Sequence record: NC_048173.1
Direction: 5' to 3' (one strand)
DNA: 64,000 nucleotides
Shown: piece after piece, positions 1-64,000 of the stretch
Numbering within the stretch: the first letter of the stretch is position 1
How the letters are laid out: each line of letters starts with the position of its first letter
Translations under genes and position numbers: made by a program
Notes under the pieces: model-generated
Databases searched by the model: none
Seen by the model: the letters and a program-made list of their open reading frames with translations, nothing else
What the model was told of the DNA's origin: nothing

Positions 1-450
1 ATGGAAAACGAAATCAGTATTCATGGAAATTATGTTCGGGCCAGTGCAACGGAGTCAATCACTCACGGTGAGTTGAGTACCGTCATCAAAGAAGCAATCG
101 CACAGTTTCAAACGGACTACCCGGACCTAACAATTAATAGTGCGATAGTCACAACCTCTGAATTTATGTTCGAGTTGTTTGAAACTAAACGCGTCATCGC
201 TAACATCTGGCTTACAACCGATAGACTCGTAATAAAAGATGTCGGCGACCTTCTTTACGGTGGCGTAATTCCGCTACCTCTTACTGGCCAGGAAGTTAAA
301 ATCGCCGCAGGTAGTGCCATTACCCGCGGGTACCTTTGGAAACGGGATAGCTACGTCTCAAGCTACGACCTGCAACTTGACTTCCTTTCCCGTCAACTCA
401 TTGAAGAACACATCGGTAACATCATCAATACTGCGCTTGCTATTAAATAA
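1..450 (+). CDS. Hypothetical phage protein
   Basis: 149-aa ORF heading a tightly packed + strand run; no motif recognised. Confidence 0.7.
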   Translation: MENEISIHGNYVRASATESITHGELSTVIKEAIAQFQTDYPDLTINSAIVTTSEFMFELFETKRVIANIWLTTDRLVIKDVGDLLYGGVIPLPLTGQEVKIAAGSAITRGYLWKRDSYVSSYDLQLDFLSRQLIEEHIGNIINTALAIK

Positions 451-464
451 ACTGGAGATATCTC

Positions 465-965
465 ATGACCGCTATTTTAACGCATGTTACTACCGACGGC
501 GAACAGGAACTGCTGCCTTTCGCTAAGATGTCGGGTAACTACTCAGACTATGACCGGATGTTTAAATTGGGCGACATCCTGACTGGCAACATCCACGCTA
601 TGCAACTGAATGGCATGATGGATTTGCAGAAGTATAAATATGTTTACGTACACGACTTTGTTCGTGACGACGGTAAAATCATCGACGACTACCATGAACG
701 CTCCAGTGATATCTCCATCACCATGTTCGGTTCAAACGAGAACCTTGCTATCAAACAAGTGTATTCTCCGGACGAAGGTTACACTTATTCCTTCGAACAG
801 AACGGTGGGTTGGACGGCACGATTTGGGGGTTAACTGTACAAGGCGGGCACGCGGTAGTTCAGCCTATTGAACGTGGCGGTAAAAACGACAGTATACTGC
901 CGGGCCATTTGCGCAAACCTTTCGAAACTTTACTGGGCTACATGTCAACTGGGATGAAACTGTAA
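465..965 (+). CDS. Hypothetical phage protein
   Basis: 166-aa ORF, GGAG RBS upstream. Confidence 0.75.
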   Translation: MTAILTHVTTDGEQELLPFAKMSGNYSDYDRMFKLGDILTGNIHAMQLNGMMDLQKYKYVYVHDFVRDDGKIIDDYHERSSDISITMFGSNENLAIKQVYSPDEGYTYSFEQNGGLDGTIWGLTVQGGHAVVQPIERGGKNDSILPGHLRKPFETLLGYMSTGMKL

Positions 966-1465
966 TGGCAACTATTCATACGCTTTCTGGTGCGGTTAAA
1001 TTACCTACCGATGTTTCCGCACACTTTCGCTCTGCTCATGCTTTGGCCAGAAACATCGACGCGCAAATTTACCAGCCACTGGTAATGGCCTTAGAGAAGC
1101 AATCGATGCGCGGTGATGTATCTAACATTGTGCTGGTTGAAACAATGACCATGGACGTCGCCGAAGCCATTACCCTTTCGTACAGTATGGGCTTTAATCT
1201 CCCGCTGGAGTTGGCTGCGGACGTTCGCGGGTTAGAACTGGAAAATGGCGAAGTGATGCTGATTAGCGGTAAGCTTGAGCGTGTAGATGCCGAACTGGTC
1301 AGAATGCGCCGGTCTATTATCATCACCCCGACCCAAATCAACGCCATGTCGGTTGACGGCAATATGCTTGATGAGTCGCTGGCGTTTATTCTGCAAAAGC
1401 AGATGATGGAATTCAAAGGACTCTACCCGCATCGCCCAGTTAGCGATGCTGTGAAAGCGCTGTAA
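965..1465 (+). CDS. Hypothetical phage protein
   Basis: 166-aa ORF, TAATG stop/start coupling. Confidence 0.75.
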   Translation: MATIHTLSGAVKLPTDVSAHFRSAHALARNIDAQIYQPLVMALEKQSMRGDVSNIVLVETMTMDVAEAITLSYSMGFNLPLELAADVRGLELENGEVMLISGKLERVDAELVRMRRSIIITPTQINAMSVDGNMLDESLAFILQKQMMEFKGLYPHRPVSDAVKAL

Positions 1466-1476
1466 TAAATCGGGGG

Positions 1477-1503
1477 TTTTTTACGATACCCCCTCTTACT
1501 ATA
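1477..1503 (+). promoter_or_regulatory. Candidate middle promoter TTTTTTAC-N15-TATA, overlapping a GGGGG/CCCCC hairpin
   Basis: Motif read directly; 25 nt upstream of ATG 1529. Confidence 0.6.
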
Positions 1504-1528
1504 CATCCACTGCTATGGAACTATTCTA

Positions 1529-2455
1529 ATGTCACATCTCGAAGATCAATTACGTAACTTTCACATGTCGTCATCGCAGTCCCTTTTACTTCGCCAGCTC
1601 GGTGTATTGGATAACGATGCCGTTCTCGATTCATCGGATACAACTGCAATTGAACGCAAAGCAATCCTGCAACTGGCACAAGATGTTCTGAACGGTAAGA
1701 AGCTTTATCAGGTCAGAATTTCATCAGACGGTGAAGGCCCACGTCCGCCGGTGAAACGCAATTTGTGTAAACTTGATTTGGGGGGCTACGTCTATACCGA
1801 CAGTTATGCCGTGAGCACGATGACGTTTGCGTTAGTGTTCGGTATGGCCATCAGAACCTACGTGCATGAAAATCAACACTGTATCTGCGTCCGTGAAGAT
1901 GGGGAAATCCAGTTTAACCTGTCAGTGCTGGGTATCCAATATATATCTGTGTCGCAAGCGTTCACCGCGATGCCGCAGCACGAAGAAATTTCTGACAAGC
2001 TGGGCCAGATCACTGCGTTCATCAAAGCAACATTGTTGGCGCGTGGCAAGGTTAAATTCGATATAAACGGTGCGTTGGGTTGGGAACAAGACCGCCATGT
2101 ACTCGCGCACTATATTCCTCGTCGTGGTACGTGGAAAGAATATAAGCAGTCGATGATTGTTAAGCTGCCTTTCCTTGGCGAGATGAGACAAATCGATATG
2201 CTGGTTGATTTATCGGACATTGTTTCGGACGCTCTCCCACGCGTCACGTTCTTGTACCAAAATATCGACGGCGATGTTATTTCGCTCGAAAAACTGACAC
2301 CTGTGCCGGATTGTAAGCCTGAAAAGTATACCACTGATGTTATCTTCAGTGAGTATCACGACACAGTGCTGCTCACCGCCGACCTGTTCGATATCAAAGA
2401 TAACGTGCAGGAAATCGAACTCCTCAATACCTTCAAATTCTATTACAAGGGCTAA
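1529..2455 (+). CDS. Hypothetical phage protein
   Basis: 308-aa ORF. Confidence 0.8.
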   Translation: MSHLEDQLRNFHMSSSQSLLLRQLGVLDNDAVLDSSDTTAIERKAILQLAQDVLNGKKLYQVRISSDGEGPRPPVKRNLCKLDLGGYVYTDSYAVSTMTFALVFGMAIRTYVHENQHCICVREDGEIQFNLSVLGIQYISVSQAFTAMPQHEEISDKLGQITAFIKATLLARGKVKFDINGALGWEQDRHVLAHYIPRRGTWKEYKQSMIVKLPFLGEMRQIDMLVDLSDIVSDALPRVTFLYQNIDGDVISLEKLTPVPDCKPEKYTTDVIFSEYHDTVLLTADLFDIKDNVQEIELLNTFKFYYKG

Positions 2456-2458
2456 GAC

Positions 2459-3352
2459 ATGTCTCAACGTTTTAATAACTACTTCAGAGATTATAACCAC
2501 GTTCCGGATAAACGTGCATTGATGCTCCGTACCGCGGGTCGTCTGATGATTGCCATTCTTTTCGATAAACCGATTATCGTTATCGGTACCGATTATGACA
2601 ATCTGGAAGGTGAAGCGCGCGAAGGCGAGCTGGACGTTTCTCTACTGGAGCGTCGTTTCCAGAATCGCACCAGCGTCAGCAAGATCGACGTGCCGGAATT
2701 CATCCCGGAAGAAGTGCGCCACTGGCAAAATCACCCTAACTACAAAAACATCGACCTGCGCGCCGCAATTGAATCCTCACACGCGGCGTTCGGGTTGCCG
2801 TTCCTCGAACACTTCGGTGAGTTCTTCGAGAAGGTTGACGAGCTGTCGTGGAAAGTCGAACAGGGCCAATTGGTTTGCATCGATAAGCCGGGGCTGCAGG
2901 CTGCAGCCCGTGAATGGCTGCAGGCATTCCGTGAATCTCCGTACTACAGTGCAAAAGAAGCGGCGATGAATATCTCCCGCGACTTAACCACGTATATCGG
3001 CTTCATTGAAAACGGTGTACTGGACGAGCACGAGCGTACCCACACGCTGAAGTCGGCACATCTGTACTTCATGCGTATGTTCCGTTGGCTGCCTCTACCG
3101 GAAGCGTCAGACGGTTATGCCCTGTGGCGTCAAACACTGGAAGAAGACCTCGGCTTCCCGGATGAAATGTCCAGTGACTGGCCGCAGGTTTGGCCATGTG
3201 GCCCGGTCGGACATCCGGATGAGCTCTTCGACCGTCAGTTCCCGATTGTCAAAACTGATACCAACCTCGGCGGTTTCGGTCAGGATGTCCACGGTGGTTA
3301 TGCGTTCTACCTGCCAGAGTATGTAGTAGCGCAGTATATGTTCGACTGCTAA
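2459..3352 (+). CDS. Hypothetical phage protein
   Basis: 297-aa ORF followed by a terminator. Confidence 0.8.
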   Translation: MSQRFNNYFRDYNHVPDKRALMLRTAGRLMIAILFDKPIIVIGTDYDNLEGEAREGELDVSLLERRFQNRTSVSKIDVPEFIPEEVRHWQNHPNYKNIDLRAAIESSHAAFGLPFLEHFGEFFEKVDELSWKVEQGQLVCIDKPGLQAAAREWLQAFRESPYYSAKEAAMNISRDLTTYIGFIENGVLDEHERTHTLKSAHLYFMRMFRWLPLPEASDGYALWRQTLEEDLGFPDEMSSDWPQVWPCGPVGHPDELFDRQFPIVKTDTNLGGFGQDVHGGYAFYLPEYVVAQYMFDC

Positions 3353-3356
3353 TACA

Positions 3357-3390
3357 AAGACCCCACTTCGGTGGGGTTCTTTATTTTTTT
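3357..3390 (+). terminator. Intrinsic terminator (CCCCAC-TTCG-GTGGGG + T tract)
   Basis: Perfect stem, cUUCGg loop, T run. Confidence 0.85.
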
Positions 3391-3414
3391 ATGAGATGGC
3401 CGTCTAGACGCACA

Positions 3415-3441
3415 TTTTTTACAGTTCACCTGTTTGATATA
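3415..3441 (+). promoter_or_regulatory. Candidate middle promoter TTTTTTAC-N15-TATA
   Basis: 21 nt upstream of ATG 3463. Confidence 0.6.
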
Positions 3442-3462
3442 GTAGAAAGGAGAGATTGCGCA

Positions 3463-3837
3463 ATGAAAAACTTTTTTGACTACTTGAGGGCGGGTGAGAT
3501 TCCTCGTGAAGTGGTTTATGACCGAAGCAAGTATAATACATTCATGGCTTTTTTGGTCACCTCTCCGTACTTCAAGACTTTTTCCGATGAAATGACAACC
3601 GTGGAGGAACGGGTTCAGTTCGACCTGCCTGACGTAGTAGAGTGCCACTCAGCATTGTCGTTAGCTGACGTGTCTACAATGATAAAAAATCAAGACCATC
3701 TGGACTACTTACTGCGGTCACTGGTCGATAAGCTACTGCGTGAAGAGGATACATATGAGTCAGTCTTCGCTGCATTGCTTGACTACTATTACATGGTTCG
3801 TAACTATAACCGTTTCCCACTGAATACTGTACACTAA
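3463..3837 (+). CDS. Hypothetical phage protein (start reassigned to ATG 3463)
   Basis: AAGGAG RBS; promoter motif lies inside the longer ORF-track start. Confidence 0.75.
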   Translation: MKNFFDYLRAGEIPREVVYDRSKYNTFMAFLVTSPYFKTFSDEMTTVEERVQFDLPDVVECHSALSLADVSTMIKNQDHLDYLLRSLVDKLLREEDTYESVFAALLDYYYMVRNYNRFPLNTVH

Positions 3838-3859
3838 CTTCCGCGTGAGGAGAAAAACA

Positions 3860-4246
3860 ATGGGTAGAAAGATTAGCCCGGTGGATGTGGTTCGACTCCA
3901 CCCGGACGACCTTGCCAACATCAAACCGAAATCAGAACTGGATAAGAAATTCCTGACGGGAATTGAGTGGGGCTTTGCTCTGCATCCGGACGAGGTTCGT
4001 AACACACAGCAGCCATCCCTGAAGGGCCCAGTTGAAATTGACTGGCGTACCACTGCAGGACATGAAGATGTTGTGGAGGCGATTAATGCAGTCACTGTCA
4101 GTAGCGAAGACCTGCCTATCGCTGGTCCAGCAGAGCACCTGATTTCACTGCGTCGTTTCATTAACGCGCAGGCTGAAGTTGTGCGTAACGGCGAAGCGTG
4201 GCAACTCGGTACGGCACTTCACCTGAAGTCGGTATTCGGTGGATGA
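3860..4246 (+). CDS. Hypothetical phage protein
   Basis: GAGGAG RBS before ATG 3860. Confidence 0.75.
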   Translation: MGRKISPVDVVRLHPDDLANIKPKSELDKKFLTGIEWGFALHPDEVRNTQQPSLKGPVEIDWRTTAGHEDVVEAINAVTVSSEDLPIAGPAEHLISLRRFINAQAEVVRNGEAWQLGTALHLKSVFGG

Positions 4247-4298
4247 AAAAAGAAAAGACTACTCTCCCCAACGGGAGAGTAGCTACTCTTATTTTTTT
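4247..4298. terminator. Bidirectional terminator (CTACTCTCCC-CAAC-GGGAGAGTAG)
   Basis: 10-bp stem, A tract before and T tract after, between convergent genes. Confidence 0.85.
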
Positions 4299-5109
4299 AT
4301 ACTGCGAAACGACCACCGCTACGGTAGTTATCGCGGTTACCTTGGTCATCGTTGTGAATGAGAGCACGCTTACACACAAGCAGCTGGTCATCGTACGATT
4401 GTCCGGCATCGCGATATTCTTCCACGAAGTCTTTGAACTTATCGAACGACACACCGTTTTCTAAACGGGCGATGTCCAAGTCCAGTGACAAGTGGTTGTA
4501 GATGTACTGCTTGGTCGCCCACGATGCCAGTTGTGCTACGGCTGGGTAGAACGGTTGTTTAATCTCGTTCAGCTCAGGTGAGAACTTGGTACGGACTTTC
4601 AAACGGGTACCGTACTGGAACATCCCCGGGTCTTTAATCGACACCGTGTTCGGGCCCAGCACAATCACTTCAGAGGATGTCAGTCGTGGCATTGCGGAGT
4701 GCGAGTTCAGCATTTGCTCGGTACTGGAGACCACCCCTGACGTCGAACCGGTTAAGTACGATCCGGCCGGTGGCATGGTGTAAGCTTGTCCGGCTACTGG
4801 GGTTCCGGCTAAGTGGGCAGCGATAATATCTTTACCACCCGTCTGCTCTTCCGAAATCCGGTAGATACGGGTAAACTGGTCGTGTGGGTCTTGCTCGTAG
4901 GTCAACCCTGAAAGCTCGATTTCTTTTAACTGGCCGAATTGGGACAGGTCGGGGATAACAGTATCCTTTAAGACCTTCTCCACAATCTGGTTTTCAATTG
5001 AGGCCGGTGCGCCAAATAAACGCATTCCGGGTTCAATGAAAGTCGCGTCCAGAATCGGTTTCGGGATATTCCGTCGTATCATTCTGAGGCATGCGTCGAT
5101 GGCACTCAT
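4297..5109 (-). CDS. Conserved phiKZ-like protein, probably virion structural
   Basis: 270-aa ORF, GGAG RBS, late-type TATG upstream; role inferred from synteny. Confidence 0.6.
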   Translation of the reverse strand: MSAIDACLRMIRRNIPKPILDATFIEPGMRLFGAPASIENQIVEKVLKDTVIPDLSQFGQLKEIELSGLTYEQDPHDQFTRIYRISEEQTGGKDIIAAHLAGTPVAGQAYTMPPAGSYLTGSTSGVVSSTEQMLNSHSAMPRLTSSEVIVLGPNTVSIKDPGMFQYGTRLKVRTKFSPELNEIKQPFYPAVAQLASWATKQYIYNHLSLDLDIARLENGVSFDKFKDFVEEYRDAGQSYDDQLLVCKRALIHNDDQGNRDNYRSGGRFAV

Positions 5110-5140
5110 TATAAGCTCCTGGAAGTCGTTGTGCGGGGTT

Positions 5141-5144
5141 CATA
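5141..5144 (-). promoter_or_regulatory. Candidate late promoter core TATG
   Basis: phiKZ late consensus, 31 nt upstream of the 5109 start. Confidence 0.4.
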
Positions 5145-5230
5145 GCATCTGGATAACCCTACCCCACACGGGAAATGTTTTTTACAACACCGACCCATTC
5201 TTTGGGGGTTCAGTCAATCTAATTAGAAAC

Positions 5231-5240
5231 ATATATTATC
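5231..5240 (+). promoter_or_regulatory. Candidate early promoter ATATATTATC
   Basis: Resembles phiKZ early TATATTAC; upstream of 5271. Confidence 0.4.
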
Positions 5241-5270
5241 TGTAGGAAGCAGTATACATGTGGAGTTTCT

Positions 5271-5618
5271 ATGTCTGAAATTATTCTATACATACCTCCG
5301 GTAGATTTAACAGCAATGGGCCGCGTTTACGCAGTGCGCTATTTGTCACTCATCGAGCTGGCCCAAGCCATAGAGAATTTGATTTACCCGGGGCGTCACT
5401 TGCAGGTAAGTGATGCGTACAATACTTTCGCCGAAGCGTTCTTCGCAACTGACCTATGGTACATGATATCCATCCTAGGTGAAGAAGCGCCTCTGCTATT
5501 CAAAGAAATTAACGGAGCACTAGTCGCATGTACAACTTTAAATTCTACCCAGCTGACGTACATGGTTGGTTCTGGGATGCGATTCAGAAAACAGGTTATG
5601 CCGATGCGTTGCGCATGA
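5271..5618 (+). CDS. Hypothetical protein (small-gene array)
   Basis: 115 aa, GGAG RBS. Confidence 0.7.
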   Translation: MSEIILYIPPVDLTAMGRVYAVRYLSLIELAQAIENLIYPGRHLQVSDAYNTFAEAFFATDLWYMISILGEEAPLLFKEINGALVACTTLNSTQLTYMVGSGMRFRKQVMPMRCA

Positions 5619-6136
5619 GGACGCGTGACCAAGAGCAGATGACAGTTGACATGCTCAATTGTGCACTGTTCCACACGTTCAAATCCGTTGAAGCAATCGT
5701 TGGCTTTACACCGGAAGAGTTGTTAGCGAAGTTCATTAATCCTGAGCTGCTGTTTGAAATGATGCAAGCCAATGGGGAAGCTCGCCCTGTCCGTCACGTG
5801 GTTGTGAAAACGGTACGCTCACAACTGTTTGACCCGACGGCGCCACTGATACATGTTCCGGATGTGATTGTCCGTCGCCCCGAAGATGTGGAATTAGCGT
5901 ACATGGCGTACAACAATGCGTTCCTTGGATTCCGTGACCAAATAGAATTAATGATTCGCCGCGTGTTAGGTGACAAGTTCAACCGCTATGCTATAGCTGA
6001 GCTGTCAATTGTGGCTGACGCTCAAGAACGAGTCCGTGCGCTGAATCTTAAAATCCACGGCGACATCCGACACAAATTTTACATGGAACAATTCCCCGAT
6101 GGCCGATTTGACAGCGGAAAGGGTGGTGGGCATTGA
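5615..6136 (+). CDS. Hypothetical protein (small-gene array)
   Basis: ATGA overlap with upstream stop suggests start 5615. Confidence 0.7.
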   Translation: MRTRDQEQMTVDMLNCALFHTFKSVEAIVGFTPEELLAKFINPELLFEMMQANGEARPVRHVVVKTVRSQLFDPTAPLIHVPDVIVRRPEDVELAYMAYNNAFLGFRDQIELMIRRVLGDKFNRYAIAELSIVADAQERVRALNLKIHGDIRHKFYMEQFPDGRFDSGKGGGH

Positions 6137-6491
6137 TGTAATTCTAACCACCGCCTGGACAACCCTGATTTTGGACGATGATGAACGAGAGTACCATTTA
6201 TTCTCTCAGTACCAACGTCACGTTCTTTTAAAAGACATCCTGCACGGCTTATTCCCAAACTATTTAGAAACCTTCAATGAGTGGGGGGCGTTCGACATGG
6301 CCTTCACTCATCGGTTGGTTTGCTCATACATCCGTGAAGCGCGGATGGAGTTATCCCGACTCATCGGCCTTGAGTTAATGCGGGCCATGCGCGGGTGTAT
6401 GGGTATCCCGAAAGGGTATCGCGTTTACTATCGTATCGACGGAAAAGCTCTTCGCTATTATCCGCACCGGTCGAGGAGGTATGATGGTTAA
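6099..6491 (+). CDS. Hypothetical protein (small-gene array)
   Basis: 130-aa ORF; exact start uncertain. Confidence 0.65.
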   Translation: MADLTAERVVGIDVILTTAWTTLILDDDEREYHLFSQYQRHVLLKDILHGLFPNYLETFNEWGAFDMAFTHRLVCSYIREARMELSRLIGLELMRAMRGCMGIPKGYRVYYRIDGKALRYYPHRSRRYDG

Positions 6492-6879
6492 GCTTACCCA
6501 TCGGGTAATTTATTTCGACTTGTCTCCCGTCTATCAGGCATTACGTGCTCCGATGACAAAGGCGGGTGGGGACAGTGTAGATTTTTACCTGTCCATTGGT
6601 GAGTATGACCACTTGGTCCGGCAAATTGTTCTGCTCGAGTTACTCACCCGCACCGGACACATTACATTTTGTTCGGCGCAGTTAGCATTGAAACGCTATG
6701 CCCGGGACATGGACTTTATCCTTTGTTTCCCGCAAGCCTTCAATCTGTTAGAAAGCGAATTGGGTAATTCACGCGATGTCTTCCACGCGGTGGAAGACGC
6801 CATCCCGGTACCTATTAATCCATACACAATGATGGAGCCTGTCACAGGGCCTATCTGGGCATTTATCACAGGAGCCTAA
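6481..6879 (+). CDS. Hypothetical protein (small-gene array)
   Basis: 132 aa, GAGGAGG RBS. Confidence 0.75.
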   Translation: MMVKLTHRVIYFDLSPVYQALRAPMTKAGGDSVDFYLSIGEYDHLVRQIVLLELLTRTGHITFCSAQLALKRYARDMDFILCFPQAFNLLESELGNSRDVFHAVEDAIPVPINPYTMMEPVTGPIWAFITGA

Positions 6880-6880
6880 C

Positions 6881-7384
6881 ATGCAAGACACTCGCGACGA
6901 GTATTACCTGATTCCGGACTACCAAAATCTGGTAGGGCAGTTAACGGAATTCGACCCGGGCTCTCTGCTCGCGGCGGTTTGTGAAGACGTCAACAAAATG
7001 CTCAACTATGTGTTGATGCTGCGTGAAGATAACGACGAAATCCCAACCATGATGGAAAGCACCATGCAGTACATCCATCGTGAAATGGCGGAACGTAAAG
7101 TTATCCTGACGACGGAACAAGCGCTGGAGTACGGACGCTTAGTGGGTCAGCTGGTACGTGCGTACATCAGCGCGATTACTGGCACCTATTTCTGGTTCAC
7201 TCGTCATGCACAGTGGGTAGCGGCCCGTTACTGTGGCGACGGTTCTGGCTCAGTGGAGTTCGTACTGCGCTACGGCGTGGTCAAACTGCCTGAGTACGAA
7301 GATCCGGCGGTGGTTCGTGCACTCGGTCCGGAAGTGTCGACGAAACTCGACATGCTGGCTGGACGTCTGGGAGCGAGCCTATGA
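6881..7384 (+). CDS. Hypothetical protein (small-gene array)
   Basis: 167 aa, AGGAG RBS. Confidence 0.75.
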   Translation: MQDTRDEYYLIPDYQNLVGQLTEFDPGSLLAAVCEDVNKMLNYVLMLREDNDEIPTMMESTMQYIHREMAERKVILTTEQALEYGRLVGQLVRAYISAITGTYFWFTRHAQWVAARYCGDGSGSVEFVLRYGVVKLPEYEDPAVVRALGPEVSTKLDMLAGRLGASL

Positions 7385-7926
7385 CACGTGTGATGTATTC
7401 AGCGATGGATGCAATACACGCCTACGGTATTGAGAGCTTCGCAGCTCTCATTCGCGAAAACCTTGTTGTTGGCCTCGATGGGGTCAATGTCGAGGTTTTC
7501 GACGACGCCAATTTTTATCGCGTGTTTGCCTACGCGTATATCGCGGGTGCCATGAGTGGCAGTTCACAGGTCTTCTTAGAAGCCTTCGGTGTCGACAATG
7601 TTGAACCGTTAGACCTGCAGACGGGGCCGTTGGTCGTGAACTGGAACCCGCCCGGACAACCTGAAGACGTTGTTGGATTCACGTTGGGCGATGACGACCC
7701 TAACGATTTAATCGATAACGACTTCAGCACTTTCATTCTCCCATTCACCATTGATTCAACGGAAGCGGATACAGTCGAAGTGACCAGTCGCTATGTTGAG
7801 CTGCTGAACAAAGAACTGTTCTCGCAGACAGGGCTGGTCAGTGTGATTAAATCGATGTTCCCCGGTAAGTACGTTGACTACAGAGGCGACGACCTCTTTA
7901 CCATGGTCGTTGTATGTGACGTATGA
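7381..7926 (+). CDS. Hypothetical protein (small-gene array)
   Basis: 181 aa, ATGA overlap. Confidence 0.75.
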   Translation: MTRVMYSAMDAIHAYGIESFAALIRENLVVGLDGVNVEVFDDANFYRVFAYAYIAGAMSGSSQVFLEAFGVDNVEPLDLQTGPLVVNWNPPGQPEDVVGFTLGDDDPNDLIDNDFSTFILPFTIDSTEADTVEVTSRYVELLNKELFSQTGLVSVIKSMFPGKYVDYRGDDLFTMVVVCDV

Positions 7927-8360
7927 AATTAATCCTGACTCTTGAAGACATCATTCCCCGTAAGAACGTTACGGAGACGGTTGACTTCATGCTAAAGGAA
8001 GGTATGCGTGAGCCGGTGGCTCACGCGCTTATCTTTATTTTAGCGCAAACCTTTGTTAGTAACCTCACGGTCAATGCTCAGGTCGGTGAGGGTGAGTTTG
8101 CCATGTTTACGGCACCGCCTATTACATGTGGCAGACTTGCGGTCATAATCAAAAGAATGTTTCCGAACGATTCGATTATTCCGATAAAGATGTGGGGGAC
8201 GGGATGGGGAGATTTCCAACCCAGCTATTTTAATTATGATAGACTCGTCACTATACTCGGCGCGATGGACATGCTCTATCGCAAGGATGTTATCATCGGT
8301 CAAGTTATTAAAGGACCATCGGATACTCTCATCACCGTGGAACGCCCCTTTTCATTATGA
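7923..8360 (+). CDS. Hypothetical protein (small-gene array)
   Basis: 145 aa, ATGA overlap. Confidence 0.75.
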   Translation: MKLILTLEDIIPRKNVTETVDFMLKEGMREPVAHALIFILAQTFVSNLTVNAQVGEGEFAMFTAPPITCGRLAVIIKRMFPNDSIIPIKMWGTGWGDFQPSYFNYDRLVTILGAMDMLYRKDVIIGQVIKGPSDTLITVERPFSL

Positions 8361-8366
8361 CCTAAC

Positions 8367-8392
8367 TTTTTACATTTTATTCAACCTGTATA
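8367..8392 (+). promoter_or_regulatory. Candidate middle promoter TTTTTAC-N15-TATA
   Basis: 25 nt upstream of ATG 8418. Confidence 0.6.
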
Positions 8393-8417
8393 AGTGCAGG
8401 TTAACCAGAGGTTGAAA

Positions 8418-9029
8418 ATGAGTAAGTACAATATCGTTATTGTGGGGCCGGTGTATCAGGACCACGGTATCATCGATTATCTGCAGGACTCCGAACCGTT
8501 CATGGAGTTAATGGAAAATTGGCAACGCCAGTTACAAGTCTGTCTGGTTAACCTCAGTAAAGAAAACCTCGAAGCCATCGTTCCGGGCGAAGGGGAGTTC
8601 TACGAAGAGCTGGCGTCGCGTATTTCCAACTCCATCCTGCAGCAGTATAACTTCGTCGTACCGTTGGACATCCGTATCCGTCTGCACGATTTCATGAAAA
8701 CCGTATCGGACGAATACCGGGCGTGGGAATTTGACCAAGGCATCTCTTCAGATGTGCGTGAGGATGACTACACCGAAGGTCTGCGCATTATTCATGGCCT
8801 GCACAAAAACAGCGCTGGTCATGCGGAAGACGCTGGACTGCTGTCCGTTTACTTTGCCGATCGTGTGGCCCGTGGTGTTGCTCAGTCGATTCACGAAGGG
8901 TATAAAGACCCGCTGGCATTTTTTATGAAGCGACACCAGAAAGATTTCAAAGGGGGACTGATGCGCCTCACGTTCAGTGATAAATCGCGCTTAGTCAAGT
9001 TCCAACTTTCCCTCACGATGGAGGATTAA
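8418..9029 (+). CDS. Hypothetical protein
   Basis: GAGG RBS before ATG 8418; promoter overlaps the longer GTG start. Confidence 0.75.
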   Translation: MSKYNIVIVGPVYQDHGIIDYLQDSEPFMELMENWQRQLQVCLVNLSKENLEAIVPGEGEFYEELASRISNSILQQYNFVVPLDIRIRLHDFMKTVSDEYRAWEFDQGISSDVREDDYTEGLRIIHGLHKNSAGHAEDAGLLSVYFADRVARGVAQSIHEGYKDPLAFFMKRHQKDFKGGLMRLTFSDKSRLVKFQLSLTMED

Positions 9030-9437
9030 ATGTTTGATATCAGCACCGTGCCACATGGCTCGGTAGTCAACATCACGTACGATACGCCACTGCTCGGCAC
9101 CGAGCAGTACGTTGAGGTGCTCGGTACTTCCTGCGGCTACAAGATGGCCATGGAGATTGAGGACGTCAACGCTATTCACCAGAACATCTACTCTTCCCTT
9201 GAAGCGCAGCCGACCAATAACCTGACGGCGTACAACTTCATTGTGTTCGTAGACAGTGAAGGTAAGCAGCGTGTCGCGGCTGATGCGTGGATTCGCAACA
9301 TCACCGTGGTGAAAAAGATTAAAGCACAATGCACCGTTGAGATTGACAGCGTCGATGAAATCGAACACATTCGCAAAGCCCTCGCAGCACGCGGACTGAA
9401 TGATGTCGTCATCACGGTCATTGAAGTACAAGGTTAA
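9030..9437 (+). CDS. Conserved Chimalliviridae protein (phiKZ gp49 position), beta-rich
   Basis: 135 aa, GGAGG RBS; identity from position upstream of DNA polymerase. Confidence 0.55.
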   Translation: MFDISTVPHGSVVNITYDTPLLGTEQYVEVLGTSCGYKMAMEIEDVNAIHQNIYSSLEAQPTNNLTAYNFIVFVDSEGKQRVAADAWIRNITVVKKIKAQCTVEIDSVDEIEHIRKALAARGLNDVVITVIEVQG

Positions 9438-9461
9438 GGGGCTTCGGCCCCTTTATTTTTT
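9436..9461 (+). terminator. Intrinsic terminator (GGGGC-TTCG-GCCCC + T tract)
   Basis: cUUCGg hairpin and T run. Confidence 0.85.
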
Positions 9462-9485
9462 GGCACACACAGCAACCGGATACCC

Positions 9486-9782
9486 ATGAATCGCATAGAA
9501 GGCGTTGTAAGCGCGTATAACACCGACCCCGAAAAACCCACCGTTACTGTAACCGCTACGAATACGGGTCGTGACTATACGGCACGCATTTGGTTTGACC
9601 GCAAATTCTGGCGGGGCCTTCGCATCGGTGACACCGTCATCCTGCAGAAGAACAAACAGGGCGAGTACCATCTTAAAACGTTGCTGAAGATTGGCGAAGG
9701 TGAAGGCTTAGACTTCGGTAAGAAGTTCCCAAAACCGTGGTCGCCGCCTGAGGGTCAAGAAGACCAATACAGTATTCAGTAA
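9486..9782 (+). CDS. Small beta-barrel (possibly OB-fold) protein
   Basis: 98 aa with pattern RIEGVV...GLRIGDTVIL; fold is inference. Confidence 0.55.
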   Translation: MNRIEGVVSAYNTDPEKPTVTVTATNTGRDYTARIWFDRKFWRGLRIGDTVILQKNKQGEYHLKTLLKIGEGEGLDFGKKFPKPWSPPEGQEDQYSIQ

Positions 9783-9825
9783 TTTAGTATGCAGAATAAT
9801 GATTGTTTGACTGAGTCTAACTCAG

Positions 9826-9869
9826 CCCAGACTCCCTAACGGGGTCTGGGTTTCTTTTTTTCTTTTTTT
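9826..9869 (+). terminator. Intrinsic terminator (CCCAGACTCC/GGGGTCTGGG + T tract)
   Basis: 10-bp stem, long T run. Confidence 0.85.
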
Positions 9870-9890
9870 ACGCTTGGCTGGTTTAATGTG
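9864..9890 (+). promoter_or_regulatory. Candidate middle promoter TTTTTTAC-N15-TGTG
   Basis: 27 nt upstream of ATG 9918; shares the terminator T tract. Confidence 0.5.
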
Positions 9891-9917
9891 TCGAATAAAC
9901 CTAACCGCGGTGTCATC

Positions 9918-10412
9918 ATGAAATTAAAAACGATTTACAACTTCTTAAAGCTGGACACATTCTCAGGCACCGTGATTAAAACGGGCACCACTAACTTACA
10001 TCATCGTGACGATCCGCATCTGGAAATCGTTTCGCTTGACATCACGATTCAATCCGACTCCGACCCCGAAGCGCACTTTATCTACCACATGGGGATTCTG
10101 GAGTTCATGCACTCGATTAAAGAGCATAGCGTGGCGGTGGGTGACCACATCACCATACGCAAATACCCGCTGCAAACCATTTACGGTGTGAAGCGTTTCG
10201 AATCAAAAGCGAAGATGTCTGAGAATGAGAAACTTGCGGTAAACTGGCTGGTAGACCATGGCATTAAAGAACTGCAGCGAAAGTCAAAGCTACTCCGCAT
10301 GCGCTCTGGCGGTGATGATATCACCGCGATGCAACTGGAAACCCATGCGCTGCGTGCCATCCTAATTAAGTCCCGACTGATGGAGAGAAAAAATGAACCG
10401 ACCACGTGCTAG
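9918..10412 (+). CDS. Hypothetical protein
   Basis: First ATG downstream of the predicted promoter. Confidence 0.7.
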   Translation: MKLKTIYNFLKLDTFSGTVIKTGTTNLHHRDDPHLEIVSLDITIQSDSDPEAHFIYHMGILEFMHSIKEHSVAVGDHITIRKYPLQTIYGVKRFESKAKMSENEKLAVNWLVDHGIKELQRKSKLLRMRSGGDDITAMQLETHALRAILIKSRLMERKNEPTTC

Positions 10413-11022
10413 TACCGAATATGGGGTCATTACCTCTATGCTGATCGACTGTATTGATGAACCGGTACTGGTACTCAATATTCAGCATGTTGACAACGTG
10501 GAGGAAAGCACGACCCATCGGGTTCGTTTTAATGACCTGCGTACGCTTAAACGTATTCCGGGTATCGGCGATAAAGTCTCTATGACTAAATTCACGGGTA
10601 CGTTTGAAGCGAGCCTTGAACCGGCGATTGTCAACCTGACCGATGAAAGTCCGGGTGGTTACGGGGCAACGGCCATGGTGTGGATTTGGCTGGGTGCGCT
10701 TGAGCTTTCCCTGCGCCGGAAACTGCGCGAGACGGTTGCGATGGGTGTTATCAATAAACAAACCGAACTGTGGACGCGGGAACTCGGTGCGTTACTTGAT
10801 TGGCAACTGGGTAAAGGACTCACGTCTTACTTCGGCCGTTTAGAGCCGGGTGATGTTGGTTGCGTTGACCAGCTCTATTACGCTGAAAAGACCACCATCC
10901 ATCATCGTGGTTGGAACAGGCAGGGTGAAACCAAAGAGCTGCAAGATAGAAAGATTGACGACACCGGCGTTTATTTCATCACACGTAATAATCTGTGCTG
11001 GCCGCTGTTAGTAAAATGTTAA
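10393..11022 (+). CDS. Hypothetical protein
   Basis: 209 aa, GGAG RBS. Confidence 0.75.
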   Translation: MNRPRASTEYGVITSMLIDCIDEPVLVLNIQHVDNVEESTTHRVRFNDLRTLKRIPGIGDKVSMTKFTGTFEASLEPAIVNLTDESPGGYGATAMVWIWLGALELSLRRKLRETVAMGVINKQTELWTRELGALLDWQLGKGLTSYFGRLEPGDVGCVDQLYYAEKTTIHHRGWNRQGETKELQDRKIDDTGVYFITRNNLCWPLLVKC

Positions 11023-11042
11023 AAGGGCTTCGGCCCTTTTTT
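11021..11042 (+). terminator. Intrinsic terminator (AAAAGGGC-TTCG-GCCCTTTT)
   Basis: Perfect hairpin and T run. Confidence 0.85.
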
Positions 11043-11063
11043 ACGATTGAGCCCCTTAGTTTA
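11037..11063 (+). promoter_or_regulatory. Candidate middle promoter TTTTTTAC-N15-TTTA
   Basis: 28 nt upstream of DNA polymerase ATG. Confidence 0.45.
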
Positions 11064-11091
11064 GAGGCTGTAAAAAGATTAGAGGGTCTAC

Positions 11092-13293
11092 ATGTCTATT
11101 GATTACGAATCACCATTCCGTTTAGACAAGGAAGAGTACGACCGCGATATCGACGTTGTCGATGCGTACTTCGAACAAATTAGTCACTACATCGACAACC
11201 AAACTGGGCATGAGTATGATATTGAAACCATTCGCTTTAACGTCAATGAGATGTTTAAAGATGGTGGTGAGTTAGAACACAAGTTTCCAAACGTTCGCAT
11301 GTTCGTTCGTAACCAGAAGACCGGTGACCGCGAAGAGAAGTTCGTTACAATTGATAAACTCTTCAAAACGGTTATTGCGAAAGAACTGATTAGCGCACCA
11401 TCTTTAACCTTCTACCTACCTGAAACCGTTAAACGCTCCAAGCTCTCTGAGTTCATGGAACAGAACGTGGCGAAGCGTGCGGTAATCAAAGGGGAAATGT
11501 TTGCCGCGAAGGCAGCGGGTAATGCGGTACTGCACATCAACAAAAAGAACGAGCAGAACGCCGTTAAAACCCTGAACAACGGTTCGTCCGGTGCATTCAG
11601 TTCACCGTACACCATTCTGTACAACCAGTCGTCACACTCGGTATTGACGTCAACCTGCCGTACTGCAACTTCGTTTGCAAACGCAGCCAACGAACGTCTG
11701 TTGGGTGGTCGTCGTCATTACGACACCCCGAACCGTGTTATCGACCACTTCCTGTCTATCGGTACCCTCACTGACTTCCGTGAGTTCGGTCAGATTGTGG
11801 AAGAGTTTAATCTGCACATTCCAACCGTTGATGAAACGATGGAAGTTATCCATTACTCGTCTAACGATTACTGGATTAACCCAGAAGCAGATAAGAAAAT
11901 CCGCCAGTACGTTGAGAACACTCCGGGTCTGGAACGTGCGGCATTGGTTTACATGGGTGACCTGTTCCATCTGGCCAAGTTTAACGACGGTATGATGCGT
12001 GACTTCTTCACAGCACTGATTAGCAAAGCAGTGTTTGAAGAAGAAGTGACCGATTGGGATGCAGCACTGAAGACCATTGACGGCGACATGAAAATTGTTC
12101 TGTCTCAGTTCCGTACGGACGTGGTACCAGTCGGCAAGTCCTTCGGGGACGTGCGCAAGAAAGATGAAAACACCGACAAGTGGCTGCCGTGGGATCAACA
12201 AGACGAATTCAAACAACTGATTCGTACTGGTTTGTTCCTGCAGAAAACTATCGGGAAGTATTCGAAGTTCATTAAGGTTCTGTTGACCAACAAGAACCTG
12301 CCTGTCAATATTGCGCGTATGCCGGACGTGGTACGTAAAGTGGGTGTGGTATCCGATACCGACTCCACGATGATGACAGCACAGTGGTGGGCTACATGGT
12401 ATACGGGAACCTACTTCGGTGAAGAGGCCACTCGTGTGTCCGACATGATTATCTATTTGGCAACGCAGCACATGCGTCACCTTATGGCCAGCATGTCCAA
12501 GAATATGGGCGTTCACACCGACCGTATCTTCTTGTATGCAGCGAAGAACGAATTCAAATTCGACTCCTTTGCATTGACCACCAAAGCCAAGCACTACTTC
12601 TCATTAATTACCGCTCAGGAAGGGCAGTTGCTGGAAGACCCAGAGCTGGAAGTGAAAGGCGTGTCTTTACGTACCTCGAACATTCCGCCGGTTGTAATGA
12701 ATGAGTTTAAGAAAACCATTAAGCAGTTCTGTAAGACGGTGGCCTCAGGCGAACAGATTGAAATCTTGCCTGTCTTGCACCGCGTTGCAGAAATCGAACA
12801 CGAGGTGGCCAGTACCGTTAAAGCCGGCCGGTCAGATTACCTCAAAACCACCAACATCAAAGACCGCAGTGCGTATGCGGACGATGATGAAAAGAACTAC
12901 CACTACCACCGCATGTACAACACCATCTTCGGGCCGAAGTATGGTTACATCGATGAGCCGCCGTACGAAGCTGTACGTTTACCGGTCAACCTCGAGAACA
13001 AAACCCAAATCGCTGATTGGTTAGCTTCAATTGAAGACCCTATCATCAAAGCGGGTGCGGAGAAGTGGTTTGAAGAAAACCCGAAACGTAAATACACCAC
13101 ACTGATGCTGCCAGACTATCTGGTGAGTAACTACGGGATTCCGGCTGACCTGGTCAAGGCAGCGAACTCACGTCGTACTGCCTTTGCTACCGTGGAGCCG
13201 TACTATCATGTACTGGAGTGCTTGGGTGTGTTTATGATTGACGAAGATCGTACCCGTCTGTTAAGTGACTACTACGGGGAGCTGATCGATTAA
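11092..13293 (+). CDS. polB: Family B DNA polymerase, catalytic subunit of the split phiKZ-type enzyme (phiKZ gp50-like)
   Basis: Motif B QNAVKTLNNGSSG, motif C VSDTDS, KAKHYF; no exonuclease motifs or motif A. Confidence 0.9.
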   Translation: MSIDYESPFRLDKEEYDRDIDVVDAYFEQISHYIDNQTGHEYDIETIRFNVNEMFKDGGELEHKFPNVRMFVRNQKTGDREEKFVTIDKLFKTVIAKELISAPSLTFYLPETVKRSKLSEFMEQNVAKRAVIKGEMFAAKAAGNAVLHINKKNEQNAVKTLNNGSSGAFSSPYTILYNQSSHSVLTSTCRTATSFANAANERLLGGRRHYDTPNRVIDHFLSIGTLTDFREFGQIVEEFNLHIPTVDETMEVIHYSSNDYWINPEADKKIRQYVENTPGLERAALVYMGDLFHLAKFNDGMMRDFFTALISKAVFEEEVTDWDAALKTIDGDMKIVLSQFRTDVVPVGKSFGDVRKKDENTDKWLPWDQQDEFKQLIRTGLFLQKTIGKYSKFIKVLLTNKNLPVNIARMPDVVRKVGVVSDTDSTMMTAQWWATWYTGTYFGEEATRVSDMIIYLATQHMRHLMASMSKNMGVHTDRIFLYAAKNEFKFDSFALTTKAKHYFSLITAQEGQLLEDPELEVKGVSLRTSNIPPVVMNEFKKTIKQFCKTVASGEQIEILPVLHRVAEIEHEVASTVKAGRSDYLKTTNIKDRSAYADDDEKNYHYHRMYNTIFGPKYGYIDEPPYEAVRLPVNLENKTQIADWLASIEDPIIKAGAEKWFEENPKRKYTTLMLPDYLVSNYGIPADLVKAANSRRTAFATVEPYYHVLECLGVFMIDEDRTRLLSDYYGELID

Positions 13294-13301
13294 GGAACAA
13301 T

Positions 13302-13661
13302 ATGGAAAAGTATTACTTCTGCAAAGATGTGGATGCAGCGGCGCCTGAATTGGCGTCTGTCGCTTATCCTACACCTGAAGCAGCAATCCTGAACTACCTG
13401 CTTTACGGACACCCGACAGTGAAGCACATGTGCAAGCTGACACGGCCAGTGTATAGCGACAAAGCTCCTTACCAACTGACGACCAGTCGTCCGAAGGAAC
13501 TCGTGTCGTTGTTCGTCTGTGAAACGGATATCCGTATTTCTGATGACGGAGGGAGAACGATTTACGGTGATGATAATACGGCAATCAAAACGATTACCGA
13601 TTGTCCGATTCGTGACTTGTGTGAAGCGTATCGCATCCCACTGATTATCGAAAGACATTAA
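13302..13661 (+). CDS. Hypothetical protein
   Basis: 119 aa, AAGGA RBS. Confidence 0.7.
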   Translation: MEKYYFCKDVDAAAPELASVAYPTPEAAILNYLLYGHPTVKHMCKLTRPVYSDKAPYQLTTSRPKELVSLFVCETDIRISDDGGRTIYGDDNTAIKTITDCPIRDLCEAYRIPLIIERH

Positions 13662-13668
13662 AAAGGTA

Positions 13669-13701
13669 CCCTATCCCGGTTTTCTGGGATAGGGATTTTT
13701 T
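13669..13701 (+). terminator. Intrinsic terminator (CCCTATCCCGG-TTTT-CTGGGATAGGG)
   Basis: 11-bp stem, T run. Confidence 0.8.
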
Positions 13702-13713
13702 AGACAAACCCGC

Positions 13714-13809
13714 ATGATTCCTCGAAAGTGGTTTTTTGGAGTGATCGTTTTATCTCTTATTATATGCAACTTCCCTTCACGGGGGAGGGGCCTACGGGGG
13801 AGGGGGTAA
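13714..13809 (+). CDS. Possible 31-aa membrane peptide MIPRKWFFGVIVLSLIICNFPSRGRGLRGRG
   Basis: Translated by hand; hydrophobic core and RG tail; no clear RBS. Confidence 0.25.
   Translation: MIPRKWFFGVIVLSLIICNFPSRGRGLRGRG
13779..13806 (+). repeat. ACGGGGGAGGGG direct repeat x2 forming a G5-A-G4-CCTAC-G5-A-G5 quadruplex motif
   Basis: Read directly. Confidence 0.8.
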
Positions 13810-14017
13810 TATGTATATATATGGGGATAATTAGGTAGTAGTAAATTAGATCTATTAATTTAATAAATATTTAGGTTATTAACTTAGTAGATCAGATCCC
13901 AAGTAACTAGATCGATCTAAAAACTTAAAAAAGAAAAGATACCTACCTACCCCAGAAGGGTAGGTAGGGTAGCTATGATCCGATCACTTTATTTAACTTA
14001 CTAAAGACATTCTGATC
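13807..14017. other. AT-rich GATC-cluster island, candidate replication origin
   Basis: 8 GATC in 13849-14017; GATCTATTAATTT 13-mer; very AT-rich. Confidence 0.45.
13928..13973. terminator. CCTACCTACCC/GGGTAGGTAGG hairpin, likely terminator for the minus-strand gene
   Basis: 11-bp stem with an A tract on its left (T tract on minus strand). Confidence 0.75.
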
Positions 14018-15034
14018 CAAGGTAAGTCTTACCGAAGGAGGGAGACGTTCAGTGAACCGTAACTGGAAGAAGTTCCTCAGTTCTCGAACGAGTGTCGGGT
14101 AGTAGCGAGCCATTACCGGGTTGTCGTATTGCACCACATACGCCATAAAGTTCAGGTTCACCAGTTGGTAGAACCAGCGCTGTTGGTTAGTCTGGGAATA
14201 CGATTCGTCAGCGAGTAACCCCAATGCACTGCCTTTGCCATTGAAGTACATCAACAGGTGGTTCATGACGACTCCGGGTAGCGGGTTCCCTTCCTTTAAC
14301 CGTTGGGCGATAATCCGCACATTACGGTCAACGTGTGGGGAGAGCATCGGAATGGGGTAGTCGTTGAACGGGTCATCCTTTTCGATTTCCTGTTCATTGG
14401 CAAAGAAGCGGTGTCGGTTGAATACCGCCAAGTCCATGTAGGATGGCAGCATTCGATAAACAACATACCGATAAAGATATGTATAGAGGTTAATGCCTCC
14501 GTGCTCCTTGTTCCGCTGGTAGTATTTGTAGGCTTGGAAGTATTGCCAGACAAGTGCTACGATATTGATTTCGATATAGCTGATTCCGCGCCCACCGTTC
14601 TTCGTACCCATCTGCCAGTTCAGGTTGGTATAGTCGTGGTAGAGGTAACGAACCGGCTGTAGTTCTCGCCATGGGGTATTGGGGTCGATTGGTTGAATCG
14701 ATAAAGCAATCAACTCCGCTTGCCCTTGTATAAACTCCCCCACGTGAATTTCACCGGGGTGACCGGGAGAGACTAAACGCATGGCGTTGCCGATACTGAT
14801 GAACTTGCGTCGGCATGCCCAATAAATGTCGTCGTACTTCGCGTCGGGTGCGAACCCAATGGTGGCAAGTATCTTGGCCAGTAAGTGGTCGGAATCCACA
14901 CGGGTCTGCATCATCTCGACGCGGTTACGAATACGTCTCTGATTATTTTTTACAACAGATGCAATAGTTATGGACGTAGGGTCTACGTTGCGGGACTTTA
15001 TGATGCTCTGCTGGATATCCGCACTACTGAACAT
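13973..15034 (-). CDS. Conserved Chimalliviridae protein (phiKZ gp52 position), probably virion-associated
   Basis: 353 aa, GAGGAG RBS, TATG upstream; lies between DNA pol and chimallin as in phiKZ-like phages. Confidence 0.6.
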   Translation of the reverse strand: MFSSADIQQSIIKSRNVDPTSITIASVVKNNQRRIRNRVEMMQTRVDSDHLLAKILATIGFAPDAKYDDIYWACRRKFISIGNAMRLVSPGHPGEIHVGEFIQGQAELIALSIQPIDPNTPWRELQPVRYLYHDYTNLNWQMGTKNGGRGISYIEINIVALVWQYFQAYKYYQRNKEHGGINLYTYLYRYVVYRMLPSYMDLAVFNRHRFFANEQEIEKDDPFNDYPIPMLSPHVDRNVRIIAQRLKEGNPLPGVVMNHLLMYFNGKGSALGLLADESYSQTNQQRWFYQLVNLNFMAYVVQYDNPVMARYYPTLVRELRNFFQLRFTERLPPSVRLTLDQNVFSKLNKVIGS

Positions 15035-15057
15035 GATGATATCTCCTCAAGGGTGGT

Positions 15058-15061
15058 CATA
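15058..15061 (-). promoter_or_regulatory. Candidate late promoter core TATG
   Basis: 23 nt upstream of the 15034 start. Confidence 0.4.
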
Positions 15062-15081
15062 CTATCGCACGGCGACACTCT

Positions 15082-15110
15082 AAAATTTTACAGATAGATT
15101 TTATTCTATT
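15082..15110 (+). promoter_or_regulatory. Candidate middle promoter AAAATTTTAC-N15-TATT for chimallin
   Basis: Matches phiKZ middle consensus AAanntTAC. Confidence 0.5.
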
Positions 15111-15238
15111 GAACCAGAGCGCTTAAAACCGTTCTACATGTTTGGGTAATGTTATTGAAAGATTATTCAAACATATTTTATTCTCATGAGTTAACTCAAA
15201 GTAAATCATTCAATCTCTATAAATAGGAAATAAATACC

Positions 15239-17026
15239 ATGGTAGAATTTCACGACGAAAAGAAAAACGCTAACACTTCCTCTGCAGACAATAACGCTGC
15301 AACGGGCAACGTGTCTGGCTTCTCTGTTGGCACCGCTAACGAGATGAACATGGCCTTTGAGTGGAGCTCTGTAAACTCGCAGGCTGGCAAGTTCGTAGAA
15401 GTGATTAAAGAAGCCGCCAAAGAAAACCAGTATCTGGCGAACTTCCAGGTCGGTACCGTTGATGCGGTAACTGGCGAATTCGGTTCTGCGGCATACGTCG
15501 CTGGTGAACTGCGTGGCATCCCGCTGTTCGGTATCGTGTTCTTCGAGAAGGGCCTGTCCCTGCGTCTGGTGGTAAACAATAATCAGGAAGATTACTACTC
15601 TATCGCTTCCCTGATTAACAAAGACGTTATCGCCACTGTTGCGAAAACGCTGAAAACTACCCACAGCCTGTCTCAGGACCCGCGCTTCATCAGCATCAAC
15701 ACCATCCCTGATCTGGACCTGGCTCTGACCCGTGAGCGTGCTCTGTCCATCATGGGCCAGATGATGACCAGCATCTTCGGTCGTGCTTCCGGTATTCTGG
15801 GCAAACTCGTCATCACCAAAAATGACAAGTTCATCGCTCAGGTTGGCGGCATCGGCGAAGGCGCGGTTCTGGATGTGAACGGTCACGCACAACGTGCTGA
15901 CTTCGGCATCAAACTGTCTCACGTTCCGCTGCAGCAGAACACTACCCCGACTCTGATGTCAGGTACCAATGCTCAGCAGTACCCGAACTGTGCGGCTGCT
16001 GGTTACGCTAACCTGCGCTACACCGGTCTGGTGAAGAACGCAGACGGCAGCATCAAAGACATGCGTCAGATTTCCCCGGAGCTGGTTATCAGCCTGATGG
16101 ACTCCTCTACGCTGACTGCGAACGCACCGTTTGAGCGTCAGATTCTGATGCTGGCAGTGGCTGCGAAAACTGCAGCAATGGGTGGCTGGATGGACTTCAT
16201 CAAGAACTCCCTGGACGGTAAGACGCGTAAAATCTCTGCACTGGCTCAGAACGTGAACTGGGGCAAAGACGTGTCTAACACCGACTGGAAAGCGATGGAC
16301 AAATCCGTCGAAGCAGCTGAGCGCTTCCTGCGTGAGTTCTGCTACGAAACCGCTGGTCTGGTAGTTGAGCACCGTGCAGGTAACGGCATCGGTGGTCTGA
16401 TTGGTCTGATTGCAGAAGTTGCACAGAACAAGCAGCACGCGCTGGAAACTCTGCTGGCTCTGCTGGACAACATGTTCCCGGTTGTTGAAGGTAACAAGTT
16501 CTCCGACGGCCTGCGTATTGCGTTCGGTGGCCCGACTGTAACTCTGTCTGCATCCCACATCGTCTCCGGTGTTGTACCGACCGTGGCAGGTGTGTACCGT
16601 GGTTCTAACGGCATGCGTTCATACTCCGATATGGACCTGCTGCGCACTACCACTGCGCTGGGCGACGACCGTGCTGAAGTGCTGAAATACTTCCGTGCTC
16701 AGTCGTACAAACATCGTAACATGCAGCCTAAGCAGCAGCGTATCTACCTGGCTCAGCTGGCTAACAGCCTGTTCTCTGGCAACGATCCGATTCCGACCGG
16801 TGAAGGTGTTCAGATTTCCATCAACACCACCTTCGCGAAGTTCCTGTACGAAGCGGTTGATGCGTGTGGCCTGCTGCAGCTGACCGGTGTGAACGCAATG
16901 TCTGTTGCGGATTCCGTACCGTTCTACAACAACACTGGCGACCTGTTCGTAATGTCTGGTGTTGGTGGCGTGTCTACCAACAACGCGTTCGACTTCGCTC
17001 AGCAGTCTGGCTATTTCAACATGTAA
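15239..17026 (+). CDS. chmA: Chimallin, major phage nuclear shell protein
   Basis: 595 aa; segments DVNGHAQRADFGIKLS and AAAGYANLRY resemble chimallin; aromatic C-terminal tail; sits directly upstream of nvRNAP beta'; strong codon bias. Confidence 0.85.
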   Translation: MVEFHDEKKNANTSSADNNAATGNVSGFSVGTANEMNMAFEWSSVNSQAGKFVEVIKEAAKENQYLANFQVGTVDAVTGEFGSAAYVAGELRGIPLFGIVFFEKGLSLRLVVNNNQEDYYSIASLINKDVIATVAKTLKTTHSLSQDPRFISINTIPDLDLALTRERALSIMGQMMTSIFGRASGILGKLVITKNDKFIAQVGGIGEGAVLDVNGHAQRADFGIKLSHVPLQQNTTPTLMSGTNAQQYPNCAAAGYANLRYTGLVKNADGSIKDMRQISPELVISLMDSSTLTANAPFERQILMLAVAAKTAAMGGWMDFIKNSLDGKTRKISALAQNVNWGKDVSNTDWKAMDKSVEAAERFLREFCYETAGLVVEHRAGNGIGGLIGLIAEVAQNKQHALETLLALLDNMFPVVEGNKFSDGLRIAFGGPTVTLSASHIVSGVVPTVAGVYRGSNGMRSYSDMDLLRTTTALGDDRAEVLKYFRAQSYKHRNMQPKQQRIYLAQLANSLFSGNDPIPTGEGVQISINTTFAKFLYEAVDACGLLQLTGVNAMSVADSVPFYNNTGDLFVMSGVGGVSTNNAFDFAQQSGYFNM

Positions 17027-17047
17027 TAACCGACTGTGATTAAAGAC

Positions 17048-17074
17048 GGGAGAGGATAAAACCTCTCCCCCTTT
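17048..17074 (+). terminator. Hairpin GGGAGAGG/CCTCTCCC + short T run after chmA
   Basis: 8-bp stem; weak T tract may allow readthrough into RNAP. Confidence 0.65.
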
Positions 17075-17104
17075 TCATCTGCTATTTTTTTCGTTGGAGT
17101 AAGA

Positions 17105-18727
17105 ATGAGTGAGCAAACTGCTGAATACTACGGTATTTCAGGCGAGATAGAAAACCTCGACAATTACTACTTCCAGTTAATGCTGGAGTCGCGTGCAAAG
17201 GGAATTAAACCGCCCGTAGTTATCAACGACATTGCACGTGAGTTCGACAGTAGCGTCGTCACGGAACACATTGACGCGTTATTGCAGAACCGTATTGTCA
17301 ATGAGAAGTTGAACAACACGCCGATTTGCAGCATTCATTGTGAGCACCCAACCGCGCACCGTTATAACCTTGGGAATAAATGCCCAAGCTGCGGTTTCGT
17401 GGTCACGGAAAACCGACTCGAGTCGGAAGTGTGGCTGCAAGCGCCGACCGAAATGCAAGCGTTCATTAATCCGCGTTTCTGGTTATTGTTTAATGCGAAC
17501 TTTGGCGGCCTGACGCAGCTGAAGAAGTTCGAACGTGCCAACTATACGTTGGAGCGTGGTGCAGACTTGATGATGTGGTTAATTGACCCGCATTATAAGC
17601 TGCCCGACCAAGTCCCATCCCGGATGCAGTCTGCTATCGCGGTACTGGAAGAGAACTGCTATGTCCGTGGGATGGAAAACTTCTACGAACACCATGGTCG
17701 TGTATTTGAAATTCTGGTTAAGAAAGAGAACTGGGATAAAATCATGAACGTGGGTAGAAATACCAACGGTGAACCGGAACGTGATCGTGAGCGCTGGATT
17801 AAGTTCTTTGCTGAACAGGCAGGGGCGATATTCTCCAGACACTTACCGATTATCACGTCCAAGTTTATCGTGGCGGAAGAGACACAGCGTGGGCTGAGCG
17901 TTGACCCGGTATTTGTGGGTGCGATTGATGCGGTGAAAACCATTGCGTCTATCTATACCCGTCAGACACCGCTCGATGTTCGTTTCCTGTTGGGACGTGC
18001 GATTAAAGCCAACCGCCAGCTGGCGTATTTCTACAATGACCTGCGCAAAGAAACACTGTCGCAGAAAACGGGGGTCTACCGTTCGAAAGTCAGTTCGACC
18101 TTTATTCCGTTTGGTGGACGTGCAACAATTTCACCTATCTCCGAGCCGCACAGCACTTGGGACTTGCATGCACCTTGGCGCTGGATGGTAAACTTGATGT
18201 CCATTGACATCGAGAATAAACTGATGAGTCGTGGGTATACTGCTCGTGAGTGCGAAACGCGAATCGCATTTGCATGTATGCAATACGACCGTGAGATTGA
18301 TGAGATTCTGGACGAACTCATTGCGGAATCGCCGGGTGGCAAAGGTATCATGGTTGTGATGCTGCGTAACCCGACGCTGGTACAGCTGTCCGTCGAAACC
18401 TTCTGGATTACCAAAGTCATCAAAGATGTGAATCAGTGTTCGATTCGTATCTCTGTACGCGCCATCAAGATGATGAACGCCGACTTCGATGGTGACCAGT
18501 TGATGGTGTGGCGTCCAGTGGATAAACGCGAAATGGATTTGGCAATGGGTTACCGTCCGGACAATGGTTTCATGTCTGCGACAAACGTAGATGAAGTTGC
18601 CCACGGGATGGTCTTGCACAATGAGGTCATCAGCATGCAGAACAACTTCCTTGCTGATGAGGAAGAAGACACTGCAATGGGCACACCGCTCGACGCCGTA
18701 TTATTAGAAGCTCTGGCTAACCACTGA
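17105..18727 (+). CDS. rpoC: Non-virion RNA polymerase beta' N-terminal (catalytic) subunit
   Basis: NADFDGD catalytic motif; N-terminal Zn ligands CSIHCEH...CPSC. Confidence 0.93.
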   Translation: MSEQTAEYYGISGEIENLDNYYFQLMLESRAKGIKPPVVINDIAREFDSSVVTEHIDALLQNRIVNEKLNNTPICSIHCEHPTAHRYNLGNKCPSCGFVVTENRLESEVWLQAPTEMQAFINPRFWLLFNANFGGLTQLKKFERANYTLERGADLMMWLIDPHYKLPDQVPSRMQSAIAVLEENCYVRGMENFYEHHGRVFEILVKKENWDKIMNVGRNTNGEPERDRERWIKFFAEQAGAIFSRHLPIITSKFIVAEETQRGLSVDPVFVGAIDAVKTIASIYTRQTPLDVRFLLGRAIKANRQLAYFYNDLRKETLSQKTGVYRSKVSSTFIPFGGRATISPISEPHSTWDLHAPWRWMVNLMSIDIENKLMSRGYTARECETRIAFACMQYDREIDEILDELIAESPGGKGIMVVMLRNPTLVQLSVETFWITKVIKDVNQCSIRISVRAIKMMNADFDGDQLMVWRPVDKREMDLAMGYRPDNGFMSATNVDEVAHGMVLHNEVISMQNNFLADEEEDTAMGTPLDAVLLEALANH

Positions 18728-18737
18728 GGAGTATTAC

Positions 18738-19322
18738 ATGAGCATGTGGGACCAACCCGGTACAGCTTTTACGAAGATTACCGGTGACGCTGCGAACTTC
18801 CTGAACAGTACATTCGATATCAATTCGTTTGCCACTGACTTCGTGGATAAAGTTAAGCAGCAAGTCCAAAAAGTAGCCAGCATTGAGTTGTTCCGTCTGA
18901 CCTCTGCCGCAGCGCGTAAGATGCGTTTCTCCAGTGGTGCAGATATCGTGCGTCAGTTAGAAGAGTTAGGCGAATTCCAAATGGCCCCGCCAGTCATGCA
19001 GCCGTTCTTGGTTGCGATGCCTGAGTACCGTACGTTGTACAACAACAATATGGCAGCAGGGTTTGAAAATGGATTCTCCAAACACGATCAGTTCCGCGGT
19101 AATGCGTATATGCACACCGATGCAAACTATCGTGAAGCGACCGATGGCATGGTAACTGAATATCATCCGACTCACCTGTTTAACTGGGTGCTGCCGGAAG
19201 AACGTCAGGACAAACTCTCTCGTATCAACAAAGTTGATTTGCAGATTTGCTGGAGTCGTGCGCGTGATTTGGACTGGGAAGATTCCGATCCCTACTCCGA
19301 ATACAACGCGTCCTGCTATTAA
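18738..19322 (+). CDS. Conserved protein at the phiKZ gp59 (Imp3) position
   Basis: 194 aa, GAGGAG RBS; assignment by synteny only. Confidence 0.5.
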   Translation: MSMWDQPGTAFTKITGDAANFLNSTFDINSFATDFVDKVKQQVQKVASIELFRLTSAAARKMRFSSGADIVRQLEELGEFQMAPPVMQPFLVAMPEYRTLYNNNMAAGFENGFSKHDQFRGNAYMHTDANYREATDGMVTEYHPTHLFNWVLPEERQDKLSRINKVDLQICWSRARDLDWEDSDPYSEYNASCY

Positions 19323-19327
19323 ATAAC

Positions 19328-19355
19328 AAAGAGGGGTTTCGGCCCCTCTTTTTTT
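19328..19355 (+). terminator. Intrinsic terminator (AAAGAGGGG/CCCCTCTTT)
   Basis: Stem, TTCG-type loop, T run. Confidence 0.85.
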
Positions 19356-19368
19356 CTGAGGTTTCGAT

Positions 19369-19743
19369 ATGTCTGATATTGTAGTGGGGACGCTCTCTAC
19401 TCGTGGCTGGGCTGTTACTGCTGAAGAAAAAATCCGTGAAGTGATGAACAACTATACCGAAGCGGGTTTCAGCCAGTCTGTTCTCTATCAAGGGAACATT
19501 AAATCTCTCGAACATGCACGCTTTCGTACCGAACAGGATATGGATGCCCTGCGTTCAGAGGTGAAGAAAGACCTCGAATCGTTATACGGTAACATCTTCC
19601 CCGATGGCGTACTGGTGAACACCCAAGTCATCCAAGAGGATGAAAGCGATGTGCGCTACCGCCTGTATATCGAAGTGGAAGTGACCGAAGGCGAAAACCG
19701 TTATTCTATCGAAAAATACGTTAATGTGGAGAACAAAGAATGA
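19369..19743 (+). CDS. Probable T4 gp25/P2 gpW-like baseplate wedge protein
   Basis: 124 aa with helix followed by beta-hairpin pattern typical of gp25; inference. Confidence 0.5.
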   Translation: MSDIVVGTLSTRGWAVTAEEKIREVMNNYTEAGFSQSVLYQGNIKSLEHARFRTEQDMDALRSEVKKDLESLYGNIFPDGVLVNTQVIQEDESDVRYRLYIEVEVTEGENRYSIEKYVNVENKE

Positions 19744-20342
19744 CCCGTGAACTCAACGAAATTGAAAAGTTTCAACTGGAAGAGGTAAAGGATTTGGAAA
19801 AGACCTTCGTCGATTTGACAGGCGCTACGCGTTATTCTGACTCTACCTTCCGCCGTCAGGGTTTACCGATTCTGACCGGCCTGCTGGATGACACCTTCAA
19901 CCCGCTGCTGTGGGCTGAGTTCATCGGTTCTAACTACGTGCCGCTGGAAATCCTCACCGATGACCTGCGCTCCGTACTTTTTACATTACCCCCACTCCTT
20001 ATGCCGGGGCCAGCCATCATTGCGCAAGATAACCAACAGTCGTTGTCTGACGCCTCTACCGAGATTGCATTGCAAGGTGCAATTATCGCAGAGAATGGCG
20101 GTATCCTGATTAACCAGCTCATCAACGGTGCAGCTGGCGCAATCGACCGTGCTATGTACGGGATCAACTTCGAACGTGCTCGCCAGACCATCACTACGCT
20201 GAACGAGGTCTTCGAGCATTACGGTATCAATGGCCGAATTGAATATCCAGAAGGACTCTCTGAAGTCTCTCCGGAAGAAAAGGTCGCTGCTGCGCCTAAG
20301 GAACGTGAACGTTATGCCATTGACGATGGAGACGCATTATAG
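19740..20342 (+). CDS. Conserved hypothetical protein
   Basis: 200 aa, ATGA overlap. Confidence 0.75.
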   Translation: MTRELNEIEKFQLEEVKDLEKTFVDLTGATRYSDSTFRRQGLPILTGLLDDTFNPLLWAEFIGSNYVPLEILTDDLRSVLFTLPPLLMPGPAIIAQDNQQSLSDASTEIALQGAIIAENGGILINQLINGAAGAIDRAMYGINFERARQTITTLNEVFEHYGINGRIEYPEGLSEVSPEEKVAAAPKERERYAIDDGDAL

Positions 20343-21453
20343 TGCGGTCACTAAACTCGTCGGCTGTAAAAGAGTAGCCTTTTTTGGCGATGTGCACCTG
20401 CTCCATGGGCGGGTGCCCACCTCTCACATTGCCGCGACGCTGACGACATTAATCAGCGAATTAAAAAATACAGCAGATGCCATTTATATTGTAGGGGACT
20501 TATTCGACGACTCGAAACACCTTCGTTCCGAGGATACCCACGACGCATTGGACTTCATTGCTTGGTTATTAAAGTGGTGTAAGGAAACCAACACGGCGCT
20601 GCGTATTTTGGAAGGAACCCACTCGCATGACCACGGCCAATCAAAGTTTGTGCCGCGTATCAACAAAGCGATTGGGGCTGATGTGCTGTATTTAGACGGG
20701 ATTGGTATTCACTACGACCCGGTTCTGGAAATGACCGTAGGTTGGGTTCAGGATGATTACAACACCAAAGCGAGCGAGACAGAGCAGGAAATGGCGGAGC
20801 TCATGAAGACGCGTGGTATTGACAAAGTGGATTTCTTTGTCATGCATGGGTGCTTTCATTTCCAGCTACCTGTTTTTAGCGAGAAATCGTTTAATGAAAA
20901 GTTTTGGGTTAAGCGTGCGAAACGAGTCATTGTTATTGGCCACGACCACCGCCCGAAACTCAACGGTATCATTCGCGTCACTGGGAGTCCAGAACGCCTC
21001 TCCATGGGAGAGGAGGAAGAAAAAGGTATTACCATCGCGGACTTTACGGATGAGCATACCCGTCTGTACTTTCGTGTCAACACCGAGGCATGCATGCAGT
21101 TAACCGTGCGTGCCATGGATGATTACGATGCGCACTATCAAGCGTGTCTGGCTGCGTTAAAACGCATAGACGAATCCCCGAACCCGCAGGTGGGGCGTCT
21201 TAAGATTGAATATGCATTCGATAGCCCAATCGCCGAGCATGTTGCGCGGTGGAAAAAAGAATACATATTTAATATCAAGGGAGACAAACTTCGCGACCCG
21301 AAAGTTGAGAAGCTTTTAGTCGAGGCGTTTAGTCACACGTCGGAAGTCGAAACTATCGACCAAGACAACGTGCAGTCCATCATGCTCGCTGAAATGGCTG
21401 AGCTGGACTATGACCCGAACATTGTGTCGGAGATTATAGAAGCAGTACGATGA
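20314..21453 (+). CDS. sbcD: SbcD/Mre11-like metallophosphoesterase nuclease
   Basis: GDVH, GDLFD, GTHSHD, MHG, GHDH motifs; start 20314 or 20326. Confidence 0.85.
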   Translation: MPLTMETHYSAVTKLVGCKRVAFFGDVHLLHGRVPTSHIAATLTTLISELKNTADAIYIVGDLFDDSKHLRSEDTHDALDFIAWLLKWCKETNTALRILEGTHSHDHGQSKFVPRINKAIGADVLYLDGIGIHYDPVLEMTVGWVQDDYNTKASETEQEMAELMKTRGIDKVDFFVMHGCFHFQLPVFSEKSFNEKFWVKRAKRVIVIGHDHRPKLNGIIRVTGSPERLSMGEEEEKGITIADFTDEHTRLYFRVNTEACMQLTVRAMDDYDAHYQACLAALKRIDESPNPQVGRLKIEYAFDSPIAEHVARWKKEYIFNIKGDKLRDPKVEKLLVEAFSHTSEVETIDQDNVQSIMLAEMAELDYDPNIVSEIIEAVR

Positions 21454-21462
21454 GGAGAGCTA

Positions 21463-22284
21463 ATGGCTCTATCGACAGTTGATCGGGTATTTGGGTTAGA
21501 ATATCCCATGTCCATTGCAACGTCCCTTGCGTTTGAGGGTTTGCTCCATACGGGCGAACATGCAGCAGATAAAGGTGAGCCACCGGTTCACAGCTTCCGC
21601 GCTATCTTTGTGAATGTGCGTACATTATTTCGTAACGTTTATAACGCGTTCGAAGATAAAAAAGCAGAACTAGATGCAGATATTGCCCTAGCGGCAATCG
21701 AAGAAGATGTTAAAGCCATTCGGGAGACGGTAGCCGCCGTCTCCCCTTCGACCATATGTGTCTTCTACCTCTGCCAGTACAAAACCATCAACAAAGAATT
21801 CCCTCAGGCCAAGTTCAAGAATCCTTCCACGCCGAACCAGACGCATTACAACTCCGTCGAAATGGATGTGTACCGTCGGGTAGTCAAAGACGAGCTTTTC
21901 GAAGCGAAGCTTTTCGATGTGGAGATTTCAAACAACGTGGATACGGTGTGTTTAACCCACTTACCGATAGATCTGCTTTGGCAGAAGAACTTCCCTAAAC
22001 TGGCGTTGCTGGAATCCCATACAGGTAAAGTGAAAGGGCAGCTGGAATGGTACACCAAGCTGAACGGGAAACCAGAGAACGTTCCTTTTAACAAAGCAAC
22101 CTTAACCTTGTACGGAGACGGGGTCATGTTTGCACCAGAGGATTTGAAATCTCGCCGCGTGTTAGAGAAGGTGGCAGCGAAGTTTAGCTGGAACCAATCG
22201 ACGACAATGAGCCGCATTAAATCCACATTGCGTATCGCCAACGAACCGTTCTTGATTGAATATATTGACCGGTTAAGCAAGTAA
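21463..22284 (+). CDS. Conserved protein, possibly PIN/5'-3' exonuclease-like
   Basis: 273 aa, GAGGAG RBS; IFVNVRTLFRN resembles the first PIN/FEN strand-helix. Confidence 0.4.
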   Translation: MALSTVDRVFGLEYPMSIATSLAFEGLLHTGEHAADKGEPPVHSFRAIFVNVRTLFRNVYNAFEDKKAELDADIALAAIEEDVKAIRETVAAVSPSTICVFYLCQYKTINKEFPQAKFKNPSTPNQTHYNSVEMDVYRRVVKDELFEAKLFDVEISNNVDTVCLTHLPIDLLWQKNFPKLALLESHTGKVKGQLEWYTKLNGKPENVPFNKATLTLYGDGVMFAPEDLKSRRVLEKVAAKFSWNQSTTMSRIKSTLRIANEPFLIEYIDRLSK

Positions 22285-22288
22285 CTCG

Positions 22289-22317
22289 AAATTTTTACGT
22301 CACCTACAATTGATGTG
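22289..22317 (+). promoter_or_regulatory. Candidate middle promoter AAATTTTTAC-N15-TGTG
   Basis: 35 nt upstream of ATG 22353. Confidence 0.55.
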
Positions 22318-22352
22318 TAGCGCGACACCAACAACTAAAAGGACCTGTCATC

Positions 22353-23039
22353 ATGTCGTTTAACCACAAGTTTCTTAAAGACAAAACTCTTCTGCCGAAA
22401 ACCAAACCAGACGCACGCGGCCAGCAAAAATCCATGTCTATTGAGCCGAACATGTTCAATGGCGAATGCGAAGGTTTGACCTTCAAATACTTCTTCGGTA
22501 AAGGCGAAGGCATTTACCCATCCATGAAGTACGCAACCCTGCGTGCGATTTGTGATGCGCTGGAAGATGCCCTGCGCAACAAAGAAGCAAGCAGCCTCGA
22601 GTTCGAAATCACCAACAGCCAGAACAAACCCGCTGCCATGATTGTGGTCGGCCGCGGCGAAGATCTGATCCCGTTCATTAAGCTGGGCGGCGATGTTAAC
22701 GGACAAAAGAAAATGGCCGGCTTCACCTGGTACGCAGACAAAGGTGTTCGTCTGTTGCGTAAAGGTCAGCCGGTGCCGGATCTGGAAATCCATGAGCGTA
22801 TTGCGCGTACCTTCGTGAAAGAATTTAACGTCTTCCTCGAAGCGCTGCGTGATGTGTATAACCCGCGTGATTGGAACGCCAACGGGGGTGGTCAGCAGTC
22901 TAGCCGTGGTCAGTATGGTGGTGGCGGTCAGGGTGGTGGTCAACGTGGTGGCCAGTATCAGGGCGGTGGTAACCAAGGCGGCGGTAACGGCGGCGGCTCT
23001 ATGGCATCAGCGACGAACGAATTTGACGAAATGTTCTAA
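22353..23039 (+). CDS. chmC: ChmC-like nucleus-associated nucleic-acid-binding protein (phiKZ gp67/Imp6 position)
   Basis: Beta-rich core plus G/Q/N-rich tail and acidic tip NEFDEMF; two genes upstream of PicA. Confidence 0.65.
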   Translation: MSFNHKFLKDKTLLPKTKPDARGQQKSMSIEPNMFNGECEGLTFKYFFGKGEGIYPSMKYATLRAICDALEDALRNKEASSLEFEITNSQNKPAAMIVVGRGEDLIPFIKLGGDVNGQKKMAGFTWYADKGVRLLRKGQPVPDLEIHERIARTFVKEFNVFLEALRDVYNPRDWNANGGGQQSSRGQYGGGGQGGGQRGGQYQGGGNQGGGNGGGSMASATNEFDEMF

Positions 23040-23052
23040 TCGGTGACGGCAC

Positions 23053-23074
23053 AGGGGAGGGTTCGCTCTCCCCT
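23053..23074 (+). terminator. Hairpin AGGGGAGGG-TTCG-CTCTCCCCT (no T tract)
   Basis: 9-bp stem; terminator or mRNA-end structure. Confidence 0.5.
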
Positions 23075-23093
23075 ACACTGAAAGTGTATTGAA

Positions 23094-23105
23094 ATATATG
23101 TTATC
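23094..23105 (+). promoter_or_regulatory. Candidate early promoter ATATATGTTATC
   Basis: Identical copy at 28351; near copy at 55807. Confidence 0.55.
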
Positions 23106-23133
23106 ATCGTGAATAACCCCGAGGAGAAATCTA

Positions 23134-24774
23134 GTGAACATTGAGAAGATTCGCGAAAGTGTAGTGATTAGCCACAATGGTGAAACCATTACTTTCAATA
23201 ACGTGCCGCACATCAACCGGAAGAAGAACACAGTTAAGATTCGCATGGACGATGAAGGGGATTTCCTTTCCCGTGACCAACTGCTGTTCCTCGAACTGAA
23301 TCGTCTTTGGGGCACTTTCTCGGACAAAGAGATTGCCGAAGTTTGGGAGATTTATCAGAACGTACAACTGCTAGTCACTGAACCGGATGAAGTACGCTTT
23401 AACGTATTGCCTGACATGTTGCGTCGTCTGGTAGAGATTCATTCTGTCGACCGCATCATTGCGTTGTACCCTCAGCATCAGGTGTGGATTCCGAAGAAGC
23501 TCGAAAATAACTTCGACAACATTTCGCCGAACTACACTGAAGCCATGACGTATCTGGTCTCTGACTATTATAACCTCATGGTGTTTACGCTGGCACTGAA
23601 ACCATTGATTCCGGTCTTCGCCGCAATCGGTGCGTATCCTCCTGTGAAAATGAACTCACAGTCTGCCCGTCGCAAAATCGTGACCTTAACCAACGATTGT
23701 TTCGAAATCCTGCTGACCTCTAAACTGGGCAATCAGCCGGCGATTCAGAAACTCCGCGACTCATTACCACACACCATCGTCAAGATTCAGAAAGAAGCGG
23801 GAGCGCAAAACTCTAATACGCCGTCCCTGACTCTGATTGCGGTTGTGGAAGGTTATGGGTTGGACGCGTTGGAAGAATACATTACCGCTTTCACGGTGGT
23901 GAATATTCTGGCACTGCAACCGGTAGGCGCGGATTTCAAAGAAGGTGTGATGGATGAGAACTCCATCGTAAGCCGCATCTTCTATGGCATTCGTCCCGAA
24001 GTATTGAACGGCTTTGCCGATAAGATGTCCGCTCACAACGTGACTGAGAAACCGCACGCCTCCACCATGAAACTTAATGGTGAGCGTGGCAAGACCTCAG
24101 TTATCGATACGGTGAATGCACGCTCCACTGCGCCTATTAAGGAAGCAGAACGTACCGGGTTTTATTTCACCGAGTACCGTAAGGCGCTGAAACGTATTGA
24201 TGCAGATATTCCACCTGCTCGCTGTAAGCTGCACATCGACGGGATTGTCGAGCACCACCCGCGTCCATTCTCAGAATTGCACGAATGGCTGGTTGCAGTA
24301 GTATTGCACCGGCATGCGCACCGCGGGACGTATAAAGATGTTGACATGCAAAGTTACATGCATGGCATGGGGATTGCACAGGCTATCTGGGCAAGCTATG
24401 GATTCCATTCGGCTGCAGCACTGCTAAGCTGCTCGGCGCTACCGGGTCGCGATGGTTTGGAATATCCGTTCCTGCCAATCGATGCGAGTATCAAAGAAAA
24501 GTCGGAAATATATTATCCTCAAGCATACCGTGCCCATAAAGGTCAGGAAATCATCAGTCCACTGCGTGAATCTGTCATGCTGTTGATTCGTGATTACATC
24601 AACCCGTTTAGTTTCCATTTGAAAACCTCACCAGAGGTCGCAGCATTACTTGGCGTAGAACCCGAAGTGAAGGGGTATATTCCGGGTAAGAACTTGCAGA
24701 TGGAACTGGCAGAAATGCTGCTTATCCAGGCCAGACAGAAGCACCGTGAAATGCATCCGTTGGCCGCTGAATAA
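23134..24774 (+). CDS. Non-virion RNAP promoter-specificity subunit (phiKZ gp68-like)
   Basis: 546 aa helical protein, GTG start with GAGGAG RBS; position between ChmC and PicA. Confidence 0.7.
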   Translation: MNIEKIRESVVISHNGETITFNNVPHINRKKNTVKIRMDDEGDFLSRDQLLFLELNRLWGTFSDKEIAEVWEIYQNVQLLVTEPDEVRFNVLPDMLRRLVEIHSVDRIIALYPQHQVWIPKKLENNFDNISPNYTEAMTYLVSDYYNLMVFTLALKPLIPVFAAIGAYPPVKMNSQSARRKIVTLTNDCFEILLTSKLGNQPAIQKLRDSLPHTIVKIQKEAGAQNSNTPSLTLIAVVEGYGLDALEEYITAFTVVNILALQPVGADFKEGVMDENSIVSRIFYGIRPEVLNGFADKMSAHNVTEKPHASTMKLNGERGKTSVIDTVNARSTAPIKEAERTGFYFTEYRKALKRIDADIPPARCKLHIDGIVEHHPRPFSELHEWLVAVVLHRHAHRGTYKDVDMQSYMHGMGIAQAIWASYGFHSAAALLSCSALPGRDGLEYPFLPIDASIKEKSEIYYPQAYRAHKGQEIISPLRESVMLLIRDYINPFSFHLKTSPEVAALLGVEPEVKGYIPGKNLQMELAEMLLIQARQKHREMHPLAAE

Positions 24775-24813
24775 TTATACGCACTTTATAAAGAACATAT
24801 CGAGGAGTAATCA

Positions 24814-26535
24814 ATGAAACTGCTGCAACTTCAACTGTATCCGGTCTACGAAATCCCAGAACAGATTCGTCGCCGTATTGCGTTCAACGCCGGTACGGAA
24901 GATTTGACCAAGCTGAGCGATGTGATTGTTCAGAATGGTTCGAGCGCCACCAGTGCGTTTGACTACGGCGAAGCGATGGGGAAAATCGTAGGCTTTGACC
25001 CGCTGCCGGGTAGCTTTGAAACACCGGTGCTGGATATCTCCGGCCAGAGCAATGTGGTCACCCCATTCCGTTTCGAGCAACGCAGCCGTATCTACAACTT
25101 CGTGGCCGTTGTGGTAGTTAACCCGATTAACGAAACTCGCTCACAAGAGATTCGTTATATCCTGACCGGTTACACCTCAGAAGCTGACCCGACGTTGGCG
25201 AGTCTGCTGCCAGATGACATGGTGTTGTACATCAACGACATCTATGGCGTACGTCTGAGCTATAAGTACGACTCACTGGGTAACCGTTATGTTGACCCGA
25301 ACTCGTTCCAGATGGTTGACAACTATGTGCTGTCCAACACGCTGGTTACGTCGCAGGGAACTGAATTAACGCTTGACCCGATTGCGCTGACTAAGGCAGC
25401 CAAGACGGTAAGTAATCTGGATGTGAATGTGGGGGCAGGTGAAGAGCTGCAGTTCAACGTCACCTCCGATCAGGTTCTCGGCCCGTCATTGCAATCAGAA
25501 GCACAACTGCTGACTGCACAACTGACCCGTCCTGAATCGTTCATCGGTGCGATGTCCACCGGGTATCTGAACTCGCTGCTGAATGAGCAAGAGTCCAACT
25601 CCCTGTCCGGCATCAATGCGTTCTTTGATAATGGCACGCTGTCACTGGAAGGTGAGATGCGCCGCCTGGGTGTGGTGAAGTCGTATAAGAACCACAACTT
25701 TGCCAACGCCCTGCGTACGGCGCTATCCCGCCAGAACTTTGTGCAGGATGCGTACCGTCAGTCACAGGATGCCAAGTTCCGTTTAGGTGACCTGCGTTCC
25801 GTGCTGTTTAACCCGCAAGACCTGAACCGCATGTTGCAGGACTCACTGAGTACGGCAATGCGTAACATGTCTCTCGGCATCGACAAAACGGACAGCTGGA
25901 CCAACATGCGCGGCATCGGTACTGATGCATCACTGATTGCCTACGATGTGGGTATGCGTATGGGTCAGGTTATGGCGAAGAACCTGATTAACGGGATTCG
26001 TCTGACCTTTGATAACCGCATGGCGAACTTTGATACGCAGCCGCAGTTGGCTGTGGTACCAGACTCCGCAGAGTCCGTGAGTGAAGGGGGTATCCCGGCA
26101 CTGATGGCTCGTAACTTCATGCGTGAAATGATGCAGACCTTTATTCAGGCTACGCGTCACAACGCTGTTCGCTGCAAGATGGTGGTTATCTCACGTCTGG
26201 GTCAGGTGACCCGTGTGGAAATCACACCAGACGGTGAGGCAGTCACCGAGTATTACACCTTCGCGTCGTTCATGTCATCCCGTATGCATATCGGCCTGAC
26301 GTACGACAACACGTACAACAACACCGTGGCTAAGAACACCAGTACGTTGTTCTCCACTATCCAGCACGGCTTTGATGAGTATACTCGTCGCGATTCCTCG
26401 AACGCGGTGATGGTCTCAATGTCGGCTATGTCGTCACCGTCTAACGGGTTTACGATTCCGGACACTCCGGTTTCCCAGCCCGCTTCTAGCGGGGACTTCT
26501 CGTTCGGCAATGACGTTACCGGATTCAAACTTTAA
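24814..26535 (+). CDS. picA: PicA/Imp1 phage-nucleus protein import factor (phiKZ gp69-like)
   Basis: 573 aa, GAGGAG RBS; conserved position after gp68-like gene. Confidence 0.7.
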   Translation: MKLLQLQLYPVYEIPEQIRRRIAFNAGTEDLTKLSDVIVQNGSSATSAFDYGEAMGKIVGFDPLPGSFETPVLDISGQSNVVTPFRFEQRSRIYNFVAVVVVNPINETRSQEIRYILTGYTSEADPTLASLLPDDMVLYINDIYGVRLSYKYDSLGNRYVDPNSFQMVDNYVLSNTLVTSQGTELTLDPIALTKAAKTVSNLDVNVGAGEELQFNVTSDQVLGPSLQSEAQLLTAQLTRPESFIGAMSTGYLNSLLNEQESNSLSGINAFFDNGTLSLEGEMRRLGVVKSYKNHNFANALRTALSRQNFVQDAYRQSQDAKFRLGDLRSVLFNPQDLNRMLQDSLSTAMRNMSLGIDKTDSWTNMRGIGTDASLIAYDVGMRMGQVMAKNLINGIRLTFDNRMANFDTQPQLAVVPDSAESVSEGGIPALMARNFMREMMQTFIQATRHNAVRCKMVVISRLGQVTRVEITPDGEAVTEYYTFASFMSSRMHIGLTYDNTYNNTVAKNTSTLFSTIQHGFDEYTRRDSSNAVMVSMSAMSSPSNGFTIPDTPVSQPASSGDFSFGNDVTGFKL

Positions 26536-26546
26536 AGGATATCTCG

Positions 26547-27965
26547 ATGAGCAAGCTGAACATTATTGATTACTACCGCGCCCAGTTGGACTCACTGGGT
26601 TTTGGCGATAAAGATGCGTTCTTGTATCACAAGGACGAAGGGCAACTGACTGACCCGGTGACATTTAAGTACGCCGGCGAAACACGTCAGATGGTACTGC
26701 CGACGTACCAGATGATTAAAGCGGGCTTAGTGGATGAAGTGGGCAACGAATGCCACGCTTTCCATCCGCTGTGTGAATCGGTCATGACCGGCGAATCAGG
26801 GACGATTCGCTTTCTGAAACAAGCCATCAAAAATCAGCTGTACGTGAAAGGTATCTCCTTTATTACCTACATGCTGAAAGCGCTGGCCGAAGGGAAGTCT
26901 TCTCGCTCTGCCACCTTTAAGAAGTTTGTGGCGGCAATGACTGAAGGCGTGAAAGATCCGAAGATTGATGATAAGCTGCTGCGTAGCTGGACGAACGTGG
27001 CAACGTACATCAAAGACCGGATGGATAAGAAAACTCGCCTGATGCTCAGCATTCAGCCCGACCAGAAAATCGACGGGGTGAAATACCTGCGTGCGGCGAA
27101 CTATAAGCATGCATTCAGTGAAGAGCAGGATGACGGTACGGCAACGTACTTCGGTGTGCGGCTGGAACGTAAGCAGGACAAAGTGATTATTCACAACCTG
27201 CTGACCACCGTGTTCGGTTGGTATCCAGAAGAGATGGGGTCGAATGACCAGCGAGCGTACTATGGGTCATTGATTCGTGGTTGGGCAGAGTTCGTGTTGA
27301 AGTTCAATGCCCATGCGAAAGGTCTGAAGGACATCGTGCCGGAATACGAACTGCTGAACGATGCGTGGTTGCCAGAACTGGACAACCTCAGTGAATACGA
27401 CGGTAAGATTCAAACCTTACCGTACAACACCGGCAGTCGCGACTCCGAAGTGGAAACCACCAAGCGTGATTTCCGGGTTGGTGGGCAGCAGACTTATAAT
27501 GAGCCAGCTGCGCAAACGGTTACAGAAATTCGTCGGACTGAAAACGGTCTGATTGACCCACTGTCACTGTTGTCACCGGCCACTGCCCCGCAGTCGGGTA
27601 ACGTGTTCATTAATGGTACCCGTCAGGTTGACCTGTCGCAGTACACTCCGCTCGAACAGAAACTGATTAAAGAAGGCCGTACGCATGCACAGCCCTCTAA
27701 AATCGCCGCTATCCCATTGTCACAAGCTTTGGGCGGTGGACATGTCTCTCGCCAGCAGGGTAGTGCAGCCGACTTCTTCGGTAGCAACAGCGGTAACGTA
27801 TTCGCCACCACCACCAGTAACAATAACCCGTTCGCTGGTAACGTAGGCAATCCGTTTACCTCATCTGCAAACAGTAATCCGTTTGCAGGTGGTAATACCA
27901 ACAACAATCCATTCGGCGGTTCTACTGGCGGCAACGACGGTAGTCTGTTCAGCGGTATGTTGTAA
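26547..27965 (+). CDS. Conserved phiKZ gp70-like protein with N/G/F low-complexity tail (4x NPF)
   Basis: 472 aa, AAGGA RBS; position after PicA. Confidence 0.7.
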   Translation: MSKLNIIDYYRAQLDSLGFGDKDAFLYHKDEGQLTDPVTFKYAGETRQMVLPTYQMIKAGLVDEVGNECHAFHPLCESVMTGESGTIRFLKQAIKNQLYVKGISFITYMLKALAEGKSSRSATFKKFVAAMTEGVKDPKIDDKLLRSWTNVATYIKDRMDKKTRLMLSIQPDQKIDGVKYLRAANYKHAFSEEQDDGTATYFGVRLERKQDKVIIHNLLTTVFGWYPEEMGSNDQRAYYGSLIRGWAEFVLKFNAHAKGLKDIVPEYELLNDAWLPELDNLSEYDGKIQTLPYNTGSRDSEVETTKRDFRVGGQQTYNEPAAQTVTEIRRTENGLIDPLSLLSPATAPQSGNVFINGTRQVDLSQYTPLEQKLIKEGRTHAQPSKIAAIPLSQALGGGHVSRQQGSAADFFGSNSGNVFATTTSNNNPFAGNVGNPFTSSANSNPFAGGNTNNNPFGGSTGGNDGSLFSGML

Positions 27966-27967
27966 GC

Positions 27968-28005
27968 AAAAAATAAATAAGGGGCTAACTACCCCTTATT
28001 TTTTT
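27968..28005. terminator. Bidirectional terminator (ATAAGGGG/CCCCTTAT)
   Basis: A and T tracts flank the stem between convergent genes. Confidence 0.85.
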
Positions 28006-28324
28006 AAACAACGGCGGAGTCCAGAATGGATGCCACGACACCGATGTCCGGAATCAGTAAGGTTTCCATGTCAGGGGTGAATTCCATCGGGTTGCGGATG
28101 TTGTTTAAAAGCATCGTTGGAAAGATAAGTTCGCTGGGAATATCGACTAAGCTGCAGTACGCATAGAAGCTATGCATCTCCGGATACGAATAACGCGGGT
28201 CTACTGCCCTTGCCTTCGTGCTCGGATGATTACGCAGATAGTCAAGGTGGTCAATGATGAGTTGGCGTTCAATGGTACTAAGCGCTGGTATCGCCGCCTC
28301 GTATGTCACAAAGTTATCAAGCAC
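28004..28324 (-). CDS. Probable LysM-type baseplate protein (T4 gp53/P2 gpX-like)
   Basis: 106 aa, AGGAGG RBS; LIFPTMLLNNIRNP...LLIP fits the LysM tail motif. Confidence 0.55.
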   Translation of the reverse strand: MLDNFVTYEAAIPALSTIERQLIIDHLDYLRNHPSTKARAVDPRYSYPEMHSFYAYCSLVDIPSELIFPTMLLNNIRNPMEFTPDMETLLIPDIGVVASILDSAVV

Positions 28325-28350
28325 AACTTCCTCCTTTAAAAATAATTAGC

Positions 28351-28362
28351 ATATATGTTATC
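28351..28362 (+). promoter_or_regulatory. Candidate early promoter ATATATGTTATC (overlaps a minus-strand TATG at 28350-28353)
   Basis: 29 nt upstream of nvRNAP beta ATG. Confidence 0.55.
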
Positions 28363-28391
28363 TTGGTGTAAACCTGTGAGGAGTATCAAGA

Positions 28392-30605
28392 ATGCAATCC
28401 TATACCGAGTTAAAGAGCACCCACGCAGACCGTGAGGCGGCTGTCGATATGATTTCAGGCTCGCGTGCAGCAATGCAAGGCGGTCATATGAAATCGGCAG
28501 TGCCGGTGGATAACCCACATCACACCCTGCATTTTACGGGTGCGGACACTGAGTACGAGAAGTATGTGTTTAACCACGTCGTAGAAGACCAAGGTGAAGT
28601 CTACCAGTACAATTACAATGGTCGTTTTCTGCGCGCCATCTTTACCCGTACCGCCTGTCGTAGTGACGCAACACCGCTGCAGCGCGCAATCTTTTTCCGT
28701 CGGTCGGCATTAGGTGATGGCGGGCGTCCCGTTATCGACCTGATTGAAACCACTGGTTACACCGACCACGACCACGTCTTTACCTCACCACAAAAGGAAA
28801 CGCCGAAACTCCAGCGCCTTTTGCGTGGAGAGACCAACATTCTGGACTTAGGGGATAACCTCACCGAACTGAACTGTCAGAAAGATGGGGAGTTCGCAGA
28901 TGGGGTGAATCTGTTAACGGTACCGGTATCGCATCCTGAGAACATTGAAGATGCGTACTTTATCTCCAAGACCGCAGCGGCAATGATGCACGGTTACGGC
29001 TATCGTCGCATTACCGTGGTGTTGCGTGATGGGGATACCCTGTTGGACATCATGGGATACCGCACCGCTGATGGGCGTTGGGTGCCGAAATACTTCCCAG
29101 AGATTGGCGAAGCGATTCCTAACAGTGGGCTGGTTATCGCCAAACGTCTGTACGATCCGTTGTACGCCGCTATCGACATGTCATCCGGTGAACTGCAGCA
29201 CCCGTCACCGTTCTTTGACCGCTGTGAATACGTGGATGCGGACCCAGAGTACGTAGCGAACCCAACCGAAGAAAACGGGTCTCGCGTCATTGACATTAAA
29301 GTGTGGCGTAACGATGCCATGGTGAAGAACGGGGTCAATAACATCCGCTGTACTGAAGAGAACAAGCGTCTGCTTGATGAATACGCACTGGGCCTGAAAG
29401 ATTACTACACGTCTATTCTGCGTTTCTACTTCTCAGTAAAAGAAGATGTGATTTGGTCACCGAAAGCCAGTCTGCTGATTCGTACAGCACTGGCGTCTGA
29501 CTGTCATGAAGTGTTCCATGAGTTCCAGCGTGATATCCGTGATGAACTGACGAAGTCTGTCCGTCGTCATGAGAACAAGCAGGACTACGTGGACAGCAAC
29601 ATGAAGAAACTTCAGGAAGCGCCGGAGCGTAACCTGAAGGAAGCAGTCACCAACTACACCATCGAAATCGTGGTGCGTTACCCTATCCCGGTCACCGTGT
29701 CGTCAAAGATTACTGACCGTTCGGGTACTAAGGGTATCGTGGGTGCCGTAATGGATGATGAGCTGATGCCTCTGGATGAGTTCGGTCAGCGTATCCACTG
29801 TCTGCGTAGTGCGAACGCCGTTATGCGCCGTTCAACCTATTCGGCGCCGTACCACATCTTCTGGTCGGCAGCATCTGAGCAGTTAAAGATGCGCATGAAA
29901 CCAATGCTGGAGGAAAATCGGGTAGACGATGCGTGGGCTGAGCTGCTCGAGTATCTGAACTGCTATAATGAGAAGTGGTCGCGTGCCATTGCTCTGACGC
30001 ACCAGACAACCGAGGAACGGATTAAACTGTTCGAACAGATTTACGAAACCAGTATCCGTATCCACCTGCCACATGAGCTGCCGAAATCCGGGATAGATAT
30101 ATGTGATAGCCTTGGTAGATTCACACCGAAGCGCACCAAACTGTTAATGACCGACTATAACGGGAAGAAGCAGTGGACGAAGAACACGTTTTACGTGGGC
30201 TACGTAGAAACCTTACGTCTGGACAAAACCGGTCGTGAGTTCTCCTCAATGTCATCCATGTACACAAACTACTTGGGTGCAATTGATGCCAGCGGCGCCG
30301 GTGCCGGGAACTACCCGATGAAGTACAAGGCCATTAAGTTCGGCGGGGAGTCTGAACGTCGACTGCTCGAAGGCTACCGTAAAGGCACCTTCGATGAGAT
30401 TCACAACCGTGCTAACTGTCCGGATGTGCATCGTGCCGTGGTTCGTGGGCTGTATGAATCCCACACACCGACTTCACCGGGGTATCTGATTGATCGTAAA
30501 CAGTTCCCGATGGGTTATTCGCAGATTGATAAACTGGTGGACAACATTCACCGCTGCGAAGGTTTCCGTTTAGTTAAACCACTTCGCGAGGATGTAGCTG
30601 CATGA
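28392..30605 (+). CDS. rpoB: Non-virion RNA polymerase beta C-terminal subunit (phiKZ gp71-73-like)
   Basis: SKITDRSGTKG (cf. GDK...RHGxKG) and KFGGESE (cf. RFGEME). Confidence 0.88.
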   Translation: MQSYTELKSTHADREAAVDMISGSRAAMQGGHMKSAVPVDNPHHTLHFTGADTEYEKYVFNHVVEDQGEVYQYNYNGRFLRAIFTRTACRSDATPLQRAIFFRRSALGDGGRPVIDLIETTGYTDHDHVFTSPQKETPKLQRLLRGETNILDLGDNLTELNCQKDGEFADGVNLLTVPVSHPENIEDAYFISKTAAAMMHGYGYRRITVVLRDGDTLLDIMGYRTADGRWVPKYFPEIGEAIPNSGLVIAKRLYDPLYAAIDMSSGELQHPSPFFDRCEYVDADPEYVANPTEENGSRVIDIKVWRNDAMVKNGVNNIRCTEENKRLLDEYALGLKDYYTSILRFYFSVKEDVIWSPKASLLIRTALASDCHEVFHEFQRDIRDELTKSVRRHENKQDYVDSNMKKLQEAPERNLKEAVTNYTIEIVVRYPIPVTVSSKITDRSGTKGIVGAVMDDELMPLDEFGQRIHCLRSANAVMRRSTYSAPYHIFWSAASEQLKMRMKPMLEENRVDDAWAELLEYLNCYNEKWSRAIALTHQTTEERIKLFEQIYETSIRIHLPHELPKSGIDICDSLGRFTPKRTKLLMTDYNGKKQWTKNTFYVGYVETLRLDKTGREFSSMSSMYTNYLGAIDASGAGAGNYPMKYKAIKFGGESERRLLEGYRKGTFDEIHNRANCPDVHRAVVRGLYESHTPTSPGYLIDRKQFPMGYSQIDKLVDNIHRCEGFRLVKPLREDVAA

Positions 30606-32713
30606 AAAAGGGCTTAGCCGTACATGTGCGGGACCTGCGTAACCTGACCAAGGACCAAGTCTGGAGACTGAACGGGCGTTACGATGTAACGTTCGATGAC
30701 GGCGTGACCCTCCCCATGGGGGGTCGCCACATTAAACTAAGCTGGCCGTACTGGGCGTTCTCACGCCTGTACGATTTTGTACCCACCCCTAGCACCCTCA
30801 CGTACCAACGTGAAGAGGTGTCCACGGACAAGAAGCATTTGGAACTGCTGGGGGTAATGTTCCGTTTGGCCAAACATCATGGCATCCCTATCGCCGATAT
30901 CCGTTATGTGTTATCCGAACACGGGTACACGGATGCGTACAACGGTTCTGTCGAGAACCTGATTGCGTACATCTCAACGGTTGACGTGGATACCTTCTTA
31001 GACATCTGGCGCCACCCCCGTATGGACGTGGTGCGCGATTTGGCCCGTCGTTATCCGGAAGGGTACGACGAAGAAGGCAATGACATGGTGGAAGTGGCGT
31101 ATCAGGAAATCGAGATGATTTTCGATGACCCCGCGATGCGCTACAACATGGCGGTGATGTCGGTTCGTGACCACACCGTCAAAGGCGATACCATCCTGCA
31201 GGCATTTGTCCGCGGGAAGCTGTCAGAGATTGACTCACGGGTATTCAGTAATCAGGTATGGTCCGGACTCTTTACCGGTCTGGACGATGCCGGTCGTGTG
31301 AAGGAATCGTGCTCGACCTCGCGTTCGCATCTGTATAACACAGATAACATCGCCGATGCTGAATACACCAGTCGTAAATTCCAGTTGGTATCCAACGTCC
31401 TGATGCGTTATACGCCGGGGGACTGTGGAACCCATCACCATCATCGTAAGACCTTTACGGATACCCGCTCACAAGAGCTGATATTCAATGCGATGGCGGG
31501 GATGTACTTTAAACTGGAAGGACATCAAGAAGGCCCGTGGATACGCTTTAATAAAGGCGAGTTCAAGCAGTACGTGAACAAACCACTGGTCTTCCGCTCA
31601 GCCATGACCTGTAAACTGCTGGCGAAGCAGTCTATCTGTTCTATCTGCATGGGCGATATGGTCGACAACATGTCTGATGACACTGCGCCGGGTCACTTGG
31701 CTCTGACTTCCATTTCGGAGAAAGGGTCACAGGGGATTCTGTCCACCAAGCACTTGGACTTCCTGCGCAAAGTGTTGCAGCTCGTGTTTACCTCGACAAT
31801 GGAGCGTTTCATTACGCTGTTCAAGCACAGCACCGTGAAAGCGGTGCGACTGCAGAACAAACCGTTGCAGGGTAAATGGGATGACTATGAACTGACAATT
31901 CAGGATAAGATCCACTCCGAGCTTATTCAGATTGCCTACCATAGTTCGTTGTCTGAACTGGATGAAACGGCCTTACCTGACATCAATGCGTTGACTTTTG
32001 TACGCATCGATAAAGAAGGGAATGTCCTCGATGAGGAGTCCATCAACGTGCGAATGGGGGTGTGCGGGAACTTCTCCCCAGACTTCCTGAAGCACTATCT
32101 GCGCAACAAAGACAAGCTGCGTATCGTTGGCAAATCTGTACATATCCCTCTCGCCGGTTGGAACGTGAACCGTCCTCTGTTAGTTTATACAAATCGCTCA
32201 GAAAGTATGGCGGAGTTTGTATCAGCAATGGAAGCGAAGATTCGTTCCGCGTCGGTCGATGGTGAAGACCGTTTAGTGAAGTCGAAGAAGATGGAAGGCA
32301 ACCAGCGTTCTGCTTTCTTCAAGAACAAAAACGGTGTGGTAAAATCCATCTCTTTGGTGGACCAGCGTGGTGCTACAGAACAGCAATGTACCGATGCCAT
32401 GTTTGACATGTATCAGTTCATTGACCGTAAACTGAAAGGTATCCCGATGGCGCACATCGGTATTACGTTAGCCGTCTCCCGTGTCGAATCCCCAACCAAC
32501 TCCTTCCCGGCAGTTGGCTTCGATGCCGAAGACTACAACACGCAATCCGGTAAGCGTTTCTTAGACCACAACACCATCATGGGTCGTCGCTCTGCAGCCC
32601 CAATGCTTTTCTATGAGGGTCAACAGGACTACCTCGACAACATCGGCTTTTGGACTGACAGAGTTCGCCCGGCGTCGTTATACGACGGGGCGTTCTTTGC
32701 AGTTAAGAAATAA
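30602..32713 (+). CDS. rpoC: Non-virion RNA polymerase beta' C-terminal subunit (phiKZ gp74-like)
   Basis: Bridge-helix-like NIADAEYTSRKF, DCGT, C..C..C Zn site, trigger loop ISEKGSQGILSTKH. Confidence 0.88.
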   Translation: MKKGLAVHVRDLRNLTKDQVWRLNGRYDVTFDDGVTLPMGGRHIKLSWPYWAFSRLYDFVPTPSTLTYQREEVSTDKKHLELLGVMFRLAKHHGIPIADIRYVLSEHGYTDAYNGSVENLIAYISTVDVDTFLDIWRHPRMDVVRDLARRYPEGYDEEGNDMVEVAYQEIEMIFDDPAMRYNMAVMSVRDHTVKGDTILQAFVRGKLSEIDSRVFSNQVWSGLFTGLDDAGRVKESCSTSRSHLYNTDNIADAEYTSRKFQLVSNVLMRYTPGDCGTHHHHRKTFTDTRSQELIFNAMAGMYFKLEGHQEGPWIRFNKGEFKQYVNKPLVFRSAMTCKLLAKQSICSICMGDMVDNMSDDTAPGHLALTSISEKGSQGILSTKHLDFLRKVLQLVFTSTMERFITLFKHSTVKAVRLQNKPLQGKWDDYELTIQDKIHSELIQIAYHSSLSELDETALPDINALTFVRIDKEGNVLDEESINVRMGVCGNFSPDFLKHYLRNKDKLRIVGKSVHIPLAGWNVNRPLLVYTNRSESMAEFVSAMEAKIRSASVDGEDRLVKSKKMEGNQRSAFFKNKNGVVKSISLVDQRGATEQQCTDAMFDMYQFIDRKLKGIPMAHIGITLAVSRVESPTNSFPAVGFDAEDYNTQSGKRFLDHNTIMGRRSAAPMLFYEGQQDYLDNIGFWTDRVRPASLYDGAFFAVKK

Positions 32714-32716
32714 ACT

Positions 32717-32743
32717 GAGGGGCCACGTGCCCCTCTCTTTTTT
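32717..32743 (+). terminator. Intrinsic terminator (GAGGGGC/GCCCCTC + T run)
   Basis: 7-bp stem, T tract. Confidence 0.8.
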
Positions 32744-32755
32744 GTGAGGGGCAAG

Positions 32756-34456
32756 ATGTTCGTCATTAACGTCATGCATACCAGTATGGGCTTTCGCATC
32801 GAAGTGCCTGTACGGGTTATCGAATTAGCTATTTTAAAGTTCGCTGATGAAAACTTGCACGCGCCTAAGATGGGGCGCGACCATGGGAGAATAACCGTCG
32901 AAAAGGGGGACGCCTATTACGTACACGTTCCCTCAATGAACTGGTTCTACTTCCACAAGGACTACTTCCATCGCATTAAGCAGATTGTCCTGAATACTGC
33001 GATTGAGTACAACAAGCAAGTGGAGGTGAAAGAACACACCTACCAACGTAAGGAACCGTACAAGTGCGAATTCGATAACTACGGCTTTCAGATGGAGGTA
33101 ACCGACCCCGAGTCGCGTTTCTTCTATCAGAACGAAGTGGTGGAAAAAGCACTTGACCCGCTGTACCTGCAAATCATCTTTGCGATTCAAACCGGGCGTG
33201 GGAAAACCAAGTCGGCGCAGAAGGTGATGGTAAAGCGCGGCGTACGTACGGTTCTGATTCACCGACCGACTTACGTTGATAAGTGGAAGTTCGACTGTAT
33301 TGAAGATGAGTCTGGGCTGCGGGTAGATGACAAACACGTCTACGTGGCGAAAGGGACGCAGGGCATTTATGACCTGATTGAGGATGGCCGCAGCGGTAAG
33401 TTAGACCGGATGGGAATAAAGGTTGTTATCCTGCCCACTGTCTCCCTGTTTAACTTCATGAAAGAAGCGATTGCAACCATGGCCTCCAGCCCGGTTGACT
33501 TCGAGTCGTTCTATGACGATATCGGCGTCGGTCAGGTGGTGTACGATGAAGTGCACGAACACTTCTTACTCGTGTACCTCAGCGGGATTCTGTTGAACCC
33601 GCCGTACTCACTGGAGATGTCCGCGACGTTGAAGCCGGGGGCTGCGAAGAAGTTTATCGCTGACCGGTATCTCGAGCGTTTTCCTCTACGTTTTCGTGTC
33701 TCGGTACCGTATATCCCGGTGGTTGATATTCGTGGGCTGTATTACAGCATTGATGACCCGGGCTTTATTCGCCGTGTGGCCAGAATGTCGCCGTACAACC
33801 ACAAATTGTTCGAGCAGCAGCTCCTCAAACACAAACTCGAAGATTCGTACTTCTCGATGGTGTTTGATATCCTGAAGCGGTCGTACCTCGATAAGTATGA
33901 GTCCGGTCAAAAGGCGTTGGTGTTCTTTGCTCTGGTTGAGATGTGTGAAGCATTCACGAAGTATGTGAAGCATCGCCTTCGTAACGGAGACGGACCACCG
34001 GGCTTGACTGTGGCGAAGTACAATGCGGGGGACAGCTACGACGAGTTCATTGCTGCAGACATCGGGGTCTCGACTCCGGGGAAAGCAGGTACGGCAATTG
34101 ACATACCCGGTTTGGTGGTCGCTATCGTGACCATCGCTATCGATGACCGTCAGTTGAATGAACAGATTGCAGGCCGCCCGCGTGAGGTGACGAAGTGGGA
34201 TTTGACACCGAAAGTGTTCTTCCTGCATTGCAGTGAAATGCCAAAGCACTTGCAGTATTTGGCCTCACGGCAAGAGTCGCTTAAGGAAGTAGTGAAGTCA
34301 TTTACGACCTCCTTCTCCCCTTACGTTATAAGGAAAACGCATGCTAGCTCCTCCTTCTCCAGCAGTGCCCCTTCCGCCGTACCAAGGTTTAAGTCTATCA
34401 AGTCTCCTCGAAAAGGTTTTACGGGCTTACCCGGCCGTCGAGGACGCCGTCGTTAA
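32756..34456 (+). CDS. Superfamily 2 (DEAH-type) helicase (phiKZ gp75-like)
   Basis: QTGRGKT Walker A, DEVH, SAT; ATG 32756 with GAGGGG RBS. Confidence 0.9.
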   Translation: MFVINVMHTSMGFRIEVPVRVIELAILKFADENLHAPKMGRDHGRITVEKGDAYYVHVPSMNWFYFHKDYFHRIKQIVLNTAIEYNKQVEVKEHTYQRKEPYKCEFDNYGFQMEVTDPESRFFYQNEVVEKALDPLYLQIIFAIQTGRGKTKSAQKVMVKRGVRTVLIHRPTYVDKWKFDCIEDESGLRVDDKHVYVAKGTQGIYDLIEDGRSGKLDRMGIKVVILPTVSLFNFMKEAIATMASSPVDFESFYDDIGVGQVVYDEVHEHFLLVYLSGILLNPPYSLEMSATLKPGAAKKFIADRYLERFPLRFRVSVPYIPVVDIRGLYYSIDDPGFIRRVARMSPYNHKLFEQQLLKHKLEDSYFSMVFDILKRSYLDKYESGQKALVFFALVEMCEAFTKYVKHRLRNGDGPPGLTVAKYNAGDSYDEFIAADIGVSTPGKAGTAIDIPGLVVAIVTIAIDDRQLNEQIAGRPREVTKWDLTPKVFFLHCSEMPKHLQYLASRQESLKEVVKSFTTSFSPYVIRKTHASSSFSSSAPSAVPRFKSIKSPRKGFTGLPGRRGRRR

Positions 34457-34718
34457 GTTGTGTGAAGACTCGGCCACGCGCCGAGCTTTCCACTATTACA
34501 TGGTGACTGAACACTTTGCCGGCATGCAGATTACGCAGCGGGGCAAGACGTACTACGTCACGCGTGTCAGCAGTATCCGCAATACCGCCGGTTACGAGCA
34601 GTATAGTTGGGTGCTCTGGCACGATGACAAATCCGGTACGTCCGTCGACGAGAACCCGAAGGTTGCTTACCGCTTGTATTCACACAAGTGGTTTGACTGG
34701 GTAACCGTTAAACATTAA
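34341..34718 (+). CDS. Hypothetical protein overlapping the helicase 3' end by 116 nt
   Basis: 125 aa, AAGGA RBS 6 nt upstream, terminator directly after stop. Confidence 0.55.
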   Translation: MLAPPSPAVPLPPYQGLSLSSLLEKVLRAYPAVEDAVVKLCEDSATRRAFHYYMVTEHFAGMQITQRGKTYYVTRVSSIRNTAGYEQYSWVLWHDDKSGTSVDENPKVAYRLYSHKWFDWVTVKH

Positions 34719-34724
34719 TAACAC

Positions 34725-34764
34725 GGGGGACACTCTATATGTCCCCCACTACCCTTATTTTTTT
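34725..34764 (+). terminator. Hairpin GGGGGACA/TGTCCCCC + T run (TATG at loop edge)
   Basis: 8-bp stem. Confidence 0.7.
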
Positions 34765-34784
34765 GATAAAAGGAAATAGCCGAT

Positions 34785-35399
34785 ATGTCTCGTCGTAAGA
34801 AGAAAGCTCCCCATAATCCGCGTAACGGTGCCCGCACTGAAATCTTCAGTGGCGTACGCTCCGTCCTGCGCTGCGAAGACAAGTGGAAAGAACACTCTGC
34901 CCGCATCGGTACCATGATTGAGCAAGAGCGTGTTGCCATTGCCAAAATGGAAGACGTTGAGAAGAAAACCGTCGCTACCGAAGCGCTCGATCGCATGTAC
35001 GCTGCCTACCTCGGCTGGCTGCAGCATTTCAACGACAAATACATGGTCGCCTCTGAGAAAGCAGACGCGATCGGTACCAAAGCGCTGGACGTTATCAATC
35101 AGAAAGACATCAAGTGGAAAGACCTTGACATGCTGCTGATTGAACCGACCGCTCAGCTGGTCGAACTGGACTCGGAAATGACGAATATGCTCATGACCGC
35201 GTCGACCACCATTATGCCGGCGATCGCCGAGTACCAAATTAAAACCGGTGACGGCAAAGACAATGCTGAAATCGCAGAAGTGCTGAAAGCCATGAACGCT
35301 CAGCCTCTGCCGGAACCGGGCTTCGAAGCGGTAGATGAAGACACGTCTCGTGAAGACCGTGCTGACGATGCGTTTGAACGCGCTGCCGCCCAGGCTTAA
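34785..35399 (+). CDS. Conserved helical protein, probably virion/assembly
   Basis: 204 aa, AAGGA RBS, strong codon bias. Confidence 0.75.
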   Translation: MSRRKKKAPHNPRNGARTEIFSGVRSVLRCEDKWKEHSARIGTMIEQERVAIAKMEDVEKKTVATEALDRMYAAYLGWLQHFNDKYMVASEKADAIGTKALDVINQKDIKWKDLDMLLIEPTAQLVELDSEMTNMLMTASTTIMPAIAEYQIKTGDGKDNAEIAEVLKAMNAQPLPEPGFEAVDEDTSREDRADDAFERAAAQA

Positions 35400-35419
35400 T
35401 CTGTAGGGGTAACTCACCA

Positions 35420-37585
35420 ATGAGTCAGGAAACTGAAAACCACGGTCGCCCGTCACTGGGTGGCCCTGTTCACCAGACCGATGAAGTTTTGCCGGCTGCT
35501 GAAGACCACGGCTTCAAAAAGATTGACGAAGAGGATTACGATCCGGAAGCTGCCCGTAAACTGTGGTTAGCCGATCGTGAAAAGAGACGTTTAGCTGCAC
35601 AGGGAGTTTCAGATGGTGGTGAAGGTAGCAATACTGGGGGGCATGCCTCGCCAAATGCGCGCGTGGTCAATCCAAGCACTCCTGTTAGCCGGGGTGCAGA
35701 TAGCGAGCGAGCGGGAAGTGGAGGAGGACAGGAAGTCGAGACTGCCGTTCACCGACACGTCGATCCAACCCCTGAACGCAGCTTTGTTCAGCACCCCGCT
35801 GTCGACGAAGCAATCCCCGCTCCCGCCACACGAGTTTCTCCACAGCCAGTACATGAAGCTGACCTTGCCCCGGCACAGCCGCAGCATGCGCCGGCCCAAA
35901 CGCAGGAAGTGAAAGATGGCCAACAGCAAAAAGCCCCGCAAGCGCAAAGCGCACAAGTCGTTCTTCAACACGGAGAGACTGGAGGAGCGGAACGAGTCCA
36001 ACCAACTCCATCTGCAGCAGCAGACCGCCCAGCTGTCCAGCCGGCTGCAAACGTTGCGCCATCAGAGTCCGGTGCGGATGACGACCATGAGAACGCGACG
36101 CGTCGCATAGCGTCTCTGCTGGAATCACCGGTTCCGCAAGGTGAACGTAACGAGCTGATGAAACTGCTGGACGATGATCCGGTAGGGATGTTGGCAGGGA
36201 TGGCGCTGGTCGGTGGGTTACGTAACCTCGCCCAGTCGTCTAGCGGCTTTAACAAGTTCTTCCGCTCGCTGGAGCGCAGCAAAGACGGTGCCCCGGTCTT
36301 CCGTAACCCGCAAGAAGAAGATGTCTATAATCGCATCATGCAAATTATGCAGATTGCGTCTCCTTCAATGCAGAACGGTAATCAGGCCCAGTCTGAAGCA
36401 GCCCTGCGTGACGATATCCAATGGAAACAGCATCTGGATACCGGCACTGACGAGCCGTTCGTCATTAAGAACCACCCACAACAGGGTGCGGGTCTGATGA
36501 AGCTTGTGTACCGTCGCCAGAACTCTGGTGCGCCGGTTACCGTGTTCTTGCCGGCCTCGGGCTTCTTTATTACCTCGAAGGCACCGCATGAGAACGACTT
36601 CTGTGACTACGATGTAGCGCAGACCATGGATACCAATCAGGTGGGTTTGTCTACCTTCGGTATTCTGCTGTCGGCGTCCTCTGGTCTGTACCTGAAGCAC
36701 ATGGTTAACTTCGCGCTGAAGTTTGTGGTCGACACCACGTTGGACGTGGGCGGTGGCGATATGCACCAAACCCTGTACAACAAAATCGACGAGCGTGATT
36801 ACTGGCTGGTTGTCATGGCCTGTACCATTGCCAAATACCCGGGCGGTATTCCGTGGCTGATGGCGTGTACTGAACCGCAGTGTACCTTCGAAGAAGAGCA
36901 GAAGCTGAATATCGCCCGTAGCATCCGCTACGCGAACGGCATCTTCTCCCCGTCCCAGCTCGAGCTGATTAACCGTCAGCGTAATAAAGAGCCGATGACC
37001 TTCGTTGAGCAAGAAGCGTACCGTAAGGCCCACAAAGTTGACCCCGCCTCGAAATGGGTTGACGGCGACCTGACGTTCCGCTTTGCGCACGCGTCCATTG
37101 CCCGCTATATCGACACCTCTGAAGAGTGGGTGGCTGATATCAACCAGTCCACGACGGAAGCACTGGGGAACTATGCAACAGAGCAAGAGCGTAACAGCTA
37201 CATGCGTACTGCCGCTGAGACCCGCCGTCTGACCCGTTATCTGCACTTCATCGAATCCATCACCGGTAAGGCCGATGGTGACGAAGAGCCGTACGTTGAG
37301 CGTGACCCGGTAAAAATCCGCGAAGTCTTGGTAGCCATGTCTTCTGACCGTGCCTTCGTGGCGCGCTTTGAAGCGGCTATCGAACACTTCAACGAACGTA
37401 GCCGTCTGGCCATCTTCGGGTACATGTCGCACAAGTGCCCAAGTTGTGGTGCAGCGACCGGTGAGAAAGAAGGCGCGTTCCGTGGTATCGTTGAGATTTC
37501 ACCGGACAGACTTTTTTTCGTGCTCTCTCGAGTGGTGTACGAGATTCAGAAACTCTTAACAGATCAATACGAAAGTATTGGTTAG
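35420..37585 (+). CDS. Baseplate-hub/tail assembly chaperone-like protein (T4 gp26-like CxxC pairs), long disordered N-terminus
   Basis: 721 aa; CTEPQC and KCPSCG; function inferred. Confidence 0.55.
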   Translation: MSQETENHGRPSLGGPVHQTDEVLPAAEDHGFKKIDEEDYDPEAARKLWLADREKRRLAAQGVSDGGEGSNTGGHASPNARVVNPSTPVSRGADSERAGSGGGQEVETAVHRHVDPTPERSFVQHPAVDEAIPAPATRVSPQPVHEADLAPAQPQHAPAQTQEVKDGQQQKAPQAQSAQVVLQHGETGGAERVQPTPSAAADRPAVQPAANVAPSESGADDDHENATRRIASLLESPVPQGERNELMKLLDDDPVGMLAGMALVGGLRNLAQSSSGFNKFFRSLERSKDGAPVFRNPQEEDVYNRIMQIMQIASPSMQNGNQAQSEAALRDDIQWKQHLDTGTDEPFVIKNHPQQGAGLMKLVYRRQNSGAPVTVFLPASGFFITSKAPHENDFCDYDVAQTMDTNQVGLSTFGILLSASSGLYLKHMVNFALKFVVDTTLDVGGGDMHQTLYNKIDERDYWLVVMACTIAKYPGGIPWLMACTEPQCTFEEEQKLNIARSIRYANGIFSPSQLELINRQRNKEPMTFVEQEAYRKAHKVDPASKWVDGDLTFRFAHASIARYIDTSEEWVADINQSTTEALGNYATEQERNSYMRTAAETRRLTRYLHFIESITGKADGDEEPYVERDPVKIREVLVAMSSDRAFVARFEAAIEHFNERSRLAIFGYMSHKCPSCGAATGEKEGAFRGIVEISPDRLFFVLSRVVYEIQKLLTDQYESIG
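37513..37544 (+). promoter_or_regulatory. Predicted programmed -1 ribosomal frameshift signal (T TTT TTC + hairpin TCTCG/CGAGA)
   Basis: In-frame X XXY YYZ heptamer; -1 frame opens at 37495 and runs to 37974. Confidence 0.7.
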
Positions 37586-37974
37586 AGAATGGCAGCTTAA
37601 GCCACGAAACCCTTATCAACACGCTTAAGCTTGACACCACCTCTCTGTTTAAGCGTCGAGATCATCGGGCGGTAACTTACCAAGAGGCGTACGACGAGCT
37701 AATGGCTTCGTACGATGCCTCGTTAGGTTTGGACACGGGCCGATTCCATGTGGCGATGTCCAGTCAGGAAGATCCTCTGGCTAACTCGCTGTATCAGATA
37801 TGGGTGGAAACGTTTATTAGGGAGGATGTCTATAAGTATCTGGGGTTAAACTTCCAGCAGTTCTTAGACCAGCCACGCTGGATTATCGACATGCAGCTGA
37901 AGTCCATCAAACGACGTCATCAAGACGAGAGTGCGTTGGCAACCGAGATACAAAACAGCCTTCCGAAAGACTAA
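37516..37974 (+). CDS. Frameshift extension domain (gpGT 'T'/T4 gp51-like); also contains ATG 37702
   Basis: No stop 37495-37971, no ATG/GTG/TTG in frame before 37702; YLGLNFQQFLDQPRW motif. Confidence 0.65.
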   Translation, partial: FRALSSGVRDSETLNRSIRKYWLENGSLSHETLINTLKLDTTSLFKRRDHRAVTYQEAYDELMASYDASLGLDTGRFHVAMSSQEDPLANSLYQIWVETFIREDVYKYLGLNFQQFLDQPRWIIDMQLKSIKRRHQDESALATEIQNSLPKD

Positions 37975-37977
37975 CAC

Positions 37978-38006
37978 GGTGCCCTTCGGGGCACCTTTCT
38001 TTTTTT
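37978..38006 (+). terminator. Intrinsic terminator (GGTGCCC-TTCG-GGGCACC)
   Basis: Perfect stem, cUUCGg loop, T run. Confidence 0.9.
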
Positions 38007-38013
38007 GTCGCCT

Positions 38014-38020
38014 TGGTATG
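38014..38020 (+). promoter_or_regulatory. Candidate late promoter TGGTATG
   Basis: 25 nt upstream of 38046; same heptamer at 57499 and 62367. Confidence 0.5.
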
Positions 38021-38045
38021 TATCCACCATTAGGACCCCACAGCC

Positions 38046-38909
38046 ATGAATGATTTATACGACTTCTACGCCAACTGTTTAATCGAAGTACGGCATCCTG
38101 ACCGTGCTGCGCCGTTGTGCGAGTTGGTGATGATGGCCATCGATAACGATTACGAACCTGCACTGGAGCAGATTTATAATTTAGAGATGGATGATGTTGC
38201 AGCACACATCGACACGCTTGAGGGTTGGATTATTAGTTGTGCGGTAGGGTTAGGTCATCGGCTGGGTATCGCTTTTGATATTGACTCGTGCTACCGCAAC
38301 CCGCGTGTTCCGTTGTTAGTGTTAAAAGCCGTACTGGAAGACTTAGAGGACTTCGAAGACTATGAGCACCTGCAGGCGATTGCGGAGTCAGGCGAACCAG
38401 AAGTAATTATTCTGGAGAACATGATTCGTTACGTGCGGGCGGATGAGTTCTTTGAAATCGGTACCGTCATTAAACTGATTGAACCGCGTCTGATGATTGT
38501 CATCGGCAACTTCCTCAATGCCCGTGCCCTCACCGACCAAGCCACTGCCATTGATGACGCGGAACTCGGTCGACTGGCGAAGTACATTCTCGCCTATCCT
38601 GAGAACCCGTCCGTCTGGGCGTTCCAGAATGCGGCTCGGGCCACTGAGCCGAATGTCTTGGCCACCACATTGGTGTTTGAAGACACCGGGGTGCCGGAAG
38701 AACGTCTGCTCGAAATCTACGCGGTAGGGTTAGCGTTGTACGACCACGATAACTTTGCCGACGCTTACACGGCGTTGGAAGAACGTCTGGCAATCATCAA
38801 TAACGACGGCTTGCCTCCAATGCCTATCTTAAAATCGGCGGCGGAAGTATTGAAGACGATTTACGAGGTAAACGATGGACAAGCTGCATTATCTGATAGC
38901 GGCCTGTAA
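38046..38909 (+). CDS. Conserved acidic protein (phiKZ gp79 position), probably virion
   Basis: 287 aa; co-transcribed with vRNAP subunit. Confidence 0.7.
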   Translation: MNDLYDFYANCLIEVRHPDRAAPLCELVMMAIDNDYEPALEQIYNLEMDDVAAHIDTLEGWIISCAVGLGHRLGIAFDIDSCYRNPRVPLLVLKAVLEDLEDFEDYEHLQAIAESGEPEVIILENMIRYVRADEFFEIGTVIKLIEPRLMIVIGNFLNARALTDQATAIDDAELGRLAKYILAYPENPSVWAFQNAARATEPNVLATTLVFEDTGVPEERLLEIYAVGLALYDHDNFADAYTALEERLAIINNDGLPPMPILKSAAEVLKTIYEVNDGQAALSDSGL

Positions 38910-40170
38910 CAGTCACGCATGGAAGCGACTGACATGGCGCATGTCTATCTTCAACGTGTGCCGTTGGCCTGAGGGGGTCACCCCAAAAGCATACGACCTG
39001 AACTTCATTGAGGGGATTCCGCACTTCTGGAATATTGACGAAGACTCACTCGGCAACTGGGAAGCGATTGCCGGGGCGAAGAAAGATGAAGAGTTGTTCT
39101 GGCCGGAAGAAGAGATAGCGATTAAAGCGGGGTATTATCCGGGGCTCGATAAAGACCTGATAACCTCAGCCGGTCGTTACGTTGCCAACTGGATTGTGGT
39201 CTACTTCTCGGTGGGAACCCGGTTACCGTATCTGGAAGAAGGGAAGTCCTTCTTGGTGTACGAGAAAGAACTGTACTCGCGTTGTCTGGCTTACGGCACG
39301 GATAACCCGGACGACCAAGAGGCATTGCGTCCAAGCCACGTAGCCGCCTTTATACAGGGTCTCAGCGAGATTGCACCGATGTGTAAGGCGATTGCCCCAA
39401 CCGGTACTCTGCGTTCGTTACAGACGCATCCAGACCTGTATAAGGTACGTGATGCCCTGCTCGAGAAACACAAGGACGAGTTGGACGACCCGGCGGTTAT
39501 CGTGAAGATTCAGAAGGTGCTGGATGACATGGACACCGAATGGTTACAAGGTGACCAGTCCATCGAATTCTACAGCTCGAAGAAGTCCCGAATGCGTCGA
39601 CGTAAGTTGCTTATCATGCACGGGATTGAAGCGTCCTTTAAAGAAGGGGGCGACTACACCCTGATTCCGACCTCGCTGATTGAAGGGGGTGACCTGACCA
39701 AACTCGTTGAGAAATTCAACGGCGTCCGTGAAGGTTCGTTCTCTCGTGGTGCGGAGACGGCGAAGGGTGGTGAGCAGGTTCGAATCATTCAGATGATCTT
39801 CCAGAACCATCGCATCACCGATGACGATTGCGGTACCAAACTTACCCATTTGGTGTTCATTAACGAAGCCAATGTCAAACGCTATGTTGGGATGAACATG
39901 GTGGAGACGGGTAAGAAGACGCAGTTAACCGAAGAGATGCTCAAAGGCTTGGTGGGTAAGGCGATACGCATTCGACGCCCTATCTTATGCCAACGAGGTC
40001 ACGTTGACACTTGTGCCGGCTGCTCCAGCGCTGCAAAGTCGAAAGAAGAACGAGCGATTGCCGCGGATATCTCCGGGGCGATGTCAAACGTTATGCTTAA
40101 CGCGATGGGCGCAATGCACGGCCGAGATACCGTGGTGGCCGAATTCAAACCCCGATTCCACATTACCTAA
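38875..40170 (+). CDS. rpoC: Virion RNA polymerase beta' middle subunit (phiKZ gp80-like)
   Basis: REGSFSRGAETAKGG bridge helix, DDDCGT, RRPILC..TCAGC Zn site. Confidence 0.85.
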   Translation: MDKLHYLIAACNSHAWKRLTWRMSIFNVCRWPEGVTPKAYDLNFIEGIPHFWNIDEDSLGNWEAIAGAKKDEELFWPEEEIAIKAGYYPGLDKDLITSAGRYVANWIVVYFSVGTRLPYLEEGKSFLVYEKELYSRCLAYGTDNPDDQEALRPSHVAAFIQGLSEIAPMCKAIAPTGTLRSLQTHPDLYKVRDALLEKHKDELDDPAVIVKIQKVLDDMDTEWLQGDQSIEFYSSKKSRMRRRKLLIMHGIEASFKEGGDYTLIPTSLIEGGDLTKLVEKFNGVREGSFSRGAETAKGGEQVRIIQMIFQNHRITDDDCGTKLTHLVFINEANVKRYVGMNMVETGKKTQLTEEMLKGLVGKAIRIRRPILCQRGHVDTCAGCSSAAKSKEERAIAADISGAMSNVMLNAMGAMHGRDTVVAEFKPRFHIT

Positions 40171-40180
40171 GGATTTAGTC

Positions 40181-40783
40181 ATGGGAAACCAAGATAAAAC
40201 TAAGCAACAGTCTACCCAGCAGTCTGCTACCACCACCGTTCTCGAGACCGCGGGTGAGCAGTCACTGGCACAAAGTGATGCACGTCCTCAGCTGACCGCA
40301 GAGACCACCCCGGCTGTTGACCCACAGACTGTTGCCCCGGCCGGTTCTATCAATGCTGAAGAGCAGAACGATCTGAAACTGCTGGGCCAGTTGCTGGAAG
40401 AGTACGCGGCGAACTCCGGTACGCACGTTGACCTGAACAGCTCTAAGTCTCAGGTGGCTTTCAGCAAACTGCATCATGCGTTCCGCCTGCTGTTCAAACA
40501 GCGCGGCACGGCCTTTAAGCAGGGCTTTGCTATCCTGATTAAAGTTGTGGTTGACGCGAAGACCAAAGCGTTCCACCCGAAAGTGGTAAACTACCACCTG
40601 AACAACCTGAACCCTGATGAGCAGACTGCGTTCATCGTGTTCATCAACCTCGTCAGCCGTTTCGCACGCTTTGACAACAAAGCCAAGTTCGCGAAAAACA
40701 CCAACGTGTCTCGCCTGACCGAGCTGGTTGCTGACCCGGAACTGAAAGGTCTGCTGGACGAAGTGTTCCTCGTCAAGCACTAA
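40181..40783 (+). CDS. Hypothetical protein with Q/T/A-rich N-terminus
   Basis: ATG 40181 with AAGGA RBS; codon-biased. Confidence 0.75.
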   Translation: MGNQDKTKQQSTQQSATTTVLETAGEQSLAQSDARPQLTAETTPAVDPQTVAPAGSINAEEQNDLKLLGQLLEEYAANSGTHVDLNSSKSQVAFSKLHHAFRLLFKQRGTAFKQGFAILIKVVVDAKTKAFHPKVVNYHLNNLNPDEQTAFIVFINLVSRFARFDNKAKFAKNTNVSRLTELVADPELKGLLDEVFLVKH

Positions 40784-40835
40784 AAAAATAAAGGCTACTA
40801 CCTTCCCGCAAGGGAAGGTAGACCTTTTTCTTTTT
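40784..40835. terminator. Bidirectional terminator (CTACCTTCCC-GCAA-GGGAAGGTAG)
   Basis: 10-bp stem, GNRA loop, A and T flanks, convergent genes. Confidence 0.85.
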
Positions 40836-42636
40836 ACGCCGCGTGCTCGTCGATAGTGGTGACCACTTCTTCGTTAGCCGCCGCCATACGACGACGGAAT
40901 GCTTCCAATACCACTTCTTTATCTGGCATCAGGAACATCTCGTTGGCAATCTCCATTGCATTCACACGTCCCGCAGTTAGGTTAACCCCAGCACGACGAC
41001 GAACTTCTTCGCTCACGCCTTCGATTGAGATAAGCTCAATGATAGTGGTTTCACGAGATTGGTTCGCCATGTTTGTACACGACGGGTAAGCCTGTGTTAA
41101 GTCGGCATCCGCGGTTTGACCACGGAAGGCGGTCAGTAAGGACGGAATCTCTTTCACGACATGTAAACCGTTCTCGGCGTTCATGTGTGCAGGCAAGGTG
41201 ACAATCCAACCGTCTGTTCCGATAACCTCCTCATCAAAGTCGTTCTTAATCGCATTCCCCACCGAGCCGATAACCAGACCTTGGTTCCAGAGGAAATAGG
41301 TGAACTCGTTACAGATACGTTTAGGCAACGACGGGAAGATATCGTACATCGACACACCCGATAGAATCGAGAGTGCTGAGGACAGGTCGTTCGTTAAGCT
41401 ATCCAACAACAGGATGAGTAAGTTATCCATGATGTTGTATGCGCAGTATTCGAGTGGGAAGTCTCGCTGTGCAGTAATGTGCCAATCGACGTTGTCTTTG
41501 TACTCCAGCCCCGGAATGTCTAACTTACCTACCCCCACTTCCCCTTCCAGAATGGCCGAGAGTTTGTAGGTCGGACGGTTACCTTCGTGCGTACGGATTT
41601 TCTTGAACAGACACATGGCATCTACTGCATAGAACGACGCCTGACAGTACAGCACATGCCACTGGTCAGCCGGCGACTTGGTCAGTGTCTTCGATTCAGT
41701 TTTCTTCGACGCTTGGTCACGCTTGTACCAGACGTTACGGTACTTCTGTGGAACGTCCGGATGACAGAAGACGTCTTCGTACGGAATGCCTTCAGCGTCC
41801 AGCTCCTTCATCATTATCGTCAAGTCGTAGTCGATGTTCCACGCCACGAGCAGGTCAGGTAACAGACGATGGACTTCGTGGAACATGGCCACGATACACT
41901 GTGCAGGGGTGGCGCAGCGGTGGACAAACAATTCGTACCCGTTCTCTTTAATCAGGTCACGGTATTCGACTTCGCCTTTCGGGAGTTTCTTGCCCTTTTT
42001 ATTTTTAGTGAACGGGACACGACTGAGCAGCTCAACCGTTTTCTTTTCAATGGCTTCATGACCGCCCTTAATACGGTCGAAGTATTCCGCATGCGCAAAG
42101 AAGTGAATCTCTTTGTCACAAACAAAAGAGACCATCTCCATACGTTTCGAACCGTCGTCTTCTTTGGTTTCGACGTCGAATACGCAGGCGCGGTTCAGAG
42201 ACTGAGCTTCGGGCCACTTCTCCTTGTACTTCTGTTTAATCCAGCTGGTCACTGGCAAGTCAGCCCAATACACAAACGGGCTGCGACAGGCCATTTTCAA
42301 ATTGAGTTTTGGATTCGGGAAGCTGTTACCCAATGCCATTTGAATGGTCTGGGACATCTTCACATCTGTTGTGTGGTATTCAACACAACGCTCACGCAAT
42401 TCGTATTCTTTCTTCTCCTGATGGTTTCGGAAAGAAGGACCCTCGCGTGTGACAAAAATAGGACGTTTTACGTTCTCACGCATTACCAGTCGCGGGATTT
42501 GCCGGCCATCTTTAGTATGGACGACCTCCTTAATGACGACCAAGTCGTTTTGTTTTATGGCATCGGTCGAGTAGGCGACGGACTTACATTCTTTGCCAAC
42601 GACATCCTCGGGGTTAAAGTGTAAGTTGCTTACCAT
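40834..42636 (-). CDS. polB: Family B DNA polymerase, 3'-5' exonuclease plus motif-A subunit (phiKZ gp82-like)
   Basis: FDVET, AWNIDYD, YNIMD exonuclease motifs; DADLTQAYPS motif A. Confidence 0.88.
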   Translation of the reverse strand: MVSNLHFNPEDVVGKECKSVAYSTDAIKQNDLVVIKEVVHTKDGRQIPRLVMRENVKRPIFVTREGPSFRNHQEKKEYELRERCVEYHTTDVKMSQTIQMALGNSFPNPKLNLKMACRSPFVYWADLPVTSWIKQKYKEKWPEAQSLNRACVFDVETKEDDGSKRMEMVSFVCDKEIHFFAHAEYFDRIKGGHEAIEKKTVELLSRVPFTKNKKGKKLPKGEVEYRDLIKENGYELFVHRCATPAQCIVAMFHEVHRLLPDLLVAWNIDYDLTIMMKELDAEGIPYEDVFCHPDVPQKYRNVWYKRDQASKKTESKTLTKSPADQWHVLYCQASFYAVDAMCLFKKIRTHEGNRPTYKLSAILEGEVGVGKLDIPGLEYKDNVDWHITAQRDFPLEYCAYNIMDNLLILLLDSLTNDLSSALSILSGVSMYDIFPSLPKRICNEFTYFLWNQGLVIGSVGNAIKNDFDEEVIGTDGWIVTLPAHMNAENGLHVVKEIPSLLTAFRGQTADADLTQAYPSCTNMANQSRETTIIELISIEGVSEEVRRRAGVNLTAGRVNAMEIANEMFLMPDKEVVLEAFRRRMAAANEEVVTTIDEHAA

Positions 42637-42682
42637 AGCGGCCCTTCTTATTCGGTTGCTCGATTCTGGATTCTTGGGTATC

Positions 42683-42709
42683 TATACTAGAGTATTCAAT
42701 TGTAAAAAA
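42683..42709 (-). promoter_or_regulatory. Candidate middle promoter TTTTTTAC-N15-TATA
   Basis: 46 nt upstream of the 42636 start. Confidence 0.6.
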
Positions 42710-42723
42710 TTTTAAGGACTCCC

Positions 42724-44067
42724 ATGGGACACTGGTTAAATCTTGCTGGCAGACTCGCGAACCGCCAGCACGTAGCGTCGGAATCTATCAAATTCCAAAA
42801 CCGCGATAAGTTTGAAAAGGTTGCTGCAGCCGTTGCCGAATTCCGTCAGAATAACTACAGCCGTACCGCGTACGAAACCTCGACCATTCCAACCGTGATT
42901 CTGGAATGCTTTGGGGTCAACACACGTCTGTGCGATGGCAGTGAACTGGGTCTTGCCGACCAACGCTTAGCCGCCGTTCATCCCCCTGAACTCGACAAGA
43001 ACCACCCACTGGTTCCGGAGTTCCAACGCATCGCGTATAAAGGGAACAACGATTTAACCGTTTATAGCAAATTTGCCAAAGACGGTGTAATTATCGGTGA
43101 AGTAAACGACGCGGAAGCCCGTGTCAGTGGCGATTACAGCAAGGTTATTTGTCAGCTGTACGTCACTCCTCCTCTTTTTGCCGATGAATCGTTCACCAAC
43201 GAAGAACTGGCAGCGATTATCCTGCACGAGGTTGGACACATCTATACCTACTTCAAGCTGATTGGTCGTACGTTGCTGACGAACATGATTGCGGATGCCG
43301 CAGCTAACCGTCTCATGAAACTCGAAGACCCGAAAGAGAAGATGAAGGTCGTGAGTGACGTGGAGAAACTGCTCAACACCAAAATCGGTCAGCCGGAAAC
43401 CCTGCTGGAGGAGTACCGTAAAGAGCCGCTGTACATGCACCTCGTGACGGAGCTGTCTCAGCCACGTATCAACGCGGTGGCTTCTAACGGTTACGTGAAC
43501 CGTAACTGGGAACGTCTGGCGGATGACTTTGCAGCGCGCTGTGGCGCAGCGCAGTATCTGGCGACCGGGCTGTATAAGCTCGAAACCTCGCCAATGTACA
43601 TCGCCCGTAACAACTCCTTTATCGACTTCGGCACCCACATCGTTACGCAAGTGGCGCTGGTTGGTTTCATTATCTGGAATGCCTACTACTCGCCTATCAT
43701 CGTGGCCGGGCTGTGTATTCTGGGGCTGGTGATTACTGACCCGCAAGACTATATCTACGACCAACCGCAAGAGCGCTTTACAACGCTGCGCCGTACTATG
43801 GTCGAAGAGCTGCGGGTGTACGAAGGCGTTAACAGCAAAGAAGCCAACGAATACCGCAAGCGTATCCTGCGCGAAATCGGTGTGGTTGACCAACTGCTGT
43901 CGCAGACCACCGATAAGGCAAACGTCTTTAAACTGTTCCACGACTACCTGACACCGTCGGGCCATCGTGAACGTAAAGCCATCAGCTTCCAGCAAGACCT
44001 TGAGACTTTCTTGACGTCTGACTTGGCGGTTGCCTCTGCCCGTCTGAATCTTGCAGGCGCAAAATAA
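42724..44067 (+). CDS. Head/ejection protein with zincin HExxH motif and hydrophobic hairpin (SPN3US gp45-like)
   Basis: ILHEVGH, ERLADDFA; ASE-S site at residues 18-21. Confidence 0.7.
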   Translation: MGHWLNLAGRLANRQHVASESIKFQNRDKFEKVAAAVAEFRQNNYSRTAYETSTIPTVILECFGVNTRLCDGSELGLADQRLAAVHPPELDKNHPLVPEFQRIAYKGNNDLTVYSKFAKDGVIIGEVNDAEARVSGDYSKVICQLYVTPPLFADESFTNEELAAIILHEVGHIYTYFKLIGRTLLTNMIADAAANRLMKLEDPKEKMKVVSDVEKLLNTKIGQPETLLEEYRKEPLYMHLVTELSQPRINAVASNGYVNRNWERLADDFAARCGAAQYLATGLYKLETSPMYIARNNSFIDFGTHIVTQVALVGFIIWNAYYSPIIVAGLCILGLVITDPQDYIYDQPQERFTTLRRTMVEELRVYEGVNSKEANEYRKRILREIGVVDQLLSQTTDKANVFKLFHDYLTPSGHRERKAISFQQDLETFLTSDLAVASARLNLAGAK

Positions 44068-44088
44068 CCCTATCATCGAGGAACTATC

Positions 44089-44529
44089 ATGACACACAAA
44101 GTCACCATGGGTGCGTTGATTTACGATTTCAAACGCAAGAACGAAGGTAAAGGCGTGGCCGCAGGTCAGGCGCTGACCACACTGGTTGCTATCTGTCTGG
44201 CGTATAACGCGCCACTGCCGAACAACGGCATCAACGGCGGACAGGAAGCTGCCCGCACTACGCTGCGTCCGTACATCACGGACATCGCCTCCCGTGTGAA
44301 CGAAATCATGCACATTGATTTCACCACAATTGACTCACTGTCGATTGCGCTGTACTGCAACCGCTACGAGCAAGCGTGGAACCCACGTGGGGCTATCGAC
44401 GCATTCAGCATCCAGCAGATTGTTCACGAAGGTATCGGTTCTGATATCTGGCAGACCGTGAAACTGTGGCTTGACCGCTTCATGGATGCGATTGCCTTCT
44501 ATCAGTTGGAACAGCGCGAAGGGGAGTAA
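44089..44529 (+). CDS. Small head protein (SPN3US gp46 position)
   Basis: 146 aa, GAGGA RBS. Confidence 0.65.
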   Translation: MTHKVTMGALIYDFKRKNEGKGVAAGQALTTLVAICLAYNAPLPNNGINGGQEAARTTLRPYITDIASRVNEIMHIDFTTIDSLSIALYCNRYEQAWNPRGAIDAFSIQQIVHEGIGSDIWQTVKLWLDRFMDAIAFYQLEQREGE

Positions 44530-44533
44530 GTAA

Positions 44534-46234
44534 ATGACTGGAACGACTGGATTGGTTGCTAACCCAATGTTCCGCCTCGGCCAGTTGGGTGAGCTTGCTC
44601 GTCAAGAGCAGGCAACCGAACTGAAGACTGCCGCGGAGGTCATCGACTTCCTCAAACGTACCGACGTTGTTGCTGAACAGAACATGAAGGTGCTGCAAGC
44701 GCTGGATGAAGTGATGGCAGAAATCCGCAGCTACGGTCTGAATCAGGACACGTTCGTCGCGGTCGAGTCGATTCGCCCGGGGACTATCCCTGCGGCCGTG
44801 CGTGGGGTGCTCACCAGTAACTATTCACGTACTCATCGTGAAGAAACGCTGGTTGCGCTGGAGTCGTACTCGCAGGTCGGCAAATACGGTATCCTCTTAC
44901 TGCTGATTGGCGCCGTTATCAAAATCCTCGGTTGGATTGTCGGTAACGCCAGTGCTGCCGCAGGTGGTGAAGGTAGCGGGGCTGACGATTACAAATCGGA
45001 AGCTGACGGACGCACCGAAGGGGCTTCTTTAGGCGATGGCAGCATTCTGGAATCCCTGAAGTCCAGCTCTGTCCGCGATGGGTACGTGTCCGTATTCGAA
45101 AGCGCCAAAGATGAGAAGGCGAAGAAAGCCCTCAATGATGTCGCTGCGATTCTGGATGCCCGTGTACAGGAAGTGCAGGGTGAGAACTACTTCAACAACC
45201 TGTCGGCAGCTGCCACCGGTGGTAAGTCGTTCTTCGGGCCGATTCTGCGCAAAGCCGTTGCCGGGGATATCAGCCAGCGTGAAGCAACGCTCGAGTTGAT
45301 TACGCAGGTGGTGGCAACCGGTGCTCCGTCGGCTATCTTCAACGACCGAGCGGCACAAAGTGCGTGGGCGGCGTTACCCAAAGGGGCGAAGGAGTGTGGC
45401 GTGCGTTTTGCAACAGGTTCACTGTTCAAACGTTATGCCAACAACCTGAACAACCTGAACGGTGATGCTCAGCGCTTTGAGAAGACGCTGGACAGCGTCA
45501 TGAGCAACCTGTTAAAGGATGCTGGGGCTGACCAACGTGATGCCCAGAACTTGGCACACGAGTTCATTACTGAGGTGTCTACGGTCTCGGCTGCGGTGTT
45601 CTCGATGCTGGAACGTGACTCGAGCGGTAACCCAACCATGTCGACGGAACTATCGTCGGTTGGTTATCGTATCAAGCCGGACTTTGCCAAGAAACTTATC
45701 GGTTATACCGAAGCGACGGGTACCACCGGTTCGTACGAGTTCCGTTACGTGACCTCGTCGGCGTTCATGTGCTCTGAGCTGTTGGTGGACTTGGTGAAAG
45801 ACTCTGGTATGTCTGACACTGACCATCCTTCTCTGCTGCGCTCACTCGTGATGCTCGGCCCGGATGACTTGGAATCAAATCCGCGTACCGATATTGAGAA
45901 ATACTCGGCATTGCAGAAACGCTTCCAGGCGCTGTACGAGAAGTTCGATGAGTTCGGTAAGAAGTTCAACAAGACCGGGAAGAACTTCCCGATGTTCGTG
46001 AAATTCGAAGAGAACATCTTTGAACTGATTTCCAAAAATCAGCGCGATGCCACCTTTGGCAAAGACACCGGTCTGTTTGAGGTCGGTGCGGCAAGCGAAG
46101 GTGCCGGCTCAAGCTTCTTTAAAGGAGCGAAAGCTGTGATGGCGGTTTGCCGTGACTTCGCGAAGGTGGGTGGGGCGTTAACGAAGGTTGTTGACCGCCA
46201 CAACAAATGCCCGTGGACGAAAGCAAAGAAATAA
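44534..46234 (+). CDS. Head ejection protein with transmembrane-like segment (SPN3US gp47-like)
   Basis: 566 aa; AVE-S/ALE-S motifs; GILLLLIGAVIKILGWIVG segment. Confidence 0.7.
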   Translation: MTGTTGLVANPMFRLGQLGELARQEQATELKTAAEVIDFLKRTDVVAEQNMKVLQALDEVMAEIRSYGLNQDTFVAVESIRPGTIPAAVRGVLTSNYSRTHREETLVALESYSQVGKYGILLLLIGAVIKILGWIVGNASAAAGGEGSGADDYKSEADGRTEGASLGDGSILESLKSSSVRDGYVSVFESAKDEKAKKALNDVAAILDARVQEVQGENYFNNLSAAATGGKSFFGPILRKAVAGDISQREATLELITQVVATGAPSAIFNDRAAQSAWAALPKGAKECGVRFATGSLFKRYANNLNNLNGDAQRFEKTLDSVMSNLLKDAGADQRDAQNLAHEFITEVSTVSAAVFSMLERDSSGNPTMSTELSSVGYRIKPDFAKKLIGYTEATGTTGSYEFRYVTSSAFMCSELLVDLVKDSGMSDTDHPSLLRSLVMLGPDDLESNPRTDIEKYSALQKRFQALYEKFDEFGKKFNKTGKNFPMFVKFEENIFELISKNQRDATFGKDTGLFEVGAASEGAGSSFFKGAKAVMAVCRDFAKVGGALTKVVDRHNKCPWTKAKK

Positions 46235-46279
46235 AAGGTAACCTACCCCCGCGGGGGTAGGTCCTTACTTTATTTTTTC
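46231..46279. terminator. Bidirectional terminator (ACCTACCCC-CGCG-GGGGTAGGT)
   Basis: 9-bp stem plus outer AAGG/CCTT; convergent genes. Confidence 0.8.
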
Positions 46280-49194
46280 TGGTCGTGACGGTTGTAGCTA
46301 ATCACCACATCGTCTTTCAGACCGATGCTGCCATCCGGTTCGATTTCCAGCTTCTTACCGAGGGTAGCACGGGCGGCTGGGCTGAGTACCGTAAAGATAC
46401 GCATGTCTTTGTCGACACCCATTCCTTCCATCTCCGCGGTGATAATCGACGCTTTCAGTGCACTCTTCAACTCTTCGGTCAAGTCGGAGGTGGACACTGT
46501 CATGTTCGATGCCAACCAGTTGGTAATCACCAGACGGGTCTGCTCACGAATTGCTTTGATGAGGTCGCTGTTCTGACGACTCGCCGCGGTGAGGTAGTAG
46601 TTGACACTGAAGCGGTTCTCGGCTTTGATAGGTGCAACCGTACCATCGCCCAACCGTGCATCAATGTAGCCCATCGTGGTTTGTGGAATGTAGTAACCGG
46701 TGGTACGCTCCAGCAATTCTTTCTGAATCTTCGGCACGACTTCGGTAACTTGTTCCACCACATAGGCAGCCACACTCTCACGGTAGGCCCTGACCTCTTT
46801 CGTGGTCGAGAACAGATAGCGAGCATCAAAGACCCCCATCTCACAACGGAAACGGACTTTACGCGGTTCAGCGATAATCGACTTCCCGTACGCATCCTTC
46901 ACCAGCGACCCAGCTTTAAAGCGAATCTTCTGCTCGCCAGTCAGTTCGTCAATTACCGGGTCACCCTTACGGTGCTTGTACTGGAAGATAATCGGCGGGT
47001 CTTGCGTTTCGTCGATGGTGTACAAAGGCACACCGCCAGCATCACGCTCCAAGACATCCTGATCCCATACCGCTTTCACGTCCTGTGAATAACGCAGGTA
47101 GTTAATGGAATCCGTCACCGGACGCGACTTACACCAGTATGCAGTCAAGGCTTTACCCAAGACCAGCTCCAGCGTTTCGTGCGTCACTCCGATAGCATCG
47201 CGTGTTGGCGGAGTAATCAACGTATCCAGTTCAGCCCGTTCGTAATCCCGAGGGAAGTAGTTCGAGCAGCCGTAGAACACGTTCATGTCCACGTTCAACG
47301 CCATTGGCAACAGCAGGGTATTATCGCCGACCTTGAAGTTCGTCATGATCATCTCATCGTTACGGTCAACGTCAAGATTGGTTTCTAAGTCGAACTCAAA
47401 GACACGCTCATCGTCGAGATACCCAACCAACGTCCCGTTCACGTACGCCCGGTCAGCCGCATAGCCACGTGGGACAAACGAGATTTGTGCCCAACACTGG
47501 TCATCAGCCAACGCTTTATACGCAACCGACGAGCGGGTGATAACACGCAGCTTATAGCCTTCTTCAGTACGCACCACTTCGTAATTACCGGTAACAACCT
47601 GCAATTCGGTTTTCGAGTTGGTGGTCATGAAGCGCTTGGAGGCAATCTCCGGTTTTGCCAGATGATACACACGCACACTTAATGCATCGTTGTTACGGTC
47701 CGCCACGTAATGGAACGGGGTGTAGTAGTAACTGGACGCATTCGCGGCCGCCACCAAATCCCGGTTGGTCAGGAAACGCTGCCCTTCCGTCATGGTCGGG
47801 TCAACCACCAAGCCCGTACCGTCACTCCGATAAATAGTTTCCGGCAGGATAGTTGCCCGGTTGCCATTAAAGCGTACAGTGGACAGGTTTTCGAGTTCTT
47901 CCCAACTGAAGTACAGCGGGGCAGACAGCGTACCGATCGGTGAACTGACTTCCTTCAGGGTCGACTCCGGCATCGACGAGGACAAGTGATACGTCCGGGA
48001 CGTCACAAAGTCAATCGGCTTCGTCAGGCTCAGGCCATACAGTGCATCGGCAGCGGACTCGAGCTGCACTTCACTGATAGGGGCTTTACGGGCACCGATG
48101 GAGTTCGAGATAACGCGTTCGCGGAACTCTTCCAGTGACAATGGATTACGTCCACCGACCGTGACCGCCTGAGAGATGACACGACGCACGGAGAGCGATT
48201 TAAACGGGTTAGAGTAGTTCTCATCCGTCTCTTCGTTCAAGTCCGCCATGTACAGCTGGAAGTCGTCTGCCAGATAGTTACCGAGGTCTAAGGACAACGG
48301 CCCTAACGTGGTGTAAACGTCCACACGAATATCACCGGTCACCAGCCCCGAGTTAATGTAGACCTCAGGAATCTTCACGGCTAATACATTCGAGCCCAAT
48401 TCCATTACCGCAGTCGGCACCGACGGGTCATAGACTTCTTTCGAGAAAGTCTGTGCCAGTTCTTTCCATTTATTGCCCGTGGCGCTGTTACGCATCCACG
48501 CTCGCGCATAAAAGAACTTGTTACTGAACGGGTAGGTACGTTTCCAACCGGTGTCTGGTAGGATAACGTCCGTGGCGGTGGTAATCGAATACTGCATCAT
48601 CGGGATTTTGATACGCAGTAAGTTCGTGCCCCCGTCCGAAGTGGTCAAGTCCCAGTCCAGCGCGTTGGTGTCGACCTCTTTCACCGGGTTATCCGGCTCC
48701 GTGACCCACAGCACTTCAAACGAGTCGAACGGCAGTACCTGAATCTCGATGGCGTATTGCATCGTGAAGGTATAGCCTGCCACTTTAACGTACGAGTCCC
48801 GGGGGATGATAATCCGTCGCGTCCCGGCGGTCTCCAGTGGCATGGCTTTGGTGCGCAAGGAGTCGACGTCCACGTACAACAGCATGTGGGTGGTCGATGG
48901 CTGGGCAAAGATGTCCACCGCATCTCGGTCAGACATGTGGCGGTACAAGTCTTCCCACGTGGTGGCCATCGACGGATACATCTTCGGTAATAACTGACGC
49001 ATCCCTTCGATGGACGAGTGGCCTAACATGACACCCATTTCAGCAATAAACGCGACCGGGTCAGTAGGGTCAGCTAAGGTCATCCCCGGCTTATTGACAG
49101 ACTGGCGTAACGTGTTTAACGACAGCATCTGCATCAATGCGGGGTTGTGCGCCACGGTGAGCACTTTACCTGCGAGGTCCTGAATCGTTTGCAT
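46270..49194 (-). CDS. Large virion protein, probable baseplate wedge (T4 gp6/gpJ-like)
   Basis: 974 aa; TVGGRNPLSLEEFRER resembles gpJ/gp6 GGxDxESxExxRxR. Confidence 0.6.
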   Translation of the reverse strand: MQTIQDLAGKVLTVAHNPALMQMLSLNTLRQSVNKPGMTLADPTDPVAFIAEMGVMLGHSSIEGMRQLLPKMYPSMATTWEDLYRHMSDRDAVDIFAQPSTTHMLLYVDVDSLRTKAMPLETAGTRRIIIPRDSYVKVAGYTFTMQYAIEIQVLPFDSFEVLWVTEPDNPVKEVDTNALDWDLTTSDGGTNLLRIKIPMMQYSITTATDVILPDTGWKRTYPFSNKFFYARAWMRNSATGNKWKELAQTFSKEVYDPSVPTAVMELGSNVLAVKIPEVYINSGLVTGDIRVDVYTTLGPLSLDLGNYLADDFQLYMADLNEETDENYSNPFKSLSVRRVISQAVTVGGRNPLSLEEFRERVISNSIGARKAPISEVQLESAADALYGLSLTKPIDFVTSRTYHLSSSMPESTLKEVSSPIGTLSAPLYFSWEELENLSTVRFNGNRATILPETIYRSDGTGLVVDPTMTEGQRFLTNRDLVAAANASSYYYTPFHYVADRNNDALSVRVYHLAKPEIASKRFMTTNSKTELQVVTGNYEVVRTEEGYKLRVITRSSVAYKALADDQCWAQISFVPRGYAADRAYVNGTLVGYLDDERVFEFDLETNLDVDRNDEMIMTNFKVGDNTLLLPMALNVDMNVFYGCSNYFPRDYERAELDTLITPPTRDAIGVTHETLELVLGKALTAYWCKSRPVTDSINYLRYSQDVKAVWDQDVLERDAGGVPLYTIDETQDPPIIFQYKHRKGDPVIDELTGEQKIRFKAGSLVKDAYGKSIIAEPRKVRFRCEMGVFDARYLFSTTKEVRAYRESVAAYVVEQVTEVVPKIQKELLERTTGYYIPQTTMGYIDARLGDGTVAPIKAENRFSVNYYLTAASRQNSDLIKAIREQTRLVITNWLASNMTVSTSDLTEELKSALKASIITAEMEGMGVDKDMRIFTVLSPAARATLGKKLEIEPDGSIGLKDDVVISYNRHDQKK

Positions 49195-50414
49195 TATAAA
49201 AGCCCTGCTTGTTTCAGCACGTATTCATAGTCGGTCTGGTAGACCCACCACGACAACTGCCGACGAATGGTATCGATACGAGGGTAGCCGTAATAGTTGA
49301 ACAGCGGCAACTCGTGCATTTCCAACTTACGCAAGAAGCTCGCGCCAATCGGCATGAACTCATCGTAGTTCGGGTCCGGAATCATGTCCGGGTTAAAGAT
49401 GGCGACCGTACGGTTAAACATGTCCATGTACAGCGGGTCGTCATAACGCGCCCCAATCATCTGCCAGTTAATGGTGATGGTGACGTCGTCACTTAATTGC
49501 GGTTTGGTGTTATCGACACTCGCCATGGCCCCGGCGTTGTTGTTGGTCGGCCACATGATGCACCCACAGGTGAAACGCTGAATGTTACCCAGCGAGTCGT
49601 AGTTAATGGTGTAGATGCGCGACTGGTAATCAATACGCCGTTGAATCGAGTTGATGATACGCGGCTTGAAGCGGCCTTTACGTACCCCCGCCATGTATTC
49701 CAACCACACCGTCATCATCTTCATAATCGGGTTACCGACCATGTTGTTAAAGGTGGTGGAACCGGAGTATGCGTAGTTCACTTCCCACGTGGAGTCGACA
49801 ATCCCCCACTGCTCACGTTCGATACCTTCGTTGGATAACCAGCTGTCAACCGAGTTGTCAGGCGGGCCAGAGAAGCTGACCAGCGACGAGCTGAGTAATG
49901 GTATGAAAGCCTGTAAATTGTCAAACGGCACTTCCGGGCGAAACGGTTTACCCAACATGGGTTCATCGTTGGCAGCAAAGCCAAATGGGAACAAGGGGTC
50001 AAGGGCCGCAAGGATGGAATAATCCAGCGACGCTGTGTCCTGCGCACACATATTCGCAAACCGTCGGGATTGTGAGATATTGTTGTAATCGAGGTTTAAA
50101 TCGGGCCTTACGATAAACGACACCCCGCCGTATTCGCGGTTCACGGGCAGTGGGTTGTTCGCCATCCTATGGTTGAACCCCATTAAGGGGTTAGTGAGCC
50201 TCTGAGCTGCTATCCCCATGCCCTTAGATAACCCGATACGGTTTTTCCACGTGGTCAATTCATCGTTGAGATTGTACGGAGTTACCGGGTTAGTGGTAGA
50301 CGTACGACTTTCTAAGTAACTCGCGAGAGACGGAATCTCTGCCCCTTCACCTGTGGCATCAGAGGTTTCTTTTCTTAACGCTTCAATCTCTGCCTGTTGT
50401 TTATAATCGGCCAT
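49194..50414 (-). CDS. Virion protein, probable tube-fold baseplate/tube initiator
   Basis: 406 aa beta-rich C-half; coupled to the wedge-like gene. Confidence 0.5.
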   Translation of the reverse strand: MADYKQQAEIEALRKETSDATGEGAEIPSLASYLESRTSTTNPVTPYNLNDELTTWKNRIGLSKGMGIAAQRLTNPLMGFNHRMANNPLPVNREYGGVSFIVRPDLNLDYNNISQSRRFANMCAQDTASLDYSILAALDPLFPFGFAANDEPMLGKPFRPEVPFDNLQAFIPLLSSSLVSFSGPPDNSVDSWLSNEGIEREQWGIVDSTWEVNYAYSGSTTFNNMVGNPIMKMMTVWLEYMAGVRKGRFKPRIINSIQRRIDYQSRIYTINYDSLGNIQRFTCGCIMWPTNNNAGAMASVDNTKPQLSDDVTITINWQMIGARYDDPLYMDMFNRTVAIFNPDMIPDPNYDEFMPIGASFLRKLEMHELPLFNYYGYPRIDTIRRQLSWWVYQTDYEYVLKQAGLL

Positions 50415-50436
50415 TTTTCAACTCCGGAGTTAAAAA
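50415..50436. promoter_or_regulatory. Palindrome TTTTCAACTCCGGAGTTAAAAA giving a GGAG RBS to both divergent genes
   Basis: 22-nt inverted repeat with one mismatch between starts 50414(-) and 50436(+). Confidence 0.65.
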
Positions 50437-51584
50437 TGAAAAAAGATGTTGAGACAACACTTGTCTCTTTCTTAACCAAGTTCCCTGATTTCATCAGGCA
50501 GCGCCATGATAGCCTCGAAGAGTTCAATGCGCAGCTGTATAACGAATATCTGACCATGGTCGAACAATCGTTGTCCTCGCTGGACTATCTGCCGGGCATT
50601 CTGGACACTATTCAGGTTCTGCTCGCGGGCAACCAGTTAACGGCAATATCACTGCTGGTCGGTGTGCCTGATGTCGATATCGTGGGGACGCTGGATAAGA
50701 TTTCTACTAAGCGCTCACCGCTTGACGCGGCCGCTCGTACCGGTTCACGCTTAGGTGCAGCTTTCGCCGCTGGTGAATCGACCCGTCTGGGACTGCCGTC
50801 ATACGATAAACTCATCCCTGCGGTTGAGTCCATTCGTGGCGTTCGCCGCGTTGCTCGTGAGTCCACCGAGAACGTGGAAGACATCCTGATGGGCGGTGAT
50901 AAAACCGCTAACATGGGTATCGGTAAAGACGCACTGAAACAGATTAACGACATGGACAAACTGTCCACCGGTAAGATGTTCTCTTGTGTGTTTGAGCGTG
51001 ACGGTAACAAAGCAGAGCTGATGCTGCGTCTGCGTCTGGCCGTTAAGTCTGCCCCGACCGCGGCAATGCGTACCTTCATCGCCTTCAGCGACCAAACCAA
51101 AACCTTCTCCGAGCGCTGGATTAAAGCGAGCGTCGGTCAGTTGGGTTATGCCAAAGACATCTTCTTCTCCAACGACCTGATTGATGAGTACCGTAAAAAC
51201 CGCTATCGCGATAAAACCGGCTACTACAAACAGCTCATGGAACGTCGCAACGGTAACTGGCTGTCGGGTCTGCTGAGCTTCTCCCCGTCCATCAACAACG
51301 CCTCCGCGGTCATGATTGTGTCCCGCGACACCCTTGACAGCCTGCAGGCCGAGATGGGCGGTGACTTCGATGACTACAACGTGCGCAAGCGCGTATTCGA
51401 AGATACGCTGACTGTGTACTTCGTGGTTATCGATACCCAGTGGAACCGCGTGGTGATTTATACCCGTGGTATGGACGGTTCTATGGAACTGGACAAATCG
51501 GACTTCGTGAAATCCAAGTCTGGCGGCTCGAACGTCAACTCGATTATCGAAGCATATCGTTCTGGCGCACAACCGACACTGTAA
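50436..51584 (+). CDS. Internal head protein (SPN3US gp50 position)
   Basis: ATG 50436 with GGAG RBS; AVESIR and ARES motifs. Confidence 0.7.
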   Translation: MKKDVETTLVSFLTKFPDFIRQRHDSLEEFNAQLYNEYLTMVEQSLSSLDYLPGILDTIQVLLAGNQLTAISLLVGVPDVDIVGTLDKISTKRSPLDAAARTGSRLGAAFAAGESTRLGLPSYDKLIPAVESIRGVRRVARESTENVEDILMGGDKTANMGIGKDALKQINDMDKLSTGKMFSCVFERDGNKAELMLRLRLAVKSAPTAAMRTFIAFSDQTKTFSERWIKASVGQLGYAKDIFFSNDLIDEYRKNRYRDKTGYYKQLMERRNGNWLSGLLSFSPSINNASAVMIVSRDTLDSLQAEMGGDFDDYNVRKRVFEDTLTVYFVVIDTQWNRVVIYTRGMDGSMELDKSDFVKSKSGGSNVNSIIEAYRSGAQPTL

Positions 51585-51594
51585 GGGCGGTGAA

Positions 51595-52515
51595 ATGAAC
51601 ATTACCAACGTATTAGGTACTATGCTGCCGAGCTTTGAAAGCTCGCAGTTGAAAGACAGTGTGCGTGATAACGCCAACGCCATCACCAACGATTTGCTGC
51701 CGCAGTATCAAACGCTGCGTGAAGTCATCGGTACCGACTTCAAATCGAGCGACGTCAAAAAGATGTCGAAAGAGATTACCGGGTATCTGCACGACACGAA
51801 ACTCGAACTGAAGAGCCTGCACAATCCGACCATGGTCGATTACATTATCGAAGTCATGAAAAACATCGGTACGTTGCAGGGCTTCCTTATCGAACGTATC
51901 GATGCGGACATCGGCAAAAAGGTGATGACGGCGCAACTGTCATTTAACAAACAAACGCTGCTGCACCTGATTGACCTGATTGAGTTCTACGGTCAGTACA
52001 CCGCGACGTTGATTAACTGGCTGACGCACGAAGAGCTGCAGGCCGTTGACACCAACATCAAAACGCAGGGTGTGGCCCCAACCGATCTGAAATACCTGCA
52101 GATGCGTATGGCGACCTTCGGGGTGGCAACGCGTATTCTCGGTACGCCGGTCAACAAACTGAAAGCGGACTACGGTGAAATTCCGGACGCCATGTTCACA
52201 GAAGAAACCTTCTATGAGCTGACTCGTGCGTTTGGGCAGGACAAGACTGACCCGATGGGGATGTCGTCTGTGCCGTTCCCGCTGTCGGTTATCTACCGCA
52301 TCCGTATGAACATCGCAGAACGTCAGATGGACCATCTGGACGAGCTGAATGCGGCTGCGAAGGCCACTGAACTGCGTCTGATGCTTTACCGTCGTCAAGC
52401 TGTTGACGGTACGGGCGATGCGTACACTGAAGACCTCATTGAAGCACAAGAGAAACGTTTAAACGATCTCAAGTACAAACGTGAGCGTCTGGAGAAGAAG
52501 TATGGATTACAGTAA
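51595..52515 (+). CDS. Internal head protein (SPN3US gp51 position)
   Basis: 306 aa helical; head-gene cluster. Confidence 0.65.
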   Translation: MNITNVLGTMLPSFESSQLKDSVRDNANAITNDLLPQYQTLREVIGTDFKSSDVKKMSKEITGYLHDTKLELKSLHNPTMVDYIIEVMKNIGTLQGFLIERIDADIGKKVMTAQLSFNKQTLLHLIDLIEFYGQYTATLINWLTHEELQAVDTNIKTQGVAPTDLKYLQMRMATFGVATRILGTPVNKLKADYGEIPDAMFTEETFYELTRAFGQDKTDPMGMSSVPFPLSVIYRIRMNIAERQMDHLDELNAAAKATELRLMLYRRQAVDGTGDAYTEDLIEAQEKRLNDLKYKRERLEKKYGLQ

Positions 52516-53044
52516 AGCAGTCCGCGTGATTGACGATTATATGGATAAGCTGCAGAAGCATCCCATCATGGTGCATGATGACGAGGTTATCCATAACGTT
52601 TTAGCCGCTGCTGCCGTTGTTCTCCCGCGCTTCAAACTGATGTGTGTTGAAACAGTGCAGCGCGTATTATATGACGACTTCAAACAGTTAGGGTATACGT
52701 TCAATGCGTTTTATAATGAAACCATTGCATTCGTCCTTGACGGTAAACGTCGTCAGTCAGGAACAGGCAGCTACGCGTCGATTATTCAGGCTTACCTGAA
52801 TGACATCACCAGCACCGTTCACGCCGACGATTTCGGCAGTTTGGGTGCGGCGATTTTAAACTCGACGTTTGGCCGGTCAGGAACGGTACGTTCAATGGGT
52901 CCGATGGATCGCTCAATAGAGCCGGACACTCGCGCATTATCTTATGCAGACCACGAATTACTGGCACAATGGATTACGCGTGTAAACGGTCTCTCCGACA
53001 TGGTTACATCGTTATCCGTTTTCTTGAAGATCGCACGTCCCTAA
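52502..53044 (+). CDS. Head-cluster protein (SPN3US gp52 position)
   Basis: ATG 52502 with GGAG RBS. Confidence 0.65.
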   Translation: MDYSKAVRVIDDYMDKLQKHPIMVHDDEVIHNVLAAAAVVLPRFKLMCVETVQRVLYDDFKQLGYTFNAFYNETIAFVLDGKRRQSGTGSYASIIQAYLNDITSTVHADDFGSLGAAILNSTFGRSGTVRSMGPMDRSIEPDTRALSYADHELLAQWITRVNGLSDMVTSLSVFLKIARP

Positions 53045-53103
53045 GGGGGCCCCTTTCTAGGGGCGTGTAGTTTACTTTGGTTAACCAAACAGGAACCACA
53101 AAT

Positions 53104-54399
53104 ATGAACTTTATGCAAAAACGGGCAGCTCGTGAGTCTATTGAAGACGGCGCTACCGACGCAGGTATCAGCAACATCTCTACCGGCGAAGACAACCTGG
53201 ACGTACAGCTGGCCGAAGTTGCTCCGCTGGACCAACAGATGGATCAGCTGGCTGGCGACGGTGAAGTTCTGGCTGCCGATACCGAACGTACCGAAGCTGC
53301 GATCGACACTGCTGAAGAAGCACTGTCCGCTGGCGAAGAACTGCCAGAAGAAGAACTGGCTCCGGCCATCGTTGCGGGTGAAAGCATCCGTCGTCGCTGG
53401 AAACTGGAAACCCCACAGGTCGCCCGTGAAAGCTTCCGCCGTGGTCGTGGTCTGACCCGTTCCGCCTGCGAAGGCTGGAAAGAGAACCTGAAAAAACTGT
53501 GGCAGGCATTCATCGAAATGGTGAAAACTGTTATCCGCAAAGCGAAAGAGCTGAAGCTGAAATATTTCAACGTCGGCAAATCTGCGGTTAAGCGTGCCAA
53601 AGCGTACGAAGAGAAACTCAAAAAGCTGGGCAGCAAAAAGCAGAAAGACGAAATCTCTGGTAGCTTCGTTGACAAACTGTCGGTCGAAGGTAAATTCGAT
53701 CCTGACCAGTCTGCTTCTATCGCTAAAGACGCAACCTCTGGCAAAGCCAAAGGTGCAATCAGCAAACTGGCTGCGCAGGCTGACAGAGCAGCGCTGTTCG
53801 TTGTTTCCGCTTCTGACGGCGGCGATGCATCCTTCTCTGACCCGGCCGGTGCTGGTGTAGAGCTGTTCGGTACTGCTGGTACCAAACTGCGCGTTCTGCC
53901 GCAGTTCGACGATGCTTCCGGTATCGACAAAATGCAGACCATCATGGCCCTGCCGGGCAACGCCTATATCCAGACCGCTTCTAAAACTCTGGCGATCAAA
54001 GATGGCGAAGCAACCCTGCAGGTTGTTGCGTTTACCACTACTGGTGATGCGAACGATGAGAAAAACGTTCCGACTCCGGATGCTGGCAAACTGCGCGCTG
54101 CAACCTCCAGCCTGAAAGCGATCGGCGAAAACTTCGAGAAAGTCCTGAAAGACTTCGACGCTTACGACCGTGAACTGGAAAAACTGGAGAAAGCTGCGGA
54201 CAAAGCGTCTAAAGCGTTCGATAAAGCGACCGAAGACGGCGACCGCACTCTGCTGTCTAACGCACGTACCGTCGCTGATCAGGCGGTTCGTAACTATCAG
54301 GCTCTGAACCGTGGCGTACAGCACGTAGGTCGTACTGTTATCGCTGGCCTGTCTGGTTACATCGGTGCTGGTATCGGCGCATACGGCAACAGCAAGTAA
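53104..54399 (+). CDS. Abundant head ejection protein, SPN3US gp53-like (paralog of next gene)
   Basis: Acidic propeptide with ARE-S/AGE-S/ACE sites; strong codon bias. Confidence 0.8.
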   Translation: MNFMQKRAARESIEDGATDAGISNISTGEDNLDVQLAEVAPLDQQMDQLAGDGEVLAADTERTEAAIDTAEEALSAGEELPEEELAPAIVAGESIRRRWKLETPQVARESFRRGRGLTRSACEGWKENLKKLWQAFIEMVKTVIRKAKELKLKYFNVGKSAVKRAKAYEEKLKKLGSKKQKDEISGSFVDKLSVEGKFDPDQSASIAKDATSGKAKGAISKLAAQADRAALFVVSASDGGDASFSDPAGAGVELFGTAGTKLRVLPQFDDASGIDKMQTIMALPGNAYIQTASKTLAIKDGEATLQVVAFTTTGDANDEKNVPTPDAGKLRAATSSLKAIGENFEKVLKDFDAYDRELEKLEKAADKASKAFDKATEDGDRTLLSNARTVADQAVRNYQALNRGVQHVGRTVIAGLSGYIGAGIGAYGNSK

Positions 54400-54470
54400 T
54401 TGCTGCGCTGTTAAGATAACCGTCCAACTTCATTAATGAGGGGCCATGTGGCCCCTTAGAGGAATCGATA

Positions 54471-55739
54471 ATGAACTTTATGCAACAACGTGCTGCGCGC
54501 GAATCTATCGCTGACGACATCATCCTGGTTGACGCAGTTGACCTGCCTCAGGATTCTGTTGAAGGTATCCTGGCCGACGTACAGTCTGACACCAAGCAAA
54601 TCGACAGCCTCGACGCTGACGGTCAGCTGATGGCAGAAGATGGCGACGAAACCGAAGCACAGCTGTCTGTGCTGGACGAAGCTCAGGCTGCGGCCGATGG
54701 CGAAACTCCGGAAGACGGTTCTGATCCGATGGAAGCGGACGAAGACATGAGCGAAGATGCTGCGGAAGCGGTTGAAGTGGCTCAGGAGTCTATCCGTCGT
54801 CGCTGGTTCCCGAACAAACCTTCTGTAGCGCGCGAAAGCTTCGGTGCCCAGCACCGTCGTACCGCGGTCCGCGAAAGCCTGTGGGATACCATCAAGCAGT
54901 TCCTGAAGAATGCGATCGAGTGGCTGAAAGCCCAGTACCGTAAACTGAAAGACCGCTGGCTGAAATTCAGCAACAAAGGCAAATCCATCCAGAAAAAATC
55001 CAAAGCTTTCGATGCAGCGATCCGTAAACTGGGCGCTAAGAAGAAAGACGAAGTTTCTGGCGCCTTTGTCAAACAGCTGTCTCTGGGTAAAGCGTTCAAA
55101 GGTAACGACACTGGCGTGCTGAGCCACGAGCTGGGCCGCGTGACCGGCTTCCAGGCATTCCAGACTGGCGTGCTGGACGAAGTGACCAAACTGGTTGACT
55201 CCGTTGCCGCTGCTGGCGCGAATGCGGTTGCTGTTACCGCTATCATGGATCAGGTCAGCAAAGAAGCTGAGAAAGCAACCTCTGACAACGCTTCCATCAT
55301 CGGTGGCAAGTTCGTTAAGGTTGAGAACTCTGAGTCTGACGCTGAAATGGCAACCGTCTCACTGATCGACGACGAAGCCGAAGCTGAATCCGAAGTTCCG
55401 ACTCCGACCATTCAGCAGCTGAACTCCATCAACACCTTCTTCAACAAGCTGGGCATCGAGATCGAGAAACGCGTTAAAGCGTATCACGCTAACGAACAGA
55501 AAGCTGAAAAATACCGTACTGGTATTGAGAAGGTTCTGCGTAAAGTTGACAACATCAAAGTCGGTGAAGACAAAGAACTGACTGAAGCTGTGCGTCAGCT
55601 GCGCGTCGCGGTCAACGGTTGTAACTCTATGGTTTCCTTCGTTGAGCGTGTTTCTGCACACGTACTGTCTACCCTGACTGCCGGTACTAACGGCTATCTG
55701 GCTGCCGGTATCGCTGCGTACGACAAATCCAAAAGCTAA
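54471..55739 (+). CDS. Abundant head ejection protein, SPN3US gp54-like
   Basis: Same MNFMQxRAARESI start and AQESIRRRW...ARES motif as upstream paralog. Confidence 0.8.
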   Translation: MNFMQQRAARESIADDIILVDAVDLPQDSVEGILADVQSDTKQIDSLDADGQLMAEDGDETEAQLSVLDEAQAAADGETPEDGSDPMEADEDMSEDAAEAVEVAQESIRRRWFPNKPSVARESFGAQHRRTAVRESLWDTIKQFLKNAIEWLKAQYRKLKDRWLKFSNKGKSIQKKSKAFDAAIRKLGAKKKDEVSGAFVKQLSLGKAFKGNDTGVLSHELGRVTGFQAFQTGVLDEVTKLVDSVAAAGANAVAVTAIMDQVSKEAEKATSDNASIIGGKFVKVENSESDAEMATVSLIDDEAEAESEVPTPTIQQLNSINTFFNKLGIEIEKRVKAYHANEQKAEKYRTGIEKVLRKVDNIKVGEDKELTEAVRQLRVAVNGCNSMVSFVERVSAHVLSTLTAGTNGYLAAGIAAYDKSKS

Positions 55740-55762
55740 TCATTGATTGGCCGATGGTGAGT

Positions 55763-55794
55763 AAAGGGGCCTTCGGGCCCCTTTTCTTTTTTTT
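55763..55794 (+). terminator. Intrinsic terminator (AAAGGGGCC-TTCG-GGCCCCTTT)
   Basis: 9-bp stem, long T run. Confidence 0.9.
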
Positions 55795-55806
55795 AATTTT
55801 TTACGG

Positions 55807-55818
55807 ATATATGTCATC
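55807..55818 (+). promoter_or_regulatory. Candidate early promoter ATATATGTCATC
   Basis: 11/12 match to copies at 23094 and 28351. Confidence 0.5.
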
Positions 55819-55893
55819 TTAATGACCGGTATTTAGAATATCGGACGTTCTCGCCTATAGACGCATTCTCAAAAACTGCTGTGGAGTAATCAC

Positions 55894-56355
55894 ATGACCG
55901 TTGTTAAAGTTTCTCTTGACGAGTACGAAACTAAACATTGCATCGAAGACATCACCGAACATTATTTCGTGAAAGGTGATAACCGCTACTACGTATCTAC
56001 CGAAGAGCATTTGGCAATACTGACGTGGTACCGTCAATGCCGTGCGTTGCATGAACACGATTTAGATGAGGTTGGTTTACTTCTCATGCAACCGGTGGGT
56101 GACGACTACTTGTATCTCTACGTCACTCCGGGGGATTTAGAAAAACTAGACCGTCTCAACATTCAAACACGTGGCTACTCGCTTTACGGTGAAGACGACA
56201 CGTCTATCCGTCTAGTTAACACGGCGTCCGGTACATCATTACGCTACCGTGGACTTGCCACATGTTTAGTAGGCCAGACCCATTTAGGTGCATTCTGTTA
56301 TCGCCCTTCTTCTCCACGTGCCGTACAAGATATCGACCCAGCTTTACTTAAATAA
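55894..56355 (+). CDS. Hypothetical accessory protein
   Basis: 153 aa, GGAG RBS. Confidence 0.75.
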   Translation: MTVVKVSLDEYETKHCIEDITEHYFVKGDNRYYVSTEEHLAILTWYRQCRALHEHDLDEVGLLLMQPVGDDYLYLYVTPGDLEKLDRLNIQTRGYSLYGEDDTSIRLVNTASGTSLRYRGLATCLVGQTHLGAFCYRPSSPRAVQDIDPALLK

Positions 56356-56382
56356 TCAATACACTATCCTGAGGAATCATTC

Positions 56383-56907
56383 ATGACCGTTCGTCAAACC
56401 AAAGCACGCAAAGAAAAACTGTCCTTACACGTTCTGGACATCACCAATGCCTATACCGACGCCAATAACCAGACTGTGTTAGAGTTTGATGGAAAGCACG
56501 CCCGTGAAGTGCGTGTCACGAAAGAAACCGCCCATGCTATTCTCGGTTGGTTATCCGGTTGGATTGAAGACGGCTATCAGGTCAACCTCGAATTCAACGA
56601 TGTGATTCTCGATGCGTCGCGTCCGAAAAGCAAACGCACCGATAAGCACGAAGAGCGTCTGCGTGAAGTGATGGCCATCATTAACACCACGACCCACATC
56701 AACATTGACACCGGCAGCTTTGCCTGCTATTTCTCGGTGGGCGATACCGATAAAGAAATGGAACCGGAAGTGGCACATCGCCTTTTAATCGACACCGAAT
56801 CTCGTGTCGACTTCACCGACGAGATGGCGTACATGTATGTCATCAAGCCGGTACGTCAGGCGTTCCTGTCACAGTACACCCGTGCCCCAATTGAAGAGGA
56901 AGCATAA
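56383..56907 (+). CDS. Hypothetical accessory protein
   Basis: 174 aa, GAGGA RBS. Confidence 0.75.
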   Translation: MTVRQTKARKEKLSLHVLDITNAYTDANNQTVLEFDGKHAREVRVTKETAHAILGWLSGWIEDGYQVNLEFNDVILDASRPKSKRTDKHEERLREVMAIINTTTHINIDTGSFACYFSVGDTDKEMEPEVAHRLLIDTESRVDFTDEMAYMYVIKPVRQAFLSQYTRAPIEEEA

Positions 56908-57452
56908 TGGACGAGTTAAAAGGGTTCTATCAGCCTGAGCGTATCCAGTGGCATACGCTGAACGATTACGCGGTGGAACACAACACCACGCTGCAACTGC
57001 ATCAGTATCTGCTGCTACGCGATAAGCACGTGAGTCAGTACGTACGGCCTTACGACCATCTGGCCATTCTAATCTGGATTAAGATGGCGCTGCGTAAACT
57101 GAAAGAAGAACCGGACGTTGTTATCGCTCCGCTGTTCCTCAACGAACTGACGGCCATTACGTGGCCAGAAGAGCTGGTTGACCGTGACTTCATTCTCGGT
57201 TGCACAGAAGGTTCAGTTGTGCCGGTGGTTGAACTGGTGGACCAACGTCAAATTCACATGCTGTCGACCATGGACATCGAACTGGCTATCCCACGTCAGA
57301 TTGAAGGGCGCTACGTGGGGATTGAGTTCTTCGAAGCAGACCCGCCGAGTGAAACGTATTACGTTCATTCTCGTTGGCCGGAGCACTGGCGGGTGAAGGT
57401 TGGGGCAGCCATTGGCCAGACCAACGTTAACATCGTTGAAGTGCTGGAGTAA
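56907..57452 (+). CDS. Hypothetical accessory protein
   Basis: 181 aa, TAATG coupling. Confidence 0.75.
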   Translation: MDELKGFYQPERIQWHTLNDYAVEHNTTLQLHQYLLLRDKHVSQYVRPYDHLAILIWIKMALRKLKEEPDVVIAPLFLNELTAITWPEELVDRDFILGCTEGSVVPVVELVDQRQIHMLSTMDIELAIPRQIEGRYVGIEFFEADPPSETYYVHSRWPEHWRVKVGAAIGQTNVNIVEVLE

Positions 57453-57458
57453 GAAACT

Positions 57459-57489
57459 AACCACCCTCCGGGGTGGTTGTTTTTTTTTT
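57459..57489 (+). terminator. Intrinsic terminator (AACCACCC-TCCG-GGGTGGTT)
   Basis: 8-bp stem, T10 run. Confidence 0.9.
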
Positions 57490-57498
57490 CGTTTCAAA

Positions 57499-57505
57499 TG
57501 GTATG
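57499..57505 (+). promoter_or_regulatory. Candidate late promoter TGGTATG
   Basis: 25 nt upstream of 57531. Confidence 0.5.
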
Positions 57506-57530
57506 AGGCGCTTATTAGAGGACACTCCCC

Positions 57531-59018
57531 ATGCTCCAGTATTTTGAAATACCGTCATTGGATGCGACCATGCGTAAGTCCATGGCTGACGGTATCATCG
57601 CACGCGTCCTCTTAGAGTCAGGTATCGACCCTAAGAAAGTCATCTACACCGATGACCTCGACAACGTGCAACAGCCCGGTGCGACGATTGGTGACACGTC
57701 AGAGATTCTGTACGCATCGCCGGATATGGTTGAAGTTGAAATTGTTGAAGAACGTGATGAGATGGAACGTATTGCGCGGGGTGTGGGTCTGCATCGTGAG
57801 CGCTACTTCTTTGAGAACAAGTCCGATCACGTACGGGCGTGGGCTTCTCGCGTGTTCTACAACGTCACGGTAAACATCAAACGCCGCTCTAAGTCACGGA
57901 CAGACTTACACCGTTGGTGTAACCGCCTGAACTCCCTGATTGACATGGGGCGCTATTCCACGATGATGGAGTCGGAATCGTATTACCTGATTCCGATGGA
58001 CGCCCTACGTCTGTTGAACGCTTGTTACGTAGCCGCTGAAACCCGTGTACCGCGCCATGCATCGTTTAAAGAGTACCTGAAGGATTACTTCGGCGACGAG
58101 GTGACGGTAACCTCGGATGTGGTGGGTAACAAGAACCGCTTAGCAGTTCGTCATTCCCCGACACGTGTGGAAGTGGTGTATGACGTCAGTGGCCCGCAGA
58201 CACAGAAAGAAGAGAATGACTGGAGCGCTACGTTTTCCTTCAACTACCGTTACCAACGGCCAGAAGAAGTGTTGGTTGAGCATCCGTACATTCTGAACCA
58301 GACCCCGATTGCAAAAGAGTATTTCCCGCAACCGGAGCCGCCGTTTTTGTCAAACGAGGAATTGGTTGAGCGTGGTATTTATCAAAGTCAGCAAGATGCG
58401 TTGGCCTATGAGGGTACCCGACCCCCAATTCTGCAGCTGCCTTATCTGCTGTCAGATGAAGACCAGTTCCTGAAGCTCCACCGTGTACGCTCTCAATCCG
58501 AGATAGCCATCTTTGGTACAGACATTGCGTTTGGCATTGAGAACATGTCAAATCCCGACGTGCTCAGTACCGAGCAAGTGCCCTACACGTGGCAACAGGT
58601 TATCAAAGACTACATCACGTATTGTCGTGAGCGTGACCCATCCGGACAGTGCTGCATCTTCCAATACCAGTTGTACAAAAACGGCTTCTACATTGAACCG
58701 TCAAAATACCGCTGGGATGGTGAGTGGCTGATTCTTGAAGACGAGATTGATGTCACAGCGCAGTATTACGCACTGGAAGTCCTGCGTACTGACTGGGGGA
58801 GTTTCCCAAGGCAGTGCTTATCGATTATTGATAAGTTTCCGGGACTGATTGACTGGATTATCGACTGGTTGATTCCGGGCAAGATAAACCCCCGTCCAGT
58901 GAAGCCAACTGTGCCGGATGTCATTGACCACATCGACATTAACCGTCCAGACGCTGGCTTCTGGTTGACTATCTTTAACACGAGCATTATCGACGCTCGC
59001 AGAATGGGAGAACGCTAA
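57531..59018 (+). CDS. Conserved virion structural protein (neck/tail-completion cluster)
   Basis: 495 aa, GAGGA RBS; role from synteny. Confidence 0.6.
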   Translation: MLQYFEIPSLDATMRKSMADGIIARVLLESGIDPKKVIYTDDLDNVQQPGATIGDTSEILYASPDMVEVEIVEERDEMERIARGVGLHRERYFFENKSDHVRAWASRVFYNVTVNIKRRSKSRTDLHRWCNRLNSLIDMGRYSTMMESESYYLIPMDALRLLNACYVAAETRVPRHASFKEYLKDYFGDEVTVTSDVVGNKNRLAVRHSPTRVEVVYDVSGPQTQKEENDWSATFSFNYRYQRPEEVLVEHPYILNQTPIAKEYFPQPEPPFLSNEELVERGIYQSQQDALAYEGTRPPILQLPYLLSDEDQFLKLHRVRSQSEIAIFGTDIAFGIENMSNPDVLSTEQVPYTWQQVIKDYITYCRERDPSGQCCIFQYQLYKNGFYIEPSKYRWDGEWLILEDEIDVTAQYYALEVLRTDWGSFPRQCLSIIDKFPGLIDWIIDWLIPGKINPRPVKPTVPDVIDHIDINRPDAGFWLTIFNTSIIDARRMGER

Positions 59019-60349
59019 TGCAATTTATCCAAGCAGGTGGTCGGCAAAAGTCCGAAGTCGTGACAGTCGAACCACCGCGCCCTGAGATTACCAAGGCGAA
59101 AGACGGGGTCGTCGAGAAGACGAATATCACGACCGAACCGAGTCGCACGACGGTTGTCGATTTGGAACGTATCTCCAAACGGCACTTGCTGCAATATACG
59201 TCAGGCTCACCGTGGCCGGTAGATTACTACCACCGTCTCTCTGGGATGAATGACCCCAAGTCGTTCTTTGACCCGGCGGTGGATAACGCTACCCAACAGT
59301 ACGAAGAAATCAAGTCACAGGTTCTGCGTGTCGGGTCGGCGTTAAGTTGGAGTCAGGGCACCAATAAAGAGTTCACGGTCTCTGGGGAAGCGACGCTTGC
59401 CAACAGCATTATCCCAACTGAAGGTGATATCTTCATTGCGGATATCGGGGATGCCCGTCGGGGTATCTTTGCGGTGAACTCGACGCAACGTAACGCGTAC
59501 AACAAAATCGCCACCTACCAAATCACATACACTTTACTGTACGAGGTGTCCCCGGAATCCGAACGGGTGTTGCGCGATGCGGTGGTGCGTACGTTCCACT
59601 ATGTTGCTGACCGGGCATGGGTATCTGAAGACACCTTGTTAACGCAGGATGAATTCAATGCCTTCTTGAAGATTCGTGAAGAGCTGGAATACTTCGAGAA
59701 CATGTACGTGCGCATGTATTACGACCAGGAGTTAGGGTCACTGCGCCAACCGGTCACCGCACGTAAGAACTACGATGTGTTCCTGACCCAGTTTGTGCGT
59801 GACATCGGCCTTAACCGGACACCGGATGAGTTAACCATTTATCCGCATACGCCGTACCGTCATGATGAGATGTTCACCGTGTGGAAAGCCCTGGTGTGGC
59901 ATAACGCGTCGATGTTACCGCAGTGTCATCGGGATGGGAAATGGTTCCAAGTCCAAACCTTCCGGACGTATCAGGTACCCAATACCGTAGGCTGGTCACG
60001 CGTGCAATCGACGGTCTTCTTTGACAGTCAACTGCGTCTGAAGAATATCCCGGACGTGGTGCCTGACTTCGACGCCGTAGAGGACCGTAGAAGCGATTTT
60101 GAGGGTACCTTATTAAAAGACCTACCGATGTTCGTTAAACCGACATTAACGCCGTATGTGTTCACTGAGGCGTTTTACGGAGGGTCTTACGGTTCGGTAC
60201 TAGAATATGCACTCCAACTCTATCTGAATAAGGCTAAACTCCGGGCGGATATCCCCTTAAAACTGGCAGAAGAGGTCAAGCGCTTACCGCTGACTGCCCA
60301 GTTCTATTTCGCTCCGGTGGTTTACCTGCTGCTTAAATACGTGAGGTAA
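59018..60349 (+). CDS. Conserved virion structural protein (probable neck/head completion)
   Basis: 443 aa; IIPTEGDIFI beta-barrel pattern; TAATG coupling. Confidence 0.6.
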   Translation: MQFIQAGGRQKSEVVTVEPPRPEITKAKDGVVEKTNITTEPSRTTVVDLERISKRHLLQYTSGSPWPVDYYHRLSGMNDPKSFFDPAVDNATQQYEEIKSQVLRVGSALSWSQGTNKEFTVSGEATLANSIIPTEGDIFIADIGDARRGIFAVNSTQRNAYNKIATYQITYTLLYEVSPESERVLRDAVVRTFHYVADRAWVSEDTLLTQDEFNAFLKIREELEYFENMYVRMYYDQELGSLRQPVTARKNYDVFLTQFVRDIGLNRTPDELTIYPHTPYRHDEMFTVWKALVWHNASMLPQCHRDGKWFQVQTFRTYQVPNTVGWSRVQSTVFFDSQLRLKNIPDVVPDFDAVEDRRSDFEGTLLKDLPMFVKPTLTPYVFTEAFYGGSYGSVLEYALQLYLNKAKLRADIPLKLAEEVKRLPLTAQFYFAPVVYLLLKYVR

Positions 60350-60351
60350 TA

Positions 60352-60888
60352 ATGAGTACCAAGTCGCCTGCTTTCTACCTGTTCCATTCGTGGTACGGAT
60401 GGCGTGTGCCGGAATATGCCACGCTGACCCAGTACGCTCGTGAAGAGCATGGATTGTTTCTGCCAGAAGACCGCAACAAAGCGAAAGCAATTCTGCTGAA
60501 CAAAAAGACGGTGTTCATGACCGTTGCGCAGGCGGCTGAATACTTAACTGACGGCGGGTCACTGGATATCAACGACCCGGACAACGACGCCTTGCCGGTT
60601 TACCAGATGATAATGGAACACCTGAACAACTGGCTGACGTATCTCACCAGTCCGAGTTTGATTGTGCGCAAAACGCCAATTGTCGGATTACGTGAAATGA
60701 ATGTGCTGGCGAATAACCTGTTTCCGGTAGCAAACCGTAAAGGCTACTTCAAGAAACCGGAGATTACCATGTCCATGCAGCTCGCTTCGTTCTTTAATGA
60801 CGTCAAACCGATGGTGCAACAGCATCGCTTCAATGACCAGTTGATGTTGATGATTGAAAGCGCGTATCGGCGTCGTGGAGGTCGCTAA
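60352..60888 (+). CDS. Conserved hypothetical protein
   Basis: 178 aa, GAGGT RBS. Confidence 0.7.
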   Translation: MSTKSPAFYLFHSWYGWRVPEYATLTQYAREEHGLFLPEDRNKAKAILLNKKTVFMTVAQAAEYLTDGGSLDINDPDNDALPVYQMIMEHLNNWLTYLTSPSLIVRKTPIVGLREMNVLANNLFPVANRKGYFKKPEITMSMQLASFFNDVKPMVQQHRFNDQLMLMIESAYRRRGGR

Positions 60889-62177
60889 TGTTCGCCAGAT
60901 TTAAATCCATCGTGGCCAAGCACATCGCCAAGGCCGTGGGTAGCCCTAAGTTCACCTACACGGTGGTACTGAAGGCGAACGGCGTCGCAGTAAAGGCAAT
61001 GAAGGTGCATTCAATTACACGCCGTTCTGAGTTTGTACGCACGATAGGCACAACCACGTTTATCACCATCCTCGTGCCAATGTCACAGTTGCGTCTGTTG
61101 CTGTCCAATACGTACGGTAACCTCACCTGCACACTGGGGACGTTCATCAGTGGGCGCCTCAGTAAACGGGAGGTGTTGTACGGGGTAGTGCAGAATGCCC
61201 AAGACCTCGACTTGTCCGCCCCGACGAAGAACCTCAGTCAGGGTGATGACATGGACTTCTCGGTGGTGACGTTGGAGCTGATGTCCGAGACCGTGTGGAA
61301 TTTACGCATGGTGCAACACGGGCTGAACATTCAACGGAACGACCCACTCACGGTTTGCCGGTTCTTGCTGGCACGCACTACAAGGGCACAGGATGCGCAG
61401 AAAGGGGATACCGAAGCGTTGCAGTATGCAGAAGAGCCGCAGACGCCGTATGCGTCGATTGTGGTTCCTGATGGAACCCCGTTCCGCGGTATCTTCGACT
61501 ACCTGCAAAACCGCTATGGCGTGTACTCTCAAGGGTTGGGGGTGTTTAATTACCAAGACATCTGGTTCCTCTTTAAACCGTGGAACAAAGCCCGCTTTCA
61601 GGAAGATGACTACCGCCTGGTTATATACGCATTAGCTGCGGACGACATGGCGCAACCCGAACATACGTTTCGTATTGACGGGAAGACCTACTATGTCGTC
61701 GTAGCAGGCGATACAAGGCTCGTAGACCAACGCGACCAGTCTGCCCTGAACGAAGGTACCGGTTATCGCGTCGCCTCTGTACGCGCGTTAGACGGCCGCA
61801 CCGTGGACTTGTCATCGGACGGTCCACAGTCGACCACTTCTGATGCATTTGTCAGCGCCTCGAACCCCACCCCGCACAACTCAAAGATGACCAATGCGAA
61901 CTTCGGTCAGCAGAAGTTCACCGACAGTGATAAAGCTCTGCGTAGTGAGTTTGCTCGTAAGGGTGGGCGTTATCTCACCGTAACGTGGTCAAACGCGATG
62001 TTTGGTGCCGTACGTCCGGGAATGGGGGTGCAGTACAACTACGCCAACGACGGTGGGATGTTCACCAAGCACGGGACTATCATCGGGGAGATACACCACA
62101 CCGCCCTTGATGGTGGGGGTACAGCTGGAGAACAATACGTTTCCAATGCAGAAATCTTGCTCTGGATTGCCGACTAG
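60888..62177 (+). CDS. Conserved virion structural protein (neck or hub-like)
   Basis: 429 aa beta-rich; GGAGG RBS, TAATG coupling. Confidence 0.6.
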   Translation: MFARFKSIVAKHIAKAVGSPKFTYTVVLKANGVAVKAMKVHSITRRSEFVRTIGTTTFITILVPMSQLRLLLSNTYGNLTCTLGTFISGRLSKREVLYGVVQNAQDLDLSAPTKNLSQGDDMDFSVVTLELMSETVWNLRMVQHGLNIQRNDPLTVCRFLLARTTRAQDAQKGDTEALQYAEEPQTPYASIVVPDGTPFRGIFDYLQNRYGVYSQGLGVFNYQDIWFLFKPWNKARFQEDDYRLVIYALAADDMAQPEHTFRIDGKTYYVVVAGDTRLVDQRDQSALNEGTGYRVASVRALDGRTVDLSSDGPQSTTSDAFVSASNPTPHNSKMTNANFGQQKFTDSDKALRSEFARKGGRYLTVTWSNAMFGAVRPGMGVQYNYANDGGMFTKHGTIIGEIHHTALDGGGTAGEQYVSNAEILLWIAD

Positions 62178-62178
62178 A

Positions 62179-62205
62179 TTTTTTACAACAGGCTACTTAG
62201 ATATA
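62179..62205 (+). promoter_or_regulatory. Candidate middle promoter TTTTTTAC-N15-TATA with no downstream ORF
   Basis: Full motif match. Confidence 0.6.
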
Positions 62206-62210
62206 AGTCA

Positions 62211-62352
62211 GCCAGGGGATACCTAGGTTTGGGAGGGGGGTTTTTAACGAGTGACGAGCGTAGCGAGACACGACCTCCTTATTCCTAAGTAATCCTGTAA
62301 GGGATTACGCTTAAGTAAGCTCTCCCTCCGGGGAGAGTCCTTATTTCTTTTT
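62211..62352 (+). ncRNA. Candidate structured small RNA (about 140 nt)
   Basis: Own promoter, three stems, terminal intrinsic terminator, no ATG-initiated ORF. Confidence 0.55.
62320..62352 (+). terminator. Intrinsic terminator (CTCTCCC-TCCG-GGGAGAG)
   Basis: 7-bp stem, T-rich tail. Confidence 0.8.
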
Positions 62353-62373
62353 ACGTTATTTTCTAATGGTATG
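62348..62373 (+). promoter_or_regulatory. Candidate promoter TTTTTAC-N15-TATG (also TGGTATG)
   Basis: 34 nt upstream of 62408; matches both middle and late patterns. Confidence 0.55.
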
Positions 62374-62407
62374 TTATCCAAAACCCATTTAATAAGGAAT
62401 TATCCGA

Positions 62408-63163
62408 ATGAGCGTTACTACAGATATCGTTCTCTATAAACTCTCTGCTGACCTCATCAAGAAGATTGATGAATTCGAAAAGGCAACGTTCGGTAAAAAC
62501 GCCAGCAAGCTCTGGGACCGTATGCTGAAAGTTCTGCCGCAGAATGCCGCGGAGTTAGAGATTCTCGGTGTGCAGGCAACCAACCGTGACAGCACTATTG
62601 TTATCCTGTATAAGGCTGATGGTGTGGAAGGCGGTAAGACCCTGCAAATCGCGGACACGGGTACCGTCGGCAATATGCTGTTCCTGCACGCAGTGGCGTT
62701 TGCCCCGGCGTATCAGGCGCTGGGTTCGATCTACGACATCGATTACATCTATCAGCTGGCCAACACCATCTCTGGACGTATCGTGCCGAACGAGTTTGAC
62801 AGCTATCCGCAGTACGTGAAACGTATTCGCCCAGAAGACTTTGACGACGTTGTGTCGCTGGACGTGTTCCGCTTCGAGCTGATTGGTGAAAACCGCACCG
62901 ATGACTTCGTGACCTACCTGAAGGCCATTGTGCGCTACCACGCTGAGATGTCAACCGAAGACATGTCGAACAACCACAACGAACTGTACCCGGTTCTGAT
63001 GTACGGTAACCGTGTCGCCTTTGCGACCTACATCCCGTTCCCGGCCCGTATCGTGGCACCGTACCACGACAACACCATTCTGCCGGAACCGCTGGAACTG
63101 GGGCTGGTCTTCACCGATGCAGTGAACGCTATCAGCGAACAACGCTACCATCTGCAGCACTAA
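62408..63163 (+). CDS. Conserved hypothetical protein
   Basis: 251 aa, AAGGA RBS, codon-biased. Confidence 0.8.
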   Translation: MSVTTDIVLYKLSADLIKKIDEFEKATFGKNASKLWDRMLKVLPQNAAELEILGVQATNRDSTIVILYKADGVEGGKTLQIADTGTVGNMLFLHAVAFAPAYQALGSIYDIDYIYQLANTISGRIVPNEFDSYPQYVKRIRPEDFDDVVSLDVFRFELIGENRTDDFVTYLKAIVRYHAEMSTEDMSNNHNELYPVLMYGNRVAFATYIPFPARIVAPYHDNTILPEPLELGLVFTDAVNAISEQRYHLQH

Positions 63164-63170
63164 TAAACAA

Positions 63171-63219
63171 AAGCCGACTACTACCCCTTTTGGGGTAGTA
63201 GCGGTTATTTCCTTTTTTT
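63171..63219 (+). terminator. Terminator (CTACTACCCC-TTTT-GGGGTAGTAG)
   Basis: 10-bp stem plus outer stem, T run. Confidence 0.85.
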
Positions 63220-63239
63220 CCTAACGAAAAATATTTCAG

Positions 63240-63250
63240 ATATATATTAC
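63240..63250 (+). promoter_or_regulatory. Candidate early promoter containing exact TATATTAC
   Basis: phiKZ early consensus at 63243-63250. Confidence 0.6.
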
Positions 63251-63305
63251 TTTCATGAACGAGATGCATTATCTCACCTAATCTAAATACTTGTGGAGCT
63301 TTCAA

Positions 63306-63584
63306 ATGACTATTACCCGTACTCTGATTCATGTTGTTGCTGTTCTGGCTGTCGCTGTATTCTTCATTCTGTCTCCATTCGCTGTAATGGATTTACTGGG
63401 TGGCAATGATAACGCCATCGTTGCAGGCTTAGGCGGTGCACTGTACATCGTTACTGCACTGGGCTTTGTATTCTCAGATTCACTGGAACTGAACTTTGGT
63501 CCGTTCCGCATGTACCGCAACTTTGTAGATAACAATCGCTACGTAGCTCCAGTCTGGCGTTACGTGTTCTCTAACGAAGACTAA
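63306..63584 (+). CDS. Small two-TM membrane protein
   Basis: ATG 63306 with GGAG RBS; two hydrophobic helices. Confidence 0.7.
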   Translation: MTITRTLIHVVAVLAVAVFFILSPFAVMDLLGGNDNAIVAGLGGALYIVTALGFVFSDSLELNFGPFRMYRNFVDNNRYVAPVWRYVFSNED

Positions 63585-63624
63585 TACCCTTACTTAACTA
63601 AAACCAACTAAAAGGATTACCGCC

Positions 63625-63798
63625 ATGAAAAATGATAACCTCGATATGCTGCTGAAACTGTCTGGTAAAGAACTCGCTGCTGTGATGGCACAGGTAAAAG
63701 CTGAGAAAGCAGCAGGCCAACGTCTTCCGGCGGTAAGTCCAGTGAAAGCATACCTCTCAACTGACTTCCGTCCTAACCGCATTCTGAATAAGGCATAA
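63625..63798 (+). CDS. 57-aa protein below ORF-track cutoff (MKNDNLDMLLKLSGKELAAV...)
   Basis: AAGGA RBS; translated by hand. Confidence 0.6.
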   Translation: MKNDNLDMLLKLSGKELAAVMAQVKAEKAAGQRLPAVSPVKAYLSTDFRPNRILNKA

Positions 63799-63802
63799 TC
63801 AC

Positions 63803-64000
63803 ATGTACTTCTTAAACGACAAAGGTGCAGCTCGCCTCGCTGAGCTGAAAGTAGGTGCAGGCGTTGAGCTGACTCTGCAGGCCGGCAAACAGATTATTGA
63901 CCGTGGTGGTAATCTGGTACGCAAGTTTAAACTGACCAACCACGGAAAAGTACATCATGTCGAATTGGCTATGGACGAGTACAGTCTGGTACACCCAGCG
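63803..64000 (+). CDS. Partial gene running off the window (MYFLNDKGAARLAELKVG...)
   Basis: Open to the window end, AAGG RBS, biased codons. Confidence 0.6.
   Translation, partial: MYFLNDKGAARLAELKVGAGVELTLQAGKQIIDRGGNLVRKFKLTNHGKVHHVELAMDEYSLVHPA

Follow-up and report, generated by a model that had tools for sequence, protein, structure and literature searches.

In Erwinia phage Derbicus (NC_048173; genus Derbicusvirus; genome of 223,950 bp), the 311 bp gap that separates the convergent gp22 and gp23 houses an AT-rich island with a cluster of GATC sites, and the analysis supports the view that this island is noncoding, unique and under selection, with physical properties like those of an origin. 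The reading tentatively favored here, with a probability of about 0.4, is that the island is the Derbicusvirus-specific downstream module of an orphan noncoding transcription unit on the plus strand, antisense to gp23. The original prediction had taken it for an oriC-like replication origin; the uniqueness of the element, the oriC-like GATC density and the lowest duplex stability speak for that proposal, whereas a specific homology to oriC was not borne out. The window is the whole stretch of DNA analyzed, bases 1–64,000 of the genome, and its coordinates are used throughout. The features of the locus are the following:

13302–13661, plus strand: gp22, of unknown function by annotation.
13669–13694, both strands: GC-rich hairpin with T-runs on both sides, from the terminator scan, kept in 5/5 genus members.
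13743–13746: the ninth GATC of the locus, 23 nt before the proposed start (−23); CR5 and SNUABM_38 lack it, and Phobos instead carries an inverted repeat with two GATCs.
13752–13766, plus strand: promoter-like motif CTCTTATTATATG with TATG and proposed start G13766, conserved in relatives.
13766–13791, plus strand: 5′ stem-loop from +1, with the inner stem 13770–13776 paired with 13781–13787 and the loop UCAC.
13781–13806, plus strand: G tract, two copies of ACGGGGGAGGGG (direct repeat D7), G5-A-G4-N5-G5-A-G5.
13807–13940: AT-rich island of 134 bp, 22% G+C, with five GATCs, starting 41 nt past G13766.
13811–13834, plus strand: mini-ORF MYIYGDN*, with an invariant ATG ideally spaced from the G tract.
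13849–13893, plus strand: long hairpin, inverted repeat I2 with 18 bp arms, 89% complementary, with GATC 13849 and GATC 13890 at its base.
13908–13919: perfect 12 bp palindrome TAGATCGATCTA, read from the sequence, with two GATCs within.
13942–13968, minus strand: intrinsic terminator of gp23, a 12 bp stem followed by a minus-strand T-run, from the terminator scan, kept in 5/5 phages.
13973–15034, minus strand: gp23 (phrog_3938), conserved in nucleus-forming, phiKZ-like jumbo phages, with no known function.

The island had been placed between the DNA polymerase and chimallin genes. Its direct neighbors are the convergent gp22 and gp23, but the two named genes were found one gene further out: gp21, upstream of gp22, encodes a family B DNA polymerase, and gp24 (595 aa), beyond gp23, is a probable chimallin, as it weakly matches the nuclear shell protein family (E 1e-7). 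Next after gp24 comes a gene for an RNA polymerase subunit. Relatives of gp23 are present in 83 phage records; its structure model has a mean pLDDT of 51, too poor for a structure search, and the sequences of gp23 and gp24 gave no match against solved structures. The hairpin at 13669–13694 is the predicted terminator closing the gp21–gp22 operon on the plus strand. Since gp22 and gp23 each have their own terminator hairpin, about 245 bp between the two hairpins are left without an obvious housekeeping role. gp22 itself is a small, fast-evolving gene immediately 5′ of the promoter–hairpin element, and its DNA is 60–68% identical to its genus homologues, compared with 70–98% for neighboring genes.

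Read on the plus strand, the locus runs from a promoter-like motif CTATTATATG through the +1 stem-loop and the G-rich tract into the AT island. The motif yCTATTATATG is kept in 15 distinct relatives. Late promoters of the phiKZ non-virion RNA polymerase carry TATG and start at G (PMC7598289, PMC12809450), and the Derbicus motif is like them in both respects, an assignment made by sequence only; unlike them, it is longer, unique in the genome and always accompanied by a +1 hairpin. A general late-promoter module was discarded, as in Derbicus an AT-rich TATG directly followed by a hairpin is confined to 13766 and TATGCAA shows no intergenic enrichment. TATG by itself is common (816 copies), which, like the TATGCAA result, weighs against the favored transcription-unit reading. 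The exact 13-mer TATTATATGCAAC has one further genomic copy, at 153,383 on the minus strand, in the 279 bp that separate gp169, a baseplate gene, from gp168 (genome 153,165–153,383, minus strand). Downstream of that second copy, a structured noncoding RNA of about 205 nt is predicted, terminator-ended and with 55 predicted pairs, of which 11 are compensated among Derbicus, CR5 and Phobos; it has no Rfam family match.

The +1 stem-loop shows covariation over 15 relatives in five genera, with ten distinct stems, 69 Watson–Crick pairs, 14 G·U pairs and no A·C pair. The fold is stronger on the plus strand than on its complement in 15/15 relatives, and the loops are commonly GAAA or UACG. Since the covariation respects one strand, it indicates a plus-strand structure, most simply the 5′ end of an RNA. 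A minus-strand hairpin or an element of the gp23 3′ UTR was rejected, because the wobble pairs form on the plus strand only. The G tract that follows resembles a ribosome-binding site and also fits a G-quadruplex motif; it is the sole motif with four runs of at least 4 G in the 224 kb genome, both strands included, and it is invariant in the five phages of the genus.

No conserved reading frame was found 3′ of the purine tract in any relative. A functional peptide from the mini-ORF at 13811–13834 is unlikely, because the length of the frame varies from 3 codons in Phobos to 12 in CR5. A small protein from a membrane-like 31-aa ORF at 13714–13809 was also discarded, because it has no start in CR5 or SNUABM_38 and a broken frame in Phobos. 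No Rfam family matched the locus near any gathering score, and no tRNA was found there. With a conserved TATG motif, a covarying +1 hairpin and no conserved ORF, the region therefore points to an orphan promoter making a noncoding plus-strand RNA. The plus strand has no U-tailed terminator to define a 3′ end for such an RNA, which counts against the unit, the only hairpin encountered being that of the gp23 terminator in reverse sense; the lack of a strong plus-strand terminator ahead of the chimallin gene, in turn, speaks for it.

The island had been described as the most AT-rich stretch seen, and it ranks first in the whole genome in both 60 bp and 100 bp windows. It is also the least stable nearest-neighbor duplex of the genome. 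As a single strand, it folds no better than shuffled sequences (z ~ −1). Phobos retains the long hairpin at 13849–13893: five of its pairs are changed on both sides (compensated), and one U·G pair is invariant on the plus strand.

The eight GATC positions reported by the original prediction (13849, 13890, 13895, 13910, 13914, 13977, 13982 and 14014) are exact, and so are the counts of five per 69 bp and eight per 169 bp. Including the one at 13743, nine GATCs lie within 13743–14017 (275 bp). Under one had been said to be expected; at the genome rate, the expectation is 0.15 per 169 bp, with a Poisson P of ~5e-12 (~6e-9 when corrected for the number of windows), so the enrichment exceeds the first claim, because the phage avoids GATC. 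The window contains 69 GATCs against ~257 expected and the whole genome 194 against ~940 (observed/expected 0.21), GATC being the most avoided 4-base palindrome of the Derbicus genome and CTAG the second (0.30). No other 300 bp window of the 223,950 bp genome has more than three GATCs, and the base composition of the island predicts 0.2 GATC where five are present. A mobile element or repeat family was rejected, since neither the island nor the G tract has a second copy in the 224 kb.

Three of the eight sites (13977, 13982 and 14014) are coding, inside the final gp23 codons (..LDQ..KVIGS*), and four GATCs sit in palindromes or at the base of a hairpin. The pair at 13977–13985, contained in GTG ATC GGA TCA (V-I-G-S), is invariant in 5/5 genus members despite synonymous alternatives and the genome-wide avoidance of GATC. 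Elsewhere in the window, 17 GATCs occur in the 3.4 kb at 52084–55460 (gp53–gp56, internal head proteins), compared with 0.8 per kb in the rest of the genome. This stretch has a normal GATC density, without avoidance, and could be a recent acquisition or subject to a different constraint.

Conservation was evaluated over the five sequenced members of Derbicusvirus (Derbicus, EarlPhillipIV, pEa_SNUABM_38, Cronobacter phage CR5 and Phobos). Identity to Derbicus in CR5 and Phobos is 99% and 89% for the core (13752–13822), 86% and 81% for the gp21 coding sequence, 80% and 70% for the gp23 coding sequence, and 82% and 56% for the GATC island (13823–13939). The most conserved part is the promoter–hairpin–G-tract core and not the GATC island, in which, given these identities, composition is kept and sequence is not.

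Conservation in relatives had been proposed as a check on the GATC cluster, and the enrichment is indeed kept in CR5 and Phobos, with the positions moved in Phobos. GATC has an observed/expected ratio of 0.15 over the first 50 kb of CR5, whose syntenic 300 bp contain eight sites. For Phobos, the first 50 kb give a ratio of 0.10, with 5 of the 22 sites at the syntenic locus (P 3e-7), which is the densest GATC cluster as well as the most AT-rich and CTAG-richest place of those 50 kb. The Phobos sites are distributed differently: two in an inverted repeat 5′ of the core (at −35 and −23), one in the island and two in gp23. Since enrichment is kept while positions turn over, with density maintained in three lineages, the GATC words appear to be selected as such at the DNA level. 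CTAG, the other avoided palindrome, is also densest at this place in Phobos (L044:13552–13736), with four per 300 bp, two of them within the arms of the replacement hairpin.

Outside the genus, SPN3US-like phages (Seoulvirus, Machinavirus, Wellingtonvirus, Erskinevirus and uncultured contigs) have a gap of about 90 bp after the gp23 homologue. This gap carries the promoter–hairpin module and a single purine-rich tract, e.g., GGGGGAGAG, and then runs into the gp23 stop codon in antisense. The ten SPN3US-like loci with the promoter module have no unwinding element, their downstream DNA being coding and mildly AT-rich. The AT island is limited to Derbicusvirus, and so are the duplicated G tract, the well-spaced start codon of the mini-ORF and the separate gp23 terminator. 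After their gp23 homologue, neither Vibrio pVa-21 nor PhiPA3 shows a gap of this kind. A metagenome search with a 25-mer query returned no relatives, and with a 16-mer query only chance matches were found among the 120 matches listed.

The analogy with oriC was partly correct in its details. The 12/13 match to the left 13-mer of E. coli oriC (GATCTATTTATTT in MG1655) exists, and a one-mismatch DnaA box TTATCCCCA is located at 13822–13830 on the minus strand. Like oriC, the locus is AT-rich and dense in GATC, with nine in 275 bp compared with 11 in 232 bp for oriC, in the least stable duplex of its genome. Unlike oriC, it has neither a DnaA-box array nor tandem 13-mers, and the features that define a DnaA-type origin are therefore lacking. 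One-mismatch versions of the DnaA box (TTATNCACA) number 26 in the window, of which one falls in the region, and perfect boxes are absent. The matches to the AT-rich 13-mer (GATCTnTTnTTTT) consist of the one at 12/13 and two at 11/13, located 52 and 133 bp off, one of them on the opposite strand, whereas the 13-mers of MG1655 oriC are in tandem at positions 1, 17 and 32 alongside several DnaA boxes. That host DnaA would bind the box and melt the 13-mer, with Dam and SeqA timing the firing, is thus a very remote prospect, for all that the GATC density, the 13-mer match and the weak duplex suit it: the lone box is altered in CR5 and missing from Phobos, the good 13-mer makes up the left arm of the 13849–13893 hairpin and has been replaced in Phobos, and no similarity to MG1655 oriC extends past 15 bases. 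In addition, replication of the relatives SPN3US and Asesino takes place within a protein nucleus, from which the host initiator is presumably barred; for the same reason, access of host Dam to Derbicus DNA is doubtful, a difficulty shared by all Dam-dependent readings.

In the favored reading, a noncoding transcription unit antisense to gp23, yCTATTATATG would be a phiKZ-type promoter for the non-virion RNA polymerase, with G13766 as the start, and the +1 hairpin would shield the 5′ end of the RNA. A late noncoding RNA would then cross the island, its genus-specific leader, and enter gp23 in antisense, where it could counter gp23 expression by duplex formation or polymerase collision; it may extend toward the chimallin gene. 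The GATCs might be read by host Dam or SeqA, if these reach the phage DNA, or by a phage protein. Stabilizing 5′ structures are known in bacterial RNAs, namely the ompA-type 5′ stem-loops and the Bacillus STAB-SD. The Derbicus element would resemble these in having a stem-loop 0–1 nt from the proposed 5′ end, a purine tract similar to a ribosome-binding site and no conserved ORF. The phage phiKZ is known to transcribe short RNAs, noncoding and antisense, whose start sites are defined (PMC10914365). The noncoding-RNA reading would cover the core, and it leaves the GATC enrichment and the extreme instability of the duplex unexplained.

The weak duplex, along with the quadruplex-prone G tract, the uniqueness of the element and its place beside the polymerase gene, would be explained by a transcript-primed (R-loop) origin of the T4 oriF/oriG type, the main alternative and a possible although on the whole doubtful reading, in which the transcript from G13766 would prime the phage DNA polymerase at the weak duplex. 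The G-rich RNA would stay hybridized to the C-rich template, or the displaced strand would form a quadruplex, and the GATCs would aid melting if methylated or bind an initiator. In T4, oriF (uvsY) and oriG (gene 34) take about 100 bp each and combine a phage-controlled promoter with a downstream A+T-rich unwinding element of free sequence; they lie near switches of the transcribed strand, and the transcript forms the primer (PMC3016281). The Derbicus locus is similar in its promoter-like motif, the variable A+T-rich element tens of bases further on and the nearby strand switch, and different in its phiKZ-type TATG, +1 hairpin, G tracts and GATC cluster. The promoter-like motif lies 41 nt 5′ of the least stable DNA of the genome, the sole strong G-quadruplex motif is on the non-template strand, the composition of the island is kept while its sequence drifts, and the element is unique genome-wide. 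It is also situated next to the DNA polymerase gene, where transcription directions converge, matches oriC in GATC density, and belongs to a phage coding for T4-like replication and recombination proteins. By mere analogy, a promoter followed by a G-run-A-G-run on the non-template strand, where a persistent hybrid or a quadruplex might arise, is shared with the human mitochondrial LSP–CSB II primer region and the ColE1 RNA II origin, systems unrelated to Derbicus. Against an origin of this type, the relatives outside the genus have the promoter–hairpin module without the unwinding element, so the ancestral role of the module was probably not origin firing. Moreover, at known origins the purpose of GATC clusters is to limit firing to once per cycle, a control for which a lytic phage has no need, and host Dam is presumably shut out of the phage nucleus. 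At 222.7 kb, an ordinary gene also has a G tract and an AT-rich leader in front of it, and cumulative GC skew tracks gene orientation and gives no origin signal.

The other explanations, a promoter switch, a packaging site and a minus-strand small RNA, are less likely than both the transcription unit and the transcript-primed origin. The original prediction had also raised a switch sensitive to Dam methylation. On such a reading, GATC methylation would alter promoter output, hairpin extrusion or termination and so report cytoplasmic exposure. The density kept in three lineages with shifting positions fits selection for the word, Derbicus has a GATC at −23 and Phobos a pair at −35 and −23, and four sites sit in palindromes or at a hairpin base. 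Such a switch is nevertheless improbable, as the GATCs other than 13743 lie at +84 to +249, which puts most of them outside the promoter, and the −23 site is missing from CR5 and SNUABM_38; the arrangement thus departs from pap, agn43 and mom-type promoter switches, whose GATCs are embedded in regulator sites that overlap the promoter, with only 13743 near the promoter and not conserved. A scan of the ORFs for the methylase motif [DNS]PP[YFW], a weak test, gave incidental matches only and hence no phage Dam candidate. P1 offers another precedent, since clusters of Dam sites are functional signals at its pac and oriR, and pac has seven GATC-containing hexamers in ~160 bp. Terminase cutting between Dam-site clusters would fit a single site per genome, but it is highly improbable here: only two TGATC(A/G) hexamers are present rather than two flanking sets, the hexamer pattern and the terminase neighborhood of P1 are missing, with the large terminase gene ~22 kb away (216.0–218.1 kb), the same weak motif scan yielded no phage Dam, and the conserved promoter–hairpin module would be left unexplained. 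Finally, transcription could proceed in the opposite direction from an early-type promoter ATATATACATATTAC (13820–13806), giving a C-rich minus-strand small RNA that ends at the 13694–13669 terminator and exposes two CCCCUCCCCC complementary to ribosome-binding sites, with the AT island as the upstream promoter region. The conserved block 13665–13822 coincides with this span, the promoter-like sequence matches the early-type motif TCAGATATATATTAC at 11/15 positions, and the terminator is predicted on both strands. That RNA is distinctly improbable all the same, because all 14 wobble pairs of the hairpin form on the plus strand only, the early motif lacks its upstream half, and the relatives outside the genus have no promoter at that place.

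Two other classes of promoter-like motifs were observed in the genome. The conserved motif aaCGAAAAatAATtTCAGATATATATTAC occurs at 63238 (+) of the window and at genome positions 88837, 154523 and 161150 (+), in AT-rich gaps ahead of gene blocks, and probably represents the early promoters of the genus, those of the virion RNA polymerase. The second, TTTTTACAAC-N10-GATAT(A/G), occurs at 5179, 14947 and 62180 (+) of the window and at genome positions 85605, 175141, 222655 (−) and 222707 (+); the copy at 14947 lies within the 5′ end of gp23 and is aimed at the chimallin gene gp24. The 419 bp noncoding gap at genome positions 222,449–222,867, ahead of gp239, contains two diverging TTTTTACAAC motifs followed by GGGGGGATCAAGGGGGG and by the second most AT-rich DNA of the genome, with three AATTAG(A/G) repeats. 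The layout of this gap resembles that of the GATC island.

The locus unites an orphan promoter-like motif, a hairpin covarying over five genera, the sole strong G-quadruplex motif, the weakest duplex and the sole GATC cluster of the genome. The statement that no origin is established for this group agrees with the literature searched, in which no replication origin is described or mapped for nucleus-forming jumbo phages and no paper on this locus, module or island, or on origins in the group, was found; in the same literature, noncoding RNAs of these phages are hardly studied beyond phiKZ, and no transcriptome turned up for the group to which Derbicus belongs. It is possible, although doubtful, that with this island a nucleus-forming jumbo phage has for the first time an identifiable replication origin, built from a promoter, a quadruplex-prone transcript, the weakest duplex, R-loop priming and a GATC mark. 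If that were true, it would imply a GATC-reading factor on the phage DNA or a sensor of nuclear versus cytoplasmic methylation. The purging of GATC from the genome set against one protected cluster raises the question of whether phage DNA in the nucleus meets Dam, SeqA, MutH or a GATC-specific phage factor. A late antisense RNA on a conserved gene beside chimallin and a T4-like transcript-primed origin would both be instructive outcomes.

Follow-up and report, generated by a model that had tools for sequence, protein, structure and literature searches.

The hypothetical protein gp34 of Erwinia phage Derbicus ends in a sticker-bearing tail with predicted disorder, a feature found almost throughout its protein family, and the type of sticker switches between lineages in concert with that of three other proteins of the phage nucleus: the import factor PicA/Imp1 encoded beside it, the shell protein chimallin, and gp76. 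Our search of the literature found no paper describing the tail of the gp34 family or its match to PicA or chimallin; the concerted switching across four phage-nucleus proteins is a new result.

The DNA analysed here (the window, 64 kb) corresponds to bases 1-64000 of the Derbicus genome (MK514282.1, identical sequence), and its features are listed in Table 1. The order gp31, gp32, gp33, gp34, gp35 (on the opposite strand), followed by two beta-type non-virion RNA polymerase (nvRNAP) genes, reproduces the conserved chimallivirus block. In relatives, too, the PicA/Imp1 gene is followed by the gp34-family gene, a small reverse-strand gene and the nvRNAP beta genes, and gp35 occupied this place in almost all related loci inspected. 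An earlier note on this DNA had placed the tail beside PicA and near ChmC, and we confirmed both neighbours. The gp33 protein falls into the same PHROG (phrog_3141) as phiKZ gp69, PhiPA3 gp63 and Goslar gp174, and it is 42% identical to SPN3US gp235, which is listed as the homolog of gp63 (PicA) in PMC10643120. Similarly, gp31 is ChmC-like and shares its PHROG (phrog_3284) with phiKZ gp67. Since direct BLASTP comparisons of gp33 with phiKZ gp69 and of gp31 with phiKZ gp67 were not significant, both homologies rest on PHROG profiles and SPN3US intermediates. A 103-aa antisense open reading frame (27623-27934) was rejected as an artefact: it had no support and mirrors the low-complexity coding strand.

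Table 1 Features of the gp34 locus and of the genes for the proteins compared with gp34 (positions in the window unless stated otherwise)
Feature	Position	Strand	Profile or comparison
Chimallin (ChmA) homolog, major nuclear shell protein	15239..17026	+	phrog_8316 / phrog_4795 'nuclear shell protein'
N-tail of ChmA (initial ~45 aa), one Phe-type sticker GFSVG	15239..15373	+	cf. 201phi2-1 ChmA N-tail
gp31, ChmC/Imp6-like, Gly/Gln/Asn tail	22353..23039	+	phrog_3284
gp32, homolog of phiKZ gp68 (nvRNAP subunit)	23134..24774	+	
gp33, PicA/Imp1 homolog	24814..26535	+	phrog_3141
gp33 C-terminal low-complexity tail (~aa 526-573), Phe-type	26389..26532	+	
gp34 (DERBICUS_34), 472 aa, annotated hypothetical	26547..27965	+	phrog_3520
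gp34 globular N-terminal domain, residues 1-295, orphan alpha/beta fold, family's conserved core	26547..27431	+	
gp34 poorly conserved linker, residues 296-405	27432..27761	+	
gp34 disordered uncharged tail, residues 406-472 (67 aa), 8 Phe in Asn/Gly/Ser/Thr matrix	27762..27962	+	
NPF copy 1, aa 427-429	27825..27833	+	
NPF copy 2, aa 435-437	27849..27857	+	
NPF copy 3, aa 444-446	27876..27884	+	
NPF copy 4, aa 454-456	27906..27914	+	
Terminator-like hairpin, bidirectional, separating convergent gp34 / gp35	27975..28001	.	
gp35, small conserved reverse-strand gene	28004..28324	-	phrog_3455
gp36 + gp37, nvRNAP beta-type subunits, downstream synteny marker	28392..32713	+	
gp76 (outside the window), four NPF in Asn/Gly/Ser linker between two folded parts	record 72985-74535		

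The AlphaFold2 model of gp34, computed from a 28-sequence alignment, assigns residues 1-295 a pLDDT of ~90 and residues 396-472, which are without confident structure, one below 50. The linker between them contains one short semi-conserved helical stretch (approximately residues 362-395), and the entire disordered C-terminal part amounts to ~175 residues. Searches of Pfam, the PDB (by sequence or by Foldseek) and named viral models gave no match to the N-terminal domain, and its matches in BFVD were uncharacterised jumbo-phage proteins only, so its function cannot be read from the fold. The orthologs of gp34 are phiKZ gp70, PhiPA3 gp64 and Goslar gp173, members of a family of chimallivirus core proteins. 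These proteins share with gp34 a homologous N-terminal domain, the same gene position and the combination of a folded domain with a low-complexity tail. The gp34 match to phrog_3520 has E = 2e-130, a PHROG that phiKZ gp70 and Goslar gp173 also match (the PHROG shared by gp34 and the phiKZ family having E = 2e-130 and 4e-122), and BLASTP of gp34 against phiKZ gp70 gave E = 2e-6. PhiPA3 gp064 and 201phi2-1 gp126 are equated with phiKZ gp70 in the notes of their records. A tblastn search with gp34 hit 101 phage records, and a profile search (E up to 1e-10) against 1.84 billion representatives collected 1302 clusters.

The tail quoted in the earlier note is indeed the C-terminal end of the gp34 reading frame. 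The 64 residues quoted there correspond to nucleotides 27771-27962, and the start given for them, 27700, lies in the linker, slightly upstream. Among the 65 C-terminal residues of gp34 are 14 Asn, 8 Phe and 4 Pro; only three charged residues occur in the last 80. Past an FF pair the gaps between successive Phe are 8, 10, 8, 9, 10 and 12 residues, and all four Pro (aa 427, 435, 444 and 454) sit inside NPF. Four or more NPF were obtained in none of 200,000 shuffles, whether the whole of gp34 or the tail alone was shuffled. Tandem Repeats Finder detected no DNA repeat in the tail, and an origin of the NPF copies from a DNA-level repeat was rejected. The codons of the four copies differ (AAC/AAT, CCG/CCA and TTC/TTT), from which the earlier note had argued for selection on the protein. 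Comparison with related phages bears this out. Against Cronobacter phage CR5, the tail has a pS of 0.72 and a pN of 0.16 (omega ~0.07, with dS saturated), and Phe is kept at 8/8 positions versus 37/59 of the other tail positions; for phage Phobos the corresponding values are 7/8 and 28/59. Because the Phe positions are kept above the others, these comparisons support protein-level selection on them.

Most relatives have such a tail, in various sticker types. The survey of gp70-like tails that the earlier note had proposed showed a low-complexity tail in nearly all of ~150 diverse relatives; the tail is thus near-universal in the family rather than absent from most homologs. Of 149 representatives classified, 93 have uncharged polar tails (Gly/Ser/Asn/Gln/Thr/Pro/Ala making up at least 60% and charged residues at most 12%) with spaced hydrophobic or aromatic stickers, 39 have an Arg/Asp-rich tail, and 17 are of other or intermediate type. 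By clade, the flavours are NPF, xLFG, FG, LLGG, Met/Gln/Pro, Trp/Tyr and Arg/Asp. The NPF dialect is rare, being seen in the clade of Derbicus, CR5 and Phobos and, far from it, in the metagenomic lineages P0048 and P0049, and true FG or xLFG repeats occur in some relatives (P0022, P0025, P0046, P0061 and P0180). Unlike the NPF tail of gp34, the tails are Met/Gln/Pro-rich in phiKZ, PhiPA3 and RAY and Gln/Pro/Tyr-rich in 201phi2-1, and the Goslar tail is short. As Phe is replaced by Leu, Met, Trp/Tyr or Arg/Asp in relatives, an 'FG-like' tail is one flavour among several.

The flavour of the last ~40 residues of the PicA homolog matches that of the gp34-family tail within each phage. In Derbicus, the NPF-bearing tail of gp34 ends in LFSGML, and the tail of gp33, which extends past the part that aligns with SPN3US PicA, contains GDFSFG and ends in GFKL; the Derbicus clade as a whole is of Phe type in both proteins. 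In SPN3US, where the family tail is of the LLGG type, PicA has a Gly/Leu tail, and Leu/Gly stickers are likewise present in both proteins of Wellington and L014. ChrisDB, Huxley and Caitlin go further, with literal 5-mers common to the two proteins (GNSLL, NSLLD and GNSIL). A clade whose N-terminal domain is at least 70% identical to that of SPN3US, and which is nested inside Leu-type relatives with the same degree of identity, is of FG type in both proteins. Both carry Arg/Asp runs in pVa-21, Xoo-sp14 and lineage P0050. In lineage P0048, eight NPF in the family tail accompany two NPF at the PicA end, and in lineages P0046 and P0047 xMFG/xLFG repeats accompany LFG repeats of PicA.

To quantify this match, we compared loci from annotated phages, IMG/VR and ten metagenomic contigs. 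In 28 lineages the composition cosine was 0.614 for matched and 0.312 for mismatched pairs, a value for matched pairs reached by none of 200,000 permutations, which were not corrected for phylogeny. The dominant sticker was common to both proteins in 17 of the 28 lineages. In the tree of N-terminal domains, the Phe type arises at least twice within the Leu-type clade, with PicA switching each time, and the Arg/Asp type appears in at least two places, so that about four to six independent concerted switches can be counted. A PicA homolog without a low-complexity tail was found in RAY, SA002, SNUABM_48, Eowyn, Goslar and lineage P0131. The tail of ChmC served as a control: at the same 17 loci its cosine was 0.586 for matched and 0.585 for mismatched pairs (p = 0.48). 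GC content overlaps among flavours (0.45-0.52) and is similar in F and L types. Since the ChmC tail is unmatched and the GC contents overlap, GC-driven or lineage-wide compositional drift is ruled out as the cause of the co-variation. The earlier note's tie between the tail and PicA is supported: besides the adjacency of the genes, the co-varying flavours point to a functional link between gp34 and PicA.

ChmC itself (phiKZ gp67/Imp6) resembles gp34 in being encoded in the same gene block, in being shell-associated and in having a disordered C-terminal region, and this Asn/Gly-rich region drives the formation of condensates with RNA in vitro (PMC11077065). Unlike the gp34 tail, however, the ChmC tail is composed of Gly/Asn/Gln/Tyr with an acidic end, lacks Phe/Leu stickers and does not co-vary.

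Two further proteins follow the same dialects. A scan of the 526 Derbicus open reading frames of at least 80 aa identified gp76 as the sole other protein with at least two NPF. Its gene lies directly 3' of an nvRNAP subunit gene, and its homologs have Leu/Gly stickers at the same position in SPN3US, Wellington, phiEaH2, SPAsTU and ChrisDB and weak ones in Huxley (~7 phages were sampled for gp76 and ~11 for ChmA). The N-tails of ChmA carry Leu/Gly or Ile/Leu-Gly stickers in SPN3US, phiEaH2 and ChrisDB and SFGG or AFGG in the contigs of the FG clade. The chimallins of pVa-21 and Xoo-sp14 have N-tails rich in Arg/Asp/Glu/Lys and Arg-rich C-ends. In the 201phi2-1 chimallin, the N-tail (residues 1-47), which precedes the docking segment NTS (residues 48-61), was not resolved, and deleting it leaves assembly and incorporation unaffected. 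Being dispensable for lattice assembly, the N-tail is free for another role.

Published work places members of the family at the nuclear shell or in the nucleus. PhiPA3 gp64 is an early-expressed protein of the nuclear shell that was picked up by ChmA/RecA proximity labelling and was found with gp63 (PicA) in ChmB pull-downs (PMC10643120; PMC11077065). The nuclear-periphery location assumed by the earlier note therefore holds for PhiPA3 gp64, whereas phiKZ gp70, one of the listed nuclear proteins, and Goslar gp173, a known nuclear-localised protein whose truncated form serves as a nuclear tag, are described as nuclear and not as shell proteins. Transposon insertions are nearly absent from the phiKZ gene PHIKZ070, as they are from its essential neighbours. 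Knock-down of PHIKZ070 with two antisense oligomers gave no scored phenotype, and knock-down of PicA was scored +++. When produced together with Imp1 in E. coli, phiKZ gp70 did not co-precipitate with it, whereas gp67 did. Weak multivalent contacts could escape co-precipitation, and phiKZ has one of the weaker flavour matches (rank 10 of 28).

We favour the following explanation of the concerted switching. In gp34, a folded N-terminal domain is joined to a disordered sticker-and-spacer tail, whose stickers are Phe, mostly within NPF, 8-12 residues apart, and the same type of sticker is displayed by the C-tail of gp33, the N-tail of chimallin and the linker of gp76. The stickers of these four proteins would make many weak like-with-like contacts: the chimallin lattice may offer a dense carpet of single stickers, and the multivalent tails of gp34, PicA and gp76 could grip both this carpet and each other, forming hubs at the nuclear shell. 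Known self-associating classes of disordered sequence include aromatic or aliphatic stickers within uncharged spacers as well as mixed-charge runs of Arg and Asp. As all observed flavours belong to such classes, like-with-like cohesion is the simplest account of a change of dialect in four proteins. We give about even chances to a cohesive multivalent sticker network tying gp34, PicA, gp76 and chimallin together at the shell; the contacts between the segments, their cohesion rather than their reading by a pocket, and the tethering of the import factor to the shell are what we infer from the tails and their co-variation. Against such a network stand the negative co-precipitation of phiKZ gp70 with Imp1, the unscored PHIKZ070 knock-down, the tailless PicA homologs, and the description of phiKZ gp70 and Goslar gp173 as nuclear rather than shell proteins.

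A comparable arrangement exists in carboxysomes, where repeated stickers in the disordered scaffold proteins CsoS2 and CcmM tie cargo or accessory proteins to a self-assembling shell. The role proposed for gp34 would likewise consist in tethering proteins to a protein shell by disordered sticker repeats. In contrast to gp34, CsoS2 and CcmM, which show no homology to it, act inside the shell during assembly, and the partners of gp34 would include an import factor and the shell's own N-tail.

The main rival to the cohesive network is a common folded reader, although we consider it rather unlikely. According to this explanation, the stickers are docking peptides that are read by, and shared or competed for at, one folded pocket, which might be located in the chimallin core, in the N-terminal domain of gp34 or in ChmB. 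Such a pocket would account for concerted switching equally well, the literal 5-mers common to both proteins in some clades suggest more specificity than composition alone would, and chimallin already binds its neighbours' extended peptide segments (NTS, CTS1 and CTS2). The gp34 tail resembles eukaryotic EH-domain ligands (the NPF repeats of Rabenosyn-5, PF16601) in having repeated NPF triplets in a disordered polar region. The match of PF16601 to the gp34 tail was insignificant (9.3 bits against a threshold of 27.6, E = 2), relatives of gp34 with other flavours lack NPF altogether, unlike EH-domain ligands, and no candidate reader was identified. Moreover, the specificity of one and the same site would have to change from Phe to Leu, to Met and to Arg/Asp, and the flavours observed are those known to self-associate.

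A strict analogy with nucleoporins, in which an FG-like selective phase would fill or line the import opening as a permeability filter, seems improbable to us. The earlier note had compared the tail to cohesive FG nucleoporins (GLFG, Nup98 family), and in part this comparison stands: tail and nucleoporins alike are disordered, with almost no charge, an Asn/Ser/Thr/Gly spacer and regularly spaced Phe, and both are found at the boundary of a nucleus-like compartment beside the import machinery. True FG/xLFG repeats in some relatives, the adjacency of the gp34 gene to that of PicA, the co-variation of the two proteins and the shell location of the PhiPA3 ortholog speak for it as well. What does not hold is the assignment to FG repeats. 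The unit of gp34 is NPF, Phe is followed by Gly in just 2 of 8 cases, and the Pfam family Nucleoporin_FG gave no match to the tail even at E up to 10. FG nucleoporins have hundreds of disordered residues, compared to 67 aa with 8 stickers in the gp34 tail, which is ~10 times shorter. In addition, many relatives of gp34, unlike FG nucleoporins, have Leu, Met or Arg/Asp in place of Phe, and the knock-down of PHIKZ070 had no scored phenotype, as opposed to +++ for PicA. To our knowledge, the phage-nucleus system, unlike that of the FG nucleoporins, has no mobile transport receptor, and import has been described as licensed by Imp1's own surfaces. As motif, length and family match all fail, the tail does not belong to the FG-nucleoporin family; outside that family, it may work partly like a cohesive FG domain.

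The tail, alone or with part of the rest of the protein, might instead be a targeting signal that brings gp34 into or onto the nucleus, the PicA tail being a competing or self-masking mimic, but we regard this as quite improbable. Such a role would agree with the nuclear listing of phiKZ gp70 and with the truncated Goslar gp173 tag ('Taileboi'), which carries a foreign domain into the nucleus; the published wording, however, is silent on which part of gp173 suffices, and our literature search found no paper explaining the construct. Furthermore, a targeting signal leaves the same stickers in the ChmA N-tails and gp76 linkers unexplained, and the selectivity of import has so far been reported to depend on folded surfaces of the cargo. 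The absence of any specific function, with the tail as a flexible spacer or entropic bristle drifting with a lineage-wide mutational bias, would fit its high variability between clades, but is already disfavoured and very improbable, given that Phe is kept while the spacers vary, that every Pro lies inside an NPF, and that neither GC content nor the ChmC tail changes in step.

Returning to the cohesive network, its stickers may be regarded as a sequence-readable handle on the passage of proteins through the chimallin lattice and on the retention of PicA/Imp1 at the shell. Shared stickers predict which segments touch and which proteins to expect in import hubs, and they offer a possible role for the chimallin N-tail and for the gp70 family. 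The 'FG-like' look of the Derbicus tail is one dialect of a more general feature. A further step, which we put forward as doubtful, is that a co-evolving 'sticker code', common to the chimallin N-tail, PicA, the gp70-family protein and a gp76-type protein, builds a thin nucleoporin-like layer or hub that constitutes the site of import (perhaps also of mRNA export) and contributes to its selectivity. If this were true, the layer would represent a convergent, protein-shell version of the disordered phase of the nuclear pore.

A second protein with repeated NPF motifs is encoded further along the Derbicus genome by gp76, whose internal Asn/Gly/Ser linker (residues ~105-175) contains four NPF motifs and one IFT, and whose gene lies immediately downstream of a gene for an nvRNAP (non-virion RNA polymerase) subunit. 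At the matching site, Leu/Gly stickers are found in the gp76 homologs of SPN3US-like and other Erwinia phages.

Coordinates of the features discussed
Feature	Position	Strand	Remark
gp31, ChmC-like	window 22353-23039		
GFKL, end of the PicA homolog gp33	window 26521-26532		
Antisense ORF, 103 aa	window 27623-27934	(-)	across the tail-coding region of gp34
Semi-conserved stretch in the otherwise variable gp34 linker	window 27630-27731		residues ~362-395
gp35, small gene, phrog_3455	window 28004-28324	(-)	convergent to gp34
gp76, 516 aa, phrog_8185	MK514282.1 72985-74535 (L032:8985-10535)		beyond the window

In gp34 itself, the semi-conserved linker stretch consists of a short helix (pLDDT ~65) followed by a Ser-Leu..Ala-Leu-Gly-like patch that lies just ahead of the NPF tail; a similar patch is also found at the extreme end of several Arg/Asp-type tails. 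The antisense ORF simply mirrors the low-complexity sequence, and nothing supports it as a gene. The small gene gp35 shares a bidirectional hairpin terminator with gp34, and a gene of 88-115 aa occupies its position in nearly all related loci examined. Its phiKZ counterpart, PHIKZ070.01, had no insertions in one transposon data set.

The database proteins P0038-P0040 and P0042 (Salmonella phages SPFM10, SPFM14, SPFM12 and SPFM20) appear to be shuffled mosaics of short family pieces, with 13 separate stretches of P0039 matching the family profile, and the records behind them have probably been mis-assembled or permuted. The Figure 1 legend of PMC11077065 counts PhiPA3 gp64, a member of the gp34 family, as one of the nvRNAP subunits, yet within a single sentence block also lists it as shell-associated. 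Since synteny identifies gp62 (phiKZ gp68-like) as the nvRNAP subunit, the former listing looks like a slip in that paper.

The tail of the ChmC-like gp31 is rich in Gly, Gln, Asn and Tyr and has an acidic and aromatic end (..EFDEMF); its type is constant across clades, whereas that of the gp34-family tail is not. In many PicA homologs the C-terminus is of the Phe/Leu-Lys-Phe/Leu type; the Derbicus protein finishes with GFKL, the Wellington one with NFKL, and those of metagenomic lineages with LKF or FKF. NFKL is also the C-terminal end of the SPN3US shell protein chimallin (ChmA, L043), and this C-terminus may represent a separate shared docking motif.

Follow-up and report, generated by a model that had tools for sequence, protein, structure and literature searches.

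The sequence analysed here is a window of 64,000 nt from record NC_048173.1, Erwinia phage Derbicus. In the window, gene gp41 (DERBICUS_41) is followed by the small annotated gene gp42, and the two are separated by what is annotated as an intergenic gap (Table 1). Near its 3' end gp41 reads AGA CTT TTT TTC GTG and contains an in-register T TTT TTC heptamer. The -1 frame running through this heptamer is closed upstream by a TGA at 37492-37494 and then stays open to the stop of gp42; its earliest ATG, GTG or TTG is the ATG at 37702 (codon 70), which leaves 69 codons devoid of a start. The original prediction had described the heptamer, the open frame, the TGA, the start-less codons and the gap in these terms, and all of this was correct. 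Its sizes for the two predicted products, 721 and about 851 aa, also agree with our codon count, in which 700 gp41 residues are followed by 151 codons (37519-37971) to give 851 aa. The ATG of gp42 corresponds to an internal Met of the extension, is not conserved outside Derbicusvirus and, as read from the sequence, has no good Shine-Dalgarno at the usual spacing. The stem of the terminator-like hairpin found directly after the -1 stop is kept in four Derbicusvirus genomes, and its position indicates that the transcription unit ends past the extension and not past the 0-frame stop.

Table 1. Features of the gp41-gp42 region, in coordinates of the window
Feature	Position	Strand	Remarks
gp41 (DERBICUS_41), 0-frame product	35420..37585	+	721 aa
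First Cys pair, CX4C (C483, C488)	36866..36883	+	invariant in 19 homologues
Second Cys pair, CX2C (C673, C676)	37436..37447	+	23 codons upstream of slip site
Open -1 frame	37495..37974	+	159 codons plus stop; stop at 37972-37974
Slippery heptamer T TTT TTC	37513..37519	+	0-frame Leu-Phe-Phe; Phe699-Phe700; X XXY YYZ register
Predicted dual-coding overlap: 0-frame tail (23 codons, predicted terminal helix) and start of extension	37513..37585	+	
5-bp hairpin: TCTCG (37526-37530), 9-nt loop, CGAGA (37540-37544)	37526..37544	+	6 nt past heptamer
Annotated "intergenic gap", 116 nt	37586..37701	+	predicted protein-coding in -1 frame
gp42 as annotated, 90 aa	37702..37974	+	C-terminal part of -1 extension
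Intrinsic-terminator-like hairpin plus T tract	37978..38006	+	directly 3' of -1 ORF stop

The length of the -1 run at the gp41 heptamer exceeds chance. The window contains 45 in-frame heptamers in ORFs of at least 150 aa; their -1 frame stays open for a median of 11 codons, and the two other long runs are both found in antisense ORFs opposite annotated genes. The seven T's of gp41 are also the sole A or T run of at least seven inside a long + strand ORF of the window; the remaining runs of this length lie outside + strand ORFs of at least 80 aa, except for one in an 88-aa ORF, and several of them are terminator-like T tails.

Homology of gp41 to phiKZ gp077

Residues 1 to about 224 of gp41 are of low complexity and rich in P, A and Q, and a conserved domain extends from about residue 225 to residue 721. 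gp41 matches PHIKZ077 by tblastn (E 2e-12) and falls in PHROGs 8054 and 4585, the latter in common with phiKZ gp077; fold matches of the conserved domain in BFVD have E values of 1e-25 to 1e-16. Synteny with phiKZ gp75-gp80 is conserved, the neighbours being homologous to phiKZ gp78, gp79 and gp80. Derbicus appears among the listed chimallin-encoding phages, and cg18 is a Chimalliviridae core gene (Table S3 of PMC10299810). By homology and synteny, gp41 is thus the homologue of phiKZ gp077, core gene cg18. As the original prediction had stated, the gene is located away from the tape-measure gene; it is adjoined by genes for a helicase, RNA-polymerase subunits and DNA polymerase.

An AF2 model of residues 225-721 (pLDDT 78.8, pTM 0.82) has a helix at model positions 471-493, corresponding to gp41 residues 695-717, which is the predicted terminal helix of the 0-frame product. 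The two Cys pairs probably form one four-Cys zinc site: both are missing together in RSL2, which suggests a single site.

The heptamer and the -1 ORF are conserved among related loci

In each of the 51 related loci, phiKZ itself among them, the ORF that follows the gp41 homologue is in the -1 frame and is already open ahead of the 0-frame stop. Counted from the T run, its length ranges from 151 to 175 codons. These loci take in Derbicus-, Seoul-, Erskine-, Wellington- and Machinavirus, phiKZ, 201phi2-1, RSL2, Ea35-70, Moabite, PCH45, RP12, FBKp24, Aeromonas D3, JM-2012, BONAISHI, Bacillus phage AgentSmith and metagenome contigs; a search with the phiKZ/201phi2-1 pair alone returned 6 loci. Judged from these sequences, the arrangement is far wider than the original prediction had supposed. 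A perfect in-register T TTT TTN heptamer is present in 48 loci, and the three others, all 201phi2-1-like contigs, carry the imperfect G TTT TTT. The T run is 6-8 nt long in every locus; Aeromonas D3 has just six T's, yet a perfect heptamer, which indicates that the feature kept is the heptamer register and not the length of the run.

The Phe-Phe pair encoded at the slip site is invariant in the 0-frame protein, so conservation of the heptamer is in part a protein-level effect. Codon choice goes further: in 18 of 18 lineages, a codon with T in third position precedes the Phe pair and TTT encodes its first Phe, although the same genes favour TTC for Phe elsewhere. The joint chance of this choice is ~1e-18 with the lineages taken as independent, a figure that is overstated for this reason. 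No natural version in a single frame was found among the database homologues, which are 616-721 aa long.

The -1 frame carries a coding signature

Firstly, the annotated gap (37586..37701) has a pN/pS of 0.30 in the -1 frame compared to 1.10 and 2.43 in the other frames, and among 16 genomes it holds no stop in the -1 frame and 1-5 stops in the 0 frame. By these values, purifying selection acts on the gap in the -1 frame alone. Secondly, the protein encoded in this frame is conserved from the heptamer on. In a tblastn search with the Derbicus -1 ORF, 64 phage records were matched and the alignments began at residues 2-4. In phiKZ, the 87 start-less codons past the heptamer align with the -1 ORF of 201phi2-1 from residue 1 (E 4e-10), and PHROGs 7580 and 12109 are common to the extensions.

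In the overlap (37513..37585), pS is about halved, pN/pS is 0.5-0.6 in both frames, and the DNA is nearly invariant among the four Derbicusvirus genomes and SPN3US. The 0-frame TAG is found at an identical offset in 19 distinct sequences; its position is fixed by NTA codons (CTA, TTA or ATA) of the -1 frame, even though these ORFs otherwise use CTA less than any other Leu codon. Combined, these patterns of substitution indicate that the overlap is dual-coding and that the short product is also maintained.

Search for a stimulatory element

The TCTCG/CGAGA hairpin noticed in the original prediction can pair as described, but a role as stimulator is not borne out. In Derbicus it lies outside the minimum-energy fold and is no more stable than shuffled sequences; it shows no covariation, and in 3-4 of 15 distinct sequences the pairing is lost. 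More generally, folding z-scores downstream of the heptamer range from -0.9 to +1.2, RNAalifold returned -1.09 kcal/mol with zero covarying pairs, and Rfam gave no match. An upstream Shine-Dalgarno-like stimulator at a dnaX-like spacing was not found in the sequence. Two further candidates were rejected. A long-range pseudoknot pairing the hairpin loop with a stretch about 100 nt downstream was followed in 15 sequences, in which the changes are non-compensatory and track the protein. A hairpin around the slip site (upstream CGGAC, downstream GTCCG) is non-complementary in Derbicus and would not serve as a stimulator. The site has two of the hallmarks of -1 frameshift heptamers, the in-register heptamer and a start-less -1 frame that appears coding, and shows no detectable stimulator. 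A stimulatory element is not obligatory for a -1 shift and, to our knowledge, lambda G/GT also functions without a strong one. In E. coli, all-pyrimidine heptamers and UUY codons in the A site have been reported to be shift-prone (PMC4066793).

Proposed decoding of gp41 in two ways

From the comparative data, gp41 is likely to be decoded in two ways through a -1 ribosomal shift at T TTT TTC. Most ribosomes would keep the 0 frame and stop at 37585, and their 721-aa product would carry a short conserved helix at its C terminus. A fraction would slip by -1 with both Phe codons of the heptamer in the P and A sites, tRNA-Phe re-pairing on UUU in both sites, and would then run to 37974 to give the 851-aa protein. 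In this long form, the terminal helix would be replaced by an extension of roughly 150 residues, probably helical, and the annotated gp42 would correspond to merely its final 90 residues. The comparative data strongly support the core of the original prediction, two proteins that have an N-terminal body in common and diverge through a -1 shift at the T run; its hairpin as a stimulator and its family likenesses are not supported. Both isoforms are probably needed, in a fixed ratio.

The same long protein could be made from variant mRNAs if a polymerase, of the phage or of the host, stuttered on the T run. Chimalliviruses transcribe with their own non-canonical polymerases, every locus has a homopolymer of 6-8 T's, and no conserved RNA structure is found downstream, all of which would suit transcriptional slippage. 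T runs of at least seven are almost absent from the coding sequence of the window, as if they were hazardous; such avoidance would be expected equally from ribosomal slippage and does not discriminate between the two. However, the run has not been lengthened in any lineage, and the X XXY YYZ register is kept even where only six T's are present (Aeromonas D3). Bacterial cases of transcriptional slippage have been described at runs of about 9 A or T (PMC5009743), longer than those found here. We therefore infer a shift by the ribosome and not by the polymerase, and regard slippage of the polymerase as improbable.

Two separate genes are a considerably less probable arrangement. In this case the downstream ORF would be translated by initiation at ATG 37702 or at a non-canonical codon, or else by termination-reinitiation, and the heptamer would be a by-product of the Phe-Phe pair, which is indeed invariant in the protein. 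The GenBank records examined, SEGD1 excepted, do annotate two CDSs, and in a few relatives (RP12, 201phi2-1 and RSL2) a start codon is found at the 0-frame stop or close to it, so that independent initiation may occur there alongside the shift. Against two genes, conservation of the -1 protein begins ahead of every possible start and in part ahead of the 0-frame stop, and the codon choice at the heptamer exceeds what Phe-Phe requires. The position of the start is itself not conserved: the first ATG, GTG or TTG past the heptamer ranges from codon 11 to codon 90, the start-less stretch covers 63-89 codons in Derbicus, phiKZ and AgentSmith, and 24 of 39 genomes have no start within 40 nt of the 0-frame stop. 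Almost none of the 39 genomes has a Shine-Dalgarno at those starts, and in many genomes a -1 stop is found 3-18 nt upstream of the heptamer.

A homopolymer sequencing error that produced the T run within one continuous gene, or decay of the locus as a pseudogene, can practically be set aside: SEGD1 has a single 795-aa CDS over both frames and one short Logan contig (L007/P0010) joins them, but the 51 loci agree across many laboratories and sequencing platforms, both frames are under purifying selection, and so are the 0-frame tail and stop. The two fused versions appear to stem from local sequence problems on the 5' side of the T run and were not retained as natural; the T run of SEGD1 is identical to that of SPN3US, the difference between them being confined to a poorly matching stretch upstream, and the Logan contig is only 1.6 kb long with at least two frame changes.

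Function of the cg18 protein

The extension, searched against Pfam, NCBIfam, PHROGs, PDB sequences and BFVD folds, matched only its own unnamed family, and its structural model is poor (pLDDT 54.6). In the PDB, the extension also gave weak hits to small subunits of primases (E about 0.6), which were dismissed as chance. For gp41 and its homologues, sequence and profile searches of Pfam, NCBIfam, PHROGs and PDB gave nothing named, and the PDB fold search gave no match. The likeness of the extension to lambda T and T4 gp51 proposed in the original prediction was therefore not recovered by sequence or fold, the motif that it placed at the end of the extension lies within it, and a gp26-like character of the CxxC domain did not emerge at the sequence level. 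Because neither the extension nor gp41 has a sequence or fold match to tail assembly chaperones (no match in Pfam or PHROGs; Foldseek E above 0.3, probability 0.25 or less), the term G/GT-like holds for the logic of two isoforms from one shift and fails for family membership.

A modest fold match, which involves the upstream domain and not the extension, is the sole lead to a function. With Foldseek against BFVD, the AF2 model of the gp41 domain matched predicted structures of proteins named "Baseplate hub assembly protein, bacteriophage T4-like" with E 3e-4 to 2e-3 and target-normalised TM 0.39-0.51 (best matches E 3e-4, probability 1.0, target-normalised TM 0.46-0.51). These proteins are 225-285 aa long and cover only part of the domain, for which the query-normalised TM is about 0.3. 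A match named "T4 gp51-like" was insignificant (E 0.48). Two GenBank records name homologues as baseplate hub assembly protein; the profiles of the hub assembly family in Pfam and NCBIfam matched neither gp41 nor 7 diverse homologues at E up to 10. The Goslar virion paper does not mention the cg18 homologue, and a mass-spectrometry note is missing from the 201phi2-1 homologue but present on its neighbours. The cg18 protein is apparently not a virion component, and the modest fold match suggests that it could possibly be a non-virion assembly factor for the baseplate hub or the tail.

Discussion

As phiKZ gp077, cg18 is a core gene of nucleus-forming jumbo phages that is still labelled "hypothetical protein". 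If the reading in two frames is true, one core protein exists in two isoforms hitherto not looked for, and the small downstream "genes" in at least 64 phage records are fragments of an extension; annotators gave these pieces varied start codons, some of them odd, or left a gap in their place, which in phiKZ reaches 218 nt. Proteomic databases derived from current annotations would then be unable to reveal the long form. No proteomic data on SPN3US gp39/gp40 or phiKZ gp77/gp76.4 were found in the literature searched. The locus would also provide a rare family-wide recoding signal outside the tail chaperone. In chimalliviruses transcription takes place in the phage nucleus by the phage's own polymerases, apart from translation, and it is this separation that makes the choice between ribosomal and polymerase slippage of interest.

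The shift proposed for Derbicus gp41 belongs to a known class of recoding, and its occurrence is new to the literature searched: in keeping with the original prediction, we found no description of it there or in the genome records examined. With dnaX and IS elements, it has in common an X XXY YYZ heptamer, bacterial ribosomes and two products per gene. The dnaX and IS sites have defined stimulators, upstream a Shine-Dalgarno-like element and downstream a hairpin or pseudoknot, and no such element is detectable in Derbicus. In dnaX, moreover, it is the shorter of the two products that arises from the shift. The T4 gp51/gp26 hub group shares a partial fold match with the gp41 domain but no sequence match, and we are not aware of a reported frameshift in the T4 genes.

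The chaperone frameshift of lambda G/GT is conserved in long-tailed phages and has been reported absent from T4 (PMC5009743). As in lambda, a -1 shift near the 3' end of gp41 would yield a short and a C-terminally extended product with a common N-terminal body, no strong stimulator is evident, the protein is apparently absent from the virion, and the arrangement is kept across very divergent phages at low sequence similarity. In contrast to lambda, the gp41 pair shows no sequence or fold relationship to G/GT, its gene does not adjoin the tape-measure gene and its heptamer is T-rich. The products also differ in size, 721 and 851 aa for gp41 against about 140 and 280 aa for lambda G and GT. It is conceivable, although we hold this only tentatively and consider it rather doubtful, that the cg18 isoforms are fixed-ratio non-virion assembly factors of the hub or tail and the functional counterpart of lambda G/GT in chimalliviruses, in which case the frameshift strategy would reside in an unrelated, relocated and much larger gene and would predate the split of the Pseudomonas, enterobacterial, Vibrio and Bacillus phages.

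A slippery heptamer and an open -1 frame at the end of gp41

At unchanged coordinates, the region matches Erwinia phage Derbicus MK514282 with 100% identity, and the chimallin-encoding (nucleus-forming) phages in PMC10299810 include Derbicus. Genes gp41 and gp42 are preceded by helicase and RNA-polymerase subunit genes and followed by a phiKZ-gp79-like gene, a virion RNA-polymerase subunit gene and the DNA polymerase gene. The original prediction placed a -1 ribosomal frameshift near the end of gp41, and its coding features were confirmed: the heptamer T TTT TTC is in the X XXY YYZ register, the -1 frame contains no stop from its opening TGA until 37974, and its first canonical start is the ATG of gp42 at codon 70, which results in a 116-nt gap between the two genes. 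The predicted products of 721 aa and 851 aa (700 + 151) were recovered by codon count. A terminator-like hairpin is found directly 3' of the -1 stop. This arrangement is unusual within the window: the -1 open run after in-frame heptamers of long ORFs has a median of 11 codons, other long -1 runs occur only in antisense ORFs facing annotated genes, and the T7 run of gp41 is the only A or T run of 7 or more inside long + strand ORFs.

Features of the gp41 region and pN/pS in the three frames (Nei-Gojobori counts, 16 genomes of the Derbicus-to-Machina clade)
Feature	Coordinates	GenBank product	pN/pS, -1 frame	pN/pS, 0 frame	pN/pS, +1 frame
gp38/gp39 overlap	34341-34456				
gp41	35420-37585	hypothetical			
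gp41 Pro/Ala/Gln-rich region (residues 1 to ~224)	35420-36091				
TGA opening the -1 frame	37492-37494				
T TTT TTC heptamer	37513-37519				
Overlap of 0 and -1 frames	37513-37585		0.51	0.61	1.76
Gap	37586-37701		0.30	1.10	2.43
gp42	37702-37974	hypothetical			
T run outside long ORFs (example)	57480-57489				

The + strand of the window has about 5 times more T runs of 7-10 than shuffles (17 vs 3 T7 windows); nearly all lie outside long ORFs and many are terminator tails behind GC hairpins. A runs show no comparable enrichment, and this asymmetry is consistent with most of the window being transcribed rightward. Upstream of gp41, gp39, the annotated gene after helicase gp38, shares 116 nt with the helicase 3' end and is read in a different frame. 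Long overlaps of this type are also annotated in SPN3US (113 nt, L005 58-170) and Caitlin (65 nt, L017 1041-1105), and the gp39 counterpart is annotated shorter in pEa_SNUABM_38 and CR5; either the start was called wrongly or this is a second overlap that is conserved.

Both frames are conserved among relatives

A stretch of about 105 nt around the heptamer does not vary between the four Derbicusvirus genomes, which have 78-100% DNA identity, in contrast to its variable flanks. The SPN3US homologue shares ~44% protein identity, yet the heptamer and the next ~45 nt are kept almost base for base. In 15/15 phages of five genera, T TTT TTC is in register, the 0-frame TAG lies at equal distance and the -1 ORF spans 159-207 codons, while its first start codon sits anywhere between codons 2 and 79 of the open frame. 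The whole -1 ORF matched 64 phage records by tblastn, with matches starting from residues 2-4 of the ORF, a position that coincides with the heptamer and lies within the upstream gene.

An initial word-based protein search was dominated by matches to the N-terminal region of gp41, which is of low complexity and differs between relatives in both length and sequence. The gp41 domain as a query matched 210 records, including phiKZ, where the homologue PHIKZ077 is the core gene cg18, labelled 'hypothetical protein'. The distant loci came from phiKZ, 201phi2-1, RSL2, Ea35-70, Moabite, the Bacillus phage AgentSmith, JM-2012, Aeromonas D3, PCH45, RP12, FBKp24, Proteus phage 10 and BONAISHI, together with 12 non-duplicate IMG/VR and 11 metagenome contigs. 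At every one of these loci, too, the ORF that follows uses the -1 frame, is already open before the 0-frame stop is reached and overlaps a T-rich heptamer. Altogether, 51/51 loci, phiKZ included, keep the frame arrangement; these represent ~18-20 lineages below ~50% protein identity and are not all independent. A perfect T TTT TTN heptamer is present in 48/51 loci, and three 201phi2-1-like contigs carry G TTT TTT. The distance from the heptamer to the -1 stop is strikingly constant (151-175 codons) and the 0-frame tail is variable (10 to 46 codons). Judged from an alignment spanning 20 lineages, the extensions, assigned to PHROGs 7580 and 12109, are homologous across lineages. In phiKZ, 87 codons after the heptamer lack ATG, GTG or TTG, leaving a 218-nt gap ahead of gp76.4, and this stretch aligns to the 201phi2-1 -1 ORF from residue 1 (E 4e-10).

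No canonical start lies within 40 nt of the 0-frame stop in 24/39 genomes, and almost none of the candidate starts of the downstream ORF in the 39 genomes has a Shine-Dalgarno sequence. GenBank start calls are inconsistent (loci L021, 3541; L022, 3676; L004, 3778; L018, 3790): CTG is called in Ea35-70, TTG in 201phi2-1 and Phobos, and a far-downstream ATG in phiKZ, Derbicus and AgentSmith, as expected if gene callers were forced to find a start that does not exist. Database homologues of gp41 (616-721 aa) include no single-frame fusion, and the annotated records examined contain no joined CDS except in SEGD1 (L006), of the same species as SPN3US, where one 795-aa CDS (1114-3501) covers both frames. 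SEGD1 and SPN3US have identical T runs and differ in a short upstream stretch that matches poorly; the fusion was set aside as a probable sequence error or strain-specific change. A 1.6-kb Logan contig joining the frames (P0010/L007) was also set aside, as it has at least two frame changes. A 165-aa database protein, P0023, carries recognisable blocks of an SPN3US-type extension in reversed order, C-terminal motif first and slip-site motif last, which looks like an assembly or prediction artefact.

Selection acts on both frames, and slippage at the T run is the favoured mechanism

In the 16 genomes compared (see table), the gap contains no stops in the -1 frame vs 1-5 per genome in the 0 frame. 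The overlap has a pS of about half the flank value, a signature of dual coding. The 0-frame TAG has an identical offset in 19 distinct sequences and the -1 codon spanning it is always CTA, TTA or ATA, CTA elsewhere accounting for 14/313 Leu codons in these ORFs; the end of the short product is thus maintained too. Across 18 lineages, T is without exception the last base of the codon ahead of the Phe pair, and TTT the first Phe codon, in genes that otherwise favour TTC; the per-lineage probabilities of this choice multiply to ~1e-18, an overstatement given that the lineages are related.

From these data, recoding at the T run is very probable, and ribosomal -1 slippage is its better-supported form. 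In E. coli, heptamers made up only of pyrimidines are reported to shift readily when the A-site codon is UUY (PMC4066793). Transcriptional slippage, with the phages' own polymerases slipping on the T run, would also place the frame change there, but bacterial cases are described for runs of about nine (PMC5009743) and the conserved feature here is the X XXY YYZ register rather than run length, being kept in Aeromonas D3 where the run is of six T's; we regard this alternative as improbable.

A downstream RNA stimulator was unsupported. The proposed TCTCG/CGAGA hairpin is paired in 79% of cells, shows no compensatory change and is broken in 3-4/15 distinct sequences. In 13 phages the folded downstream segments were no more stable than shuffles (z-scores -0.9 to +1.2), RNAalifold on 17 sequences gave -1.09 kcal/mol with 0 covarying pairs, and Rfam gave no match. 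Dual coding explains why the DNA that follows the heptamer is near-invariant.

A baseplate assembly lead and comparison with lambda G/GT

Sequence searches, run on each reading frame separately, gave no named matches for gp41 or the extension. Four Cys (CX4C + CX2C) are invariant in homologues except that of RSL2 (L020, gene 2021-3547), where both pairs are lost and the heptamer and -1 extension are kept; this joint loss suggests that they form a single zinc site. The AF2 model of gp41 residues 225-721 is good (pLDDT 78.8, pTM 0.82) and its final helix starts at the slip site, so the isoforms would diverge exactly at the helix start. Foldseek found nothing in the PDB; in BFVD it matched chimallivirus homologues and then predicted structures of 225-285 aa (E 3e-4 to 2e-3, target-normalised TM 0.39-0.51) named 'Baseplate hub assembly protein, bacteriophage T4-like' or 'Baseplate protein'. 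This modelled fold match is a lead rather than family membership; two GenBank product names for homologues agree with it, and so does the Goslar virion cryoEM paper, which nowhere in its full text mentions the homologue gp081. The extension model is poor and matches its own family alone.

The frameshift is unmentioned in the literature and records searched, including a 2016 recoding review, the 2023 core-genome paper, a 2025 review of nucleus-forming phages and the 2026 Goslar structure, and should be of real interest to jumbo-phage and recoding researchers. Long-tailed phages 'except T4' have kept the lambda G/GT strategy (PMC5009743), and the original prediction regarded the gp41 products as a G/GT-like pair. 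The likeness holds for the strategy at the level of gene structure: a late -1 shift would give two isoforms, neither apparently in the virion. Unlike G/GT, the cg18 products are unrelated to those proteins and far larger, and their gene does not adjoin the tape-measure gene.

Follow-up and report, generated by a model that had tools for sequence, protein, structure and literature searches.

What occupies the 230-nt gap that separates genes gp63 and gp64 of Erwinia phage Derbicus, and is it a gene in its own right? The gap, here called the E1 locus, lies in a window of 64,000 nucleotides which corresponds to bases 1-64000 of the Derbicus genome (MK514282); over 60800-63700 the two are 100% identical with the same coordinates. 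The upstream gene, gp63 (60888..62177, + strand), codes for a virion structural protein (phrog_3245) and closes the structural block upstream of the gap; the downstream gene, gp64 (62408..63163, + strand), codes for a hypothetical protein (phrog_8163). Over the same region, EarlPhillipIV is near-identical to Derbicus, pEa_SNUABM_38 is 96% identical, Cronobacter phage CR5 78% and Erwinia phage Phobos 72%. All five phages are members of the genus Derbicusvirus in the family Chimalliviridae, the nucleus-forming jumbo phages, and none of the five deposited Derbicusvirus genome records that we examined carries an annotation in the gp63-gp64 gap.

The E1 RNA region (62214-62345) shares 84.8% identity with its counterpart in CR5 and 83.2% with that in Phobos. 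Identity of the flanking gp63 and gp64 genes is lower, at 68-77% overall and 40-57% at third codon positions, so that the non-coding stretch is more constrained than the adjacent proteins. Comparison of the three species revealed no conserved ORF in E1. A preliminary description had reported about 140 nt without an ATG-initiated ORF downstream of the promoter, and there is indeed no ATG in 62206-62345; the only + strand ORFs of the E1 region are one of 13 codons starting with GTG and one of 19 codons starting with TTG. The 13-codon ORF (62251..62292, + strand) had been singled out as the reading that, if translated, would explain the locus. Its frame is open in all three species, but its start is not fixed, being GTG in Derbicus whereas Phobos has GTA followed by ATG, all of its differences are non-synonymous and coincide with the compensatory pairs of an RNA hairpin (P2a, described below), and the corresponding register of the paralogous element E2 has no start codon. 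Phobos thus loses the GTG through changes that preserve the helix, and we rejected the micro-ORF as an explanation of the locus. The 19-codon TTG ORF is absent in CR5, and the - strand ORFs of 45 and 24 codons are not conserved. Read-through of the gp63 stop codon was rejected as well: the frame that follows is the same in Derbicus and Phobos, where it stays open for 36-37 codons, but CR5 uses a different frame with stops, and the stop codons themselves are TAG, TGA and TAA in the three species.

The locus opens with the promoter motif TTTTTTAC-N15-TATA (62179..62205, + strand), which consists of TTTTTT-AC (62179-62186), a 15-nt spacer (62187-62201) and TATA (62202-62205), exactly where the preliminary description had placed it. 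The motif belongs to an over-represented class. The window has nine copies of TTTTAC-N15-TATR, eight being on the + strand, where shuffled sequence would give 0.21 and no shuffle reached nine, and about 20 more copies with the same spacing occur in the remaining Derbicus genome, before the genes for helicase, UvsX, SMC, nuclease and others. In the intergenic copies of the window TATR is found 23-47 nt upstream of a start codon, except in the copy at 62181, which is the only one to be followed by a gene-free stretch of about 200 nt. Both TTTTTTAC and TATA are invariant in CR5 and Phobos, the spacer has diverged, and the exact spacing is kept in all three species. A sigma-70 scan found no sigma-70 promoter near the E1 locus. 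The middle promoters of phiKZ are characterized by AAanTTACc centred near -24, and some of them carry TATG, the G being +1 (PMC4666361). The Derbicus motif resembles them in having TTAC about 20 nt 5′ of a TATR initiator at fixed spacing, and differs from them in that its upstream part is a T-run instead of the A-rich run of phiKZ. Given this phiKZ middle-promoter layout (TATG, G = +1), E1 is predicted to start at about A62205.

At the other end of the locus, a terminator scan confirmed the intrinsic terminator that had been proposed (62319-62352, + strand). It comprises the hairpin GCTCTCCC-TCCG-GGGAGAGT (62319-62338) followed by TCCTTATTTCTTTTT, or, in the RNA, the stem CUCUCCC/GGGAGAG followed by UCCUUAUUUCUUUUU. 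This hairpin, P5, has an eight-pair G+C-rich stem, a U-rich tail and a tetraloop, which is UCCG in Derbicus and UUCG in CR5 and Phobos. Its T-run doubles as the T-run of a second promoter motif, TTTTTAC-N15-TATG (62346..62373, with the motif copy at 62349-62373; + strand), which precedes the gp64 start by 35 nt and thereby bears out the proposal that the next gene has a separate promoter. Since gp64 has its own promoter past the E1 terminator, E1 is not needed in cis, and a dependence of gp64 on read-through from the E1 promoter is unsupported.

The same conclusion emerges from relatives outside the genus. In SPN3US and Wellington the homologues of gp63 and gp64 are about 40 nt apart, with no E1 RNA element between them and a single TTTAC/TAAC-N15-TATG motif that overlaps the end of the gp63 homologue. 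This sole promoter is the counterpart of the second Derbicus motif, that is, of the gp64 promoter. Judged from this comparison, the first motif, the RNA and the terminator are a cassette added in Derbicusvirus. Because these relatives have one promoter and no insert, the E1 RNA and its terminator behave as a self-contained cassette, the layout of which insulates gp64 from E1 and speaks for E1 as a separate gene and against a leader of gp64.

The predicted RNA is about 140 nt long and extends on the + strand from about 62205 to about 62350; all of its parts described below are on this strand. The fold was derived by running RNAalifold on four sequences, which resulted in a multi-hairpin structure, and by swapping an invariant long-range closing stem for the local hairpin P1. 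The closing stem (GGGGAU/AGUCCU) was rejected because, being invariant, it is without support, and it competes with P1, which covaries. P1 (CCAGG-GGAUA-CCUAGG, 62211..62227) is recovered by single-sequence folds in all three species; its GGAUA loop is invariant, two of its pairs change from C-G to U-A, and 78% of its cells are paired. It is followed by the G tract GGGAGGGGGG (62231..62240), positions 62233-62239 of which make up the 5′ strand of P2 (100% of cells paired), and by the unpaired U-rich linker UUUUUAACGA (62241..62250), invariant in the three species. The 3′ strand of P2 (62274-62280) is part of the CU tract CCUCCUUAUUCCUA (62274..62287). P2 includes three invariant G-U pairs between the two tracts, and it has a change from G-C to G-U. 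Enclosed by P2 is the hairpin P2a (GUGAC-GAGCGUAGCGA-GACAC, 62251..62271), in which pairs 49-65 and 51-63 have changed on both sides and 50-64 has gone from A.A to A-U. The core of P2a is the 11-mer GAGCGUAGCGA (62256-62266), in which tandem G.A/A.G flank two G-C pairs closed by a GUA triloop. Hairpin P3 (GUAAUCCU-GUAA-GGGAUUAC, 62289..62308) has eight pairs, all cells of which are paired (100%), and two double changes; in the short hairpin P4 (GCUU-AAGU-AAGC, 62309..62320) pair 109-117 is U-A, C-G and A-U across the three species, and the terminator stem P5 is invariant across the species compared. As a separate observation, the pairing of the CU tract with the Shine-Dalgarno-like G tract produces a helix that is itself SD/anti-SD-like.

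The preliminary description had called for a search for covariation in relatives, and it is present. On the P1-P5 fold, which has 39 pairs, 94.9% of cells are paired, compared with 38-54% when the partners are slid by 1-3 columns. Seven pairs have changed on both sides and yet are still paired among the three distinct sequences, and at most two of 500 column shuffles match the observed values of pairing and covariation. For the RNAalifold version of the fold, 98.3% of cells are paired and five pairs are double-changed. Since only three diverged genomes exist, this covariation rests on few events and is suggestive rather than statistically final. The strand can be assigned from P2, whose G-U pairs would turn into C.A if the opposite strand were the one that folds, and the folding z-score is -2.1 for the + strand and -0.6 for the - strand. 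We consider it highly likely that a functional + strand RNA structure exists at E1. Of the four stems originally proposed, three were upheld by the comparison with CR5 and Phobos: GGGAGG/CCTCCT, which is still paired after a C-to-U change, as G-U at that position; GTAATCC/GGATTAC, with two pairs changed on both sides; and CTCTCCC/GGGAGAG, which is invariant. The fourth, TAGG/CCTA (62224-62287), is broken in both CR5 and Phobos, and the local hairpin P1 fits better.

The case for an independent RNA unit is made stronger by a second, paralogous unit behind a like promoter. When the rest of the genome was searched with a covariance model of E1, a match was found at Derbicus 154,399-154,508 (17.6 bits, E ~0.005). 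This element, E2, spans 154,392 to about 154,480-154,510, is 92 kb from E1 and shorter than it, and is flanked by gp169, a baseplate gene (- strand), and by gp170 (+ strand). Its promoter, TTTTTTAC-N15-TATAG, is a motif of the E1 type and is followed, in order, by GGGAUAC, a small GNRA hairpin that covaries (CGU/ACG to UGC/GCA), GGGGAGAGGGGG-CUUUUAAUACAC, the 11-mer GAGCGUAGCGA and AUCCUUGUUCUU. The core common to E1 and E2 is about 50 nt long and consists of the G tract, the U-rich linker, the GAGCGUAGCGA mini-hairpin and the CU tract, the two tracts being paired via many G-U pairs. The 11-mer has just two occurrences in the 224-kb Derbicus genome, in E1 and in E2, and a scan of the whole genome found no further tandem-GA mini-hairpins. 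The closing pair of the mini-hairpin is C-G in Derbicus E1, U-A in E1 of CR5 and Phobos, and G-C in all E2 copies. SNUABM_38, CR5 and Phobos each have a conserved E2, the core of which (48 nt) is invariant and the 3′ part variable, being shortened in Phobos, and a pattern scan of IMG/VR detected exactly two copies in each of its three Derbicusvirus genomes.

A simple scan found no hairpin terminator for E2, which leaves its 3′ end uncertain; the P2 helix together with the U-rich run that follows may be the end signal. The E2 fold is no more stable than that of shuffled sequence (z = 0.1 to -0.2), and a closing stem GACGG/CCGUC, similar to the RNAalifold stem of E1, was rejected since it is not conserved. 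E2 is followed, before gp170, by the motif TTCAGATATATATTAC. This motif is also present at 63235-63250 before gp65, and at the corresponding place in SPN3US and Wellington, and such recurrence points to a second promoter class. The gp64 and gp170 proteins are unrelated to each other, and neither is assigned a function by Pfam or PHROGs.

Searches for further relatives returned little. The 64-kb window had no match in Rfam 15 at gathering thresholds, and a search of 62000-62500 at E <=10 gave a single match, noise on the - strand; ARAGORN detected no tRNA or tmRNA. With blastn there was no match in 5,426 E. coli genomes, and in 50,697 phage records only the five Derbicusvirus phages (nine records) were retrieved, the other hits being short promoter or chance matches. 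Scans for a pattern of the 11-mer, a G-run and a CU/U-run yielded 21 loci in IMG/VR, 42 in JGI metagenomes and 18 in GTDB genomes. Many of them lie between genes in unrelated phage contigs (L018, L019, L023 and L029) and are long hairpins with GAGCGUAGCGA as the cap; others, in bacterial MAGs from several phyla, are present in multiple copies or as tandem repeats, often directly past a terminator, and the loop variants GAA and GCA also occur. With the E1 model (R1) there was no convincing E1/E2 homologue in IMG/VR, JGI metagenomes or GTDB: scores were 12-20 bits, and the best non-Derbicus matches, at 19-20 bits, had been selected for the 11-mer. Because the model scores no higher than this elsewhere, we regard the mini-hairpin as a shared module and do not take it as a sign of homology. 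Rfam gave nothing relevant at the element on the other 11-mer loci, a string search of the literature with the 11-mer and the repeat peptide read-outs returned only primers or nothing, and a literature search found no Derbicusvirus transcriptome. The GCGNAGC mini-hairpin with its GNA triloop and tandem sheared G.A in CGAG context are generic motifs of thermodynamic stability, and GAGCGUAGCGA has exactly the corresponding form, C/G-GA-GC-GNA-GC-GA-G/C. The widespread mini-hairpin is probably a very stable module. Such motifs do not define a gene family; in contrast, the 11-mer of E1 and E2 is invariant in six diverged copies and is embedded in a conserved context.

It is very probable that E1 and E2 constitute a new small-RNA family of phages. 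The layout of an independently transcribed structured non-coding RNA, advanced in the preliminary description, is supported by the promoter class, covariation, rejection of the ORFs, the cassette and the paralogue, and those of the tests named there that could be run on sequence alone all came out in its favour. The fuller reading, that E1 and E2 are independently transcribed small RNAs with a shared protein-binding core acting in trans, is the one we lean towards, by a modest measure. On this reading one of the multisubunit RNA polymerases that the phage itself encodes probably initiates E1 at the promoter of phiKZ-middle type (with xTTAC about 20 nt ahead of a start located at TATR), and the transcript of about 140 nt would fold into five hairpins and end at the last hairpin and its U-run; E2 would be made likewise from its own promoter. 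During mid infection the shared core would then serve in trans as a protein-binding platform, with the RNA as sponge, scaffold or cofactor of a protein from either the phage or the host. We infer the discrete transcript, its timing, its action in trans and its protein partner from the features described above. A protein platform in trans appears most likely because, within the core, bases outside the helices vary as little as those inside them, whereas the outer hairpins covary or are lost. Moreover, the two RNAs keep a folded core, with an unpaired linker that does not vary within either paralogue, but differ in their outer hairpins, a pattern more in keeping with one protein bound by both than with one shared target of base pairing.

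Small RNAs bounded by a terminator have already been found in jumbo phages. ONT-cappable-seq identified 11 small RNAs in 201phi2-1, including sRNA005, which has a phiKZ counterpart upstream of gp182; these RNAs are bounded by a start site and a terminator, and one of them is conserved across genera, 5′ of the tail gene gp182 (PMC11512511). Like them, E1 and E2 belong to Chimalliviridae, are conserved among related jumbo phages, and would be short units with a phage start site and a nearby terminator. However, the 201phi2-1 and phiKZ RNAs come from another locus (phiKZ gp182 is in the tail region), have no sequence relation to E1 or E2, and are 5′-UTR fragments, whereas E1 and E2 are intergenic, have their own promoter and form two paralogues. 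The tail of E1, UCCUUAUUU, resembles the terminator before phiKZ gp182 (L093:11050-11091), and in the 55-nt gap upstream of that gene the E1 model gave only a terminator-driven match (E = 0.055). Since the gp182 locus is different and unrelated in sequence, it is the E1/E2 family that would be new, terminator-bounded small RNAs of jumbo phages being known already.

Alternatively, E1 and E2 could be cis-acting leaders, either put/nut-like antitermination elements or attenuators, which control read-through into gp64-gp70 and into gp170 onward. Each copy begins at a promoter of the same class directly 5′ of a block of small genes, and E2 has no clear terminator, so its transcripts could run on into gp170. 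In addition, GGAGGG (62232-62237) has two possible partners, the CU tract and CCCUCC (62324-62329), the latter in the 5′ half and loop of the terminator, and the linker bears what we take to be a loose resemblance to boxA. However, composition readily yields such alternative pairings of G-rich with CU-rich sequence, the one with CCCUCC among them, and no covariation bears on the latter. The position of the gp64 promoter past the E1 terminator also speaks against a leader, as does its counterpart in SPN3US and Wellington, which drives a leaderless gp64; gp170 has its own early-type promoter, and no leader or riboswitch of Rfam was matched. Close parallels, putL and putR of HK022 and nut of lambdoid phages, are cis-acting antitermination RNAs that act on the host RNA polymerase. 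They too are two related structured RNA elements per genome, each 3′ of a promoter of the same class and with terminators beyond. They differ in that they depend on the host polymerase, whereas the family of Derbicus uses split-subunit polymerases of its own; there is no structural or sequence similarity, and in Derbicus each downstream gene has its own promoter. We consider a cis-acting role unlikely, although it ranks first among the alternatives. A pairing of UCCUUAUU (62278-62285 and 62338-62345) with the gp64 ribosome-binding site AAUAAGGA was examined separately and rejected; it is expected by composition and is not kept in CR5 or Phobos.

A rather improbable variant is that E1 and E2 represent a new RNA class of nucleus-forming jumbo phages, in which the core would mimic a hairpin plus the 16S rRNA 3′ terminus, or else would reprogram the non-canonical RNA polymerase of the phage in the manner of put. 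The sequence ACCUCCUUA, present in Derbicus E1 and Phobos E2, is one that we take to be the 3′ terminus of E. coli 16S rRNA. The CU tract that resembles this end is only partly conserved, occurring as ACCUCCUUA, ACUUCCUUA and CAUCCUUG. If the mimicry were real, the RNA could affect some factor that binds this region of the ribosome, either as its decoy or as its cofactor.

It is improbable that the locus is simply a 3′ UTR and insulator, a stack of stable hairpins that both ends and protects the late structural mRNA and shields gp64 from read-through, the promoter motif being incidental. There is no terminator between gp63 and E1, and gp63 transcripts must therefore end at 62319-62352; terminator-promoter pairs with a shared T-run are common in the Derbicus genome, and P3 has 13 nt in common with a terminator hairpin at Derbicus ~222,890. 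Since late transcription from upstream can continue into E1, the region may act as a 3′ UTR, either in addition or exclusively. But E2 has the same core and cannot be a 3′ UTR, because the gene upstream of it is on the opposite strand; the invariant linker and mini-hairpin would be unnecessary for a simple stability element, and the promoter motif is kept with exact spacing in all three species. Bacteria have sRNAs of the 3′-UTR type, such as MicL and DapZ, that possess their own promoter in or after a gene and an intrinsic terminator. Similarly to these, E1 has a promoter at the end of a coding region, is a short structured RNA, and has a hairpin and U-tail in common with upstream mRNAs. In contrast to them, E1 and E2 share a folded core and not a common conserved single-stranded seed, and their promoter is of the phage type, not sigma-70.

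Still less probable is that a G-rich transcript from the middle promoter forms a persistent R-loop which primes or marks DNA replication, as known for T4 oriF/oriG, ColE1 RNA II and mitochondrial CSBII. A G6-U5 run (GGGAGGGGGGUUUUU in E1, GGGGAGAGGGGGCUUUU in E2) does lie just 3′ of a middle-type promoter, each genome has two copies, with E2 at a switch of gene orientation, and mini-hairpins of the GCGNAGC type are very stable in DNA as well. However, cumulative GC skew tracks gene orientation and has no origin-like extreme at 62 kb, no AT-rich unwinding element was seen beyond ordinary promoter sequence, and the compensatory changes in P3 and P4 along with the G-U pairs of P2 indicate a folded RNA. 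The weakest alternative, a peptide of 12-13 residues from the micro-ORF (62251-62292), which has an SD-like tract (GGGAGG) 10-13 nt upstream, or an extension of gp63 by read-through, is scarcely credible in view of the moving start codon, the pair-preserving changes and the broken frame in CR5 described above.

Nucleus-forming jumbo phages transcribe with their own polymerases and separate transcription from translation. To our knowledge, almost nothing is known about regulatory RNAs in these phages. The interest of E1 and E2 lies in the strength of the comparative evidence, in their paralogy and in the invariant core: they would provide a testable RNA family of two members that is strongly selected and whose promoter class and fold are defined, and the invariant 50-nt core could be used as bait for its partner. 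In addition, E1 anchors a promoter motif common to SPN3US-like phages, which should aid the annotation of transcription units across these genomes.

Promoters of the class TTTTTTAC-N15-TATR, with fixed spacing between the two elements, are found on the plus strand of the window at positions 1479, 3417, 6583, 8368, 14948, 19979, 62181 and 62349, and on the minus strand at 42707, while degenerate copies are located at 9866, 11039, 22293 and 55799. A start codon usually lies 23−47 nt downstream, and three of the copies (6583, 14948 and 19979) are internal to ORFs. The motif is also present at the position equivalent to that ahead of gp64 in SPN3US and Wellington, relatives from outside the genus Derbicusvirus, and its layout agrees with that of the phiKZ middle promoters.

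The same promoter motif class is shared by E1, the candidate small RNA unit between gp63 and gp64, and its paralogue E2, located outside the window on the plus strand (Derbicus 154,370−154,510; L009:40370-40510). Along with its G and CU tracts, E2 has a U-rich linker and a GAGCGUAGCGA mini-hairpin identical to that of E1, and it is kept in the Derbicusvirus members CR5, Phobos and SNUABM_38. A third stretch with the TTTTTTAC motif, likewise outside the window, occupies Derbicus positions ~222,700−222,925 (L011:9700-9925). Here, the motif is followed by G-rich runs (GGAAGGGGGGAUCAAGGGGGGAUGG) and ~180 nt of AT-rich non-coding sequence, and the 3′ end is formed by a T-run preceded by the hairpin GGUAUCCUGUAAGGGAUACC, which has 13 nt in common with hairpin P3 of E1. 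For gp239, the GTG annotated as the start codon (222,868) is probably wrong, because both the GGUAUCCUGUAAGGGAUACC terminator and an early-type promoter are located downstream of it.

The 11-mer GAGCG(N)AGCGA, which corresponds to tandem G.A pairs and a GNA triloop, caps long intergenic hairpins of unrelated phages. It was detected in phage and metagenome contigs (loci L018, L019/L021/L022, L023, L027, L029 and L038) and in bacterial MAGs (L040-L092). In bacteria of several phyla the 11-mer resides within multi-copy or tandem repeats, for example GTCATTGC-GAGCGTAGCGA-AGCAATC, and a Saprospiraceae MAG carries arrays containing it. Neither an Rfam family nor an established name was found for the element at these phage, metagenome and MAG loci. 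IMG/VR contig 3300010883_000196 (L029) has at least four mini-hairpins of the type GGC-GAGCG(T/A)AGCGAG-CC within 10 kb. Its large symmetric intergenic palindrome (L029:6790-7010) bears this sequence in both arms, adjoining a ACCCCCTCCTTT tract, is centred on the inverted repeat TAATATGTGAT...ATGACATATTA, and has the appearance of either an origin or a divergent control region.

In the window, gp64 is followed by a strong bidirectional terminator, the hairpin CTACTACCCC-TTTT-GGGGTAGTAG (63177−63202) with T-runs on both strands. The next gene, gp65 (63291−63584, 97 aa), is annotated in Derbicus from a TTG at 63291, and the annotation of its homologue is ~5 codons shorter in SNUABM_38 and CR5. 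The ATG at 63307, a short way 3′ of GTGGAGC, appears to be the better start. Ahead of gp65, on the plus strand, lies a second promoter-like class, TTCAGATATATATTAC (63235−63250), with further copies at Derbicus 154,520 and 88,841. At the equivalent place it is conserved in SPN3US (L094:2411-2427) and has a counterpart with one change in Wellington. TTCAGATATATATTAC probably represents the early promoter class, used by the virion polymerase.
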